Of a DNA stretch of 54,359 bases, positions 1 to 54,359 are shown one piece after another. The notes under the pieces were generated by a model. That model was given only the letters and a program-made list of their open reading frames with translations, did no database searches and had not been told where the DNA came from. Position 1 is the stretch's first letter, and every line of letters starts with the position of its first letter. The position numbers and the translations under genes are program-made. Origin of the DNA: a virus (taxonomy: Duplodnaviria; Caudoviricetes); IMG/VR virus record IMGVR_UViG_3300037761_000240, positions 1 through 54,359 of that record; one strand, 5' to 3'.

Positions 1-130
1 CCGTCGTCTTCAAAGCATGCCTCGCACACCACTCCGCCGTCCTGGTAGGCGACGTCGTCTCCGACCTCGATCGAGCCGTCGCAGTCGGCACATCGTCCGG
101 AGTAATGGGCCTGAAAGACGCGGATCGGGC

Positions 131-760
131 TCACGCTCGGGCCCGCTCGTCGAGCGAAGTCATCAGAATGCGATGCTCGAACTGGACCCGGCGGAAATCG
201 CTCTCGACAGTCTTCATGTAGTCGTCGAAGGACAGACCGTTGAAGATTGCCCAGGTGGGACCTCGTTTGGCCTTCCGTCCGGTCGGAGTCAGAGGCCAGG
301 TCACCTCGGCGTCGACTTCCTCGTAGACCGGAGAGGTCTGGTCCGGCCACAGCTTGCGGACCCGGTCCGACGGGTTCTCCAACGTCGGGAACACCAGTTC
401 GGCCGAGGACGGTGGCGGTGCGTCCAACTCGGTGATGGAGATGGCTCGCCGTTCGATGGCCGTCGGGGGCGGTGCGACCGTGATCTCTTTCGGACGTGTC
501 GGCACCCAGCCGTTGGTCCTGACCGGGGGCGAGACCGGTGCGAAAGCCTGGTCGAGCACGGCGAACACTGGATGAGGAGGCTCGTCTTCGGGCATCTCAG
601 CGAACACGACAGTCGAGGCGTCGACTGTCTCGTCGGTCCGTTCGACCGTTGTCCTCGTCCTGACGACCCGATTGCGAAGAGCCATCTGGTGGGTCCGACG
701 AGCCATCGCGTACATACCGGTGGGGTCGGTGTCGATCTCGGTATCGGCTTTGGCAGCCAT
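131..760 (-). CDS. hypothetical protein
   Basis: 209-aa ORF with AGGAAGGA RBS just downstream of the Pnkp stop; collinear with the operon. Confidence 0.7.
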   Translation of the reverse strand: MAAKADTEIDTDPTGMYAMARRTHQMALRNRVVRTRTTVERTDETVDASTVVFAEMPEDEPPHPVFAVLDQAFAPVSPPVRTNGWVPTRPKEITVAPPPTAIERRAISITELDAPPPSSAELVFPTLENPSDRVRKLWPDQTSPVYEEVDAEVTWPLTPTGRKAKRGPTWAIFNGLSFDDYMKTVESDFRRVQFEHRILMTSLDERARA

Positions 761-772
761 GTTTCCTTCCTA

Positions 773-1738
773 TCAGAAAGGTCCGTCGGCGACCTGGAGG
801 ACGGTCAGACCGAGAGAGCGCCACATGCGCACCACCCGGTTTCGGTCGTCGAACACGTAACGGACGTCGAAGAAGTTCCGGATCGAGGCGTCGAAGATCT
901 CACGCTTGACGACGGCGTCGTTGCGTTCGTCACCGTCGGCACGCATCAGCAGTTGGCCCGCCACGCCGACGTGTTCGCCGATCCAGTTGTAGGTGTCTGC
1001 ATAGCAGGAGTCCGGCCGGCCCGAGACGTAGACGACGCGGTGGCTGGCCGCCAGCATCCGGACCAGTCTGACGACAGGCTGGTTGGGCTGGTCGGTGGAG
1101 ACCTTGTCGTAGTCGTAGTGCCCTCGGCCGTCGACCAGTGCCAGCGTGCCGTCGACATCGACCACGATCGAGGCCGGGCCGAACTCGGGCGGGACGTAGC
1201 GCTCCGGCTCGATCGACGAGACCAGGTCCTCACGGTCCGCCTCGGTCAGATGACCGGCCCGGTAGAACTTCCTGGCCATCTCGCGGATGAAGTCCGCACC
1301 GACGCTTCGATCCTGCTCCCACCGGATCGCATCGCGCCGGACGCACTCCTCGACGTCGACATCGAAGTCGACGGTCAAGAACTTCGCTCCGTGGCTGGCT
1401 GCGATCTCGGCCCAGTTGCGCAGATAGCGACGGCGAAGGTTCATGTCGTCGACCACGACTGAGACTCCGGCCTCCAGCAGTGCCCTGACGCTGGCGTGGC
1501 TGGCGTGGGTGACGGCCTGTTCCTGCGGCCACTGGTAGCTCGCGCCGCCGTGCAGGAGCACCCGCAGGTCGTCCCGGTTGACCCGGGCTCGATGGTTCCG
1601 GTCCTCGTCCACCCAGGTGCGGGCCCAGGTCGTCTTGCCTGACGCCGGCAGCCCTCGGGTGGCGACCAGGGCCAGATAGGGCTTGCCGGTCTCGGACAAG
1701 CTCTCGACTCGCTGGGCCAGTGCTTCGACGCCGCTCAC
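773..1738 (-). CDS. pnk: polynucleotide kinase/3'-phosphatase (T4 PseT-like Pnkp)
   Basis: P-loop GLPASGKT, RDDLR, HAD motif DVDGT, SGR and FDDR; GTG start overlaps the upstream TGA (GTGA). Confidence 0.93.
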   Translation of the reverse strand: MSGVEALAQRVESLSETGKPYLALVATRGLPASGKTTWARTWVDEDRNHRARVNRDDLRVLLHGGASYQWPQEQAVTHASHASVRALLEAGVSVVVDDMNLRRRYLRNWAEIAASHGAKFLTVDFDVDVEECVRRDAIRWEQDRSVGADFIREMARKFYRAGHLTEADREDLVSSIEPERYVPPEFGPASIVVDVDGTLALVDGRGHYDYDKVSTDQPNQPVVRLVRMLAASHRVVYVSGRPDSCYADTYNWIGEHVGVAGQLLMRADGDERNDAVVKREIFDASIRNFFDVRYVFDDRNRVVRMWRSLGLTVLQVADGPF

Positions 1739-2415
1739 AGAAATCCTTTCCGAATGCCGTTGAGCACTGCTCTGACGGACTCTCGATGAGGCTGGTCCGG
1801 CAGTACGGTCGTGATGATCGCCGTTCGTGTCAGTTCGGCCTCTCGACGATAGACCTCCAGCATCTGCTCGCTGGTCATGTCGTCGAAGTCCCAGTAGATC
1901 TGGGGGTCCGGGACGCGCAGGGTCAGCTCGCCGGTCTCCAGCAGCTCTCGACCCTGGCGAAGCAGTCGGAGCATGTGACGACCGTGTTTGGCCGTCCGTT
2001 TCCGTGTGTCGGCCGAGAATGATCCGTCGCCACGACTTTCCAGCTTGCGCGCCTGTGCCAGCGCGTACCCGAGATAGGCGTTGGCGACCGCGTGGGAGGA
2101 CAGGAAGCCGGTTCGGAAATCGATCAGCCACTGACCGGCCCAGTTCTTGAACAGGGGGCGCTCGACCCAGAGCAGTTCGGTAATCGTCGGGTTGCCCTTC
2201 AGCGCGAGCCGACAGAACTTGCCGACCTCGTGCATTGTCGAGTCAGGACCGGTGGTGACATGGGTCTCGCGGTGCTTGGACCAGTCGAGACCGGCGACCT
2301 CCAGCGTTGGTGCAGCATAGACGCCCAGCCGGTCGACATCAGAGCCTTCACGGTCGAGACCGTAGGCGGTCGAGCCGACCACAGCCTCCAGAATGACGAC
2401 GTTCTCGTCCACCAT
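1735..2415 (-). CDS. Pol-beta superfamily nucleotidyltransferase (RlaP/Nuc-transf type)
   Basis: GSTAYGL...SDVD motif, KGNPTITELLW, KHGRHMLRLL; sits between RNA ligase and Pnkp. Confidence 0.85.
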   Translation of the reverse strand: MVDENVVILEAVVGSTAYGLDREGSDVDRLGVYAAPTLEVAGLDWSKHRETHVTTGPDSTMHEVGKFCRLALKGNPTITELLWVERPLFKNWAGQWLIDFRTGFLSSHAVANAYLGYALAQARKLESRGDGSFSADTRKRTAKHGRHMLRLLRQGRELLETGELTLRVPDPQIYWDFDDMTSEQMLEVYRREAELTRTAIITTVLPDQPHRESVRAVLNGIRKGFL

Positions 2416-3521
2416 CAGGCCACATCCTCGGACTGCTCGAACGGCCGTGTCGCCCCCGAGGGCTTCAGCGACTTCCAGATCATCGGCAAGATGTCCCGGC
2501 CGTCGAGCAGGGAGAAGACACAGGCGAGAACCAACCGGTCCTCGATCTTGCTCGTGGCCAACAGCGCGAACGACTTCCGGTCGGTCGCCGACTCGAAGAT
2601 GTGGGCGTATTCCCGGTGAGCCTGGTGGGCGATCCGGCTCTGTCGGGCAAGCAGGTCATCGTGCACGCCTCGGGTCCAGGAGTACAGCTCGTCGGGCAGG
2701 GATCCCAGCAGCTCGTTGAGCACGCCGTAGCCCTCGTAACCCTGCTCCCAGACCACGCGCTCGTTCAGCCCGGTCACGATCTTGTGCAGGGCCACGTAGT
2801 CAGCCTGCTTGATTTTCACCAGTTTGGGCGATTCCAGGTAGCGCACGACCAGGCCCTCGGCGTTGGGTCGGACTGGAGCGTGGAGCGCCTCGGTCAAGGT
2901 CATGTATGTGAGCACCTCAGCCTTAGGGCCGGGCCAGTTCCAACCTTCCGGGCCGGCCATCTCACCGGTCTCGATGTTGACGGCGCCGAGCAGGATCAGG
3001 TCGTCCTGCTTCCCATAGTCGAGCACGATCCGGTTCTCGGGGTAGACGATCTCGAACAGGAAGGTCCAGTTCCGGTTCGGCTCCCACCAAGCCTTGTAAC
3101 GGCTCTGCCAGACCGTGGTGGCGTGAATGGCCTGATCGGAGGTGAACGAGCCTCGGGTGGCGACGATGTACTTGCCCTTGCCGATGGGCACCAGGATGCC
3201 AAGCGAGCCGTCGGCCTTGTCGGTGACCTCGACCGGAGCGGCCATGTCCAGCTCGCCGGCCATCGGGTCGCCGTAGTTGAAGAACTTCGACCAGGGCCGA
3301 GCGACGACGTGGCCAGTGGGGACGTGCTCGACCAGGCCGCGACAAATCCGGACCGCCGGGTTGGCCAGAGCTTCCGGCGTGTAAGAAGCGACCTTCGAGT
3401 AGTTGAAGATCAACAGCGGCATCGTCGGGTGCTCGCGCACGTTGATCCAGCCCGCCTCGCGGGCGGCCATGAACTCGCCGAAGTCGACCAGGTCGAGCAG
3501 CCGGGGGTAGATCGGGTTCAC
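2415..3521 (-). CDS. RNA ligase (T4 Rnl1-like)
   Basis: IFNYS, CRGL, KFFN, motif I KADGSL, ATRGSF, FEIV, EGLV, KIK. Confidence 0.92.
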   Translation of the reverse strand: MNPIYPRLLDLVDFGEFMAAREAGWINVREHPTMPLLIFNYSKVASYTPEALANPAVRICRGLVEHVPTGHVVARPWSKFFNYGDPMAGELDMAAPVEVTDKADGSLGILVPIGKGKYIVATRGSFTSDQAIHATTVWQSRYKAWWEPNRNWTFLFEIVYPENRIVLDYGKQDDLILLGAVNIETGEMAGPEGWNWPGPKAEVLTYMTLTEALHAPVRPNAEGLVVRYLESPKLVKIKQADYVALHKIVTGLNERVVWEQGYEGYGVLNELLGSLPDELYSWTRGVHDDLLARQSRIAHQAHREYAHIFESATDRKSFALLATSKIEDRLVLACVFSLLDGRDILPMIWKSLKPSGATRPFEQSEDVA

Positions 3522-3703
3522 GCGGTCTCGATCCTCTCGCGCATCCGTCGGTAGGCGTCGGCTACGTCCGGGTGTACCCGGTCGAGCAGAACGGCGATAC
3601 CGGCCTCGCGAGCCTCGTCCAACGGCAGAGTCGCGCCAATGGTGACCAGAGTCTCGACGGCCTTCTTGTCATCGGCCTTCTGCCATGCCGTCCGGTAATC
3701 CAT
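3518..3703 (-). CDS. hypothetical protein
   Basis: ORF with AAAGGA RBS; stop overlaps the ligase start. Confidence 0.6.
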   Translation of the reverse strand: MDYRTAWQKADDKKAVETLVTIGATLPLDEAREAGIAVLLDRVHPDVADAYRRMRERIETA

Positions 3704-3744
3704 TGGCCCCACGTCCTTTCGTCGGTATGTCGTGCGTCAGAAGA

Positions 3745-3774
3745 AACGTACCAGGCCCCCTGATCTAGTGTCAA
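3745..3774 (-). promoter_or_regulatory. sigma70-type promoter for the RNA-repair operon
   Basis: TTGACA-N18-TACGTT on minus strand; overlaps the inverted repeat GGCCCCCTGAT/ATCAGGGGGCC (3754-3784), a probable terminator for upstream genes. Confidence 0.65.
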
Positions 3775-3805
3775 TCAGGGGGCCGGTCATCAGGTGGTAC
3801 TGGGA

Positions 3806-4015
3806 TCACAGCTCGCTGGTTGCACCTACGAACGCGGCCCACTCGCCTGCGGTGAACACGAGTGCCGGTCCGGTCGGGAAGCGCGAGTTGCGAACCGCGC
3901 GGCCTCCGTCGGACAGCTTGGCCACCTCGACACAGTTTCCGCTCGGGTTGGACAGCCGGCTCTTCTGCCAGGGGTACGGCAGTTGGTCGGCGGGCATTCC
4001 ATTGGTCGGAAGCAT
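3806..4015 (-). CDS. DUF397 family protein
   Basis: WQKSRLS...GNCVEVA...AVRNSR..P.GPALVFTAGEWAAFV signature; AAGGAGG RBS. Confidence 0.9.
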   Translation of the reverse strand: MLPTNGMPADQLPYPWQKSRLSNPSGNCVEVAKLSDGGRAVRNSRFPTGPALVFTAGEWAAFVGATSEL

Positions 4016-4067
4016 GATCGATACCTCCTTCCTCATCGTCGATCGTGGACGGGGGACAGATCAGCCT

Positions 4068-4166
4068 TCAGCGCCTGGGCGCTGGCTGCTGTGGTCGCGG
4101 GGGGCGCTGTCCAGACGGGTTGTGATGCCGCTGGGGGCGCTCCTGAGGCGTGTTCTGTCGCGCCAT
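4068..4166 (-). CDS. 32-aa Pro/Gln/Arg-rich peptide
   Basis: MARQNTPQERPQRHHNPSGQRPPRPQQPAPRR with GAGGAGG RBS (below the ORF-track cutoff). Confidence 0.55.
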   Translation of the reverse strand: MARQNTPQERPQRHHNPSGQRPPRPQQPAPRR

Positions 4167-4188
4167 TGCGATACTTCCTCCTCTCGAC

Positions 4189-4272
4189 CTATCGGCTCTT
4201 GCTCCCTCCTTTCTGATATTCCGGGTCTCCCCGGCGAACGCTTGGCCTCTTCAGATCCTCGGACCTGGACAT
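4189..4272 (-). CDS. 27-aa basic peptide
   Basis: MSRSEDLKRPSVRRGDPEYQKGGSKSR; TGATG coupling to the upstream peptide. Confidence 0.45.
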   Translation of the reverse strand: MSRSEDLKRPSVRRGDPEYQKGGSKSR

Positions 4273-4352
4273 CAGGGATCCTTCCTCGGATTCTGCCGCG
4301 TCGGTGGCGACTGCTTCACTGGGTTCGTTTGACGCGGTGGGTTCTGGACCAT
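4272..4352 (-). CDS. 26-aa Pro/Gln-rich peptide
   Basis: MVQNPPRQTNPVKQSPPTRQNPRKDP with AAGGAGG RBS. Confidence 0.55.
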   Translation of the reverse strand: MVQNPPRQTNPVKQSPPTRQNPRKDP

Positions 4353-4365
4353 GTGCTTGCCTCCT

Positions 4366-4473
4366 TCAGTCGTTCTTGCGACGCTGGTGGCCTTTGGCAC
4401 CGCTGTGCATGTTGCGATGGGTGCCACTGCCGCCTTTCTTGGGCTGGGAGTTCCCAGGTCGTCTGCCGGCCAT
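4366..4473 (-). CDS. 35-aa basic peptide
   Basis: MAGRRPGNSQPKKGGSGTHRNMHSGAKGHQRRKND with GAGAAGG RBS. Confidence 0.5.
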   Translation of the reverse strand: MAGRRPGNSQPKKGGSGTHRNMHSGAKGHQRRKND

Positions 4474-4509
4474 AGGCCACCTTCTCTCGGTTCGGATTCT
4501 GGATCGAGT

Positions 4510-4539
4510 CGGAGGCCACCACCGAAGCAGTGGCCTCCG
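4510..4539 (-). terminator. C(UUCG)G-capped hairpin
   Basis: minus strand CGGAGGCCACTGC-TTCG-GTGGTGGCCTCCG downstream of the lipoprotein gene; no U-tract. Confidence 0.5.
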
Positions 4540-4570
4540 GCCCTTCTTACCGCGACTGCCACCGAGGCGG

Positions 4571-5143
4571 TCAGTCGACGTCGGAGACCTCGGTCGGGCC
4601 CAACGGCTGGGTGTCGGCGTAGCGGGGCAGCGGCTCCTCGAACAGGAGCACGTTGATCCCCAGGCCGGCGGTGTACTCCAGGTAGGTGCCGGTGGTGGCG
4701 TCCTTGCCGTAGTACGTCATGCACTGACCACCGGAGTAGTACACACCATCCACACCGGGTGCCGGCACCATGACGTCTTGGCTGCCGCCGACCGCGTCCA
4801 CGTTTTCGAACTCGTAGGTCGGGGTGAGCGCCGCGCACATGTTGACCGGCAGGCCCTCCATCACGTAGTAGCCGATCATCGTGCCGTCGGCGTTCTGGAG
4901 GTAGACGTAGGACAGCTTGCCCGGCTCGTCCCAGGTCGAGATCCAGAAGTTGATCGTCTCCCGGGTGGGCGAGTAGCTCATCCGCTCGGCCGGCTGGGCA
5001 TCTACCTGAGCGTTGTAGCTGGCCGAACGGGACTCGCTCTCGGACTGCTGGGACGAAGCCTCCTCCTCACACGAGTTGGCACTGATGAGCACGGCGACGG
5101 CGATGACGCCTACCGCGACGATCTTGTTTCTTAGGGTGCGCAT
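4571..5143 (-). CDS. putative lipoprotein
   Basis: basic N-terminus, hydrophobic stretch, ANSC lipobox-like Cys. Confidence 0.7.
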   Translation of the reverse strand: MRTLRNKIVAVGVIAVAVLISANSCEEEASSQQSESESRSASYNAQVDAQPAERMSYSPTRETINFWISTWDEPGKLSYVYLQNADGTMIGYYVMEGLPVNMCAALTPTYEFENVDAVGGSQDVMVPAPGVDGVYYSGGQCMTYYGKDATTGTYLEYTAGLGINVLLFEEPLPRYADTQPLGPTEVSDVD

Positions 5144-5628
5144 TGGGTCTCCTCATCATCGGTGTCGAGCCTGAACGGGAGGTCCAGGTCTCGAAAATCT
5201 GCGGCCGTGAAATCCCTGGCCGCGAGGGAGTTGTACTCGTTGACGCTCTCCGCACGCTGCGCCCGGATGGCGCTGATGCTGGTGGTGAGCACGAAGGTTC
5301 GCTCTGGTGTGGCTGTTGCCATCTCCTGTTCGTAGACCTCGATGCGGTTCTCGGCGGTCTGCACCGAGGCGCAGATGTCGAAGAACTGGTTGTAGATCGC
5401 GATCCGGTAGTCGCCGTCGGCGTAGATGCGCTCGCGGGCCTCGGTCTCGCCACGGAAGTCGGCGGTCGACCGGGCGAAGAAGCCCCAGCCGAACGTCCAC
5501 ATCAGCAGGCCGACGATCGCCACGACGATGATGCCGATCACCGCCCCAATGGCCCACTTGGTGCCCCAGAGCGTGCCCCTCGTGACGTCCTTGTTGACGT
5601 CGCGCCAGTCGTCCTTGTCGATGCTCAC
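5131..5628 (-). CDS. membrane protein
   Basis: one TM segment plus helical domain; GTG start overlaps the upstream stop. Confidence 0.7.
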   Translation of the reverse strand: MSIDKDDWRDVNKDVTRGTLWGTKWAIGAVIGIIVVAIVGLLMWTFGWGFFARSTADFRGETEARERIYADGDYRIAIYNQFFDICASVQTAENRIEVYEQEMATATPERTFVLTTSISAIRAQRAESVNEYNSLAARDFTAADFRDLDLPFRLDTDDEETQCAP

Positions 5629-5933
5629 GGCAGGTATCCCTTCTCTCGCAGCAGTCGGTCGATGCCGACGCCCTCGACATGGTGCGCGGCCTCGGCGGCG
5701 GCCTCGGTCGCGTCGGTGAACATCTCCCGGCCGAACCAACGTGAAATCGCCTCGTCCACCGCGACCATCCGGATCAGGTCGTGATCGAGGGTCGTTCCGT
5801 CGATCACGACCATCCTGCCTGGGGCATAGTCGGCAGCAGTGGCGGACTCGATGAAGAAGCCGGCCTCCCGCAGCGCGCTGAAGATCAGCGTCTGACGGAT
5901 CTCGACCAAGTTCTCGACCAGCGTCTCAGCCAT
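5625..5933 (-). CDS. hypothetical protein
   Basis: coupled ORF in the leftward gene string. Confidence 0.6.
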   Translation of the reverse strand: MAETLVENLVEIRQTLIFSALREAGFFIESATAADYAPGRMVVIDGTTLDHDLIRMVAVDEAISRWFGREMFTDATEAAAEAAHHVEGVGIDRLLREKGYLP

Positions 5934-6105
5934 CGCCGAGCTTCCGATCGAGTTTGTCGAGGGCACTACGGAGCGCCTGCATGCTCCTGAGATCGAGGCC
6001 GATGGTCTCGGCGTCCTGGTATTCGGCGACCGCCTTGGCGTACCCGGCGGCCTCCGACAGGGCTTCCGCCTCCTCTGTGAGGAGGTAGATCCGGACGCCG
6101 GCCAT
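5926..6105 (-). CDS. hypothetical protein
   Basis: MAGVRIYLL..., coupled ORF. Confidence 0.55.
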   Translation of the reverse strand: MAGVRIYLLTEEAEALSEAAGYAKAVAEYQDAETIGLDLRSMQALRSALDKLDRKLGDG

Positions 6106-6278
6106 CAGAACGCCGCGCGGGTGTAGACGCGGGTCAAGCCGGTGGCCGGCTGAACGACGGCGAACTGGTCGGTGATCGGGTCGTAGTCGGTGCGCCAGCC
6201 GGGCAGCGGGTTGGCCATGACCTCGCGGGGGACCACGTCGTGGATTTCCCGGCATTCGTACAGGCCGAGGCTGGTCAC
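6105..6278 (-). CDS. hypothetical protein
   Basis: GTG start overlapping the upstream stop. Confidence 0.5.
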   Translation of the reverse strand: MTSLGLYECREIHDVVPREVMANPLPGWRTDYDPITDQFAVVQPATGLTRVYTRAAF

Positions 6279-6706
6279 GGTACCTGCTCCACGATCATGT
6301 TGAGGCCGTTGTCCGGGTGGTACGACCAGGATGCTTCGAAGTCGCCCCAGGCAGCTTGCTGAACACCCATCATCGCGGTCGTTCTCTCGATCTGAGATGC
6401 GACAGAGTCGGGCATGTCCAGCTCGGCCAGAACGCACACGATGTCGTAGATCGACGCACCTGAGGACTCTTCGCCCTCACCTATCAGTGTCAACGACGAG
6501 CCCTCATCACCGAGGGTGATGTACGTGACACCATCCGGACGACCAGCAGCGCAGATGTTCTTGGCTGCCTCCAGTTCGGACCGGGGCTCTTCCCCGGTGA
6601 CTGAGTCACCGCCGTCATCACTACTGACGAGAACAACTGCGATGCCAACCAGGAGGCAAACCCCCAGTACCAGCGTGATACGGAACCACCACCTAGACAG
6701 TGTCAC
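6275..6706 (-). CDS. membrane-anchored/secreted protein
   Basis: N-terminal TM helix, acidic extracellular domain. Confidence 0.7.
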   Translation of the reverse strand: MTLSRWWFRITLVLGVCLLVGIAVVLVSSDDGGDSVTGEEPRSELEAAKNICAAGRPDGVTYITLGDEGSSLTLIGEGEESSGASIYDIVCVLAELDMPDSVASQIERTTAMMGVQQAAWGDFEASWSYHPDNGLNMIVEQVP

Positions 6707-7296
6707 GAGAGGGCCCAGTACTTGCGACCCTCTTCGTTCAGTGCGAAGGTAGAGTCAATGAACAAGTGTCCGCCTTCCAGTGCGGCAGGCGGTACGTCGA
6801 TGATGAAGGTACCGGTGAACTCGCCACCTGGCTCCAGGACTGGAGCATCCATCAGGTCGCCATCGACTACGACGCTGTGATCGAAGTCGTTGTACTGGCG
6901 AGAGTCAGAGCCGGCGATGGTTGCCGTGAGGTCCATGCCCGGCGTACCTTCAAGCTCCACTGCACCGAGGAACGTGACAGCCAGCTTGACCTGAACGTAC
7001 TGCCCGTTTGGTGGATCGTTGTACTCATCGGCAGCCACGATGTCGTTGGCGTTGAGGATCACCTCGGTGACCGTGACCTCCCAGTCGTCACCCACTGTGG
7101 CGGTACTGCCCACGGGTAGCGGGTTCTCGCGAGTGCCCTGCTCGGGAGCAGGTGCTGGCGGCTCGGGGTCGGCCTGTGGCGCCTCGGTCTCCACTGTCTC
7201 GGAAGGCGATGTGTTCCGAACGGACGGCGGATCAGCAGAGCACGCCGTGAAGAACAGTCCACCTCCGACTAGCAGTGCGATGATGCTGCGTTTCAT
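6703..7296 (-). CDS. lipoprotein, DUF4352-like immunoglobulin-fold domain
   Basis: MKRSII...FFTAC lipobox, Pro-rich linker, GTRENPLPVG...WEVTV...YN.PP..QYV motif. Confidence 0.75.
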   Translation of the reverse strand: MKRSIIALLVGGGLFFTACSADPPSVRNTSPSETVETEAPQADPEPPAPAPEQGTRENPLPVGSTATVGDDWEVTVTEVILNANDIVAADEYNDPPNGQYVQVKLAVTFLGAVELEGTPGMDLTATIAGSDSRQYNDFDHSVVVDGDLMDAPVLEPGGEFTGTFIIDVPPAALEGGHLFIDSTFALNEEGRKYWALS

Positions 7297-7416
7297 TGCT
7301 GCGGCCATGGCGGTCTCCAATCGTCGGTTGTCTTGCGTCAGGATCGACCGTAGCAGAGTTTCACCGATGCTGTCTAGTCCGACCTGAAGCTGCGAGACCA
7401 TGCCAGACTCTGCAAT

Positions 7417-7620
7417 ATGTGGTTGACCCGCGAGGAGGCAGCAGCTCATCTGAAGATCAGCTTGCGGACGCTGGACACTTGGGCCTCCGCAGGACGGGTC
7501 GTGTACTACAAGACCAAGTTCCCCGGCGAACGGAAGTCGATCATCCGGTATCGCCAGCGGGATCTCGACGCTGTGCTCGAACGTATCGAACGGCCGGCCG
7601 CAAGCGACCAGCTCACCTAG
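7417..7620 (+). CDS. excisionase/MerR-like (HTH_17) DNA-binding protein
   Basis: WLTREEAAAHLKISLRTLDTW...IRYRQRDLD. Confidence 0.8.
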   Translation: MWLTREEAAAHLKISLRTLDTWASAGRVVYYKTKFPGERKSIIRYRQRDLDAVLERIERPAASDQLT

Positions 7621-7990
7621 TCGTCGCGACCGACCGCTCGTCAGGGGACAGGTCCGACACCTACTCACGCTCCTCCGGGGGCGAAAGAGGGCTTTCGTTA
7701 CTCCCGATGGTAGGTCGGGGCACGTCGGGCCTGTCCGTCTGTGCGTGCAGGACACAGTTAGCACTGTCGATCTCGTGGTTCCCGCCCGAGGCGTTTGCCA
7801 TGAGACGCCCGAGCCCTCATCAGGCTGAGGAAGCATGCCTGCTCCCACCAATACGGCGACATAATCCGGACATACGCTCGTCGGCCCGCTGGCGCTCCTG
7901 CACACGTCTTCAGTTGTCAGACCCTGGTGGACGGAGCCGAGCGGAGGAGCTTGACGTTCCATCCACCAGGGGCTTTGTCCCGACGGTACC

Positions 7991-8479
7991 TCAGAAGGGC
8001 GTGTCGAGTTCCTTGACCTCGCCCTGGGCGCCGGCCGCCTCGGCCGCTTCCTCGGCCTGGGCGCTGGCACCCTCGTCCTCGGCGAAGGCGTCCGCCGGCT
8101 CGTACTTGGCCTGGAACAGGTTCTGCGGGTTGAGCCGGGGCTTGTCCGGGTTCGGCTTCTGACCGGAGAGTCGGACCTTCAGCTTGCCGCCGACCTTGAT
8201 CGGACCCTGGTCCTTGTGGGCCTTGGCCAGCGCGGCGAACAGCGAGCCAGGCTTGGGGGCCCAGAGGTTGTACTTCTCACCGTCGATCAGCAGGCCGACG
8301 ACCACTGCCATCTTCGGGTTGCCGTCGGGCCAGGTAGCCTTCTCGCCTGTATCGAAGTCACGGGACTGGACCTCGACCGCTTCGTCGGTGACGGTGCCGG
8401 TGATCACGGTGCCGATCTTGGCACCCTTCCAGGAGACAGCGGGCTTCTTCTCCGGCACATCGAACGGGTCGTCGCTCAT
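7991..8479 (-). CDS. phage ssDNA-binding protein
   Basis: GTVITGTV...QSRDFDTGE..TWPDGNPK motif, acidic tail ending PF; near the exonuclease. Confidence 0.7.
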   Translation of the reverse strand: MSDDPFDVPEKKPAVSWKGAKIGTVITGTVTDEAVEVQSRDFDTGEKATWPDGNPKMAVVVGLLIDGEKYNLWAPKPGSLFAALAKAHKDQGPIKVGGKLKVRLSGQKPNPDKPRLNPQNLFQAKYEPADAFAEDEGASAQAEEAAEAAGAQGEVKELDTPF

Positions 8480-8562
8480 CGAATGCTCCTTGTCTCGGGC
8501 GACTGACTAGATGTCCGAAGCCAATCAAGAATGTCGTCGAATGTCAACGTTTGAAGGGTGTG

Positions 8563-9207
8563 TCAGTGTCGGAAGTCTTCCGTCTTGATCTTGACCATGA
8601 TCCGCTCTCCGCCCCGGGTGAGCAGCCCGCATTCGGGCACGCCGACGAGACCTTCGACCTGGAAGCTCTCGTGGAGTGCCCAAGATGACGTCATGCCGTC
8701 TCGAACTCTCTCGATCGCGTCAACGAGGGTGGCGTCGACCAGACGCTGTGGCACCGTCTCGATGTTGAAACCGGAGGCCACCTCCTCGATTGAGGGGCGT
8801 CGCAGCCACCACTGCTCGATCAGGACGTCGAACAGGATGAAGTCCACCCCGTCGGCCTTGTACCGCCCGCCGTTCTTCTGGATGCCGGCGCCATAGCCCT
8901 CTCCGAACAGAGTGACCGGGTCCGCTCCGAACTTCTGCTCGAACAGCTCCTCGGGGAACAGCTCGATCAGCCGCTGGACCAGCGTGGCCGGGATCTGGGC
9001 GTTGTCGGTTCGGCCGCCGAAGGCGACTTTGTGGCCGTCCCAGTGCACTCGGATGTTGGTGCCGTCGACCTTCTCGGTGAAGGCCCACGGAACGTCCTGG
9101 AGTATCTCCAGCTCGCGCGAGGACCAGGTGTCCAGGTCGAACCTGTTTCGCCGAGGTCCCTCGGTGAAGCGCTTGAACGGGCTGGGGATCTTGGGGTAGG
9201 TCTGCAT
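8563..9207 (-). CDS. small RNA ligase-family nucleotidyltransferase (Rnl2-like)
   Basis: YPKI, TEKVDGTN, FGEGYG, FILFDV, EGLV, KIK motifs. Confidence 0.85.
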   Translation of the reverse strand: MQTYPKIPSPFKRFTEGPRRNRFDLDTWSSRELEILQDVPWAFTEKVDGTNIRVHWDGHKVAFGGRTDNAQIPATLVQRLIELFPEELFEQKFGADPVTLFGEGYGAGIQKNGGRYKADGVDFILFDVLIEQWWLRRPSIEEVASGFNIETVPQRLVDATLVDAIERVRDGMTSSWALHESFQVEGLVGVPECGLLTRGGERIMVKIKTEDFRH

Positions 9208-9243
9208 GAAGCGTCCTCCTGTCGTAGGTCGAATGTCAGAGAG

Positions 9244-9273
9244 ATCCTCTCAGATCTCAGGTGATGATGTCAA
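9244..9273 (-). promoter_or_regulatory. putative promoter
   Basis: TTGACA-N18-GAGGAT, same class as 11350-11379 and 24029-24058. Confidence 0.5.
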
Positions 9274-9452
9274 TCTGACCCGATCACAATGATGCTGGTG
9301 ATCTTGGCGGTAAAGACGAGTACCAGCCCGGTCACACAAACGACCATCCACCTGTTGCCATCAGTGCCGAGTGCCTTGACCAGGCCGACGATGGCCGTCA
9401 GACCACCCACGATCAGAGTGACGATCAGAACGGTGGCCAGGTCGTGACTCAC
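9270..9452 (-). CDS. small membrane protein
   Basis: two hydrophobic segments. Confidence 0.6.
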   Translation of the reverse strand: MSHDLATVLIVTLIVGGLTAIVGLVKALGTDGNRWMVVCVTGLVLVFTAKITSIIVIGSD

Positions 9453-10909
9453 CAGTCGTCATCGGGCAGCTCGGCCGGCTCTTCGGCAGTTTCCTCAGCG
9501 GCCGAAGGCAGTCCGTGCTTCTCGCGATCGACGTCCTCCAGCTCGGCCTTGCGCGCTGCGGCGGCCTTCGTGTGCCGTTCGTTCCAGGTGCCGGCCGCCA
9601 TGCCCCGGCGGTAGTAGTCCTGCAACTCCGGGTACGACTCGGCCAGGAAGATCTGAGCCATCCACGGATCCTTGCTCACCTCGTCCTCGGCGAAGGCGTC
9701 GGCTTCCGCCTTGGCAGCGTGCTCCTCGTCTTCCGGCCACTCTTCGGCCTTCTTGATCGCTGCAATGTCGGCGGCGGCCTTCTGGCCGATCTTGGCCGGG
9801 CTCATGAGCATCTCGATGTGCTCCTTGGCCTCGCGCTTCAGTCGGAACCGCACCGGCTCGCCGGAATCGGTGTCGGGCACCAGTTGACCGGTCAGGACGG
9901 ACCGGACGACCCAGTCCTTGCCGTCCTTCTCGGGGGTGAACCGAACGCCGGTCTTCGCAGCCTTGTCGGCGGCGTTGCCGGCGATCACCGACTCGGCGAT
10001 CTCGGCCGACTTGGACTTCGGATCGGACCAGTCCTCGTCGTCGACAGGAGCAACGGCCTCGATCGGAGGGGAGACCAGCTTGGCGTAGTCCTTGCGCTTG
10101 CGGAACTCGCGGATCGGGCCGATGTGCTGGGCCACGGTGGCACCGAGGCTCAGGTCGACCTCCCAGAGCGCGGCGGTCTTGGCGTTCACCGGCAGGTGGA
10201 TCACGTTGCCGACGTCCTGGTCGACCTTCGGCATCTCGTGCAGCGTCTGAGTTGCCACGTCGTACCAGTGCGTCGCGCGGGAGTAGAGGAAGAGCTGGAC
10301 GGCGATCTCCATCCAGCCGTAGCTCAGGTCCTTGCCGGTCTTCAGGTCGACCACGCGCAGATGGGTCACCTGCGGCAGCCGGCCGAGGCGGTCCAGTGTG
10401 CCGGCCACACCGAACTCGGGCACCAGGACCACGGTCTCGATGAACTGAGGGTCGATGACCAGGCTGTGGTCGGCCAGGCACTTGGTGTAGAGGGAGACGT
10501 TCTCCGTCCAGGGCTCGGGGACGACCGGAGACTCGCCACGGTCCTGCTGCTCGGTGAAGGCGTGCAGCGCCGTCCCGATCGCAGACGCCGACGACCCACC
10601 GGCCGCTTCCTTGGCCTGCTCGGCAATGCGGTTCAGCGTGGCTTTGTCATCGGGATGGGTGGACGCCGCGAGCGCGTACAGGTCCGGTCGCATCGACATG
10701 CCCTTGGCGACCATTCGGTTCTGCCACTGGGCCAGGGCGAAGGTGTCCGAGGCGGACTTGGCGAACGTGGTCGCCCGGGTCCACGCCTGGAGCTTGCCTC
10801 CCTCCGGGTGGGGCAGCAGATAGCGGCCCCACTGGTCCCGCTTGACCTCGGGAGGAGGTTCGCCGGGGACGTGTTCGGTCGCGAGCGGATCCGACTTCTC
10901 GTTGGTCAT
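9449..10909 (-). CDS. PD-(D/E)xK (RecB/Cas4-like) exonuclease
   Basis: GTALH, AGTLDR, VVDLKTG, QLFLY motifs. Confidence 0.85.
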   Translation of the reverse strand: MTNEKSDPLATEHVPGEPPPEVKRDQWGRYLLPHPEGGKLQAWTRATTFAKSASDTFALAQWQNRMVAKGMSMRPDLYALAASTHPDDKATLNRIAEQAKEAAGGSSASAIGTALHAFTEQQDRGESPVVPEPWTENVSLYTKCLADHSLVIDPQFIETVVLVPEFGVAGTLDRLGRLPQVTHLRVVDLKTGKDLSYGWMEIAVQLFLYSRATHWYDVATQTLHEMPKVDQDVGNVIHLPVNAKTAALWEVDLSLGATVAQHIGPIREFRKRKDYAKLVSPPIEAVAPVDDEDWSDPKSKSAEIAESVIAGNAADKAAKTGVRFTPEKDGKDWVVRSVLTGQLVPDTDSGEPVRFRLKREAKEHIEMLMSPAKIGQKAAADIAAIKKAEEWPEDEEHAAKAEADAFAEDEVSKDPWMAQIFLAESYPELQDYYRRGMAAGTWNERHTKAAAARKAELEDVDREKHGLPSAAEETAEEPAELPDDDW

Positions 10910-10927
10910 GGAGTCTCTTCCTGGTCC

Positions 10928-11323
10928 TTACAGCGGAGTGATGGGGAACATCGGCTCGTCGGCCGTCGGGGTCTGACGACCGACCCACCGAGGAGTCTTC
11001 CGGTCGACGGTGACAGGGCCGCCGTCGAACGGGTTGATGACGGTCTTGGTCGGCGGCGGCGGGTGCTCCTGCTGTTCGGCAGCCTCCTCGGCACGCTGCA
11101 CCGCATCGAAGTACTCCTGCCAGTCCTCGATCAGGGTTGTGCTGCCGTCCAAGTGCTGGATCCCGACCGGGTCGCCGCTTCCCTCTCGATCGAGGACGAC
11201 GGCGAAGTCGGCTGCCTCGGACTCGGTCTCGAACAGGCCGACTTTCACGGCTCCAGGCAATGCCGGTGAGCCATCCACCTCGTAGAACAGGGCACACGTC
11301 GCCTTGGACATCCCTCTGCTCAT
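10928..11323 (-). CDS. hypothetical protein
   Basis: ORF with GGGAG RBS downstream of a promoter-like site. Confidence 0.6.
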   Translation of the reverse strand: MSRGMSKATCALFYEVDGSPALPGAVKVGLFETESEAADFAVVLDREGSGDPVGIQHLDGSTTLIEDWQEYFDAVQRAEEAAEQQEHPPPPTKTVINPFDGGPVTVDRKTPRWVGRQTPTADEPMFPITPL

Positions 11324-11349
11324 GATGCTCCCGTTCGTCGTCGGACCAG

Positions 11350-11379
11350 ATCGTCTCACATCTGTGCGACAGTTGTCAG
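11350..11379 (-). promoter_or_regulatory. putative promoter
   Basis: CTGACA-N18-GACGAT. Confidence 0.45.
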
Positions 11380-12995
11380 TCCTTCACCCACTTGTCGAGT
11401 GCGTTGGACGCCAGGTGGATCGAGATCGCGTCGCTGAGCTGGGCCTTGCTCCACTCCGGGTCGACTTCCAGGCCGATGAGCTTGGCCATATCGAGCTGCT
11501 TGTCGGACGGCTTGCTCCTCTTCCGACGCCAGTTCGCGTTCCGGGACCCGATCGAGAAGGAGCCCGTGGCGTCCTCAGCGTCCGCGTAGGAGGCCGCCCA
11601 GGCCATCCCGTAGCTCAGGTCCACCCCGGCGTGAAGTCGAGCGTAGCCGCCCGTTCGGGTCCGCTGAACCACCCTGTACGTCTGGTCCGGGTCCGGGTAG
11701 AGGAAGTAGATCGAGCTGGCGGTCGGAATGAACCACAGCCCCTTGCGGGTCTGGAGCCAGGCCGAGGTCGACCCGGAGAACAGGTCGATCTCGGTCGAGG
11801 TCATCGTGCCCGAGGCGCCCTTGCGCTCGTCGCGCTCGTCGGCGCGCTCGACCAGGGACAGGATCGACTCGCCGTCCTTGGGCTCGACCGGCTTGTCCCG
11901 GGTGCGTACCGACAGGTCGGACAGGTTGGCCAGCCGGTGGCGGGTCGAGGCGCCGACGACATCGAGCACGAGCGCGTCGGTCTTGCCCGGGTGGGGCCGC
12001 AGGATCCGGCCGACCTGCTGGACGTAGAGCGGGGCCGAGGTGGTCGCTCGTGCGATCACCGCACAGGACACGTGTGGAGCGTCGTAGCCCTCGGTCAGGA
12101 CCATGGCGTTGCACAGCACCTGGATCTCGCCGGCCGCAAACAGCTTCAGTACCAGCCGACGGTCCTCCAGCGGCATGGCGCCCCATACGGTTTCGGCCGT
12201 TATGCCTGCTTCGTCCAGGTCAATGGCCATCTGGTGGGCCGAGGCCACCGTCGGGGCGAACAGGATCCCGGCGCGGTCGGCGGCGTGCTCGACGTACGCG
12301 CGGGCGATCACCTGCCCGGCGCCGGCATCCTCCAGTGCGTCCCCGAGGGCGGCCTCGGCGAAGTCACCGTGGGTCATCCGTACGCCGGACAGGTCGAGCC
12401 CGTCGACCTCGATCTTGCGACCCTTCACCGGGACCAGGTAGCCGTCGATGATCAGCTCGACGATGTCCTTGGAGTAGGAGACCTTCTCGATCGTCTCGCC
12501 GAGACGCCGGGTGTCGGCCCGGGCCATGGTCGCGGTGAACCCGGCCATCCTGGTGCCCTGGCCGAAGCAGCCGAGCACGCGCAGGACGTTCTGGTAGCTG
12601 TCGGCGGCCACGTGGTGAACCTCGTCCACGATGACCAGACCGATGTCACGCAGCCGCTGGACCCGGTGCGGACGGGCCAGGGTCTGTACCGAGGCCACGA
12701 TCACATCGGCGTCGACCTCGTCCCGTTCGGCCTTGACCACCCCGGTCGACAGGTGCGGCGCGATCTGGGTCAGCTTGTCGACGGCCTGGTTGACCAGCTC
12801 GTCGCGATGCACGAGCACGAGGGAGCGTTTGTGATCCGGCGATTCGTGCTGCTTTGCGATGAGGTGGGCGAATATGACCGTCTTGCCCGACCCGGTAGCC
12901 ATGACCACGCCGAGACGGACGTAGTCCTCGCGCCAGTCGGCCTCCAGCGCAGCGATGGCCTCGCGTTGGTAGTCACGCAAACTAAGGATTTCCAT
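11376..12995 (-). CDS. SF2 DEAD/DEAH-box helicase
   Basis: LRDYQ, ATGSGKT, DEVHH, TAT, LTEGYD, QQVGRILR. Confidence 0.93.
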   Translation of the reverse strand: MEILSLRDYQREAIAALEADWREDYVRLGVVMATGSGKTVIFAHLIAKQHESPDHKRSLVLVHRDELVNQAVDKLTQIAPHLSTGVVKAERDEVDADVIVASVQTLARPHRVQRLRDIGLVIVDEVHHVAADSYQNVLRVLGCFGQGTRMAGFTATMARADTRRLGETIEKVSYSKDIVELIIDGYLVPVKGRKIEVDGLDLSGVRMTHGDFAEAALGDALEDAGAGQVIARAYVEHAADRAGILFAPTVASAHQMAIDLDEAGITAETVWGAMPLEDRRLVLKLFAAGEIQVLCNAMVLTEGYDAPHVSCAVIARATTSAPLYVQQVGRILRPHPGKTDALVLDVVGASTRHRLANLSDLSVRTRDKPVEPKDGESILSLVERADERDERKGASGTMTSTEIDLFSGSTSAWLQTRKGLWFIPTASSIYFLYPDPDQTYRVVQRTRTGGYARLHAGVDLSYGMAWAASYADAEDATGSFSIGSRNANWRRKRSKPSDKQLDMAKLIGLEVDPEWSKAQLSDAISIHLASNALDKWVKD

Positions 12996-13729
12996 CACAC
13001 CTGATCCTGAACTGCACCGTTGTTTGTCCACAATGCCTCACGGCTGATCTTTGACCTGCCGTGACCGGCCGTGGCCTTGGCATTCATGAATGGCTGAAAT
13101 GGCAGCCACCCTGCTCCGACATTCTCACAAACCATGACCTGACCAAGTCTGGATTGGCACCATGAAGCCAGCCGAGTGTAATCAATCCCACTCGTTCCGT
13201 TTGTATATCGGCTACCGGCCGGACCTAGGTAAGGTGGATCGATGAACCAGGTCGCGGCTACATCCGGAAGTGTGTCATAAGAGGCTTGAATGACTCGCCA
13301 ATGGCGAATATGTTCGACCTGTGAAGCGAGACGCTGTCGAACTCCCTCTCCCCAGAAAGTGTTCAGTCGACCAGGCAACGGATTCCGCGCCCACTTAGCA
13401 GGTTTGTACTCTGGCCGTGTCGTTCCCTTGTTCAGCCACCATCCGATCAGCCACTGCGCCTCCTGAGGAATCTTCGTCTCACGTACGTCATCGAAGTGCA
13501 ACGGTAAGCGCGAGATCTCTGTCGAAGATGCTGAAATAAGGTATTGCCAAGTTCCGATGATCTTCTCATCTAGGTCGACCAGCAGAACAGCGTGCCTATG
13601 GTGCCGAACAGAATAACCTGCCGATCCGGCAAAGGGTTCGATGATCAGTTGATTATCCGGCCGAGGGTACCGTGGCGCAGCCCGCCACTTGCCCCCGTAG
13701 AAACTGAAGAACGGTAGCAGATCGCTCAT
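12995..13729 (-). CDS. DNA adenine methyltransferase (Dam/D12-like)
   Basis: YGGK, EPFAGSA and DPPY motifs; visibly lower GC than the flanks. Confidence 0.85.
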   Translation of the reverse strand: MSDLLPFFSFYGGKWRAAPRYPRPDNQLIIEPFAGSAGYSVRHHRHAVLLVDLDEKIIGTWQYLISASSTEISRLPLHFDDVRETKIPQEAQWLIGWWLNKGTTRPEYKPAKWARNPLPGRLNTFWGEGVRQRLASQVEHIRHWRVIQASYDTLPDVAATWFIDPPYLGPAGSRYTNGTSGIDYTRLASWCQSRLGQVMVCENVGAGWLPFQPFMNAKATAGHGRSKISREALWTNNGAVQDQV

Positions 13730-13905
13730 GGTTCGTCTGTCGGAGTGTGGACAGGGCAGCCTTCGGTGATCCACCAGGCTTCGGGCAAGTCCTGGTCCGG
13801 AACGGCCGGATAGGGCGGGAACCTGCCGTGGTTGTTGTCGAGCACGGCACAGATGCAGCCGAGGTCGAAGGCGGCATCGCTGCCGGGGTTCGGTTTGTCG
13901 CTCAC
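13726..13905 (-). CDS. small Cys/His protein
   Basis: NPGSDAA..GCIC..DNNHG...CPVH; coupled starts/stops. Confidence 0.6.
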   Translation of the reverse strand: MSDKPNPGSDAAFDLGCICAVLDNNHGRFPPYPAVPDQDLPEAWWITEGCPVHTPTDEP

Positions 13906-14060
13906 CGGTCGGCTCCTGCCTCGGGCAGTCGACTCATGTACCGGAACGCCGGCCCGCCCGACTGAGCGTAGATCCCGGCGTCGCCCATCCGCTGGCTGCA
14001 CTCGCGACAGTAGCGATGCCACCAGCGGACCGGGAGCCCGCACCACCGACAGACCCTCAC
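13902..14060 (-). CDS. small zinc-ribbon protein
   Basis: CRWC...CREC; fills the gap with GTGA overlaps at both ends. Confidence 0.5.
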   Translation of the reverse strand: MRVCRWCGLPVRWWHRYCRECSQRMGDAGIYAQSGGPAFRYMSRLPEAGADR

Positions 14061-14554
14061 GGTTCATACTCCCTCAGCCAGCGCTCGAACGCCGGGTTGC
14101 ACAGCACCTGCTTGGCACGTCGCTCGCGCAGTAGGCCGATGGCCTCGTCGGCGGTGGCGACCTTGGAGATCACCAGTGCGAGCCCGGCCACCAGGGCGGA
14201 CCGGTTGAGCCCGGCCTGACAGTGCACCAGCGTCTTGCCCTTGCTCGTGCACTGAATGACGAAGTCGGCCAGCGCCTCCATCTCGTCACGCTTGGGCACT
14301 TGTTCACCGTCGTTCATCGCGTAGGTGAACCACTTGGTGCTCGGGCCCAGTTTGTAGCGCTGCCACGGGTAGAGCGAGAGCACGTAGACGTAGTCGTCGG
14401 ACAACCGGACACCGTCGATGCAGCCGCCTGTCCACAGGTTGCCCACAATGTGGGAAACCAGCGGCACGCTGAAGTGGACGTAGTCGCCGGTCACGGCGTA
14501 GCCCTCGATGTGGTGGCTGTCGAAGTCGGCGGTCAGGTCGTCGGCGTTGGTCAC
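14057..14554 (-). CDS. dual-specificity protein phosphatase
   Basis: VHCQAGLNRS CX5R signature. Confidence 0.88.
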   Translation of the reverse strand: MTNADDLTADFDSHHIEGYAVTGDYVHFSVPLVSHIVGNLWTGGCIDGVRLSDDYVYVLSLYPWQRYKLGPSTKWFTYAMNDGEQVPKRDEMEALADFVIQCTSKGKTLVHCQAGLNRSALVAGLALVISKVATADEAIGLLRERRAKQVLCNPAFERWLREYEP

Positions 14555-14799
14555 GGTTCCACCGGACTGCCGTCTCGATGTCGGACCGAGATCCGCTTGG
14601 CCATGGCCATGTCCTTGATCGAGTAGTGGGTCACAAGATCTTCGATGAGGACTTCGGCATGGTCGGGGATGCCCTCGGCCCTGGCCACCAACTTGCGCAG
14701 GTCGCCGAGCTGCACCCCGTAACGATCCGGGTTCCAGATCGTGACGTACTGCTCGGTGGTGATGCTTCGATTCGCCTGGGTCTCCTTCAGGTCGGTCAC
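14551..14799 (-). CDS. hypothetical protein
   Basis: coupled ORF. Confidence 0.6.
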   Translation of the reverse strand: MTDLKETQANRSITTEQYVTIWNPDRYGVQLGDLRKLVARAEGIPDHAEVLIEDLVTHYSIKDMAMAKRISVRHRDGSPVEP

Positions 14800-15293
14800 C
14801 AGTCACCCTCCACTTCTTCCGCCTTCAGAGCTTCGTACGTCTCTTCCTCGTCGATCCGAGCCTCGACCAGTTCCTCGCGAACCTGCATGAGGATCTCGCC
14901 GAGCCGGTTCTGGCCTCTGCCGGTGCGCAGACTGGCGCCCCAGTACTGGTCGCCCCAGGTGTTACCCTCCTGAAGCTCGGCCGGCCAGGTGTTCATCAGC
15001 CAGTCAGCCAGCTTCGAGCCCGGGGCGAACTTGGCCCGGACCAGATCGAGCATCACGCTGTCCTTGACCTGCTCCCAATCTTCCCGCAGAGCGACTTGGT
15101 TCCCTCGACGCTTGGCCTGATGCGGCGTTCGAGCGCTGAGAACCCACCGTCGCTGTGCTGGATCAGTGGCCTTGGCGGCCTGGAACCGGTGCTCGACGGT
15201 GAACCCGTCGTCCTCGACGTAGAAGTTGGACAGGTACCGGTAAGCACCGTCGAAGGCAGCAATCAGGCTGTCGGCGTCGTACCCCATCGTCAT
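14796..15293 (-). CDS. NADAR family protein
   Basis: YLSNFY, TVEHRFQAAK, W..VKD.VM..L.RAKF, EGNTWGDQYWG, G.N.LG.ILM.VR. Confidence 0.9.
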   Translation of the reverse strand: MTMGYDADSLIAAFDGAYRYLSNFYVEDDGFTVEHRFQAAKATDPAQRRWVLSARTPHQAKRRGNQVALREDWEQVKDSVMLDLVRAKFAPGSKLADWLMNTWPAELQEGNTWGDQYWGASLRTGRGQNRLGEILMQVREELVEARIDEEETYEALKAEEVEGDW

Positions 15294-15580
15294 CCCTCCA
15301 GCTCTGGCACGTAGGACGAGTGCGGGCCGACGTACCGCACGCACGCGCACGGCCTGGTCTCCCACTTGCTGGGATCCCCGTACGTGTCCCACTTGATCTC
15401 TGCCTCGACAAGTGCTCGGCAGCCATCCTTGTCGTGCATGGAAGCCGGGTGCTCACACTGGCAGATTTCCTTCGGCGGGCGCGGTGGACGTTTGTTCCTC
15501 CAGCCAGTCAGAAGGCCAGTCAGGTAGCCGGCTGTCAGGATGCCGGCACCTGTGAGCAGGTCGACCCAGTCCATCGTCAT
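15290..15580 (-). CDS. membrane-anchored Cys/His protein
   Basis: N-terminal TM, CQCEH...H...C...CAC. Confidence 0.6.
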   Translation of the reverse strand: MTMDWVDLLTGAGILTAGYLTGLLTGWRNKRPPRPPKEICQCEHPASMHDKDGCRALVEAEIKWDTYGDPSKWETRPCACVRYVGPHSSYVPELEG

Positions 15581-15810
15581 CCTTCTTTGTGACTGGAGCA
15601 GGTCTCGGGGACTGTCCGCCAGTCCTCCGCTCTGGCCTGAACCGATGCGAGAACCTCCCGAGACGTCTTCTGGGTCCCGTCCGGGTTCTTGTTGAACGGG
15701 TTGATCGTCTCCTGGAAGGTCCGCTGACGTCGCAGTAGCTTGCCGCACACAGGGCAGGGCAGCTTCTTGACAGCCGTGACTCGGACCGGCTCGTAGTGGT
15801 ATCGGATCAT
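15577..15810 (-). CDS. zinc-ribbon protein
   Basis: CPVCGK...TFQETINPFNKN. Confidence 0.6.
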   Translation of the reverse strand: MIRYHYEPVRVTAVKKLPCPVCGKLLRRQRTFQETINPFNKNPDGTQKTSREVLASVQARAEDWRTVPETCSSHKEG

Positions 15811-15826
15811 GTCGAATCTTCCATCG

Positions 15827-16336
15827 TCATCTCCTTGGGAACCCGTCCGGCCAGTTCCTGATCTTGTCCAGTGTGAGTAGGTGCGTCTTCGGCAGTTGCA
15901 TCCAACGCTCGTCACCAGCAGCCCACAGGGCGATCTGCCAGGCCCACCAGGCGTCGACCTGGTTGTCGTCGCGGACGTCCAGCTCCGCCCGGCGGAACAG
16001 TGCCATCCGCATGTCGGGCTTGCTGGCTCCTCCGTTGCCGGTGGCGTACTTCTTCAGCGAGGACGCCACCACGGTGACATAGGGCACGCCGCAGTGGATC
16101 AGGGCCAGCCGGACGACGCCCTGGGCCATCCCGGTCAGCCCGGCGCCGTGGGCGTGCTTGGGCAGGTCCTCCATGACCGCCAGGTCACAGCCGCCGGCCA
16201 CCAGGACGACCCCGGTGTAGATCTTGGCCAGCCGGTTCGGGTCGTCGGTCTCGGTGTGCACGGTCGACAGCTCCCCGTCGGGACCGGCCAGACCGGTGGC
16301 TGACAGCGAGGGGTCGATCCCGCAGACCTTCGTCAT
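15827..16336 (-). CDS. RuvC-like Holliday junction resolvase
   Basis: GIDPSL..TG, VMED, LKKYATGNG.ASK, DDNQVDA. Confidence 0.88.
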   Translation of the reverse strand: MTKVCGIDPSLSATGLAGPDGELSTVHTETDDPNRLAKIYTGVVLVAGGCDLAVMEDLPKHAHGAGLTGMAQGVVRLALIHCGVPYVTVVASSLKKYATGNGGASKPDMRMALFRRAELDVRDDNQVDAWWAWQIALWAAGDERWMQLPKTHLLTLDKIRNWPDGFPRR

Positions 16337-16445
16337 CGACCCGGTTTCCTCGGTGGTGGCTTGGGCCTCGGCATCGGCCGGGGCTGTCCTGGCCACGGTC
16401 CCGGGCCAGCCGGAACCGGCCGAGGGCCGGCAGGATCTCCGATCA

Positions 16446-16697
16446 TCATGACGACCCCAGCATGGCTTTTCGGAGTCGTTCCATTCGCTCGTCCCCGGTG
16501 GATCCGATCACGACACCGACCTCCTGGTCAGTCGATAGAGCGTCGAGGCTCCACTCGAAGTCCCAACCGTCTGGCATCTTCCAGATGACCAACTGCAAGG
16601 ACGGGAAGATGGGATGCTGGGTCCTCGTAATGAACACAGCGGACTGGCCCCCCAGGACCACCAGGTCGCCGGGCAACAGATCCATCACTCTAGTCAC
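16446..16697 (-). CDS. hypothetical protein
   Basis: coupled ORF. Confidence 0.55.
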   Translation of the reverse strand: MTRVMDLLPGDLVVLGGQSAVFITRTQHPIFPSLQLVIWKMPDGWDFEWSLDALSTDQEVGVVIGSTGDERMERLRKAMLGSS

Positions 16698-16885
16698 GAT
16701 GCACTCGGGCCTTCTGCCGCGCGAGCGGCGTTCCACAGCGACCGGGCGAGTCTGCGAGCCAGTTTCGGCGGCATGTCAGCGATGACCTCGGCGTTGCCGG
16801 CCAGCCTGAGTCGGACGTAATCCTCGACGTCGAACACCGAGACCTTGGTCGCTGTCGGCCGTCGAGCGTCGTAGTAATCGATCAC
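16694..16885 (-). CDS. hypothetical protein
   Basis: coupled ORF (GTG start). Confidence 0.5.
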   Translation of the reverse strand: MIDYYDARRPTATKVSVFDVEDYVRLRLAGNAEVIADMPPKLARRLARSLWNAARAAEGPSAS

Positions 16886-17145
16886 GGTGTCGGCACTTCT
16901 TCGCAGATCTTCCTGCCGGCAGCGGTCAAGGCGGACAGCATGTCGGACATGATGATCACCTGGTCCGCCGGATGCTTGCTGATCAGATCCGGATGGTTGG
17001 CCTTCGCCGCCGCCCTGACGACCTCGTTGTCGACCAGCAGCTCCGGAATCAGCAGGAGGATGGCCAGGGTCTCGTCCACGTGTGTCTTGCAGACGTCGGG
17101 GAACCCTCCGCACAGCAGCTTGGCAATCGTCTGGGCCGGAGTCAT
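16882..17145 (-). CDS. hypothetical protein
   Basis: coupled ORF. Confidence 0.55.
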   Translation of the reverse strand: MTPAQTIAKLLCGGFPDVCKTHVDETLAILLLIPELLVDNEVVRAAAKANHPDLISKHPADQVIIMSDMLSALTAAGRKICEEVPTP

Positions 17146-17363
17146 CTACGTCTCGGCGGTGGCTGAGGTTTCGGTGGCGGCGGAGGGTTCTTCGGCGGAC
17201 GGATGAGTGTCGGGTCATCCATTTCGGGCCTCCCTCAGGATTTCTGTGCCCATCTCCAGGACCGCTGAGGCCATCTTCGGGCACGACAGGATGTACCGAC
17301 GGTCGCAACGGCAGCCGGTCGCGTCGTGGCGCCGGGTGGCCTCGGCGACTATTTCTTCTCGGG

Positions 17364-17720
17364 TCATCGAGGCTTCACCTTCTTCGCTCCCTTCACCACA
17401 AGAGCGATCTTGGCCTCTTCCTGCTCGATGTGCTTGTTCAGTCTGGCCCGTAGCTGTTCGGCCAGGTCGAGACGGGCGGCTTCTGGGATGTCGTCGACCT
17501 CGATCGACATGTCGACTTCCTGCCCCGACGCGTACGGCACGCCGGAGGTGGTCAGTCGAGGGCCGGAAAGGTAGTAGTCCGGCTTTCCGCTGTACCAACC
17601 GAAGTCGACCACCCAGAACTCCGGACGGAACGCCTTCGGGATCCGGCTGAACTCAGCGGTCGCCGTCAGTGCCCGAGTCGGCACCTCGACCGTCGAGATC
17701 ACTGCACTAGACGTTCGCAT
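17364..17720 (-). CDS. hypothetical protein
   Basis: coupled ORF with RBS. Confidence 0.65.
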   Translation of the reverse strand: MRTSSAVISTVEVPTRALTATAEFSRIPKAFRPEFWVVDFGWYSGKPDYYLSGPRLTTSGVPYASGQEVDMSIEVDDIPEAARLDLAEQLRARLNKHIEQEEAKIALVVKGAKKVKPR

Positions 17721-17947
17721 CAGGTGTCCTTCCCGTCCAGGGTCTTGCGCAGGTACCGCTCGAAGTCCTCAACGTTCTTCCAACCGAAACCTGCATCCGC
17801 CATCAGCTCGCGGGCGGGATCGTCGGCCGTACCCAATGGCATGCTCATCGACACCGGCACCTGGAGCCCGGCAAGGAGCTGAGCCAGTCGGGCGATCAGT
17901 TTGTCGCGGTTCACGATTCGTCCTCTCCGATCCGGGGCATCAGTCAC
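17720..17947 (-). CDS. hypothetical protein
   Basis: coupled ORF. Confidence 0.55.
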   Translation of the reverse strand: MTDAPDRRGRIVNRDKLIARLAQLLAGLQVPVSMSMPLGTADDPARELMADAGFGWKNVEDFERYLRKTLDGKDT

Positions 17948-18332
17948 TCCCGCCGGTACCGTGCGCCACGTCGATGAGCAGGCGCATCATCAATGGTGTT
18001 CTCGACAGCCAGGCGTTCGGGTTGTCCTCACGCTCGCGATCCCCGGCGTCGACTGCCATCTCCAGCTCGTCGGAAGCGGCCTCGCCCATCGGCGTCCCGG
18101 CCTCGATGGCCATGACCTGACCGTAGGCGTACATCTCGGCCAGGTTGGCCGCACGGCGCTGGAGGTAGGCCACGACGTTGGCCTTGTACCGCACCGACAT
18201 GTCGTCGATCAGGTGCGCCCGACCGATGCCGTCGACCCAGGTCTGGGTCTGGTTGAGCAGCCGGTAGATCGCCCTGCCCTGATCGAGAGCGCTCAGTGGG
18301 GAGTCCTCTGCCGGGAAAGGTGTGCCGGCCAT
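17940..18332 (-). CDS. hypothetical protein
   Basis: TGATG coupling; LLNQ..TWVD..G....IDDM. Confidence 0.65.
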   Translation of the reverse strand: MAGTPFPAEDSPLSALDQGRAIYRLLNQTQTWVDGIGRAHLIDDMSVRYKANVVAYLQRRAANLAEMYAYGQVMAIEAGTPMGEAASDELEMAVDAGDREREDNPNAWLSRTPLMMRLLIDVAHGTGGSD

Positions 18333-18559
18333 CAGGGACCCGCCATCCGGACGGCGACATCGACGAAGAAGTGCTGTGGCGATTGGCCCCGGAGCAGACC
18401 GACGTCTTCGACCCTGATCTTCATCGGCCCGTCCTCGAACCACTCCAGAGCCACGATCCGGTGCTGCACCCCGTCGTCGTCGGGGGAGCTGTAACCGGCC
18501 AGCCACTCGCCCAGAGTGCCGAGGGCCTCCTTGCGCACCCACTCGACCGTGACGCTCAT
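18332..18559 (-). CDS. hypothetical protein
   Basis: GGGAGAG RBS, MSVTVEW... Confidence 0.55.
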   Translation of the reverse strand: MSVTVEWVRKEALGTLGEWLAGYSSPDDDGVQHRIVALEWFEDGPMKIRVEDVGLLRGQSPQHFFVDVAVRMAGP

Positions 18560-18855
18560 CGGCTCTCCCGGTCCCGAGTGAAGTCGACGTAGTCGAGTCC
18601 GGTCTTCATCGACCTGGCCCCCGGCTGTGATGCGGCCTGACGTAGGTGCGGCCGTGCAGATTGCACACGGCGCACGGCTTGGTCGGGTCGAGGTCCCGCT
18701 CGGTACGGCACCAGACGCACCAGGTGGCGCGCGGGGCCTTCGGGCGGAAGACTGTCTTGTTGAGCACGGGCACGTCCTCTCGTCGGATGTCTGGCGTCGA
18801 TGGACACCGTAGCACGAGTCTGGTACGACCACAAGAAGTCGTGTATTGTCGAGAC

Positions 18856-19143
18856 ATGGCGAGCGATACAGAGCAGATCTGGCTGTCCCGGAAGGAAGTG
18901 GCCGACCGTCTCGGCGTCTCCATCCAGACTGTCTACCGCTGGACCCGGGAGGGCCGGCTGCCGGCGTACAAGGGGCCCGGTGGGCAGTACCGGCACAAGA
19001 TCTCCGACATCGACTCGGTGGTGGAGCGGATCGACCCGAAGATCCCCAGAGAGAAGTACGCCGAGATGATCGAGCAGATGCTCGGACCGGCCGAGGCCGA
19101 AGGCGACTTCGCCTATGCGCCAGACGATGAGGAGTGGCGATGA
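18856..19143 (+). CDS. BldC/Xis-like MerR-type HTH regulator at the divergence point
   Basis: WLSRKEVADRLGVSIQTVYRW..EGRL...GPGGQYR; TATTGT -10-like hexamer 6 nt upstream of ATG suggests a leaderless mRNA. Confidence 0.85.
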   Translation: MASDTEQIWLSRKEVADRLGVSIQTVYRWTREGRLPAYKGPGGQYRHKISDIDSVVERIDPKIPREKYAEMIEQMLGPAEAEGDFAYAPDDEEWR

Positions 19144-19343
19144 AGATCGTTGTCGACGTCCAAGGTCGGGGTCTCACCTATCAGACCGACCTTCCCGTCA
19201 AGATCGGCGACCAGGTAGAGGTCCCAATCGACATGTTCTGGGACCCTCACGCACCACGGTGGATTGTCGGAAATGTCCTAGCTTTGCAGTCCGACTACGA
19301 CGGACCTTGTAAGCGCGTGATCCGGATCGTCAGTAATGGCTGA
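19140..19343 (+). CDS. hypothetical protein
   Basis: ATGA coupling. Confidence 0.55.
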   Translation: MKIVVDVQGRGLTYQTDLPVKIGDQVEVPIDMFWDPHAPRWIVGNVLALQSDYDGPCKRVIRIVSNG

Positions 19344-19575
19344 GCACCCTGAGCACAAGGTCCTCGACACCGACTCCCTGGTGGAACGAAACGTCCGGGA
19401 ACCAGCCATCCCCATCCTGCCCAAGGGCACACTTGGCTGGTCGATCAGACGTGCCTGTCGGCGCGCTGGTGGACACTTCTGGCATCGGTTCGGTACCCAC
19501 TCGGCGTGCTGCAACTGCGGAGTCCAGGTCGAAGGATCCCCGAAGGACGGAGAGGGAACACCATGGCAGACGTGA
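19336..19575 (+). CDS. hypothetical Cys/His protein
   Basis: C...GGHFW...CCNCG. Confidence 0.5.
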   Translation: MAEHPEHKVLDTDSLVERNVREPAIPILPKGTLGWSIRRACRRAGGHFWHRFGTHSACCNCGVQVEGSPKDGEGTPWQT

Positions 19576-19904
19576 GCGAGGACGTCCCCCAGACGTACAA
19601 GGACCTGGGCTTCTCGGGCCTGTTCTCCGTCGAGACTGCCCTGGGCGACGATGTCGACCACCCATTGACGCCTGAGCAGGTCGACGAGTTCGAGGCCAAG
19701 CTGCCGGCGCGAGTGCCGTTCGGGTCCAACTCCGGCTGGCTCGCGCTACGAGTGAATCGGGAGGCGGTCCCGCCGACGGTCGTGCTTGTCCGCAGGGACG
19801 CCGAGGCGGTCACGGAAGTGGCCGTACGACCCCAGGGTGGAAAAGAGCAAACGTGGCAAGGTGACAACGTCGTATCGATTCGACCCCCGAAGGATCGATT
19901 GTGA
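19563..19904 (+). CDS. hypothetical protein
   Basis: GAGGG RBS. Confidence 0.55.
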   Translation: MADVSEDVPQTYKDLGFSGLFSVETALGDDVDHPLTPEQVDEFEAKLPARVPFGSNSGWLALRVNREAVPPTVVLVRRDAEAVTEVAVRPQGGKEQTWQGDNVVSIRPPKDRL

Positions 19905-20107
19905 CCGGACTGGAATGCCCCGCCTGCGACGGCCTCCGACGGCGGCGGAGCTTCACCGAACTGCTCTGCCCGACCTGCTGGCGGAAGGTGCCGGGTGACC
20001 TCCGCTCCGAGGTGTGGCGCGCGTGGCGCAACTTTCAAGACGGAGAGGTCACCTCCGACGAGCTTCGAGCCGTGCAGGCCGCCGCCATCGAGGCAGTCAA
20101 GCGGTGA
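19901..20107 (+). CDS. small zinc-finger protein
   Basis: CPAC...LLCPTCW..VP..LR..VW. Confidence 0.6.
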   Translation: MTGLECPACDGLRRRRSFTELLCPTCWRKVPGDLRSEVWRAWRNFQDGEVTSDELRAVQAAAIEAVKR

Positions 20108-20955
20108 CCACCTGGTCGTTGACGCCGTTCTTCAACGAGCTGGACCTGTTGGAGATCCGGCTCGCCACCCTCGACGAGGTGGTCGACATCCACGTCATCG
20201 CCGAGGCGACCAAGACCTACTCCGGCCGGTACAAGCCGTTGTACTTCCGGGAGAACGAAGATCGATACGCTCCCTGGAAAGACAAGATCCGCTACGTCGT
20301 GGTCGACGACATGCCGGGCGGACGGAACACGGTGGCGCCTCGCCAGCTCCTCCGGGCGGCCTCCGGTGACGACAACTGGCGCCGCGAGCACCACCAGCGT
20401 GATGCGCTGCGCCGAGGGTTGGAAGGAATGGGCCCCGAGGACAAGGTGCTGCTGTCCGACCTGGACGAGATCCTCATGCCCGAGGTCGTGCGCGAGATCG
20501 ACACCAGCAAGGGGCCCGTCCTGGACCAGTTCGGCCGCCTCGGCCGGATCCGCCCGAGCGTGTCGCTGCACCTGTACTGGCTGAACTGGCGGTGGTCGCT
20601 GATCCATCACACCCCGATCGCCTGCCTGACCAACGGTGCGGTGATGATGACCCTCGGGCCGCAGAAAGTTCGAGCACTGCCGGGCGTCCCGTTCGACAAG
20701 GGCCAGGTCTGCGGCTGGCACTTCTCCTACATGGGCGGGCTGACCGCGATCCAGAACAAACTGTCCCTGGCGGCCCACCAGGAAGTGAACAAGCCCGCCT
20801 ACAACAGGGCGGCCTGGATCCGCAAGTGCATGCAGACCGGTGAGGACCTGTTCCACCGGAAGGGCTCGATGACAAACGTGGAGCTGGACGAGCTGCCCGG
20901 CTACGTCGGAGCCAACCTCGACCGATTCGACCACATGATGGGACCAAAGCTATGA
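20104..20955 (+). CDS. GT17-family (MGAT3-like) glycosyltransferase
   Basis: FFNELDLLEIRL..L..VVD..VIAE...T.SG..KPL, E.HQRD, SDLDEI, GWHFSY. Confidence 0.85.
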   Translation: MTTWSLTPFFNELDLLEIRLATLDEVVDIHVIAEATKTYSGRYKPLYFRENEDRYAPWKDKIRYVVVDDMPGGRNTVAPRQLLRAASGDDNWRREHHQRDALRRGLEGMGPEDKVLLSDLDEILMPEVVREIDTSKGPVLDQFGRLGRIRPSVSLHLYWLNWRWSLIHHTPIACLTNGAVMMTLGPQKVRALPGVPFDKGQVCGWHFSYMGGLTAIQNKLSLAAHQEVNKPAYNRAAWIRKCMQTGEDLFHRKGSMTNVELDELPGYVGANLDRFDHMMGPKL

Positions 20956-21656
20956 GCGACGACCTGATCGTCATCGTCCCGACCAGAGGCCGGCCGGGCA
21001 ACGCGGTCGAGCTGATCAGGGCATTCGAGAAGACCCGCACGAAGGCCAAGGCCGTCTTCGTCATCGACGAGGACGACCCGTACGTCGAGGCTTACCTGCA
21101 CGCGCTGTCCCGACGGCCCAACGTCATCGTGGAGATGGTCCACGCCCCCTCGACCATGGTCAAGGCGCTGAACACCTCGGCGGTCGGTCGTGCCAACTCC
21201 ATCGACCCCCCGTTCGCCATCGCGTTCATGGGCGACGATCATCGTCCCCGGACCGAAGGATGGGACCGGGCCTACGTCGAGGCGTTGAAGAATCTGGGCA
21301 CCGGCATTGTCTACGGCAACGACCTGCTCCAGGGTGAAGCCCTGCCCACCCAGGTGGCGATGACCTCGGACATCATCCGCAAGCTCGGTTACATGGCGCC
21401 GCCGAGCCTGCACCACCTCTACGTGGACAACTTCTGGCTGCGCCTCGGCCACGAAATCGGTTGGAGATACATGCCCGACGTGATCGTCGAGCACGTGCAC
21501 CCGGGAGCCAAGAAGGCCGAGTGGGACGAGGGCTACGAGCGGGTCAACGCGGATGAGATGTGGAGCCACGACAAGAAGGCGTTCCGGACCTACATGCGGA
21601 CCGGATTCGCCCCTGACGCCGCCAAGCTGAAGTCGATGATCCGGAGCAAGCGATAA
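20952..21656 (+). CDS. GT-A/GT2-like glycosyltransferase
   Basis: IVIVPTRGRP, FMGDD (DxD-like), HLYVDN, EHVHP. Confidence 0.8.
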   Translation: MSDDLIVIVPTRGRPGNAVELIRAFEKTRTKAKAVFVIDEDDPYVEAYLHALSRRPNVIVEMVHAPSTMVKALNTSAVGRANSIDPPFAIAFMGDDHRPRTEGWDRAYVEALKNLGTGIVYGNDLLQGEALPTQVAMTSDIIRKLGYMAPPSLHHLYVDNFWLRLGHEIGWRYMPDVIVEHVHPGAKKAEWDEGYERVNADEMWSHDKKAFRTYMRTGFAPDAAKLKSMIRSKR

Positions 21657-22228
21657 TGCGCGTCCGGCTGCGCGAGCTGCTGTCCCCAAGAGACCAACGC
21701 CGGCTCTACGCCGAACCGCACCAGCACACCAAGTGGTTCGACCATCGAGTCAGAGTCGACGTCACCGTGGCTGTTGCGACCCGGTTCCTCGGTGCCGGTG
21801 GCATCATCGCCGACCTGTCCTGCGGAGACGCTGCGATCCCACGTCGGATCGCCGAGCTGTGCAACACCAGCAAGATCACCCTGGGTGACTTCGCCCCCGG
21901 CTATGAACTGACCGGTCCGATCGAACGGACCATCGAGCAGATCGAACCGAACTCGGTGAACCTGTGGGTGTGTTCGGAGACAATCGAGCACCTCGACGAT
22001 CCGGACGCTGTGCTGGCCCAGATCCGCAAGCGGGCCGACACGATGGTCCTGTCCACCCCGGACGGAGAGACCGACCCGTCGCGCAACCCCGAGCACCTGT
22101 GGGGATGGGACTCCGAGGCCGTCGAGAAGATGCTTCGAGACACCGGGTGGAAGCCGCTGGTGAAGACAAGTCTGGACTTGCGACCGGCCGGCTACGAGTA
22201 CTGCTACCAGATCTGGATGGTCGAATGA
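21656..22228 (+). CDS. class I SAM-dependent methyltransferase
   Basis: ADLSCGD, SETIEHLDDP, LSTP. Confidence 0.8.
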   Translation: MRVRLRELLSPRDQRRLYAEPHQHTKWFDHRVRVDVTVAVATRFLGAGGIIADLSCGDAAIPRRIAELCNTSKITLGDFAPGYELTGPIERTIEQIEPNSVNLWVCSETIEHLDDPDAVLAQIRKRADTMVLSTPDGETDPSRNPEHLWGWDSEAVEKMLRDTGWKPLVKTSLDLRPAGYEYCYQIWMVE

Positions 22229-23109
22229 TGAAGGTCCTGATCACGGGCAGTGCCGGGTTCCTCGGCCGGCACTTCGCCAAGGCCCTGCGGGAGAACGACC
22301 TGACCTTCTTCGACATCACAGGAGGTGTCGACGTCCGCGACTTCTTCCAGGGCCGACTGGCCGAAGCGCACGACCACTACGACCTGGTCATTCACGCGGC
22401 GGCCCACATTGGTGGCAGGTCCGACATCGAGGGCCGGCCGACCTACCTCGGCGCCTACAACCTCCAGCTCGACGGAGCCCTGTTCGAGTGGGCGATCCGC
22501 AACAAGCCTGGCGCTGTGATCTACCTGTCGTCCTCGGCGGTCTACCCGGTCATCATGCAGGACGGGCTGAGCGCGCGCCGGCTGGCCGAGCACGACGTCA
22601 GTCTGAGAGATCCTCGCCTGCCCGATGCCACCTACGGGTGGACCAAGCTGACCGGCGAGCGACTCGCCGCCGAGTACATGGCCGAGGGCGGCCGGGTGCA
22701 CGTGGTGCGGCCGTTCTCTGGCTACGGCGAGGACCAGAGCCTGGACTACCCGTTCCCCTCGTTCGCCCAGCGGGCTCTAAGGCGTGAGGACCCATTCGAG
22801 ATCTGGGGCAACGGGCGACAGGTTCGGGACTGGATCCACGTTGATGACGTGGTCGCTGGGGCGTTGGCCGTCTTCGAGCAGGACGTGCGCAGCCCGGTCA
22901 ACCTGTGCAGCGGTGTGGGTGTGAGCTTCAACGAGCTGGCCGAGATGTTCGCCGAGGCTATCGGCTACGAGCCGACCTTGGAGCACCAACTCGACGCACC
23001 GTCCGGGGTGGTTCACCGGGTCGGTGACCCGAGGAAGATGTTCGAGATCTACATGCCGAAGGTGAGCCTGGTAGAAGGCGTCCATCGAGCGTTGGGAATC
23101 GAGCCGTGA
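22225..23109 (+). CDS. NAD-dependent epimerase/dehydratase
   Basis: ITGSAGFLG, SSSAVY, YGWTK, RDWIHVDD. Confidence 0.92.
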   Translation: MMKVLITGSAGFLGRHFAKALRENDLTFFDITGGVDVRDFFQGRLAEAHDHYDLVIHAAAHIGGRSDIEGRPTYLGAYNLQLDGALFEWAIRNKPGAVIYLSSSAVYPVIMQDGLSARRLAEHDVSLRDPRLPDATYGWTKLTGERLAAEYMAEGGRVHVVRPFSGYGEDQSLDYPFPSFAQRALRREDPFEIWGNGRQVRDWIHVDDVVAGALAVFEQDVRSPVNLCSGVGVSFNELAEMFAEAIGYEPTLEHQLDAPSGVVHRVGDPRKMFEIYMPKVSLVEGVHRALGIEP

Positions 23110-23288
23110 CCGAGGAGTGCGGGAAGCACGACCGGACCGGCATGGCCGAGACGTTGCTGGTCCACTACCCACGTGGTTCCACTCATGACGGTGTCCACTG
23201 CCAGTGCGGACGTACGTTCTGTTGCAGCGTGACCATGGCCGACCATCAGGCTGACGAGATTCGTAAGACCGGAACATGGGAGTTGTGA
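23106..23288 (+). CDS. small Cys/His protein
   Basis: coupled ORF; HCQCG...HQA. Confidence 0.5.
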   Translation: MTEECGKHDRTGMAETLLVHYPRGSTHDGVHCQCGRTFCCSVTMADHQADEIRKTGTWEL

Positions 23289-23647
23289 TGAACGAAGTCA
23301 CCTTGTCGATCGAACAGACTTTGTCGATCGAACAGCGGGAACGGATCGAAGCGCTGAAGGCAGCAGCTTCAATCCTTCGCGATCATGCTGTGAACCAAGC
23401 CGAGATCAGCTCGGTCGACATCATCAACCTGGCATTCTGGATCCACACCGGGATCGACCCTCACGACGCACGGATTCGAGTGCGCGCGCCGAACCCCTTC
23501 CCGGACGCGGCCGAGTGGCGTGCCAACGAGGCGCCCGTCCCACGCTGCCAGCACGTCAGCGGCTCACCGTGGGGACCAACGCAATGCGCGCTCCCGGAGG
23601 GACACACCGAACGTCACGCTTACAGTCCGTCAGAGTCCGGTTCGTGA
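23288..23647 (+). CDS. hypothetical protein
   Basis: C-terminal C..C.LPEGH...H motif. Confidence 0.55.
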   Translation: MNEVTLSIEQTLSIEQRERIEALKAAASILRDHAVNQAEISSVDIINLAFWIHTGIDPHDARIRVRAPNPFPDAAEWRANEAPVPRCQHVSGSPWGPTQCALPEGHTERHAYSPSESGS

Positions 23648-23867
23648 GTTCTCCAGCGACCTACAACTCTCCGGCCGGCTGGGCCGAACGGGCCACCATG
23701 CGCGACGACACCCTGCCGCACCAGATCAAGCTGCTCGCTCCGACGGGCCGCAGGCAGCACTTGCTGGTCTCGTGCAACTGTCGCTATGGCGATGAGGCGA
23801 TTGCGAAGATCGACACGTGCGAGCAGGCGTGGATCGCCTACAACAGCTACCACCAGGAGATGACGTG

Positions 23868-24032
23868 ATGGCCAAGAAGAACAAGCGACCCCAGTCCGAG
23901 ATCGACGCTCCGGAGGTTCCCGAGCCGGTCCACTTGGTCCAGAACACCGGGATGAACCGCGCCGAGCGGCGGAGCAAGGGCATTCGTGGACCGGGTCTGA
24001 GCAGCAACCGCCCCTACCGAAGGCGTAGTTGA
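23868..24032 (+). CDS. small basic protein
   Basis: AGGAG RBS, MAKKNKR...NRAERR. Confidence 0.55.
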   Translation: MAKKNKRPQSEIDAPEVPEPVHLVQNTGMNRAERRSKGIRGPGLSSNRPYRRRS

Positions 24033-24058
24033 CAGCATCGACAAAGTCATGAGACGAT
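24029..24058 (+). promoter_or_regulatory. putative promoter
   Basis: TTGACA-N18-GACGAT upstream of an AGGAGG RBS. Confidence 0.6.
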
Positions 24059-24094
24059 GTCCTCGACGCCAGACATTCGACGTAGGAGGACACC

Positions 24095-24367
24095 ATGGAC
24101 ACTGACGCACAAGGGCGACCGACCACCGTTGCCGGCGCGCTCGTCGCAGCCCTCGTCGCCAAGAACGTTGATGCCGCTGCCTGGACGGCTGACCAACTCA
24201 TCGAGTACGAGAAGACCAACGCGGTCAAGCTGGCCGCAGCCCTGCTCGCGCTCGATGCGGCCATCGAGGCGTGCCCCGTGATCGATCGGCGGCTACTCCA
24301 GGCGCAGGACCGCCTGGCCCCCGTCATGGATCTGGCCGAGCACTACGTGGCAGAGGAGAGTGCGTGA
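24095..24367 (+). CDS. hypothetical protein
   Basis: strong RBS. Confidence 0.65.
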   Translation: MDTDAQGRPTTVAGALVAALVAKNVDAAAWTADQLIEYEKTNAVKLAAALLALDAAIEACPVIDRRLLQAQDRLAPVMDLAEHYVAEESA

Positions 24368-24909
24368 TGGGCAGAGAGGTTCGCAGGACACCAGTCGGTT
24401 ACGAACCGCCGCTGCACAGCGACGTCAACCCTCACTGGGGGCGAAACGCGTGGGACTGGACCGGCGCAGGTCGGCACTTCCAGCCGCAGTTCGACAGGTC
24501 GCTGCGCCAGGCTCAGGCCGACTGGGACGAGGGACAACGAAAGTGGGACAGCGGCGAAGACCCCGACCGCGAGCGTTTCATCAAGGACAATGGCGAGCCG
24601 TACCCGTACGAGGAGTGGAACGGCGAGCGTCCCGGAGACAACGATCTGTACTACCGGCCGGACTGGCCTGAGGACGTCGAGCTGGGCTATCAGTTCTACG
24701 AGACGGTCAGCGAGGGCACACCGCTGTCTCCGTCGTTCGCCACTGCCGAGGAGTTGGCACGGTTCCTGGTCGACAAACTGTCGATATTCGACTCGTTCGA
24801 GGCCGCGATGCGCTTCGTCGATGTCGGCTGGGCTCCGTCCTTCATGGACAAGGGAGACGGACGTGGCTTACAGCCCGGCTACGAGGTCGTCGCCGAGGAA
24901 GGTCCGTGA
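24367..24909 (+). CDS. phage hypothetical protein
   Basis: MGREVRR...YQFYETVSEGTPLSP.F.T.EELA. Confidence 0.7.
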   Translation: MGREVRRTPVGYEPPLHSDVNPHWGRNAWDWTGAGRHFQPQFDRSLRQAQADWDEGQRKWDSGEDPDRERFIKDNGEPYPYEEWNGERPGDNDLYYRPDWPEDVELGYQFYETVSEGTPLSPSFATAEELARFLVDKLSIFDSFEAAMRFVDVGWAPSFMDKGDGRGLQPGYEVVAEEGP

Positions 24910-25178
24910 TGGCCATTCATGTCGAGACGACCCTGGTCCTCATCCCCGAAGGTGGCGCCGTAGCTTGCAGCGAACAGTACGGTGTGCGCTGGCACGGAGT
25001 CGACCCCTCATCTCACAGGCACGAGGGGCAGGTCACCTGGTACTCAGAGGACTTCGCCCGCAGGGCTGCCGATCGGTACCGTCAGAGCGAGACCTCCGAC
25101 GACGACACCGAGTGGGCCGAGCTGGTCCGCCGAGACGTGGTCACCGTCTACGGTCCAGTCGAGACGGTGTCGACATGA
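24906..25178 (+). CDS. hypothetical protein
   Basis: coupled ORF. Confidence 0.55.
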   Translation: MMAIHVETTLVLIPEGGAVACSEQYGVRWHGVDPSSHRHEGQVTWYSEDFARRAADRYRQSETSDDDTEWAELVRRDVVTVYGPVETVST

Positions 25179-25368
25179 GCGAGTGGGAGCTTCGAGAGTC
25201 CTTCGGGTGCGTCAGCCACCTGGTGAAGAGCCCCGGCCAGGCCGGCGCGTTCCGGACCACCGCGTGCGGAAAGAAAATCCGGACGTTCACGACAGGTGAC
25301 CTGCTTCCCAGTTGCCGGGTCTGCAACCGGATCGCGTCCGGTGCCACCGTGGGGCTCAGGTGGAAGAC

Positions 25369-25845
25369 GTGAGCACCGAGAAGCCTCCCGAGCTGGTGGT
25401 CGGTTACGCCGGCAGCAGCGACAAGATCTTCGACCCGTACAAGAGCGACGAGCGCGAGTGCAACATGTGCAGCGCTCCGATCGGGTGGATCCCCTGGGGC
25501 CAGGCCGGCGCCGAGTACCGGAACACGTGGCGGCCGTTCTACTACGTGGCTGATCACCTGTTCACGCACGCTCGCTTCTGTGAGAACTGCTGGCAGTGGC
25601 TGGTCAAGCTGCCGCGCGAGGTCACGCCGGTCGCCGTACTGCGCCGGGCCTACGACGGGGAGAACACCAGGCCGTGCCCGGTCGAGCTGTTCGTCGCCGC
25701 CGACCATAGCAACTGTGCAGAGTGTGAGGGTCGGATGGAGGTCGCCTTCCGAGGCTTGACCTGGCCGATCCTGATGAACTGCCCGACCTGCGGTGGCGCG
25801 CCGCACCCGCTGATGCCGCACCTGCATCGTGAGGAAAGGTCGTGA
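25369..25845 (+). CDS. Cys-rich zinc-binding protein
   Basis: four CxxC pairs. Confidence 0.6.
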   Translation: MSTEKPPELVVGYAGSSDKIFDPYKSDERECNMCSAPIGWIPWGQAGAEYRNTWRPFYYVADHLFTHARFCENCWQWLVKLPREVTPVAVLRRAYDGENTRPCPVELFVAADHSNCAECEGRMEVAFRGLTWPILMNCPTCGGAPHPLMPHLHREERS

Positions 25846-26214
25846 TCAGCTCTGCTGGACGAGGCACGCTCGTCGTCGACAGTGCAGGACTGGCACCGGG
25901 CTACGTCCCACCGTCTGCCTCGTTGACGCCACCGATCGAGGACGTGGTCGTGGGTGACTACATCTCCGACATCCAGGCTGAACTGGACCGCATCGACCCG
26001 CCCGACCACTTCGAGATCCCGCACACGATCGTGACCGACGAGGAATGGGAGCGAGCATGATCGACTCCGGTACCTGTCCTGTCTGCGGACGCGAGAAAGT
26101 CCACCTGAACGTCCTGAGCGGAAAGCTGATCCGTCACACTCGACTGGAAGGCAACCAGCACCGAAGGTGTCCGGGCTCGAACACACCGCCGGCCGGATCG
26201 AGAGCGGTGGACTA

Positions 26215-26535
26215 ATGAACCACCGGGCATCGGTCGAGGCAGCCCTGACGCGACAGTTGCTGAAGGTCGCCGAAGAGGAGAACGCTCGGGTACCCAGGGT
26301 CTTCGTCGTCAACGAACTCGGGCTGACGATCTCGATGTCTCACAACGACTACTACACCCACACCGGGGTGAGCCAGGCCGCTCAGGCCGCAGTCGACATC
26401 ATGATCGACGACGGCGTGCCTCCCGTGATGGCATGGAAGATGGCCTTGGAGATGGACAGACAGGGCGACGCCGAGGCCCAGGCCCGGCACTTCGTCGAAC
26501 TGCGTCGATTCGCCCGGCGAGTGGACGTGCCATGA
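26215..26535 (+). CDS. hypothetical protein
   Basis: ORF in the rightward gene string. Confidence 0.55.
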   Translation: MNHRASVEAALTRQLLKVAEEENARVPRVFVVNELGLTISMSHNDYYTHTGVSQAAQAAVDIMIDDGVPPVMAWKMALEMDRQGDAEAQARHFVELRRFARRVDVP

Positions 26536-26575
26536 TGGAGTCTGTGACAAACGACAACGATTGAGGGAACATCCG

Positions 26576-26788
26576 ATGAGCGACCAGGAAGAGTTCGGAG
26601 ATGGTGTCGGTGGTCCGGTCTCGGCCGGACTCCGCAGCCGTTACGAGATCGATGGCCGCCTGCTCTGGCTGCTACGCAAGGCCGGTGACGAATGGGGTCC
26701 GCTCGGAGTGGCGCTGACTGCCGCCGACCTGCTTCCTCCACCCGCTCGCAGGACATTGATCTACGAGCTGACCAAGCACGACGATTGA
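26576..26788 (+). CDS. hypothetical protein
   Basis: GAGGG RBS. Confidence 0.55.
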   Translation: MSDQEEFGDGVGGPVSAGLRSRYEIDGRLLWLLRKAGDEWGPLGVALTAADLLPPPARRTLIYELTKHDD

Positions 26789-26797
26789 GAGGACGCC

Positions 26798-27430
26798 ATG
26801 GACCTGCCGACGTTCGTCATGGACAAGAAGATGGCCGAGGCAAGGCTGGCCGCCTACGAGGGGCTGCTCGACGAGCAGCGGACCGCCGAGGATGAGCAGA
26901 TCAAGCGCGGGTACCGCTCGGCCGCCAAGGGCTTCCCGGTGCTGCGGCTGTCCGAGACGATCGCGTCCGGCGGCTACTTCGACAGCGGCCTGCCGAAGAT
27001 CGCCATCGCCCGCGCCGACGCCAAGCTCTGCATCGTCGAACGAGACACCAACTGGCGGAGCAATCCCGAGCACGACTTCGTCTTCTGCGACGACGAGGCA
27101 CGGGAGAATCGGGGTGCGCTGATCGGGCAGCACACCGTGCGGGTCACGGTGCCGTTCGTCGAGCCGCGAGCGACCACGATGGCGGGTCGACTGCGGCTCG
27201 GTCAGACCATCGTCCCGATCATCCCGCCCGAGCTGCGCCCGAAGCCTCGCCGGATGCGAGGGTTCCACATCCTGTTCGAGGTCGAGGAATGGAAGCCGCT
27301 GCGGCGACGCGGCGGCGCGGTCCCCGGCGACCCGGCACTGCTGCGCCACATCGGCGGCGACCTGTGGTCGGTGGTCGGGGTCTGGGACCTGACCGACTTG
27401 GAGCGCGCGGTCCTGTCGGGTCGTGCGTGA
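26798..27430 (+). CDS. hypothetical protein
   Basis: GAGAGGA RBS; VP.IPP..RP, HILFEVE.W, DPALL.H.GGDLW.V...WDLT.LER. Confidence 0.75.
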   Translation: MDLPTFVMDKKMAEARLAAYEGLLDEQRTAEDEQIKRGYRSAAKGFPVLRLSETIASGGYFDSGLPKIAIARADAKLCIVERDTNWRSNPEHDFVFCDDEARENRGALIGQHTVRVTVPFVEPRATTMAGRLRLGQTIVPIIPPELRPKPRRMRGFHILFEVEEWKPLRRRGGAVPGDPALLRHIGGDLWSVVGVWDLTDLERAVLSGRA

Positions 27431-27548
27431 TGGTCGAGACTCCGAAGCCGAAGTCCTCGGTGCAGAAAGGTGTCGACAAGGCCATCGAGGACGGTCAGAC
27501 CAGCGACACCAACAGGGACACCGAACGTCCGAAACCGAGCAACGGCAA

Positions 27549-27947
27549 GTGAAGATTCGCAACTGCCGGCGCTGCGGCTGGACGACTCTGGACGGTCCGA
27601 CCTTCCGAGCCCGACCGGACGAGCGTGGAGAGCACCGCAGGTACAGCGGCCGAGGGCTGTGCACCACCTGCTACGAAGCCGAGCGCCGCAACGGCGACCT
27701 CGACCGGTGGCCGCGTGTCAACTGGCGCACTGACGATCTGCTCGACGAGTGGGCCCTGTTGCGCAGTGACGGGGTGGTCGACATCATCGAGGCTGCACAG
27801 CGGATCGGAGTGAGTCCACACGCATTGGATCGGGCTCTGCACCGGGCCACCGCTGCCGGCGACGACCGAGGCCGGCACATCGGCTGCCGACGACTGGATC
27901 ATCTCAGGACTCGAAGTGACTTGACAACCATGGCGGCAGGGGTGTAG
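27549..27947 (+). CDS. zinc-ribbon + HTH protein
   Basis: CRRC...RGLCTTCY, AAQRIGVS..AL.RAL. Confidence 0.65.
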   Translation: MKIRNCRRCGWTTLDGPTFRARPDERGEHRRYSGRGLCTTCYEAERRNGDLDRWPRVNWRTDDLLDEWALLRSDGVVDIIEAAQRIGVSPHALDRALHRATAAGDDRGRHIGCRRLDHLRTRSDLTTMAAGV

Positions 27948-27950
27948 GCA
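27921..27950 (+). promoter_or_regulatory. putative promoter for the tRNA-like operon
   Basis: perfect TTGACA, N18, imperfect -10 TAGGCA, about 24 nt upstream of the first tRNA-like gene. Confidence 0.45.
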
Positions 27951-27973
27951 TTACACATACAACTTCAAAGACT

Positions 27974-28046
27974 TCCGTTGTAGCTCAGTGGTAGAGCGCC
28001 CGGCTCTGGTTCCGGGTGGACGCCGGTTCGAGCCCGGTCAGCGGAA
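27974..28046 (+). tRNA. tRNA-like RNA with 8-nt anticodon loop (CUCUGGUU)
   Basis: acceptor TCCGTTG/CAGCGGA, D-arm GCTC-AGTGGTA-GAGC, anticodon stem CCCGG/CCGGG, T-arm GCCGG-TTCGAGC-CCGGT; no encoded CCA. Confidence 0.8.
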
Positions 28047-28052
28047 CAGGGT

Positions 28053-28126
28053 TCCGTTGTAGCTCAGCGGTAGAGCGCTCGGCTCTGTCTTCCGAGTGGA
28101 CGCCGGTTCGAGCCCGGTCAGCGGAA
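28053..28126 (+). tRNA. tRNA-like RNA with 9-nt anticodon loop (CUCUGUCUU)
   Basis: paralogue of the first; compensatory anticodon stem CTCGG/CCGAG; acceptor stem extendable by GGGT/ACCC. Confidence 0.8.
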
Positions 28127-28160
28127 CCCGTTCTACAACTTCACACGAAGGGAGACTGCC

Positions 28161-29549
28161 ATGCAGAGCGGCACTCTGGACACACTGTACGAATCGCTGG
28201 ACGGGCGGTATCGCCCGGAAGACGTCGCCGAGTTGATCCTCGAAGGATCGTCTGATCTGACCCCGCGCGAGAAGGTCGTGCTCGAACGAGCGTCCCGACA
28301 CTCTTACCGGCGCAGCTACTACGGATGGTCGTCCATGTCGGACGACTTCACCCGCCCCCCGGGGGCAGGACGACAGCTCGACGCACTGTCCCACTTGTTC
28401 GGTCACCGCCGGGAGAACCTGGTCGAAGCCGAGTCGGACCCGGCCAAGCTGAACCAGTTGGTCAGCTCCGCAGGCGCCACCATCGACCGGCTCCCCGAGC
28501 ACATGGACTTCAAGGCCGACCGACTGAACCGTACCGAACGGACGCTGCACGGGATTGAGATCTCCAAGCGTCAGTACAACCGACGGTTCCGGCTGCTCAC
28601 CCGGCTGGCCCGTAAGATCGGCACCCTGGACGTCGAGCTGCGCAAGCGTGAGCTGATGCTGGTCGGTCGCTCAGGCTTGGCCGCCGACATCACCCGCAAG
28701 CGGTTCGGCCAGGACATTTTCGCGGCCCGGTTCATCGCCTACTTCGTGGCCCGCAAGAACCTACGCCGGATGTTCTCCCTTCAGGGCAAGGAGAACCCGT
28801 ACGACGAGGTCGCCGAGGCGCTGTTCCGGCGTTGTCTGACCGAAGACGGCACCGACTGGTGGATGATCTCCCGCGTCTACCCGACGCCGGAGGTCATCGC
28901 CAAGCTGACTGACGCCGAACGTGGTGAGCTGATGGGCCGCTGGTCGGTACTGATGCGCCGCGCGGCCGACATCTTGGCTGCGGTCTGGGACCCCTCGGTA
29001 GACCGGAAAACCATGATCGTCAAGCGCGGGATGGACTCGTCCACCTGGAACACCGTCGCGCAGGCGTACAACACTGCCCGGGCCGGCTGGATCAACACCC
29101 TGTCGGCCTCCGGTGCGCTGGGGCTGCTGGACGTGGCCTGCCCGGGCAAGGTGATGCGGTTGATGGCCGCCGATCTGGCCTACTGGCACAAGTCTACCGG
29201 CTCAGACGTGGACCCGAACACCGGAGTCTGGGCCGAGCTGCCGCTGCCTTGGGACGTGCTGAACGGCACCGTCGAGAGCACTCGCCGGCAAGTCGCCGAA
29301 GCCTGTGTGCGCAGCGGGCTCGACCCGCGTAAGAGCGGCTGGACCGACTCCCGGGCGACCGGGGCGGTGGCGGTGTTCAAGCCAACACCGGAGCTGGTGC
29401 ACGGCGTGAGCGTGGTCGACCCGGTCTGGGCCGGACTGCTGCGCCGGGCCGGAGTGTTCTCCGGCAAGCACCTGACCCGCCACGCCGAGGGTGTGTCGAT
29501 TCCGGACGGAGTGGTCACCAGCGAGCTGCCGACGCGGACCAATGTCTGA
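28161..29549 (+). CDS. 462-aa protein of unknown function adjacent to the tRNA-like RNAs
   Basis: AAGGGAG RBS 34 nt after the second RNA; Arg-rich, predicted helical; no catalytic motif recognised. Confidence 0.85.
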   Translation: MQSGTLDTLYESLDGRYRPEDVAELILEGSSDLTPREKVVLERASRHSYRRSYYGWSSMSDDFTRPPGAGRQLDALSHLFGHRRENLVEAESDPAKLNQLVSSAGATIDRLPEHMDFKADRLNRTERTLHGIEISKRQYNRRFRLLTRLARKIGTLDVELRKRELMLVGRSGLAADITRKRFGQDIFAARFIAYFVARKNLRRMFSLQGKENPYDEVAEALFRRCLTEDGTDWWMISRVYPTPEVIAKLTDAERGELMGRWSVLMRRAADILAAVWDPSVDRKTMIVKRGMDSSTWNTVAQAYNTARAGWINTLSASGALGLLDVACPGKVMRLMAADLAYWHKSTGSDVDPNTGVWAELPLPWDVLNGTVESTRRQVAEACVRSGLDPRKSGWTDSRATGAVAVFKPTPELVHGVSVVDPVWAGLLRRAGVFSGKHLTRHAEGVSIPDGVVTSELPTRTNV

Positions 29550-29717
29550 CTCGGCCGTGCCCAATGTCACTTCCAGGTCTTGCTCGGGGGCTGTGATGGC
29601 CTCCGAGCAAGACCTGGAAGTGACCAGGCATCTTCGAGACCATCTGACCGACGGCCGCTGGCACGACGACTGCAAGTACTGCCTGCGGCGGCGTCTCCAC
29701 GGAGGGACTGGGCTGTG

Positions 29718-29984
29718 ATGGCCACCGACACCGAGGTCATGCTCGACATCACAGCGAAGTGCCAACGGCTGATGTCCCTGCTGGAGGACCCACATCCGGG
29801 ACTGTCCACCTGGCAGGAGTTCCGGACACATGCCGCCCGGGAGCTACGCGACGCACTGGCCGACGTTCTCGACGAGCCAGACCCCGAGCGGATCACACGC
29901 CGTGACCTGATCGAGGCCGCCAGGAACAGCTTCCAGAACGGCTGGGAGGCTGGTCGCAGGGCCGAGCGAGGGGAGACCTTGTGA
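29718..29984 (+). CDS. hypothetical protein
   Basis: GGAGGG RBS. Confidence 0.55.
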   Translation: MATDTEVMLDITAKCQRLMSLLEDPHPGLSTWQEFRTHAARELRDALADVLDEPDPERITRRDLIEAARNSFQNGWEAGRRAERGETL

Positions 29985-30184
29985 TGCTGCGACGGAGCCG
30001 GCCGATCAACGCCTGCACCTGCGGCTTCCGGTCGTGGCTGCTGTGGCGGTTCCGCATCCATACCGAGACCTGCCCGGTGTGGAACCGATGACCGCCGGCA
30101 AGCGTCGGTGGCGGCTGGCCCTGGCCGAAGACCCGTACCTGTGGTCAAGATTCCGGGTGCGAACCCCTCCGTGGAAGGTGCTGT

Positions 30185-30347
30185 GATGCCCGAGAACAAC
30201 GACGAAGCTGCCATCGAGGCCATGCGAGCGCAAGAGCAGGCCGCCCAGGCCGCCGAGGCCGCTGCCAACCAGGCCGAGCTGGACCGTCAGGCAGCGAAGC
30301 TGAGCCAGCGGGTCAAGCGTGAGCAGGGGAACGGGAAGAAGAAGTGA
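30185..30347 (+). CDS. small coiled-coil protein
   Basis: MPENNDEAAIEAM...KKK. Confidence 0.55.
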
Positions 30348-30553
30348 AGGACTGGCCCACCTTAGTCCTCCACCTGGTCGCCGTGTTCATGTGCGCCTGG
30401 AGCTTTGAGAGGGACTGGTTCTGGTTCATCCCCTACGGCTTCCTGGCATTGCTGTTCCTCGGGTTCTTCCTGGCCAACTACCTGGCTCGATCCATCGTCC
30501 TTCACATGGCAGCGGTATCAATCGAGCTGCGCAGGCGAGACAATGGTCGGTGA
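30344..30553 (+). CDS. small membrane protein
   Basis: two TM segments. Confidence 0.6.
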   Translation: MKDWPTLVLHLVAVFMCAWSFERDWFWFIPYGFLALLFLGFFLANYLARSIVLHMAAVSIELRRRDNGR

Positions 30554-31028
30554 CGTCTTCGGCGGCTTCACCGTGGCCGAGGCCAAAGAATGGCTGAAGG
30601 CGCGCCTCGATGTTGGGGCGAAATGTCCTGTTTGTCATCAGCGGGCCCAGATGTACCGGCGCACCATCAACTCCGGCATGGCACGGTCGCTGATCTCGAT
30701 GCACCTGCTCGCCCCGGACGGCGGCTGGGTCCGGATCACCACTCAGCTCGACGCCCGCTCGCGCGAGGAAGGCAAGCTGCGGTACTGGAACCTGGTCACC
30801 GAGCGGCCGTCGGATCGTGCCGACGGGGTCCGGTCCGGGTTCTGGCGAGTCACCGAGGCGGGACGTCGGTTCGTGCTCGGAATGAGAAAGGTGCCCAAGT
30901 ACGCCCACATCTACGACGACAGGTTCTTCAAGTTCAGCGGGCCGCCGATCACGATCTACGACGCGCTCGGCAAGAACTTCAGCTACGTCGAGCTGATGTC
31001 AGGTGGAACGGTCGAACATGGTCAGTGA
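30543..31028 (+). CDS. zinc-ribbon/winged-helix-like protein
   Basis: CPVC...KLRYWNLV...G.W.VTE.G..F. Confidence 0.65.
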   Translation: MVGDVFGGFTVAEAKEWLKARLDVGAKCPVCHQRAQMYRRTINSGMARSLISMHLLAPDGGWVRITTQLDARSREEGKLRYWNLVTERPSDRADGVRSGFWRVTEAGRRFVLGMRKVPKYAHIYDDRFFKFSGPPITIYDALGKNFSYVELMSGGTVEHGQ

Positions 31029-31233
31029 CGCCAGGGCGATGCGAGCCCGTGACCTGCACCGTTCGGCCGGCACGTCTCGGGCCCACCTGGAGCGGTACCG
31101 GGTCGAGCGCAACCAGATCATCCGAACACTGCGCGCCGAAGACCCAGACCTGTGGACCTACCAGGCGCTGGCGGCGGCGGTAGGTTGCTCGAAGGAACTG
31201 ATCGCCGCCATCGTGCAAGGGAGAACGACGTGA
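31018..31233 (+). CDS. HTH DNA-binding protein
   Basis: R..IIR.L......WTYQALAAAVGCS..LI. Confidence 0.65.
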   Translation: MVSDARAMRARDLHRSAGTSRAHLERYRVERNQIIRTLRAEDPDLWTYQALAAAVGCSKELIAAIVQGRTT

Positions 31234-31647
31234 GCTTCGAGACCATCCTGCTGATCCTCGGCGGTCTCGCCGTGGTGGTCGCGGTGGGAGCCTGGCTGGC
31301 CGGCAAGATCTGGCCGTCGCTGTTCCACGACGACCGCACCGAGGACGAGCCCGGCTGGCTCGGGAACGAGAGGCGATGAGGCGCCGACGCCGAGGTGTGA
31401 TCCCCGGACTACCACCGCACATGCAGGGACATGTCTACAACTATGGTCACCGGCACGGCAGCCTAGCTCGACCTGCCCGGTCGACTCGATCATTGTTCGT
31501 CGACCGGCTCCCGGACGGCCGCTGGGCTCAGTGGTGGGCCCGTGACTGGTACGTCGTCGACCAGCAGGTCTGGCAGCGGCAGGCACTTCCGTACGGAAAA
31601 GCTCCCCGCTGGACGAGGCTGGACCCTGCTACCGGAGTGGTAATGGT

Positions 31648-31947
31648 GTGAGAGGACCGTTCGAGCACCACCTCGACTGCCCCGCCTACGAGCGCGGCGA
31701 CCTGGGCGCCGACTGCACCTGCGGACAGACCGAGCGGACGAAGAGGTGGCTGGTCGAGCATCAGGCCGTCCCGGTCAGACTGCTCCGTACCGACGAGCTG
31801 CACGAAGAGTGGGGACTTCGCTACAAGAACTCTGACAACCGGGCCGTCTACATTGCTCGCGACGGCAAGGACGACGCGAGGGATGCCATGGCACCGGGCG
31901 ACGTGCTCGTGCGCCGCTACGTCACCGACTGGGAGGAAGCCGGCTGA
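31648..31947 (+). CDS. hypothetical protein
   Basis: coupled ORF. Confidence 0.5.
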   Translation: MRGPFEHHLDCPAYERGDLGADCTCGQTERTKRWLVEHQAVPVRLLRTDELHEEWGLRYKNSDNRAVYIARDGKDDARDAMAPGDVLVRRYVTDWEEAG

Positions 31948-32310
31948 TGGAACTGAAAGACATGATCATCATCAGCACCTGGGTCCTCATCCTCTGGTGG
32001 CCGGTGATTTCGATCAAGGACTCGCTGCGCGAGGTCGCGGCCGAGTCCCACCGCATTGCGAGCTTCCTGGAGAAGATCGCCCGCCACGCCGACGAGATGA
32101 GTCAGAAGTGACCGACACCGACCACGACATCGAGAGCCCGCCTGAAGGATGGCCGGACGAGCACATGCTGGAGGCGGCCTGGGGGATCATTGCCAACGCC
32201 TGGTGGGGCGACTGGTCCAAGGCGTCACCGGAGTGGCAGCGGGCAGCCACCCGGTGGCGCGATGCCTATCACCGACACCTCGACATCGACCTCGAACGAG
32301 ACAAAGCTCG

Positions 32311-32505
32311 ATGAGGGTTCGATTTCACCTGGCCACGAGGGTCAACGTCCCCGACGAAGATCGCGACCTGTCTGCCATCCCTCGCGAGGGTGACGAGGTG
32401 ATCTTCGGCGAAGAAGATGCCGGAACCGACAGAGGTTTCACTGTCAGGACTGTCCGCTGGTACCTCGACGAGCCAGACTTCGACGTCTACATCGTCCTAC
32501 GATGA
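32311..32505 (+). CDS. hypothetical protein
   Basis: ATGA coupling; IPREGDEV. Confidence 0.5.
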   Translation: MRVRFHLATRVNVPDEDRDLSAIPREGDEVIFGEEDAGTDRGFTVRTVRWYLDEPDFDVYIVLR

Positions 32506-32650
32506 AGATCACGGCGAGTTCGAACGCCACCGGGACGACCAACGCGATCTGTCCGGACCTGCTGTCGATCCGTGACATCGGTGCGGCCGACGGCTGGCGG
32601 GGACACCTGGTCCGGGGCTTCTTTCGGGTGCTGAAGGTGGTGACGGGGCT

Positions 32651-33055
32651 GTGAGCGAGATCGACGACCTGCCGCTGACCGAGTACCTGCTCCTCGACGT
32701 GCTGGCGGCACGGTTCCGGACCGGGGACCAGATGTGGACTTTCCCACGTCGAGCCCGGCACTATCTGCGGCGGCTGGACGAGCGCGGCCTGGTCGAGCTG
32801 AAGGCCGGCGTGGTCGAGAACACCGTGCAGGCGAGGCTGACCGAGTCCGGACGCGAGGCCGTCCTGCTGCACGGGTACCGCTCGGCCTTCGACCAGGCGC
32901 TCGACGAGACGGACGGGCTGCTACACGAGTGGATGGACTGGTGGTCGGAGGACTGCTCGGCCCCGGTCAAGATGCCAAACGCGCTGCATGTGCGGACCGC
33001 GATGTACCTTCGGGTCAGGAAGCTGACTCGGGAGTCGACGGAGGAGAGATCGTGA
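32651..33055 (+). CDS. winged-helix-like protein
   Basis: LRRLDERGLV......ARLTESG. Confidence 0.6.
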   Translation: MSEIDDLPLTEYLLLDVLAARFRTGDQMWTFPRRARHYLRRLDERGLVELKAGVVENTVQARLTESGREAVLLHGYRSAFDQALDETDGLLHEWMDWWSEDCSAPVKMPNALHVRTAMYLRVRKLTRESTEERS

Positions 33056-33347
33056 GAGAGGACGAACTGGATAGCGCCATCGACGAGCTGCTCGATCGGT
33101 GGTCCCGATGAAGAAGATCAAGAAGATGTCGGCTCGCAATCCCGACGCCACCGCCGTTGTGCCGATGGGCTCGACCGTGCGCGAGCAGGTCTACCTGCGG
33201 CAGACCGGAGCGAGTGTGCTCACACCGGCACAGCGTCGTCGGTGGCGGCACAAGAACCGACGGGCGCTGAGAGTCGGATGAATCTTGTCCTCGATCGATC
33301 TGGCGGTGTAACGTTCGGCTTCTGACCCCAGACGATAGGGAACGTTA

Positions 33348-33569
33348 GTGATAGACACCGACACACCTGACGCGGGTCAGCTCCTGGACGACGAGTTCTT
33401 CACGGTCTACGGGCTGGCCCGGTACCTCGGTGTCTCCCCGCACACGATCTACGAGTGGAACGCTGTGGGCTCCGGACCGGCGTACTACCGTATTGGTCGA
33501 TATGTCCGTTACAAGAAGTCGGACGTCGAAGCCTGGCTCGAAGACCGCCGACAGCCGGCAGTGTCATGA
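33348..33569 (+). CDS. AlpA/excisionase-like HTH protein
   Basis: LARYLGVS.HTIYEW...GSGP.Y.RIGR.VRY.KSDVEAWL. Confidence 0.85.
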   Translation: MIDTDTPDAGQLLDDEFFTVYGLARYLGVSPHTIYEWNAVGSGPAYYRIGRYVRYKKSDVEAWLEDRRQPAVS

Positions 33570-33954
33570 GCACACAGACGAGACGGCCACAGTGGACCAA
33601 GGTCGAACTCTGGCACTTCGCCGAGGCGATGCTGCTGGCCGGCCTGTTCTGCCTGGTGCTCAGCTTCTGGGAGCCCGGACTGTTCCGCCTGTTCGCAATC
33701 GTCGAAGGTGTCGTCGTCATCGCTCTGCTGCGGGGGTACAACCGGTGACGATCTTCTACCTGGCCACCTGTCAGGACTGCGAGCCGGTCCTGCCGATGCC
33801 GTTCTACGACGAAGAAGAGCGGTACACCTGGTCACGAAGGCATCGAGAAGCCACCAACCACGTGGTCGTGCACGAGGAGGAGATCCGCTAGGCCCACCGC
33901 AACAGAAGGCGAGAACACCATGAGAACCAACGACAGCCCGGCAGGGGTGACGTG

Positions 33955-34221
33955 ATGGCCGGGTCGGGACGAAAGCTGCGCGAGGCGGAGATGCTCTCGC
34001 ACCACACGTGCAAGAGCTGCCAGCCACCCAAGCAGGTCTACACCAGTCGCAAGGCGGCCAGGCTGGCGGCCAAGAGGCAGCCCGGCAGGGGACGCATGCC
34101 GGCGTACCTGTGCCCGGGTGGGGAGGGTTGGCACCTGGGACACCTGCCGGCCGCCGTCCGGGCAGGCAACGTCGGACGAGACATCTACGACCGCCTCTAC
34201 CGAGAAGAGGAAGCCTCGTGA
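33955..34221 (+). CDS. small zinc-binding protein
   Basis: K..Y.SRK.A......Y.CP...GWHL. Confidence 0.6.
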   Translation: MAGSGRKLREAEMLSHHTCKSCQPPKQVYTSRKAARLAAKRQPGRGRMPAYLCPGGEGWHLGHLPAAVRAGNVGRDIYDRLYREEEAS

Positions 34222-34601
34222 AGACCGCACTGGCGGCACCGGAGGATCCACGTCGGGTCGAGGTGCTGGCTCGAATCGCCGCCGTGCTGCGCGCGGCCGG
34301 CAGCCTGCGGCGGCGGTAGACGTGATCGCTCTGTTCGCAGGGGTCGCGTACGTGCTGGCCCTGTTCGCCGCGTGCGTGCTGCTCGGGCAGTCGGCGGTCA
34401 CGACCGTGCTGGTGGTCCTGATCGCGATCGTCGGCACCTGGCTGCGGAGCCGTCGATGAAACGCTGGCTGAGGTGCTGGCTCAGGTTCCTGTTCGGACGG
34501 TGCCCGGTGTGTGAGCTTCGGTGGTGCCCGGTGTACGGCGCCTATGGAAACCAGCCTCCCGTCTCGCCGGCTGTGTTCGTGATGCACCGAGGAGCGCAGT
34601 G

Positions 34602-36437
34602 GTGATCCCGGGACTGCTGCTCGCTCTCGACCTGGAGACCGCCGACGAGTCGGAGATGTTCGCTCGTGAGGACTTCATCCGAGTAGCAGGCTACTCGACC
34701 GGGGTCGGGGTGCGGCAGACCACCGACATGGCCGAGGTGTCGGCCGCCATCGACGCCGCGCAGACCGTCACCGGGCACAACCTGCTCGGCTTCGACCTGA
34801 TCGCGCTGGCGCGCCACGAGGGGCTGGACTTCTGGCCGCTGCTGAACCGGGATGCGGTCCTGGACACCAAGCTGCTGGCCTTCCTGGCCGACCCGCCGGC
34901 AGCCAAGATGAACGCCGGCTGGATCGAGAAGTACTACTCGCTGGACTCCGTCGGCGACCGGCTGGTGGGACAAACCAAGCACGGTGACCTGAAGAAGCTG
35001 GCCAAGAGACACGGCGGCTTCGACGCGATCCCGGTCGACGACCCGGAGTTCATGACCTACCTGGACCAGGACGTGAACTTGAACAGGGCGGTGCTGGCGG
35101 CGCTGGAAGAAAGTGAGGCGGTCACACCGTACGCAATGCGCGAGCACAAGGTGGCCGGCCTGGCGGCGCAGATCACCCTGAACGGGTTCAGAGTCGACCC
35201 GGCGCTGTTGGACGAACGGGTGGCCGGTGTGGTCGCCCGTCGAGCAGAGCTGATCGAGAGGCTGGTGAGCGAGTATGGGCTGCCGATGCTCCGCAAGGAC
35301 GGCAAGACGTCGGCCGCGCCGCAGAACACCCAGGCCGGCCGACTAGCGATCAAGGCCGCGTTCGAGGCGGTCGGTGCTCCGTACATGCCCAAGACACCGG
35401 GCGGTGCCTGGGCCACCGGGGCCGAGTCGATGCGGCAGATGATCGCCTACTACAACCACCTGCCCGAGGTCATCGAGCTGGCCGAGGTGGTGGCCGCGCT
35501 GAACGGTCAGCGCACCGTGTACGAGACCGCCAGGGACAACATGACGCCCGACGGTGACGGGTTCCGGGTGCATCCGAGGGTGGCACTGCGGCAGGCGTCC
35601 GGGCGGTGGAGCCTGACCAGGCCGGGACTGACCGTGATGGGCAAGAGAGGGGGCCGGCACGTCGAAAGAGAGATCTTCGTCCCGGATCCAGGGCAGACCA
35701 TCCTGTGCATCGACCTGGCCCAGATCGACGCACGAGCGGTGGCGGTCCTGAGCCAGGACGAGAACTACATGGCGATGTTCGACGAGGGCATGGACCTGCA
35801 CTCCGAGGTAGCACTGCGGGTCTTCGGTGACCGAGGCATGCGCGAGCCGGCCAAGGTGGCAGGACACGGCTGGAACTACGGGCTGGGCGTCGAGGGTCTG
35901 ATCCGACAGTTCGGGATCGAGCGCGAGGTCGCGGTGGCCTTCCACAAGAGCATGCGCGAGCAGTTCCCACGCCTGGTCGAGTGGAAGGAGCAGATGGCCG
36001 AGATCGCACGGTCCGGGGAGCTGCTCGACAACGGGTTCGGCCGGATGATGCGACCGGACGTGGCCCGGGCCTACACCCAGGGCCCGGCGTTGATGGGCCA
36101 GGGCTGCGCTCGCGATCTGTTCATGAAAGGCATGCTTTGCCTGCCTCCGGAAGTTCTGCCCATGCTTCGGGGGCTTGTTCACGATGAGGTCGTTTTGTCC
36201 GTTTCGGATGACATCGTCGAGGATGTCCAGAAGGTCGTGGTCGACGCGCTGTCGTTCGACTGGTGCCCGCCGAGCCTGCCCACGGGTCGTCCGATTCGCG
36301 TAGTGGCAGACGTGACCGGATCCTCTAGGGTCAGTTGGGGCGCCGTCTACGCCAAGGACAAACCAGAACAACCTGCGACATCCACCGACATTCCCGCCAG
36401 TATCGACGAGGAGATCGACTATGCCGACGACTGGTGA
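34602..36437 (+). CDS. polA: DNA polymerase family A (3'-5' exonuclease + polymerase)
   Basis: ExoI DLET, ExoII HNLLGFD, SGRWS, motif A DLAQIDAR, motif B REPAKVAGHGWNYG, motif C VHDE. Confidence 0.95.
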   Translation: MIPGLLLALDLETADESEMFAREDFIRVAGYSTGVGVRQTTDMAEVSAAIDAAQTVTGHNLLGFDLIALARHEGLDFWPLLNRDAVLDTKLLAFLADPPAAKMNAGWIEKYYSLDSVGDRLVGQTKHGDLKKLAKRHGGFDAIPVDDPEFMTYLDQDVNLNRAVLAALEESEAVTPYAMREHKVAGLAAQITLNGFRVDPALLDERVAGVVARRAELIERLVSEYGLPMLRKDGKTSAAPQNTQAGRLAIKAAFEAVGAPYMPKTPGGAWATGAESMRQMIAYYNHLPEVIELAEVVAALNGQRTVYETARDNMTPDGDGFRVHPRVALRQASGRWSLTRPGLTVMGKRGGRHVEREIFVPDPGQTILCIDLAQIDARAVAVLSQDENYMAMFDEGMDLHSEVALRVFGDRGMREPAKVAGHGWNYGLGVEGLIRQFGIEREVAVAFHKSMREQFPRLVEWKEQMAEIARSGELLDNGFGRMMRPDVARAYTQGPALMGQGCARDLFMKGMLCLPPEVLPMLRGLVHDEVVLSVSDDIVEDVQKVVVDALSFDWCPPSLPTGRPIRVVADVTGSSRVSWGAVYAKDKPEQPATSTDIPASIDEEIDYADDW

Positions 36438-37065
36438 GCGCAACGCCATCGAGACTCGATACGCCGGCTGTCGGTTCCGGTCCCGTCTAGAGGCCCGGTG
36501 GGCGGTGTTCTTCGACAAGCTGGGCATCGGCTGGGAGTACGAGCCGCAGGGCTACCGGGTCGGCGGGACACCGTACCTGCCGGACTTCTGGTTGCCGAAG
36601 ATGCGGCAGTGGGTCGAGGTCAAGGGCTCGACGCTGAACCTGCGCGAGCGGGTCGTCATGGCCAAAGCAGTGTTTCCCGGCGGCGGTCTGCCGTACAACC
36701 TCAACGGTGTCTTGCTCCTCGGTTCCATACCCGACGTCCGGGTGTCAGGGGTCAAGGTGGCACATCCTCGATTCTTCTTCCACGAAGGCGACCTGTACCG
36801 GAACCCGTTCTACTTCTCGGAGGACACCATCGACGACCCGCCGGAGTGGAGGGTCGCACGAGCGATCATCGGGCGCACCGATCAACATCTGGCTGATCTG
36901 TTGTGGGTGAGCGAAGCGTCCTCGGCCTGGAGTCCGACCGCCTACATCAACGATCCGCACGTGACCGGCTTCACCAGGCGTAAGAGCACGCCGGCCGAAA
37001 GACGGGTCGCCAAGGCGTACGTCGCCGCACGTTCGGCACGCTTCGAGCACGGGGAGCGCGGATGA
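36421..37065 (+). CDS. PD-(D/E)xK endonuclease-like protein
   Basis: FRSRLEARWA.FFD....WEYEP...YLPDF....VEVKG. Confidence 0.8.
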   Translation: MPTTGERNAIETRYAGCRFRSRLEARWAVFFDKLGIGWEYEPQGYRVGGTPYLPDFWLPKMRQWVEVKGSTLNLRERVVMAKAVFPGGGLPYNLNGVLLLGSIPDVRVSGVKVAHPRFFFHEGDLYRNPFYFSEDTIDDPPEWRVARAIIGRTDQHLADLLWVSEASSAWSPTAYINDPHVTGFTRRKSTPAERRVAKAYVAARSARFEHGERG

Positions 37066-39914
37066 CTACGTCCGTACCGATGACCAAGGAGCTGCCGTTC
37101 GTCACGCTGTTGCGCGCGATCGGACGGATGCAGGGGGAGAAGCTGTCCCTGTGCAACGACGCGGTCACCAAGCACAACCCGGAGGGCAGGTTCAAGCCTC
37201 GGGTGTTCACCGCCGCCGAAGCGGTCGACATGCTCGGACGGTCCAAGGTCCTGGCCGGCGGGAACACCTGGTACGGGGTGGCGGTGTTGCGGTCCGACTT
37301 CCCGACCGGGAGGGGACGCGGCTGGGCCAAGGACGTGGCCGGGGTAAGAGCGCTGTACGCCGACCTGGACGTCAAGGACGGCGGCCTGGCCTCGATCGAG
37401 GACGCTCGGGCGGTCATCGAGGAGGTCGGACGGCTGATAGGTGTGCCGGCGTGCGCGGTGGTGGTGACCGGCGGCGGCCTCCAACCGTACTGGCGGATCG
37501 CCAGGGACGATCGGGCGGACTTCGAGCCCGGGAGCGAGACGTGGCTGAAGGCGGTGGCGTCCTACCGCAGGTTCGGACGGCTGGTCGCGGCTGTGGCGGA
37601 GGGACTCGACGGACGGGTCGACTCCGTGTTCGACCTGTCCCGAGTGCTGCGAGTGCCGGGGACGGTGAACCGCAAGTACGGCGACGGAGTACCGGTCGGC
37701 GTCGAGGTCTACGACGCGACCTACGGCGGTGGGACAGGGACGATCGGGCTGGATCGGCTGGACGAGATCCTGGAGGAGAAGGGGATCGTCGCGCTGGACG
37801 AGGACACGGCCGTGGTCGGCAACGTGGTCTCGGCATCGGAGGAGTGGGACTGGGCCCCGGACGGGGTGGTGTGCCAGTACGTGCGCAAGATGGTCGAGTC
37901 CTGGAAGGGGGAGCAGGAGCTGCCGCGCGGCCGGCATCCCTGGCTGATGGGCCAGGCGACACGGCTCGCGGCCTTCCACCGGGCTGGTCTGGTGACTGCG
38001 GAGCAGTACCAGGAAGCCGCAGACGCCCTCGTGCGGCGATTTCACGAGCTGTTGGATACGTGGGGCCAGCCACGCGCTGCGGCGCCGGGAGAGGTCGCCC
38101 TGGCGTTCGGGTGGGGACAGCAGCAGGCGTCGAGCAAGACGGATGCGGCATTGGCGAGCGAGTTCGGCGGCCACCGACACGAGATCGACGGCGGAGCGTT
38201 CGGCGAGGGGTCCTCGTGTGTGAAGGGGGCGGTGGGGTTGGGGTCGCGGGCGGAACTGGTCGGGGCGAAGGCGGTCGAGACGGTCGCGGAGCCGTTGGTT
38301 GCGGTGTCGGTTGTGGACTCGGGCCCGATGGTCGAAGGTTCGGTGGTCGAGCACGACGGGTCCACTGAAGCCGGCGAGGCGGCTGTGTACCAGATGCAGC
38401 CGCAGGAGATGTTCACCGACGCACGGATGGCCGAACTGGCGGTGCGGGACGTGCTGGCGGGACGGTTCATGTGGGTCGGTGGCCTCGGCTGGCACCACTG
38501 GGACGGGAAGCGTTGGAAGTTGTGCATGGACCAGAGGGTCATCGAGGCGATCCGGGCCTGGGCGGTCGAGCAACTGAAGATCATGGTGGTCAAGAAGCGG
38601 CGAGGACCTGGCGACCCGTACTACGACGGCTGGGCGAAGATGCTCGGAGTGCCCAAGCTGAAGAACGTGGTCACGTTCGCCATGGGGATCGTCGAGCGGG
38701 AGGTCGGGGAACTGGACGGGGATCCGGACATCATCAACACGCCGTCCGGGATTCTGCACCTTCGGACGCTGAAGGTGGGGCCACATGATCCGAGCAAGCT
38801 GTGCACCAAGATCACGTCGGGGAACTACCGGCCGGGGTTCGTGCACGCGGACTGGGAGAAGGCGCTGGAGGCACTGGGGATCCCGGACGGAGGAGCGACG
38901 GTGGCGTGGTTCCAGGCCCGGGTCGGGCAGGGCATTACCGGGCACCGGTCGCCGGACGGGGTCAACGTCGTGCTCCAGGGCGGTGGACAGAACGGCAAGG
39001 GCGTGCTCGTTTCGGACGGGCTGGTGCCGGCGTTCGGGGACTATGCGGAGTTGGCCTCGCACAAGTTGATCCTCGGTGAGAACGAGCACTCGACCGAGCA
39101 GGCGTCACTGCACGGAAAGAGGTTCCTCGTGGCCGAGGAGCTGACCGAGGGCCGGGCGTTGAACGTCGGGGCGATCAAGAGGATCTCGGACGTCTCGACG
39201 ATCACGGCCAGGCACGTCTACCAGCGCAACATGACGTTTCGGGCCACGCACACGCTGTTCGCGACGACCAACTACATCCCGGTGGTGAACGAGACCGACT
39301 GGGGTACGTGGAGAAGGCTGAACCTGCTGATGTTCCCGTACACCTTCGTGGCGACGCGGGTGGAGGCTGTCCGGGACAACGATCGGATCGGGGACTCACG
39401 GCTGAAGGGCCGGATCGAGAGTAACGAATCGGGGCAGCACGACGCGGCGGTGACGTGGGCGGTGGAGGGTGCGGCGCGGTGGTACCAGCGGGGAGCGGAC
39501 GCACTGGCGGCACCGGCCTGGGTGGTCGAGCGGACCGAAGCGTGGCGAGGGAACGCGGACCGGGTCTCGGCCTTCTGGGCTGACCACATCGTTCCGGAAT
39601 CCGAGTCGTGCGTATTGGCGACCGAGCTGTTCGAGGCATTCAACGCGTGGCTGCAAGAGAATGGTCACAAGCCGTGGTCGAGGGAAATGTTCGAGTCCCG
39701 TTTCGGATCCCACCAGGTGACTTTGAAGCACGGTCTGGAAAAGCGCCGAGAACGTTCCCCCAAGCATGTTTCCAGGTATGTCCGGAGTTCTGACTGGAAG
39801 CCCGTGGCACTCGACGCACAGGCTCAGCATCAGGTGTGGTTGGGTGTCCGGTTTGCCACATCTGAAGACAGGCGCCCGCTGTACGCTGTGGGACTTCTGC
39901 CGAAAATCCCATGA
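37062..39914 (+). CDS. primase-helicase (RepB/AEP-type primase + D5-like SF3 helicase)
   Basis: ALYADLD, TGGGLQPYW, RVLRVPGT.N.K; Walker A GGGQNGKG, AEE, TN..P, WRRL. Confidence 0.9.
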   Translation: MTTSVPMTKELPFVTLLRAIGRMQGEKLSLCNDAVTKHNPEGRFKPRVFTAAEAVDMLGRSKVLAGGNTWYGVAVLRSDFPTGRGRGWAKDVAGVRALYADLDVKDGGLASIEDARAVIEEVGRLIGVPACAVVVTGGGLQPYWRIARDDRADFEPGSETWLKAVASYRRFGRLVAAVAEGLDGRVDSVFDLSRVLRVPGTVNRKYGDGVPVGVEVYDATYGGGTGTIGLDRLDEILEEKGIVALDEDTAVVGNVVSASEEWDWAPDGVVCQYVRKMVESWKGEQELPRGRHPWLMGQATRLAAFHRAGLVTAEQYQEAADALVRRFHELLDTWGQPRAAAPGEVALAFGWGQQQASSKTDAALASEFGGHRHEIDGGAFGEGSSCVKGAVGLGSRAELVGAKAVETVAEPLVAVSVVDSGPMVEGSVVEHDGSTEAGEAAVYQMQPQEMFTDARMAELAVRDVLAGRFMWVGGLGWHHWDGKRWKLCMDQRVIEAIRAWAVEQLKIMVVKKRRGPGDPYYDGWAKMLGVPKLKNVVTFAMGIVEREVGELDGDPDIINTPSGILHLRTLKVGPHDPSKLCTKITSGNYRPGFVHADWEKALEALGIPDGGATVAWFQARVGQGITGHRSPDGVNVVLQGGGQNGKGVLVSDGLVPAFGDYAELASHKLILGENEHSTEQASLHGKRFLVAEELTEGRALNVGAIKRISDVSTITARHVYQRNMTFRATHTLFATTNYIPVVNETDWGTWRRLNLLMFPYTFVATRVEAVRDNDRIGDSRLKGRIESNESGQHDAAVTWAVEGAARWYQRGADALAAPAWVVERTEAWRGNADRVSAFWADHIVPESESCVLATELFEAFNAWLQENGHKPWSREMFESRFGSHQVTLKHGLEKRRERSPKHVSRYVRSSDWKPVALDAQAQHQVWLGVRFATSEDRRPLYAVGLLPKIP

Positions 39915-39933
39915 CTTCGGAACTCGAACGCCT

Positions 39934-40097
39934 CCAAGATCAACTTTTCAAGATCAACATCGCTCTGAGCAGGGGTGTGCAGGGTGTGCAGACCCCAAAG
40001 TAACTTCTTCTACACGGGGGGGTCATGGAAATGTTTGTTTTCGTGCTGCACACCCTGCACACAAGATCATCTTGAAGATCATCTTGAAGATCATCTT
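39934..40097. repeat. origin-like repeat region
   Basis: 17-bp perfect inverted repeat GTGTGCAGGGTGTGCAG (39975-39991)/CTGCACACCCTGCACAC (40046-40062) around an AT-richer core; CAAGATCAAC x2 and AAGATCATCTT x3. Confidence 0.65.
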
Positions 40098-40352
40098 CGA
40101 CGCGCCGCGCGGGGTCATCGGGGGCGGCCCGATCTGTCGGGGATGTCCGTTTTCAGAATACCCGGCGTCGGGGTTATCCCTGGAATACCCGGCGTGCAGG
40201 CTCGATCGGAAATATCGAGCCATTCTTTGGTGGTATTGCCGGGCTTTCAGGGCAGGTCTGGACCGGAGTACCCGAGCGGGGATCGAGGCCGTCAGTCAAG
40301 CGCACAGGGCCGCTTGGGGCGTTCTCGTGTTAGGGACCGAAATGTCCGTTTC

Positions 40353-40484
40353 TTAGCGCCTGCCGGCGCGAGGACCCTGGCCGCGTTGGTGCTGGGCCTT
40401 GGCTGCCATCTCCTCGCGGGCTCGCTCGCCGGCCTTGCGGACGGCCTCGGCGTTGCGGGCGGCACGGGATGCTGCGTCGGTCAT
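40353..40484 (-). CDS. small basic protein
   Basis: MTDAASRAARN..., coupled. Confidence 0.45.
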   Translation of the reverse strand: MTDAASRAARNAEAVRKAGERAREEMAAKAQHQRGQGPRAGRR

Positions 40485-40597
40485 GTCATCTCCAAGAGGG
40501 CTCGGGTGAAGCAGTAGTCGAGCCAGATCCAGAAGATGGTGATGGCCCAACAGATGACCTTGGCGCTGCGAGGAAGATCTTCCCACTGGTCACTCAT
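40481..40597 (-). CDS. small membrane peptide
   Basis: MSDQWEDLPR...WAITIFWIWL; ATGA coupling. Confidence 0.5.
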   Translation of the reverse strand: MSDQWEDLPRSAKVICWAITIFWIWLDYCFTRALLEMT

Positions 40598-41907
40598 CGC
40601 ACGTCCACGGTCAGGATGACCTGCTTGGCCGCCCGGGTGATGGCGGTGTAGAGCCAACGCTTGGCCATCAGGTTCGCCTCCCGGCGGGCGTAGTCGGTGC
40701 CGGCGCCGCGCGAGAGGTGGTCCTTCGCCGTGATCGAGCGCAGGCCCGGGGTCTCGTCCACGACCAGGACCTTGTCCCACTGGGAGCCTTGGGCCTTGTG
40801 CACGGTGACCGCGTGGGCGTAGGTCGCCGCGACGACGCCAGGCCGGCGGAACGGGCCCGAGGACTGCCGGCGGGCACTCAGCTCGCCGTCGGTGCCGGTG
40901 AAGCCGACCGACCAGGCGCGCAGTTCGACGTCGAGGCCGGACTCGGTGGTGGCGGCGATGTCGAGGATGCGGGTGTTGTCGCGTCCGGTCTCGCCGAAGG
41001 TCTGTCGGACGGTGAGCTGTTGGCCGTTGAGGATGCCGGCCTCGCGGTCGTTGACCAGACCGATGATGCGCTCGCCCGGTTGGGGATACCCGGCATGGCC
41101 GGCCGCGCGGCGCATGGCGTTGATGACCCGCCAGCGGGTGGCGTTGCGCCAGCAGATCACCTGGTCGAAGCGGAGCGCTTCGACCGGGGTGAGGCGGTAG
41201 GGCCAACGGCCGGAGTTGCCGTCCATACCCGGCACGCCGAGATCGACGTCGTGTCCGTCAGCGGAACGTACGGCGGTGGCCAGGCGGGTCACGGGCGAGT
41301 CGAGGGCGGAGCGGTGGATGTCGGTGAGGAGCATGTCCGGCTCGGCGTCGATGAAGTACCCGGTGCCGTCGATCGGCGGGAGCTGCGCTGGGTCGCCGAG
41401 GACCAGAGTCGGCACGCCGAAGTCGAGCAGGTCCAGGGCCATGGTGTCATCGACCATGGACACCTCGTCGAGGACGAGCAATGCGGCGCGTTCCAGCTCG
41501 GAGCCGGTGTTGACGATCCAGCCCGGGGAGTCGATCTCGCGCTGTTCGGCCTCGATCTCGGCGTCCAGTCTCGCTTGTTCCACAGGGTCGAGTGCCGCGT
41601 TACGTGCCAGTTGCAGCTCGCGTAGGTGTTCGCGGGCCTTTTCGACCGGTTGGTAGATCAGCGAGTGGATCGTCTGCGCGCCGTCGCAGCCCTTCGAGGC
41701 CAGCACGTGTGCCGCCTTGCCGGTGAAGGCCGCGTAGCGGGTCCTGCCGACCAGGCCCAGCGCGGAGACGATCTCGCGGGCCACGGTCGTCTTGCCGGTG
41801 CCGGCGTAGCCGAACAGGCGGAACGTCTGTGTCTCGTCCGCTTTGAGCCAGCTCCTGACGCGCTCGACGGCTTCGAGCTGTTGGCCGGCAAGCTCGATGT
41901 CGGTCAC
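40594..41907 (-). CDS. SF1 Dda/RecD-like helicase
   Basis: GYAGTGKT, TIHS, DEVSM, GDPAQLPP, TVHKAQGSQW, YTAITRA. Confidence 0.92.
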   Translation of the reverse strand: MTDIELAGQQLEAVERVRSWLKADETQTFRLFGYAGTGKTTVAREIVSALGLVGRTRYAAFTGKAAHVLASKGCDGAQTIHSLIYQPVEKAREHLRELQLARNAALDPVEQARLDAEIEAEQREIDSPGWIVNTGSELERAALLVLDEVSMVDDTMALDLLDFGVPTLVLGDPAQLPPIDGTGYFIDAEPDMLLTDIHRSALDSPVTRLATAVRSADGHDVDLGVPGMDGNSGRWPYRLTPVEALRFDQVICWRNATRWRVINAMRRAAGHAGYPQPGERIIGLVNDREAGILNGQQLTVRQTFGETGRDNTRILDIAATTESGLDVELRAWSVGFTGTDGELSARRQSSGPFRRPGVVAATYAHAVTVHKAQGSQWDKVLVVDETPGLRSITAKDHLSRGAGTDYARREANLMAKRWLYTAITRAAKQVILTVDVR

Positions 41908-42176
41908 GGGTGATCCGGGTCGTGGATGATGGCCAGGGCCATCGGGCGGAAGGTCATCGGGTGGTCGGAGGTGCACTCGGGGACGAGGGCTCGAAACTGC
42001 GCCATGGCTACCTTCCAGGTCTGTCGGAGTGGCTTGTGGTCTTCGTACCACGCCAGCCATGCGAGCTGGTCGGCGTGCGGGGAGTTCTCGTCCACGTCGG
42101 CCGGCTCGCGGTCCTGGTGGCGTTGCAGTGCGTCGTGGGTGTCGATCAGCCGGCACGCCGCTTCGTGAGTTCGCAT
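41904..42176 (-). CDS. hypothetical protein
   Basis: GAGGA RBS downstream of a promoter. Confidence 0.6.
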   Translation of the reverse strand: MRTHEAACRLIDTHDALQRHQDREPADVDENSPHADQLAWLAWYEDHKPLRQTWKVAMAQFRALVPECTSDHPMTFRPMALAIIHDPDHP

Positions 42177-42219
42177 GGGTGATCCTCTCGTCGAGGGGCC
42201 GCACTTCGGCCCTACGAGG

Positions 42220-42248
42220 ATGGTACCATACTTTCTGGGCAGTGTCAA
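42220..42248 (-). promoter_or_regulatory. sigma70-type promoter
   Basis: TTGACA-N17-TACCAT(CCTC) with extended TGG. Confidence 0.7.
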
Positions 42249-42264
42249 TACCGGTTTCCTCGTC

Positions 42265-43311
42265 CTACCCCGTGACACTCGTGACAGCCGTGCCAAGGTA
42301 GCGATCGAAGGTGTCGGCGAAGTCGTCGAGGACGTAGCCTTTCAATCGGGCTCCGGTCGGCAGGCGCAGCGTGCGCGGGGCGATGCCATAGGCCCGGAGC
42401 ACGCTGGCAAGTGCCGCTCCGTCGACCGCACCGGTCGCGGAGACGAGGTCGGCGGTCGAGACCCTGGTCTGTCCGGCGAATGCGTCACGGATGGCACTCA
42501 ACAGAGCACCTGGCCCAGAGGCGTCCTCAGCGGTCGTGTATGCCTCGTGGAGCGTCATGGCGGCGATCCTGGCGTCGTAGGGCCAGCGTCCGCCTGCCAG
42601 GTCTGCTACGGCCATCAGGGGCTCCCAGACGTCGGCCGCACGGTCGGTCAGGGTCATTACGGGCTTTGCGGTCGACAGCTCGGTCAGGTGAGCGCCCAGC
42701 CAGGCGCCGAGACCAGATCCGATGCCCTGAAGGGCGGGCATGTCGGCGGATCGCAGCGGGTCGGCGGATTCGTGAGACGCCCGGCGGCGCATGCGAATGT
42801 TCACGGCCCGGTCGGTGATCGTGTCCGGGATGGTGTACCCGATGCCTGCCAGTGCCGCCATGGCGAAGCTGGGAAGGCGCACCACCGTCTGTGAGGACCC
42901 GGCACCGGAGCACCGGATCACAGGGCGGCCCCGGTTGAAGCCGGCGTTGAGCATGGCGCGCAGATTCTCGGCGCCGCCGCCGGAGGACCCGGCGACCGGC
43001 CAGATCGCGTCGGCCTCGTCGAACAGGAGGGTCGGCGGGTCGTCGGCGTCGATTGATCGCACGATCGCGGCATAGGTGGCGTTGAACGCCATCAGCGGGT
43101 CGTGACAGAGTCCCTCGATGACGTCGAGCAGGCGGGACTTGCCGCAGCGTTTCTCCGGGGAGCTGATGACCAGTCGCGGCGCGGTGTAGAGCGCCGGCTG
43201 GACATGGGTCGCCGCGATCCAGAGGGTCACGGCGTCGGTGGCCTCGGGTGAAGGCATGACGACGTAGCGCACGAGGGCCTCGCGCGCTGCGTCGAGCGGG
43301 CTGGTGGTCAT
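42265..43311 (-). CDS. DUF3631 domain P-loop protein
   Basis: LWIAATH, SPEKRCGKSRLL, LLFDEAD, LNAG, DRAADVWEPL..VAD.AG..WP. Confidence 0.8.
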   Translation of the reverse strand: MTTSPLDAAREALVRYVVMPSPEATDAVTLWIAATHVQPALYTAPRLVISSPEKRCGKSRLLDVIEGLCHDPLMAFNATYAAIVRSIDADDPPTLLFDEADAIWPVAGSSGGGAENLRAMLNAGFNRGRPVIRCSGAGSSQTVVRLPSFAMAALAGIGYTIPDTITDRAVNIRMRRRASHESADPLRSADMPALQGIGSGLGAWLGAHLTELSTAKPVMTLTDRAADVWEPLMAVADLAGGRWPYDARIAAMTLHEAYTTAEDASGPGALLSAIRDAFAGQTRVSTADLVSATGAVDGAALASVLRAYGIAPRTLRLPTGARLKGYVLDDFADTFDRYLGTAVTSVTG

Positions 43312-43523
43312 GACTGGCCGCGACGCTTCGGTGGCCAGAGCCCGTGTTCGGTGGCCAGCTCGATCGCTCGGCGTTCCCAGACCGCACAGGCCGGAGTACC
43401 CGGCCCGAGAGAACGGGCGAAGTCGATCATGCCGGCGACCTGTTCGGCCACGGTCACTTCGATCATCGAGTCGGACTCGACGTCGTAGACGGTCATCATC
43501 GGAGCACTCGGCGAGGTGGTCAT
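43308..43523 (-). CDS. hypothetical protein
   Basis: ATGA coupling. Confidence 0.55.
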   Translation of the reverse strand: MTTSPSAPMMTVYDVESDSMIEVTVAEQVAGMIDFARSLGPGTPACAVWERRAIELATEHGLWPPKRRGQS

Positions 43524-43861
43524 GACGTCGCGCTGTCGTGGAGCCAGTCGTCGAGTCGACGCATGACCAGGAAGATGTGCCGGTCGCCGGGGTTGTCGAT
43601 GTAGTCGCGTTCCTCGCTCGACCAGCCGTAGTCGAGCAGGGCTCGCAGGTCCTGGACAGGCAGCGGGTCGGGAGTAGCAGGAAGTGGAGTACCCGGCGAG
43701 TCGGGCTCGGATTCGAACACGTCGGGAATGCCGTCGCCTCGACCTTCGTAGGTGGTGAAGCCAGCCGCGTCGACTGCGGCGGTCAGCTTCGCTACGGCGG
43801 CGTTGGGGTCGTCTGCCTCGACGACGTGCACGACACCGACGAGGACGTTGTAGGCGGTCAT
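43520..43861 (-). CDS. hypothetical protein
   Basis: ATGA coupling. Confidence 0.6.
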   Translation of the reverse strand: MTAYNVLVGVVHVVEADDPNAAVAKLTAAVDAAGFTTYEGRGDGIPDVFESEPDSPGTPLPATPDPLPVQDLRALLDYGWSSEERDYIDNPGDRHIFLVMRRLDDWLHDSATS

Positions 43862-44307
43862 GACGTCACCTCGTCAGAGGCCGGTGAGTCGAGCCCGTAC
43901 CTGCCGGACTCAGCGTCGGGAAGCGTTCCGATGTACTCGGACGCCTCGTTGTGAGTGGTGAACAGACCGACCACCGGGCATTGCTGGCCGGGCTTCACGC
44001 CCTCGGTGTCGACGACTACCCACCAGTCGGTCAGGCAGTAGGCGTGTGCGTTGCCGAGAGGGTCAGGGCCGATCAGGTGGCCGTCGATGTCGGCGGAGCA
44101 TTGCTCGCACAGCTCGTACTGGAAGCCTTCGACGATGGTGGCAACCTGCTCGCCGGCCAGACCCGGCACGACGGTCGCGGGCACGTGCTCGGCGAAGGTG
44201 ATCGGTTCGTCCGGGAATGCGTCGGTGTGTTGCTCCCGCGCGTGCTCGGCGTCGTCGGCGGTCCATGTCCGGACGCCTTCGGCGGTGGAGACGAGGTAGG
44301 TGCTCAT
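43858..44307 (-). CDS. hypothetical acidic protein
   Basis: ATGA coupling. Confidence 0.6.
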   Translation of the reverse strand: MSTYLVSTAEGVRTWTADDAEHAREQHTDAFPDEPITFAEHVPATVVPGLAGEQVATIVEGFQYELCEQCSADIDGHLIGPDPLGNAHAYCLTDWWVVVDTEGVKPGQQCPVVGLFTTHNEASEYIGTLPDAESGRYGLDSPASDEVTS

Positions 44308-44744
44308 GACGCCAACTGACGAGCTGCAAGTGCGGACTGGTTGCGGACTGCTCCGCACTTGCACTTGGACACGTAGGAGTCGAAGTAGGACCAACGGTGC
44401 TGGTCGTGCGGGGTGAAGGGCTCGCCGTCGAAGCGTCCACCGGTCGAGTGGGAGAAGTCGTCGGCGCCGTCGTAGGCCCAGCAGGTCATCTGCGAGTCGA
44501 TGTCGTACAGGGCAGCGAAGAACAGGCCCCACTCGTCCCACGTGGCCGCCCAGTCGTACCCGGCACCGTAGGTCCCGGTATTGGACCGACGACGGCCCTT
44601 GCGCTGCTCGGCCACCAGGTGAACCTCGAAGGCGTGATCGCGGCTGCGAGAGCCGTGGCTGGTCAGCTCGACGTCCACGCCGTCGATGCCGGCCGTCGCC
44701 GCGTACACCTGGCGCGCGGAGAGGATGTCTGTGTGAAGTCGCAT
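44304..44744 (-). CDS. phage hypothetical protein
   Basis: HGSRSRDHAFEV.L...AATWDEWG.F.A.LY..D. Confidence 0.7.
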   Translation of the reverse strand: MRLHTDILSARQVYAATAGIDGVDVELTSHGSRSRDHAFEVHLVAEQRKGRRRSNTGTYGAGYDWAATWDEWGLFFAALYDIDSQMTCWAYDGADDFSHSTGGRFDGEPFTPHDQHRWSYFDSYVSKCKCGAVRNQSALAARQLAS

Positions 44745-44787
44745 GTCGTCACTTCCGATCTGGCGCATACCTTGCGCCGCTAAGAGG

Positions 44788-44817
44788 ATGGTATCGGGAA
44801 TACCCGGCAAGTGTCTA
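44788..44817 (-). promoter_or_regulatory. promoter with a GGAATACCCGG motif in the spacer
   Basis: TAGACA-N18-TACCAT(CCTC); a second motif copy just upstream of the -35. Confidence 0.65.
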
Positions 44818-44836
44818 GTTGTAGGAATACCTGGCG

Positions 44837-44998
44837 TCACGCCTCCCGGACGGTGCGTCGGACGGCACGCTCGTGGGTCGGCATGGCGTCGAAGTCTCCG
44901 GCCAGGATCATCGCGCGGGCCGTGAGCCGGCCTCGCTTGACGATTCCACGTCGGACCTGGCGCCGCATGCGGCGCGCGGCCTTGCTCGTGTCTGTCAT
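44837..44998 (-). CDS. small Arg-rich protein (cassette)
   Basis: MTDTSKAARRMRR..., AGAGAGG RBS from the repeat. Confidence 0.65.
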   Translation of the reverse strand: MTDTSKAARRMRRQVRRGIVKRGRLTARAMILAGDFDAMPTHERAVRRTVREA

Positions 44999-45119
44999 GG
45001 CTTCCTCTCTGGGCCGTCGATCTGACGACTCCGCACGGTGCCAGGGGTCGGGGGGAGTAGGTCGCTCGCTTCGCTCGCGCTCACCCTGTGGGATACCTGG
45101 CGCCATGCCGAACGGTCAG
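44999..45119 (-). repeat. intergenic hairpin/RBS element, copy 1 (enlarged loop)
   Basis: CTGACCGTTCGGCATGGCGCCAGG...CCTGGCACCGTGCGGAGTCGTCAG...CAGAGAGG. Confidence 0.85.
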
Positions 45120-45706
45120 ACGGACGCGTCGTCGAGCATCCGGCGCGCTTCGGTGTTGGCGTACTCGGTGCCGAAGAATCCCCAGCAGGATTCCTCGACG
45201 GTCCACTCCTCGACACGATCGGGACTCGACCCGTCGTCCCACAGGGTGCGGCCGGTGCGGAGTCGCTCCACGATGACGCCGTAGACCTCTCCGTCGAAGT
45301 ACGCGCGCCATTCGGCGGCCTCGCCGGACAGGTCGACCGGTAGCTGGATCACGCCGACGTGGGAGCGCCAGTCGGCCGTGTCGAAGATCAGCACGAGTCC
45401 GTCACGGGTCGAGAACGTCTCGACGGTGGTGACGTTGTGCCAGATCCGGAGGTAGCGGGCGAACAGGTCGGACCCGTCGTGCACGCCGTGACGCTCGACG
45501 TACCAGCGCAGCGCGGAGATCAGCGAGTCGGCATCGGCCGGCACGTAGACCTCGCGGCCGAAGTAGGGCCGCCCGTCGTAGGGGACCATCAGGGCCGGCG
45601 CCAGTGCGTCGCCGTAGGGTTCCTGACCGGTCGTGTCCTGCTCGATGCGGGCACGCCAGCCGGGACGGTTGTCGCGGGTGATCGTGTCCACGGTGTAGTC
45701 GCTCAT
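45116..45706 (-). CDS. acidic hypothetical protein (cassette)
   Basis: bounded by repeats; GEVYG...ESCWGFFG. Confidence 0.8.
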   Translation of the reverse strand: MSDYTVDTITRDNRPGWRARIEQDTTGQEPYGDALAPALMVPYDGRPYFGREVYVPADADSLISALRWYVERHGVHDGSDLFARYLRIWHNVTTVETFSTRDGLVLIFDTADWRSHVGVIQLPVDLSGEAAEWRAYFDGEVYGVIVERLRTGRTLWDDGSSPDRVEEWTVEESCWGFFGTEYANTEARRMLDDASV

Positions 45707-45820
45707 GACTGCCTCTCTGGATCGCTAGGTGCGGTCGGCCGGGCCGGCCGATCGTCACTGTTGACGATTCCGCACGGTGCCAGGGTCGGGGGAATACCTG
45801 GCGCCATGCCGAACGGTCAG
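45707..45820 (-). repeat. intergenic hairpin/RBS element, copy 2
   Basis: near-identical to copy 3, including an extra GATCGGCCGG hairpin insert. Confidence 0.9.
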
Positions 45821-45987
45821 CGAGTCTTTCCGCCCCACATGCGGGTGAGTCTGTCTGCCGTCATGCTCCGCGCTTCCACGTTGCCGATCGGGGTCCAGCA
45901 GGACAGGCACCGGGGTCCCGGGAAGACTTCGAGATCGTCCACGGTCGTGCCGCAGTCGCGGCACACGTGAGTGTCTGTCTCGCTCAT
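45817..45987 (-). CDS. 56-aa zinc-ribbon protein (not in the ORF track)
   Basis: MSETDTHVCRDCG...RCLSCW...; stop lies in the repeat, ATGA overlap upstream. Confidence 0.7.
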   Translation of the reverse strand: MSETDTHVCRDCGTTVDDLEVFPGPRCLSCWTPIGNVEARSMTADRLTRMWGGKTR

Positions 45988-46487
45988 GACAGGTACACCT
46001 GGCCGTCGTCGCCCACGTAGGCCCCGGTGTCGCCGTACGGGTGCGACGCCGCCGTGAGTCGGTCGCCGCGCTCACCTAGGCCCATGTCCCAGAATCCGGC
46101 GCCGTGGCGGTCGCGCGTCAGTGCGAAGTTGTGCCCGATCGCCTTGCTCGGCAGCTCGGCAAGGTCGTCGCGGTTGTCGTGCAGGAACGCGACCAGCTCG
46201 GATCGGGCCCGGTCGACCGATTCGGGGTCGATGTCTTCGGGGGAATACCTGGCGTCGAGAGGTTGTCTGTCCTCGTCCACGCTGGACCAGAGAACGGTCA
46301 CCAGGTACGCGTGCAGGATTGACTCGATGCGTTCGGCCGTGGGCATCCACGGGCTGCCGGGCTCGGGTGGAATACCCGACCCGGTGACGGTGGCGTGCCC
46401 GGAGTCAGCACACGGCCGGCAGTACTTTGACAGGACTGCCTCAACTGGTGACAGGGTGCGACCGCACCCGTTCGCGCATGTGCTCAT
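45984..46487 (-). CDS. phage hypothetical protein (cassette)
   Basis: AYLVTVLWSS...GHNFALTRDRHGAGFWD. Confidence 0.8.
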   Translation of the reverse strand: MSTCANGCGRTLSPVEAVLSKYCRPCADSGHATVTGSGIPPEPGSPWMPTAERIESILHAYLVTVLWSSVDEDRQPLDARYSPEDIDPESVDRARSELVAFLHDNRDDLAELPSKAIGHNFALTRDRHGAGFWDMGLGERGDRLTAASHPYGDTGAYVGDDGQVYLS

Positions 46488-46600
46488 GACTGCCTCTCTG
46501 GATCGCTAGGCGCGGTCGGCCGGGCCGGCCGATCGTCACTCTGACGATTCCGCACGGTGCCAGGGTCGGGGGAATACCTGGCGCCATGCCGAACGGTCAG
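46488..46600 (-). repeat. intergenic hairpin/RBS element, copy 3
   Basis: spans upstream stop to downstream ATG. Confidence 0.9.
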
Positions 46601-47064
46601 TCTCGGCCGAACGCGTCGCCCGTGTAGGTGTCAAGGTCGGCGTCGTCGTAGCACCCGGATTCGACGCACTCCCAGAGGTAGAGCCGGCGTGTGCCGGATC
46701 GGTCGAGATCGACCGGGAAGCCTGCCGCGATGTCCTCGACGGTCGCCGCGAGCCTGCCGGCACCCTCGGGACCGATGAACAGTGGCGCGTCGGCCCGGCC
46801 GTCGATGTCGGCGTTCGCCGCGAGGTTCCGTAGGTCCTCGGAGTGGCGGAAGTCCAGCCATGCCGTCTCGTAGTCCTGCTGGTCACCTGCAACGGTCGCA
46901 CCTTCGAACAGATATTCGGCCGCGTCGACCAGCTCGCGGCCGGCATACTGCACGGCGTCACGGAGACTGGGCAGGAAGGGGAACCCATCCGAGTCGGCCG
47001 CGTCGGGACCATACCCGGCAAGTCCGAACGCCACGTGATAGTGGCGGGTCGTCGTGTCGCTCAT
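46597..47064 (-). CDS. acidic hypothetical protein (cassette)
   Basis: bounded by repeats. Confidence 0.8.
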   Translation of the reverse strand: MSDTTTRHYHVAFGLAGYGPDAADSDGFPFLPSLRDAVQYAGRELVDAAEYLFEGATVAGDQQDYETAWLDFRHSEDLRNLAANADIDGRADAPLFIGPEGAGRLAATVEDIAAGFPVDLDRSGTRRLYLWECVESGCYDDADLDTYTGDAFGRD

Positions 47065-47143
47065 GTCTGCCTCTCTGGATCGTCACTCTGACGATTCCGC
47101 ACGGTGCCAGGGTCGGGGGAATACCTGGCGCCATGCCGAACGG

Positions 47144-47147
<4 letters not shown>
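47065..47147 (-). repeat. intergenic hairpin/RBS element, copy 4
   Basis: 83-bp version without the insert. Confidence 0.9.
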
Positions 47148-47617
<470 letters not shown>

Positions 47618-47690
47618 GTCTGCCTCTCTGACCCTGCCACTCTGGCGGATCGCACGGTGCCGGGAGTACCCGGCGCCATGCCAACCGTCA
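47618..47690 (-). repeat. intergenic hairpin/RBS element, copy 5 (divergent)
   Basis: GGCATGGCGCCGGG-TACT-CCCGGCACCGTGCG, compensatory changes. Confidence 0.8.
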
Positions 47691-48053
47691 CGTGTCTGTC
47701 AGTGCTCCGCCGCACGCCGTGCAGCGCTCGGGCTGTCCCTCGCTGGCCGCGTAGTCTTCGGCACTGTCGCGAAACATGACCTTGGGGAACGCGTCGGAGT
47801 CGTAGGTCCGTTCGTCGGTCCGGTCGATACCCGCGACGCGTGCGAGCACGTCTAGGTGAATCTCGGGGTCGACCGCCATCGGTCCCGGGTCGTGATGTCC
47901 GACGTTGCCAGGGTTGACCGTGAGTGCTCGCACGACGCACGGGCCGCACCAGACATCGGCCCGGTAGACATACCCGACGACGTCGTACGGCAACGCGTGC
48001 AGTCCGGCGGCCCTTGCCTGGTGCCAGGACAGCGGTTGTGTGTGGTGGATCAT
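47688..48053 (-). CDS. hypothetical protein (cassette)
   Basis: VVGY.YRAD.WCG.C...DSDAFPKV; AGAGAGG RBS. Confidence 0.75.
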   Translation of the reverse strand: MIHHTQPLSWHQARAAGLHALPYDVVGYVYRADVWCGPCVVRALTVNPGNVGHHDPGPMAVDPEIHLDVLARVAGIDRTDERTYDSDAFPKVMFRDSAEDYAASEGQPERCTACGGALTDT

Positions 48054-48118
48054 GACTGTCTGCCTCTCTGTTGGTCTGGCCTTGTGGCCAGCCTAGCACA
48101 GTGTGTCAAGTCCCGGGA

Positions 48119-48270
48119 CGATCCGTGGAATACCCGGCGCCGGCCGATCTTGGGAATACCCGGCGCGGAATACTCGGCGCCGGCCGATCCGTGGAATACC
48201 CGGCGCGGAATACCCGGCGCCGGCCGATCCGTGGAATACCCGGCGCGGAATACCCGGCGCCGGCCGATCT
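48119..48270 (+). repeat. tandem array of 7 GGAATACCCGGCGC units
   Basis: copies at 48127, 48153, 48167 (1 mismatch), 48193, 48207, 48233, 48247, interleaved with CGGCCGATC. Confidence 0.9.
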
Positions 48271-48280
48271 GTTGGTGTGT

Positions 48281-48468
48281 CGCTGATGTCTCTGATGTCG
48301 GAGATGGTGGTGATGTCCACAGTTGTCCCAGTTGTCCCAGTTGTCCCAGTTGTCCTGGTATGTCCCAGTTGTCCGATTCTCGTCTCGTGCCGGCCGTGAC
48401 GTCGTGACAGCCGTGACGTCGTGACAGTCGTGCCGGCCGTGACGTTGTGACAGCCGTGCCGGTATGAC
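48281..48468 (+). repeat. short tandem repeats (CAGTTGTCC x4-5; GCCGTGACGTCGTGACA x3)
   Basis: directly visible 9-bp and 17-bp periodicities. Confidence 0.85.
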
Positions 48469-48469
48469 G

Positions 48470-48757
48470 TCAGATCGTGACCAGACGCGGCCGGCCGATC
48501 GGCGCGCGCGCGTCCACGCGATAGGACACGGATAGCGCGTCGTCACGGTGGACTAGGGACAGGTGCAGCACAGTGCCGGCCGGTGCGGCCGTCGACAGGA
48601 TGTCTGCTGCGATGCGGCCGGCATGGTGAAGACTCACCAGTCCGTGCACGTTCGCGGGCAGGGTGAAGGTTGGGACCTGACGGCCGCCGGACTGCCAACC
48701 GTCCACGGCTGGTCCGATGACGTTAGCGGTCACGGTCACGTCGTGCGACAGGGTCAT
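48470..48757 (-). CDS. hypothetical protein (cassette)
   Basis: repeat-supplied RBS. Confidence 0.7.
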   Translation of the reverse strand: MTLSHDVTVTANVIGPAVDGWQSGGRQVPTFTLPANVHGLVSLHHAGRIAADILSTAAPAGTVLHLSLVHRDDALSVSYRVDARAPIGRPRLVTI

Positions 48758-48834
48758 GACTGCCTCTCTGGGACGTCACTCTGACGTTCCCGCACGGCGG
48801 CCGGAGCATGCCGGCCGCCATGCCGGCGCGTCAG
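48758..48834 (-). repeat. intergenic hairpin/RBS element, copy 6
   Basis: CTGACG..CCGGCATGGCGGCCGG-CATGCT-CCGGCCGCCGTGCGGG..CGTCAG. Confidence 0.85.
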
Positions 48835-49454
48835 TGTGCGAACGGGTCTGGGATGCCGGCCGCCGCGTCCACGATGTCGTCATACGACGTCGGTCCGTCC
48901 GAGACGGGACCGATGAGCGCAATGCCCAGTAGGTCCGTCGCTGCCTCATGCGCGAGCATGCCGGCCGGCGCGTCAGTGCTCCACCTGACGTAATGGCGTG
49001 TCAGTGTGTCGTGCGCCCCGGCTGCGCCGGCACGGACCGTCTGTGTGACCGTGACGTGCCACAGACGCTGTCCGTCCTCGTCCGTGACGTTGTCCACGGT
49101 CACCCTGGCGTCGATGACGCGTGACGGTCCGTCGACAGGTGACACGTAGTCCGTACGGTTGGCGTCTGTCCTGTCGAGTAGCCACGTCGACAGCATGTCC
49201 AGTGCCATCCGATCGGCCGTGTCCGGCATCGTGGCATAGGTCCGTGCGATGTCGGCCGCTACCTCGTCGTAGTCCACCTTGGCGCCCGACGCCAGTGCTG
49301 CGAGCACGTGACCGATCGTGCCGGGGGACTGGTAGGCGGCAGCGATGGCCGCTGCCACGTCGTCCGAGATCTCGTCTCGGCCGTAACGGTCCGTCACCTG
49401 TGCCACGGCGTCTGTCCAGCTCGCGTGACGCGTGCGGTTTGTGATCTTGCTCAT
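48831..49454 (-). CDS. hypothetical protein (cassette)
   Basis: MSKITNR..., bounded by repeats. Confidence 0.75.
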   Translation of the reverse strand: MSKITNRTRHASWTDAVAQVTDRYGRDEISDDVAAAIAAAYQSPGTIGHVLAALASGAKVDYDEVAADIARTYATMPDTADRMALDMLSTWLLDRTDANRTDYVSPVDGPSRVIDARVTVDNVTDEDGQRLWHVTVTQTVRAGAAGAHDTLTRHYVRWSTDAPAGMLAHEAATDLLGIALIGPVSDGPTSYDDIVDAAAGIPDPFAH

Positions 49455-49533
49455 GGTGTCCTCTCTGGTGTCCGTCACTCTGACGGTCCCGCACGGCGGC
49501 CGGAGCATGCCGGCCGCCATGCCGGCGCGTCAG
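49455..49533 (-). repeat. intergenic hairpin/RBS element, copy 7
   Basis: near-identical to copy 6. Confidence 0.85.
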
Positions 49534-49847
49534 TCGTCGCTGTCGATCACAAACGTCGTCGCGGCGATCATGTCGAGTAGCTCTGGCACCGGTCGCCATT
49601 GCTCCCAGCCGGCCGCTGTGGTGATCCGCACGTATGCCGTCATGACGTCCTGTCCGGTGCGCGTATAGGCCGCACTGTCGGCCGCGTCTGTGAAGTGACG
49701 CAAGGTGCCGGCCGACACACCGTCCGCCGCACTGTCGTCGACCCATCGGGCCCGTGCGCCCCGGATCACACCGTCGACCAGGGTGGACAGGTGCACTGCC
49801 ATGTGGACTGTCAGTGCCGGCCGCGTCGCTGTCGTCGTGTCGCTCAT
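49530..49847 (-). CDS. hypothetical protein (cassette)
   Basis: bounded by repeats. Confidence 0.75.
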   Translation of the reverse strand: MSDTTTATRPALTVHMAVHLSTLVDGVIRGARARWVDDSAADGVSAGTLRHFTDAADSAAYTRTGQDVMTAYVRITTAAGWEQWRPVPELLDMIAATTFVIDSDD

Positions 49848-49924
49848 GTCTGCCTCTCTGGGACGTCACCCTGACGTTCCCGCACGGTGCACCGGTCGGC
49901 CGGTGCGCCATGCCGACGCGTCAG
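49848..49924 (-). repeat. intergenic hairpin/RBS element, copy 8
   Basis: inner stem GCACCGG-CCGA-CCGGTGC. Confidence 0.85.
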
Positions 49925-50115
49925 TCCTGTCTGTGATCCTGCCCGGGCAGGGTGCCGGACAGGTGGTGCCATTGTCCGGCCGTACGGCCGTCCCATAGAC
50001 AGCCTGTGCTGTCTTCGGTAGGACATGCCGGCAACGGGTGCGCTGGCGTCTGTACGGACAGCACAGACGCTGCCAGCGCTACGGCTGCCAGGATGCCGGC
50101 ACGGCGCCGCGTCAT
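49921..50115 (-). CDS. small secreted protein
   Basis: signal peptide + LPACPTEDSTGCLWD. Confidence 0.65.
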   Translation of the reverse strand: MTRRRAGILAAVALAASVLSVQTPAHPLPACPTEDSTGCLWDGRTAGQWHHLSGTLPGQDHRQD

Positions 50116-50255
50116 GACGTCCACCCTGCTACTAGGTCCGGCTGGCAGTAGTCACATGGCGGGTATGGGCAGTCCGGCCCATCGTGGCCGATGTCCTCGC
50201 CACGTTCCCGCGCGGCCTCGCAACACCGGCAGCATGTCGACGTCGGCCGCGTCAT
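50112..50255 (-). CDS. small Cys-rich protein
   Basis: CCRCC...CDYC; ATGA coupling. Confidence 0.5.
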   Translation of the reverse strand: MTRPTSTCCRCCEAARERGEDIGHDGPDCPYPPCDYCQPDLVAGWTS

Positions 50256-50359
50256 GACGTCCACCCTGCCAGGGTGGCGCCGTACAAGATCACTAGCGGC
50301 ACGACGACCGCGAGGACGACCGCACGGACTGTCTGCCAGGGTGCCGGTAGCGTTCTCAT
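50252..50359 (-). CDS. small membrane peptide
   Basis: one TM segment; ATGA coupling. Confidence 0.5.
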   Translation of the reverse strand: MRTLPAPWQTVRAVVLAVVVPLVILYGATLAGWTS

Positions 50360-50538
50360 GGCGTGGCCACCTCGTGACCGGCACTGTCGAGTACGGCGCC
50401 GTCTGACCGGGCATCGCATCGCCACGGGTCTAGGTACTCCACATACACCAGCGTCCACGTGCCGTCCGTGCGGAGGTAGATGGGCCGATGGCAGTGTCGA
50501 CAGGTCCGGCTGTCCGTGCGGGTAGGTGTGTCACACAT
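50356..50538 (-). CDS. small zinc-binding protein, first gene of the leftward early region
   Basis: AGAGAGGA RBS; CRHC.RPI...W...C...H. Confidence 0.6.
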   Translation of the reverse strand: MCDTPTRTDSRTCRHCHRPIYLRTDGTWTLVYVEYLDPWRCDARSDGAVLDSAGHEVATP

Positions 50539-50599
50539 GCTGTCCTCTCTGCGCCGTGCGCCCGTTGCGCCCGTGCACTGCCACACTGGCACGTGTCAA

Positions 50600-51020
50600 C
50601 TGGTGTGACGGTACGACTGTGCACTGATGATCTTGACACCATGATCCACATGTAGTCTGACGTGCACAGATACCATGCCATGTGACCTAGGTCACACTGT
50701 CTCACTATGTGAGAACGATCATGGCGTCACAAGATCATGTCCACAATGTGAGAACGATCATGATGGCGCCATGATCATTCTAGCGGGAATCGGACGCCGA
50801 GCTCGTGTCCGTTATGTCCGCAATGTCCCCCCCGGGTCGCCGTCAGAATGATCTTGGCCGCCCCCAGGCAGCGCGGGGTGGTACCCCCGAGGTACACCTC
50901 GTGCGAAGACCGATATGTCCGTTTTAGCGTCTACTGAGCGCTACCGGCCCCGAAATCTCCCATACACACCGAAGTCGGGAATGTCCTAATAGTTACGGAC
51001 TTCACCGCTTTGCCCCGGGC
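50600..51020. other. non-coding divergence region, probable genome-end/packaging region
   Basis: direct repeat ATGTGAGAACGATCATG (50707, 50746), TGTCC at 9-bp period (50805-50828), C/G runs; lies just before the terminase genes. Confidence 0.55.
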
Positions 51021-51079
51021 GCTTGACACCAGTTTGCTACCCTGCGCCCAGATGCCGACGTCGATGTAGGTGGGTCCCG

Positions 51080-51661
51080 ATGCAGATGTTCGAGGTGCGC
51101 AACTCCAACCAGGTCATCCGTTTCGACGGCGTCCTGCTCGCGGCGGTGACATCGGCCCGACCGCACGCCCCTCGGTTCACCGTGCTGGAGCTGTACGGGC
51201 TCCCCTCCACTTCCCCGTCCCACGTGTTCCACCGGATCGGCCGCTCGATGGTCTTCCACACCGGGGACTGCCCCCAGGCGATCCGCACCCACCTGCCCTA
51301 CGGCCACGAAATCAGCGGAGCTGACCTGCCCACCACGGCCGACCTGTCACCGTGCCAGTTCTGCGCCCCGTCCCTGATCGATCCGGCACCGGACCAGCCC
51401 GACTTCTTCACCGTGCACCGCTTCGAACTCGCGCGTCACTTCGCCCAGGTCGTCTCCGACCCCGCCGCGCTGGTCAGGCTGCTGACCACGCCGGACTCGC
51501 CGATGGCCGGCTGGCTGTCCACCCAACTGCTCAACGTCGCCGCCACCGCCGATGTCGGGATCGCCGAGGCGTTCACCATCGACCTGCGCCGGCAGTCCTG
51601 GCAGCAGGTCGGGCACACCCCCGAAGGTCACAAGGTTCTCGCCCGGCAGGCGCCGTCATGA
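51080..51661 (+). CDS. hypothetical protein
   Basis: AGGTGG RBS; FDG.LL...S......RF..LELY. Confidence 0.7.
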   Translation: MQMFEVRNSNQVIRFDGVLLAAVTSARPHAPRFTVLELYGLPSTSPSHVFHRIGRSMVFHTGDCPQAIRTHLPYGHEISGADLPTTADLSPCQFCAPSLIDPAPDQPDFFTVHRFELARHFAQVVSDPAALVRLLTTPDSPMAGWLSTQLLNVAATADVGIAEAFTIDLRRQSWQQVGHTPEGHKVLARQAPS

Positions 51662-52788
51662 CCACGACCCCCACCACGCCCCACGTCGATGTCTTCGACC
51701 TCGCTCCGCACGAGCAGGAGCACTGGACCGACGACGCTCCGTCCGTCGCCGACCCCTCCGTTCCCACCGGGTCGGTGGCGGCCGAGCCGGCCTATGCCCC
51801 CTGGGAGCTGAACGATTTCGCCTCCGAGGATCCGGACAAGCTGCCGTTCCTGTCCTGGCTGTGGCGCCACCACGTCCCCGGTGACGAGTTCTACCCGCTC
51901 GCGCACCTCGTTCTGACCGGCGGCCCCGGTGACCTGTGGCTTCGCAAGACCGTCCTGATCCCCTCCTTCGTGGCTCGCGACATCGCCGAGCTGTATGCCA
52001 CCGGTCGGGTCGGAGTCACCGAAGAACATCTCGACCTGGCCAACAAGGCGGTGCTGGCCTACCGGGAATCGACCGACACGATCCCCGAGCTGGTCGCCCG
52101 CCGTCGGCGCAATGCCAAGCAGGCCGGCAACCCCGAGACCGGTCCGAATCGAGAGATCAAGGACGCCCAGTTCGCCGGCTTTCTCGACCTCGGCACCGTT
52201 CCGGTTCCACTCCGGGCAGCCAACCTCACCGCGACGATCAACGAGGTCGTCCCCCAGGTGGATCCCGACTCCGAGAACATGCCGGCCGACTTCCGCACCT
52301 TCAAGGTCAAGTGCATGTACCAGGACCGGGACTCCCTGGGCAAACACGGCAAGCCTCTCGACCTGTGCGGTCGGCCATCGGTGATCGGCTCCGTGCTCTG
52401 CGCCCGCCACGGTGGCGTTTCGCTGGCCTACACCGCCGAGGAGCTGAAGGAGATCTACAACGGGGCGCGTCAGCGCCTGCTCGCGGCCACGCTGATGGCG
52501 GTCGACGCCACCATCGAGCTGGCTCGAAGCGCGGTCAACGAGACGGTTCGCCTGAAGGCGGCCGAGGTCATCCTCGACCGGACCGGGTTCGTTCCCGGGG
52601 TGGAGATCCACCTGCCGGGCCAGACTCGCGACGGTCAGATCGACAAGACGCCGGCCCAGATCGTGCTCGAACGCCTCAACCAGCTAGGGATCGCCGCCCC
52701 GGTCACCACGCCGTCCTCCGATACGAACGGCAACATCTCTGACGATTCCGACGTGGTCGAGGCCGAGGTCGTGGAGGAACGGCCGTGA
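51658..52788 (+). CDS. putative terminase small subunit-like protein
   Basis: C...C.......CARHGG motif and VRLKAA..ILDR.G motif; upstream of the large terminase. Confidence 0.55.
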   Translation: MTTTPTTPHVDVFDLAPHEQEHWTDDAPSVADPSVPTGSVAAEPAYAPWELNDFASEDPDKLPFLSWLWRHHVPGDEFYPLAHLVLTGGPGDLWLRKTVLIPSFVARDIAELYATGRVGVTEEHLDLANKAVLAYRESTDTIPELVARRRRNAKQAGNPETGPNREIKDAQFAGFLDLGTVPVPLRAANLTATINEVVPQVDPDSENMPADFRTFKVKCMYQDRDSLGKHGKPLDLCGRPSVIGSVLCARHGGVSLAYTAEELKEIYNGARQRLLAATLMAVDATIELARSAVNETVRLKAAEVILDRTGFVPGVEIHLPGQTRDGQIDKTPAQIVLERLNQLGIAAPVTTPSSDTNGNISDDSDVVEAEVVEERP

Positions 52789-53009
52789 TCGAGCCGGTCT
52801 TCCTGCGCTTCGGCAAGGACTCTCCCGAGTACGAGATCGGGGAAGTGTTCGCAGTCGACTACCCCGGCGCGGTCATCGCGCTGTCGGAGCTGTTGGCCGA
52901 AGCCGCGACCGAGCTGGACCGGCTGCGCTCGGCCGTGACGGTGCTCGACAAGGTATCGGCCGCTGACATCATGGAGTACCTGTCTGACCACGGTCGACGT
53001 CGGAACTGA
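52785..53009 (+). CDS. hypothetical protein
   Basis: GTGA coupling. Confidence 0.55.
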   Translation: MIEPVFLRFGKDSPEYEIGEVFAVDYPGAVIALSELLAEAATELDRLRSAVTVLDKVSAADIMEYLSDHGRRRN

Positions 53010-53011
53010 CT

Positions 53012-54359
53012 ATGGACACCACCGTCCTGACCGCGCCGACTTCGGTCGGGGTCGCGTTCTCGGTCGAGGAGGACCTTGCGGTCGCCGACGTGATCGCGCG
53101 GATGGAGGAGGACCTCCGCGCCGAGGCGATGGCCGGGCTCGATCAGGAACTGCTCCTGCACGACTTCGACTTCTGGGGACGCCCGTCCCAGCTCTACGCC
53201 TACCGGTCGCTCGCGCACATCATCGCGATGCTGTTCGGCCGTGGCGGCGGCAAGACGCACACCGGGTGCAAGTGGGTGCACGACAAGGCCATGCAGAATC
53301 CTGGCTGCCGGATCGGTCTGGTGGCCCGAACGGTGGCCGACGTACGTGGCACCGTCGTGCTCGGCGAGTCCGGCATCATGTCGATCGCTCCCCCGTCGGA
53401 GATGCCGACCTACATCCCCAACAACCGTGAGGTCACCTGGCCGAACGGGTCCATGGCGACCACCTTCTCCGCCGAGGTGCCCGACCAACTCCGTGGCCCG
53501 CAGTTCCACTTCTCCTTCGCCGAGGAGCTGGCCACCTGGCCGGTCAAGCCGCCGCCGGGCTCGATCGCGAACGCCTGGGACAACCTGAAGATCGCCACCC
53601 GTCTGGGGTCGCACCCGCAGATCTTCGTGGCTACCACACCTCGTCGCGTGCCGATGGTGATCGAGCTGCTCAACGGGGCGCACTCGGACCCCGGCGCCTA
53701 CACCGTGGTGCGTGGCTCGACCAAGGCCAACCGGCACCTGAGCGCCGACTACCTCAAAGTGGTCACCGGGATGTACGAGGGGACCAGTCTGGCCCGCCAG
53801 GAGCTGGAGGGCGAGCTGCTGGGCGACCTCCAGGGGGCACTGCTGACCTCGGCCGTGCTCGACGCCGGCCGGCTGGACCCCAAGGAAGCCTTCGACCCGT
53901 TCGACTACCCGATCCGCATTATCGGCGTCGACCCGTCGGTGGCGGACAAGCCGCGTGACGAGTGCGGCATCGTCGCAGTGGCCGCGACCGGGCACCGCCG
54001 GTTCTTCCAGCGGCACACCTATGTGCTCGGGGACTACTCGGTCTACGGCTCGCCCCGCAAGTGGGCCAAGCGGGTGGTTGAGGCGGCTCGGCTCTACCGC
54101 GCCTACGTGGTGGCTGAGGACAACCAGGGCGGCGAGATGGTCCGGATGGTCATCCAGGCCGAGGACCCAGAAGTCCCCGTCGTCCTGGTCCGGTCCCAGT
54201 CGGCCAAGACGGTCCGGGCCGAGCCGATCGTGATGGCCGCCGAGCAGAACCGGGTGCACCACACCGACTTCTTCGGTGAGCTGGAGTCCCAGCTCACGTC
54301 CTGGGTGCCCGACGAGTCCAACTACTCCCCAGACCGCCTCGACGCCTGGGTGATCGCGA
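53012..54359 (+). CDS. terL: terminase large subunit (partial, runs off the window)
   Basis: Walker A GRGGGKT, GESGI, LRGPQF...AEELATW, TTP, RQELEGE, nuclease IGVDP, EDNQGG, SPDRLDA. Confidence 0.93.
   Translation, partial: MDTTVLTAPTSVGVAFSVEEDLAVADVIARMEEDLRAEAMAGLDQELLLHDFDFWGRPSQLYAYRSLAHIIAMLFGRGGGKTHTGCKWVHDKAMQNPGCRIGLVARTVADVRGTVVLGESGIMSIAPPSEMPTYIPNNREVTWPNGSMATTFSAEVPDQLRGPQFHFSFAEELATWPVKPPPGSIANAWDNLKIATRLGSHPQIFVATTPRRVPMVIELLNGAHSDPGAYTVVRGSTKANRHLSADYLKVVTGMYEGTSLARQELEGELLGDLQGALLTSAVLDAGRLDPKEAFDPFDYPIRIIGVDPSVADKPRDECGIVAVAATGHRRFFQRHTYVLGDYSVYGSPRKWAKRVVEAARLYRAYVVAEDNQGGEMVRMVIQAEDPEVPVVLVRSQSAKTVRAEPIVMAAEQNRVHHTDFFGELESQLTSWVPDESNYSPDRLDAWVIA

Follow-up and report, generated by a model that had tools for sequence, protein, structure and literature searches.

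The window, the whole stretch of DNA analysed here, is 54,359 nt long and comes from a soil or sediment phage. Two tRNA-like RNAs and a gene for a 462-aa basic protein lie in tandem on its + strand (Table 1). A sequence-only reading of this DNA had described two cloverleaves with oversized anticodon loops ahead of the gene. Both cloverleaves were recovered by ARAGORN, by Rfam tRNA scores, by an arm-by-arm parse and by direct reading.

Table 1. Features of the tRNA-like RNA and protein gene locus in the window.
Feature	Position	Strand	Basis and remarks
TTGACA, possible -35 hexamer	27921-27926	+	direct reading; inside the end of an HNH-like ORF (27423-27947)
tRNA-like RNA 1	27973-28046	+	cloverleaf 27974-28046 plus U-1 at 27973; no encoded CCA
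tRNA-like RNA 2	28049-28129	+	cloverleaf 28053-28126 plus acceptor extension; no encoded CCA
GGGAG ribosome-binding site	28150-28154	+	direct reading; 6 nt before the ATG
Gene for 462-aa basic protein	28161-29549	+	ORF; unnamed family; predicted all-alpha-helical
Inverted repeat, 26-nt arms (29566-29591/29599-29624)	29566-29624	+	repeat search; 96% complementary

Arm-by-arm parsing and direct reading gave both RNAs the same acceptor stem (UCCGUUG/CAGCGGA), D arm (GCUC/GAGC) and T arm (GCCGG-UUCGAGC-CCGGU). Both have the cloverleaf arms and conserved elbow nucleotides of the Rfam tRNA family RF00005, scoring 58.2 bits (RNA 1) and 56.3 bits (RNA 2) against a gathering score of 29. The anticodon loops are indeed oversized: a functional decoder has a 7-nt loop with U33 and a purine at position 37, and the loops here are 8 nt in RNA 1 (CUCUGGUU, 28004-28011) and 9 nt in RNA 2 (CUCUGUCUU, 28083-28091). 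The anticodon stems carry the compensatory change that had been noticed, CCCGG/CCGGG in RNA 1 versus CUCGG/CCGAG in RNA 2. CCA was said to be missing, and the letters after the cloverleaves are CAG in RNA 1 and CCC in RNA 2. Position -1 forms a U:A pair with position 73 in both RNAs, so that RNA 1 has an 8-bp acceptor stem (U-1 at 27973 with A73 at 28046). The proposed 4-bp acceptor extension of RNA 2 is present (GGGU, 28049-28052, with ACCC, 28126-28129), and the stem can be extended to 11 bp (28049-28059 with 28119-28129). ARAGORN, which the sequence-only reading had proposed as a check, named 27974-28047 tRNA-??? with the four-base anticodon 'ctgg' and 28052-28129 'tRNA-Thr tgt'.

The 34 nt counted between the second cloverleaf and the gene are correct (28126 to the ATG at 28161). 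The promoter claim is only half supported because TTGACA is present but the + strand lacks a complete sigma-70-like site; a consensus promoter scan found 0 full sites on the + strand and 1 on the - strand. In the related locus L025, TTGACA-17-TATAGT occupies the same place ahead of two tRNA-like genes. The inverted repeat begins 17 nt past the stop codon and has no T run. It may be the 3' end of the unit or an operator, and its membership in the unit is uncertain. Three RNA runs of a single study yielded contigs that share 85-95% similarity with the window and span 27967-28173 as well as portions of the ORF. These contigs weakly suggest that the unit is expressed, with DNA carry-over possible and RNA ends not visible in the contigs.

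The protein was described as Arg-rich with no recognised motif, and this description held: it contains 10.8% Arg, has a pI of 9.4 and matched 0 families in Pfam (E<=0.1), PHROGs, NCBIfam and PADLOC. Its basic composition fits an RNA binder. Searches detected 768 relatives at E<=0.001, forming 429 clusters at 50% identity, and R16, S293, W296, N297, N304, K330, W364, W394 and P421 are invariant in the family alignment. Pfam searches with 50 family members (E<=0.01) returned no relevant family and no toxin family, and PADLOC searches with 4 members returned 0 families, with no similarity to ToxN/AbiQ and no member of the known type III toxin families (ToxN, AbiQ, CptN, TenpN). No nuclease, transferase or RNA-binding motif was recognised in family and structure searches, and structure searches gave no convincing solved fold or solved relative. 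The AlphaFold2 model (pLDDT 92, pTM 0.88) predicts an all-helical fold for this new family. Structural matches of good quality were limited to giant-virus proteins that are themselves uncharacterised, in Edafosvirus (E 3e-13, TM 0.63) and Yasminevirus (E 2e-10, TM 0.65). Yasminevirus is reported to have 70 tRNA genes, grouped in islands (PMC11946776). These giant-virus matches provide a lead, and only a lead, to a tRNA link beyond bacteria.

To examine whether tRNA-like genes accompany homologues of the protein, as the sequence-only reading had suggested checking, loci were gathered by protein similarity alone, 4 from genomes, 17 viral and the best 80 of 270 metagenomic. Removal of 8 duplicates left 96 distinct loci, window included. 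Same-strand tRNA-like genes occur in 90/96 loci of this set, which holds the best 80 of 270 metagenomic ones, with 1-4 per linked locus at a median of 45 nt from the protein gene. A motif scan found them in 89 loci; L046 was dropped as a false match inside a coding region, and L027 and L029 were added as their variant RNA was found by ARAGORN and by the family model R1 (55-56 bits). In the 6 loci without a tRNA-like gene, the downstream flank runs only 1-314 nt to the contig end. Linked loci span at least 3 phyla plus phages. L011 and L012, whose proteins are homologues of about 37% identity, keep a degenerate RNA copy with an 11-nt loop. Given its recurrence in 90/96 loci, the pairing of gene and tRNA-like RNA is beyond chance. 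Homologues lacking such neighbours were the first outcome named as counting against the idea, and this outcome did not arise. The placement of the RNAs immediately upstream holds for the window but is a minority layout in the family: the RNAs lie downstream only in 78 of the linked loci, upstream only in 11 and on both sides in 1. No protein neighbour is conserved across loci, the commonest being polA (7 loci).

The neighbouring RNAs differ from host tRNAs and form their own family. R1 scored 90.9 bits on RNA 1 and 85.8 bits on RNA 2. In four host genomes the top R1 match always adjoins the protein gene (94.4, 91.1, 85.0 and 81.6 bits), while host tRNAs of the same genomes reach at most 78.3 bits. 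The anticodon loop begins with C32-U33-C34 after a G-C-rich lower anticodon stem and its 3' half is variable; C-U-C formed part of the family definition, and the only independent test is that of GGC(U/A)C on ARAGORN tRNAs. This motif was found at the 5' side of the loop, independently of the parser, in 141/156 same-strand ARAGORN tRNAs within 250 nt of the gene and in 7/81 tRNAs of these loci that lie farther than 400 nt from it. Among 133 unique RNAs, 7-nt loops (57) and 8-nt loops (51) are commonest, followed by 9-nt loops (24) and a single 6-nt loop, so that 76/133 depart from 7 nt (75 enlarged, one 6-nt). CCA is encoded in 11/133 family RNAs compared with 6/19 ordinary neighbouring tRNAs. 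The variable region is 5 nt in most, and reads UGGAC in 75/133.

Like the constant C-U-C, the eighth acceptor pair is a family feature that the sequence-only reading had not noted. Positions -1 and 73 pair in 107/131 RNAs, with all four Watson-Crick types represented, although this pair had not been pre-selected. Shuffles gave 56 +/- 4.8 (maximum 71 in 1000), and 7/19 ordinary neighbouring tRNAs have the pair. Most family RNAs thus have no free discriminator, unlike a functional decoder, in which base 73 is unpaired and followed by CCA. Across 131 relatives 15/21 cloverleaf pairs covary; 99.3% of cells are paired and double changes number 696 versus 176 in shuffles, figures for which the parser had pre-selected pairing. 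The family data agree with the view, first based on one compensatory change, that the RNA is maintained as a structure.

Some 65-nt RNA bodies are identical beside genes that are only 70.7-79.2% identical in DNA. Judged from these comparisons, the RNA body is under very strong purifying selection. Recent decay of ordinary tRNAs had been named as an outcome that would count against the idea. The RNAs are not products of recent decay: their body is conserved, and enlarged loops occur in 75/133 RNAs across divergent lineages. L059, L082 and L099 show 1 loop change at 85-87% gene identity, and L081 and L092 have an almost wholly replaced variable half-loop at 88% gene identity. In some pairs the variable half-loop changes at roughly the silent-site pace, and it may be unconstrained rather than a specific element.

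Protein and RNAs very probably constitute one functional unit. One to four RNAs would be made from the same strand as the gene, probably in one transcript. The RNAs retain all L-shape determinants of tRNA and depart from working tRNAs in the eighth acceptor pair, in the invariant stem followed by C32-U33-C34 and in the free 3' half-loop. The protein would recognise the constant features; it might join its RNAs in an RNP or, as an enzyme, have them as its substrates. The earlier proposal of an uncharacterised RNP thus stands as a genetic pairing (90/96 loci); the physical RNP is what we infer. The roles first suggested for it, as a decoy, a frameshift suppressor or a partner of RNA repair, are candidates only. 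Most family RNAs are probably not ordinary decoders. The role we prefer for them is in a phage-host fight over tRNA anticodon loops, in which enzymes that cut or modify C34-type Lys/Gln/Glu-like loops would meet the RNA as an anticodon-arm look-alike, a bait or pseudo-substrate, and the protein would hold, present or protect this RNA. The context is suggestive of conflict: the window encodes Pnkp, RlaP and two RNA ligases, the gene is patchily distributed, and L003 adjoins GmrSD and NERD genes. Many units lie in bacterial chromosomes without nearby phage genes, e.g. L004 and the loci following polA, so that countering defence is unlikely to account for everything the unit does. We give somewhat less than an even chance to the statement as a whole, a two-part unit of a new protein and mostly non-decoding tRNA mimics with a role in tRNA-centred phage-host conflict. 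The bait mechanism itself is doubtful.

We consider it unlikely that the RNAs are specialised decoding tRNAs that read NNG codons, with the protein as their dedicated maturation, modification or charging factor. A phage or mobile element would thereby own tRNAs that are independent of host U34 modification and that escape host anticodon nucleases. Those with an 8-nt loop would serve for four-base codons or +1 shifts, and C34 or C32, both invariant, might for example be modified by the protein. Consistent with decoding are the full tertiary signature of a tRNA (Rfam tRNA 56-58 bits) and the 57/133 loops of 7 nt, which resemble those of Lys, Gln, Glu, Met, Pro, Thr and Arg tRNAs. Several of these match real anticodon loops; CUCUUAA, for one, is found in the tRNA-Lys of the host Asticcacaulis too. 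Position 37 is a purine in 45/57 of the 7-nt loops, and a purine precedes the last loop base in 44/56 of the 7-nt loops and in 43/50 of the 8-nt loops. Large phage tRNA arrays often enclose the unit (L016, L017, L031, L057), the structural look-alikes occur in tRNA-rich giant viruses, and phage tRNAs are reported to evade nucleases through anticodon-loop changes (PMC10264068). Against decoding, 25/133 loops are 9 or 6 nt, the copies in L011 and L012 have 11 nt, position 37 is a pyrimidine in 12/57 of the 7-nt loops and position 33 is A in 5 RNAs. Position 34 is C without exception while the rest of the 'anticodon' varies, unlike a set of decoders, and the discriminator is paired in 107/131. 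Single units occur in chromosomes that already hold the matching tRNA: Asticcacaulis has its own canonical CCA-ended tRNA-Lys(CUU) about 11 kb from the unit. The large window genes examined (DNA polymerase, primase, Pnkp and ligases) are intact with no frameshift, and the protein is unlike any known tRNA-modifying enzyme or synthetase.

A type III-like toxin-antitoxin or abortive-infection pair, in which a toxin against tRNA or translation is inhibited by a stable tRNA-mimic pseudo-substrate that its enlarged loop would make uncleavable, is quite unlikely. The unit is self-contained, with two parts, no other conserved neighbour and one to four tandem RNA copies. Its spread is patchy (3/61 genomes sampled in one family and 1/61 in one order), and it occurs in phages, beside GmrSD and NERD, and on a mobile element with a resolvase and a DUF5906 primase. 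L005 keeps its RNA despite a broken protein gene. However, neither PADLOC nor Pfam gave a toxin match, the RNAs mostly follow the gene, unlike the order in ToxIN, and a tRNA-shaped RNA is expected to be stable rather than labile. Look-alikes in giant viruses of amoebae fit poorly, and the units that follow polA in 7 loci resemble established genes of the chromosome.

The division of the loop into a constant 5' half and a variable, stacked 3' half raises the possibility of an RNA-guided effector. Here the 3' half-loop would be a very short guide that pairs with a host or phage tRNA anticodon loop, or with a codon, and recruits the protein, which would grip the 8-bp acceptor stem, the G-C-rich lower anticodon stem and C32-U33-C34. 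The 133 RNAs carry 76 distinct loops, some recurring on unrelated scaffolds (CUCUUGGA 11 times, CUCUUAA 9 and CUCUGGA 8), and identical bodies are found with differing loops. Within the variable part U is abundant and C scarce (U 279, G 146, A 135, C 61), which is not what random drift in GC-rich genomes would give. Nop56/58, Prp31 and TasH recur among weak Foldseek matches of the protein (E 0.3-2.5, TM <=0.25). These matches involve only long helical hairpins, however: VIA comparisons with Nop-domain proteins gave Z 4.0-6.1 over 62-138 residues, mostly one helical hairpin, below the noise level of the tool for helical proteins. Three to six nucleotides provide little specificity, and the pace of change in several pairs is compatible with neutrality. 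Inspection of the parsed RNAs by eye gave no partner for the loops: those within a locus are not mutually complementary, and no covariation links UGGN loops to the discriminator. We regard an RNA-guided effector as very unlikely. The same low chance applies to a programmable tRNA-scaffold guide whose loop addresses a tRNA or codon, the unit switching off, cutting or modifying one tRNA species or codon class.

The absence of any joint function, with the RNAs as decaying tRNA genes, integration sites or passengers, is close to refuted: tRNA genes are common integration sites and common in phage arrays, and 57/133 loops have normal length, but linkage holds at 90/96 loci in at least 3 phyla plus phages, the RNAs are distinct from host tRNAs, their bodies are up to 100% conserved beside genes 70-79% identical, their arms covary, the unselected -1:73 pair included, and no consistently adjacent integrase was found across loci.

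A large, confidently folded and nameless protein family has thus been found to have a fixed partner RNA, so that direct tests of its function are possible. In the RNAs the tRNA body is nearly letter-perfect and the code-reading part is set free, a clean natural case of a recruited tRNA. Gene finders label these RNAs tRNA-Lys, -Gln, -Thr or 'undetermined', so that the tRNA sets of phages and bacteria are mislabelled. Should the contest over anticodon loops be real, the unit would join RNA-repair enzymes and nuclease-resistant phage tRNAs as a new kind of player. If the loop were a specificity element, the unit would be a very small programmable RNA-protein tool. If it were a guide, this would be a minimal RNA-guided system directed against the decoding machinery in phages, bacteria and perhaps giant viruses. 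No description of this unit was found in the literature searched, and the results point to an undescribed pairing of RNA and protein, probably involved in the fight over tRNAs.

A close analogy is with Ro60 (Rsr) and YrlA/Y RNAs, where bacteria and some phages likewise have a protein gene next to at least one gene for a tRNA-like non-coding RNA. The RNA-repair and quality-control setting is similar as well, given Pnkp, RlaP and two ligases in the window. The unit is nevertheless not Ro60/YrlA, as the sequence-only reading had judged from the protein: the YrlA family (RF02553) scored 25.2 bits against a gathering score of 69, its match merely straddles the junction of the two window RNAs, and the protein has no TROVE domain. 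The RNAs here are complete cloverleaves with an anticodon arm, whereas in YrlA a Ro-binding stem carries a tRNA-like module. Phages also encode stable, non-decoding tRNA-like RNAs such as RNA C and RNA D of T4. Like the RNAs described here, they are tRNA-shaped, lie in or near phage tRNA clusters, keep the elbow and would not read codons normally. In RNA C and RNA D large inserts or hairpins replace the anticodon arm; here the arm is intact and the 3' half-loop varies. To our knowledge such RNAs have no dedicated protein partner, whereas the present ones adjoin a specific protein gene and extend to bacterial chromosomes.

An eight-pair acceptor stem marks tRNA-Sec (SelB/SelA) and tRNA-His for dedicated proteins, and the eighth acceptor pair is shared with our family. 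Identity with tRNA-Sec was rejected. tRNA-Sec joins an 8/5 acceptor/T helix to a long variable arm, a 6-bp D stem and a UCA anticodon; our family lacks the last three, UCA in register being absent from all family loops parsed. The -1:73 pair is of any of four types and not the G-1:C73 of tRNA-His, and by any search the partner protein is neither a GTPase nor a synthetase. In ToxIN the RNA precedes the toxin gene behind a terminator. The two systems are alike in being a self-contained pair of a protein and tandem small RNAs, patchily distributed in phages and mobile elements. They differ in that the RNA here is a tRNA mimic rather than a pseudoknot repeat, usually follows the gene, and accompanies a protein with no ToxN/AbiQ similarity.

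The frameshift suppressors sufD, SufA6 and SufB2 and engineered four-base decoders also have an extra anticodon-loop nucleotide and keep a purine before the last loop base; SufB2 is a +1 frameshift-suppressor tRNA with an 8-nt loop (10.1101/2020.12.31.424971). These tRNAs differ from ordinary ones by single mutations and have a normal discriminator, whereas the present loops range from 6 to 9 nt (11 nt in L011 and L012), with C34 fixed, -1:73 paired and a conserved partner. RNA 1 combines an 8-nt loop, read by ARAGORN as 'ctgg', with a paired discriminator, and the RNA 2 loop has 9 nt. Phage tRNAs that escape host anticodon nucleases are likewise phage-borne, have altered anticodon loops and belong to genomes facing tRNA-cutting defences. 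The tRNAs described there are working ones with point changes and no partner protein (PMC10264068, PMC11555353). By comparison, most loops of our family do not fit normal decoding, and its members also occur outside phages.

Loci were gathered by similarity to the 462-aa protein only (4 genomic, 17 viral and the best 80 of 270 metagenomic). A tRNA-like gene lies beside the homologue, on the same strand, in 90/96 distinct loci, the window counted; the remaining 6/96 loci have just 1-314 nt of sequence 3' of the gene. The RNA is downstream of the gene in 78 loci, upstream in 11 and on both sides in 1; the window belongs to the upstream group, as do L030-L032, the closest to it among the relatives fetched. 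The nearest RNA copy is separated from the gene by a median of 45 nt. One copy was found in 38 loci, two in 41, three in 4 and four in 2, as counted in the 85 loci whose RNAs were resolved by a strict arm-by-arm parser. The homologues of L011 and L012, each from a genome in the same family as the Micromonospora carrier, are just ~37% identical (37-38%) yet keep a degenerate tRNA-like copy. One in-frame TGA lies within the L011 homologue match.

An all-against-all comparison of every ORF of the loci revealed no further conserved neighbour. The best was a full-length DNA polymerase I gene (polA), directly upstream of the unit in 7 loci (L099, L059, L082, L076 and three others), and an M3 oligopeptidase lies near the unit in 5 loci. 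In this one bacterial lineage, then, the unit has the look of an established chromosomal gene and not of cargo carried by phages. The gene is patchy: sampling gave it in 3/61 genomes within the Micromonospora carrier's family and in 1/61 within the Chthoniobacterales carrier's order. In locus L005 the homologue is split between two frames, and only residues 4-153 and 329-439 are matched; the tRNA-like RNA there is intact, with loop CUCUUGGA, and has the top family-model score of all, 94.4 bits.

The window, a virus record of 54,359 bp, has an estimated completeness of 72% and a G+C content of ~65%. Among its genes are those for a DNA polymerase of family A type, a primase-helicase and a set of RNA-repair enzymes; this set shows that the phage anticipates cutting of its own tRNAs. 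Its two tRNA-like copies are nearly identical cloverleaves scoring 58.2 (copy 1) and 56.3 bits (copy 2) with the Rfam tRNA model (threshold 29). Their anticodon loops are CUCUGGUU and CUCUGUCUU, respectively, and a compensated pair distinguishes their anticodon stems. CCA is absent directly 3' of both copies. The acceptor stem of copy 2 is extendable by four pairs, and 34 nt with a GGGAG ribosome site lead from copy 2 to the 462-aa ORF. On re-reading, what the sequence-only reading had said of the loops, stems, missing CCA, extension, spacing and ORF was borne out. The exception was its promoter: the TTGACA hexamer is present, and a consensus scan of that strand gave no full site. The hexamer is overlapped by an HNH-like ORF that is not kept beside the unit in other loci. 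Past the 462-aa gene, an inverted repeat without a T run begins 17 nt from the stop codon, and the 5' end of a 134-aa ORF overlaps it. In locus L025 two tRNA-likes with 9-nt loops lie upstream of the homologue, with a textbook promoter (TTGACA-17-TATAGT) directly 5' of them; an unusual D stem kept ARAGORN from calling either RNA.

Features of the window and of other loci carrying the unit
Feature	Location	Strand	Remarks
RNA-repair set	window 773-3521 and 8563-9207	-	four genes
Pnkp (kinase plus HAD phosphatase)	window 773-2131	-	RNA-repair set
RlaP nucleotidyltransferase	window 1735-2415	-	RNA-repair set
T4 Rnl1-type ligase	window 2415-3521	-	RNA-repair set
Second RNA ligase	window 8563-9207	-	RNA-repair set
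Upstream ORF	window 27423-27947		PHROG annotated HNH endonuclease, E 1.8e-9
tRNA-like copy 1	window 27974-28046	+	ARAGORN: type undetermined, four-base anticodon
tRNA-like copy 2	window 28053-28126	+	ARAGORN: 'tRNA-Thr' in enlarged loop
462-aa protein gene	window 28161-29549	+	
Inverted repeat	window 29566-29624		26-nt arms, 96% complementary, 7-nt loop
Second RNA of Micromonospora unit	L002 7475-7546		
Split homologue	L005 6001-6848		
Degenerate tRNA-like RNA	L011 1363-1441	-	11-nt loop CUCACGACCUU, weakened T loop
Degenerate tRNA-like RNA	L012 2593-2671		11-nt loop CUCACGACCUU, weakened T loop
Promoter and two tRNA-likes	L025 4770-4990		

The tRNA-like RNAs form a separate family, set apart from ordinary tRNAs by three features: an extra acceptor pair, a C-U-C loop opening on a G-C-rich stem, and a variable remainder of the loop. 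In the RNA alignment (A2, 131 sequences) covariation was seen in 15/21 pairs, with 696 doubly changed cells observed vs 176 in shuffles; the parser had demanded most pairs, which accounts for part of the 99.3% pairing. The pair between bases -1 and 73 was not among the parser's requirements. It forms in 107/131 members, with all four Watson-Crick types used, against 56 +/- 4.8 in shuffles and 7/19 ordinary neighbouring tRNAs. Both window copies have U:A here. The acceptor stem is therefore of eight pairs and leaves no free discriminator. A G-C-rich lower anticodon stem leads into a loop that opens C-U-C, or C-A-C in 5 members. Tested independently, this motif was present in 141/156 tRNAs called by ARAGORN less than 250 nt from the gene, compared with 7/81 at distances above 400 nt in these loci. 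Beyond C-U-C the loop is variable, with 76 different loops among 133 unique RNAs. Loop length in these RNAs is 6 nt in 1, 7 nt in 57, 8 nt in 51 and 9 nt in 24, and CCA is encoded in 11/133.

In four carrier genomes the top match of the family model was always the gene-side copy, with host tRNAs for Asn, Val, Thr and Met coming next. Near the unit of Asticcacaulis lies the host's CCA-ended tRNA-Lys(CUU), so that the RNA of the unit is an addition to it. The second RNA of the Micromonospora unit has the loop CUAGGGA, against the C-U-C rule, and was called 'tRNA-Pro AGG', an anticodon unexpected in bacteria; the family model still gives it 80.5 bits. The anticodon arm as a recombinase core site was considered and dropped, as it left the covariation of the other arms unexplained.

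Four locus pairs have 65-nt bodies that are letter-identical and carry different loops, for example CUCGUAU vs CUCUAGA. The protein genes of the same pairs are just 70.7-79.2% identical in DNA. Purifying selection on the body, acceptor stem included, must therefore be very strong, unlike that on the 3' half-loop, which changes at about the pace of silent sites in some pairs and is wholly replaced in others. The half-loop is U-rich and C-poor, and its next-to-last base is mostly a purine. A few loops recur on unrelated bodies, CUCUUGGA for example on 11. The half-loop may confer specificity or may simply be tolerated. By eye, loops within one locus have no mutual complementarity, and neither loop of the window is convincingly complementary to the ribosome site of the gene. 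A T-box-like contact with CCA was dropped, the base after UGG being independent of the discriminator by eye.

The 462-aa protein is basic (pI 9.4, 10.8% Arg) and is a member of a large, unnamed family. A word-indexed search found 768 relatives at E<=0.001, many from actinomycete chromosomes (e.g. Micromonospora, Nonomuraea, Streptosporangium). Further relatives belong to a Chthoniobacterales MAG and to Asticcacaulis, with A. solisilvae carrying locus L004. An exhaustive search gave 429 clusters at 50% identity. The relatives P0001-P0005 are 79-81% identical. Pfam, PHROGs, NCBIfam and PADLOC gave no match for the window protein or the relatives tested (3-50), the INPHARED copy (50,697 phage records) gave neither a DNA nor a protein match, and the ESM Atlas gave no usable match. 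No fused forms came from a search for longer relatives; ten of these had no added Pfam domain, one having a weak AAA_16 match (E 0.0077) under its cut-off.

Certain R, S, W, N and K residues are invariant across a 50-member alignment, and the AlphaFold2 model built from it is all-helical and confident (pLDDT 92, pTM 0.88); the N-terminal half (residues 1-245) folded separately reached pLDDT 94.5. Solved structures convincingly related to this model were not found with PDB, Foldseek or VIA. A profile search of PDB sequences gave 0 matches at E<=1, and the best Foldseek E was 0.33 for the whole model against PDB and 0.30 for residues 1-245. VIA-align wide gave a top Z of 6.0 over 111 residues for the whole model, to a designed helical bundle, and 6.3 for residues 1-245 (rmsd 3.5 Å, 87 residues). 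A Nop fold is not claimed, since repeat comparisons left mere helical hairpins (Nop56/58, Prp31, TasH, many unrelated proteins). The sole strong matches of the predicted structure were to uncharacterised giant-virus proteins, Edafosvirus A0A3G4ZSE3 (E 3e-13, TM 0.63) and Yasminevirus A0A5K0U9D9 (E 2e-10, TM 0.65). A passage of PMC11946776 gives Yasminevirus 70 tRNA genes, in islands. Together with the modelled resemblance, this tRNA wealth may serve as a lead to a tRNA link beyond bacteria.

Sediment metagenomes contain the window DNA. A single rhizosphere study supplied three RNA-library runs with contigs 85-95% similar to the window; these reach across both tRNA-likes into the ORF's first bases and also cover other stretches of the ORF, and library parts without cover carry no meaning. 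Both loops of this relative differ from those of the window, by a 1-nt deletion in copy 1 and two changes in copy 2. Contigs from runs X12-X14 (window 27967-28144) have a joint that 'goes back 78', and the relative appears to have three tandem copies vs two in the window. The contigs weakly indicate transcription of the tRNA-likes and the gene; DNA carry-over is possible and they show no RNA ends.

The data are most simply explained by a unit of two parts, the protein acting on the tRNA-shaped RNAs that belong to it or together with them. Ordinary decoding is unlikely for most members, given the paired discriminator, a C34 that stays fixed whatever the other 'anticodon' bases, loops of 8-11 nt and pyrimidines at 37. 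We hold it possible, at low confidence, that the RNA is a look-alike of C34-type loops in a contest over tRNA anticodon loops. The RNA would mimic such a loop, and the protein would work with or on it in a tRNA conflict. This setting is proposed because of the RNA-repair genes of the phage, the patchy, mobile distribution and the defence-island setting of locus L003. Three main rivals compete with the look-alike reading: the RNAs could be decoders, specialised or four-base, served by their own helper enzyme; protein and RNA could form a toxin-antitoxin pair resembling type III; or they could make up an RNP with a short guide.

Searches of full-text literature brought up no account of this protein paired with this RNA. 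The RNA is not of the kind of T4 RNA C/D, nor does it look like a plain frameshift suppressor. Ro60-YrlA, the analogy drawn from sequence alone, is closest in working, since there too a protein is accompanied by an adjacent tRNA mimic; membership failed both in a domain search for Ro60/TROVE and with the Rfam YrlA model.
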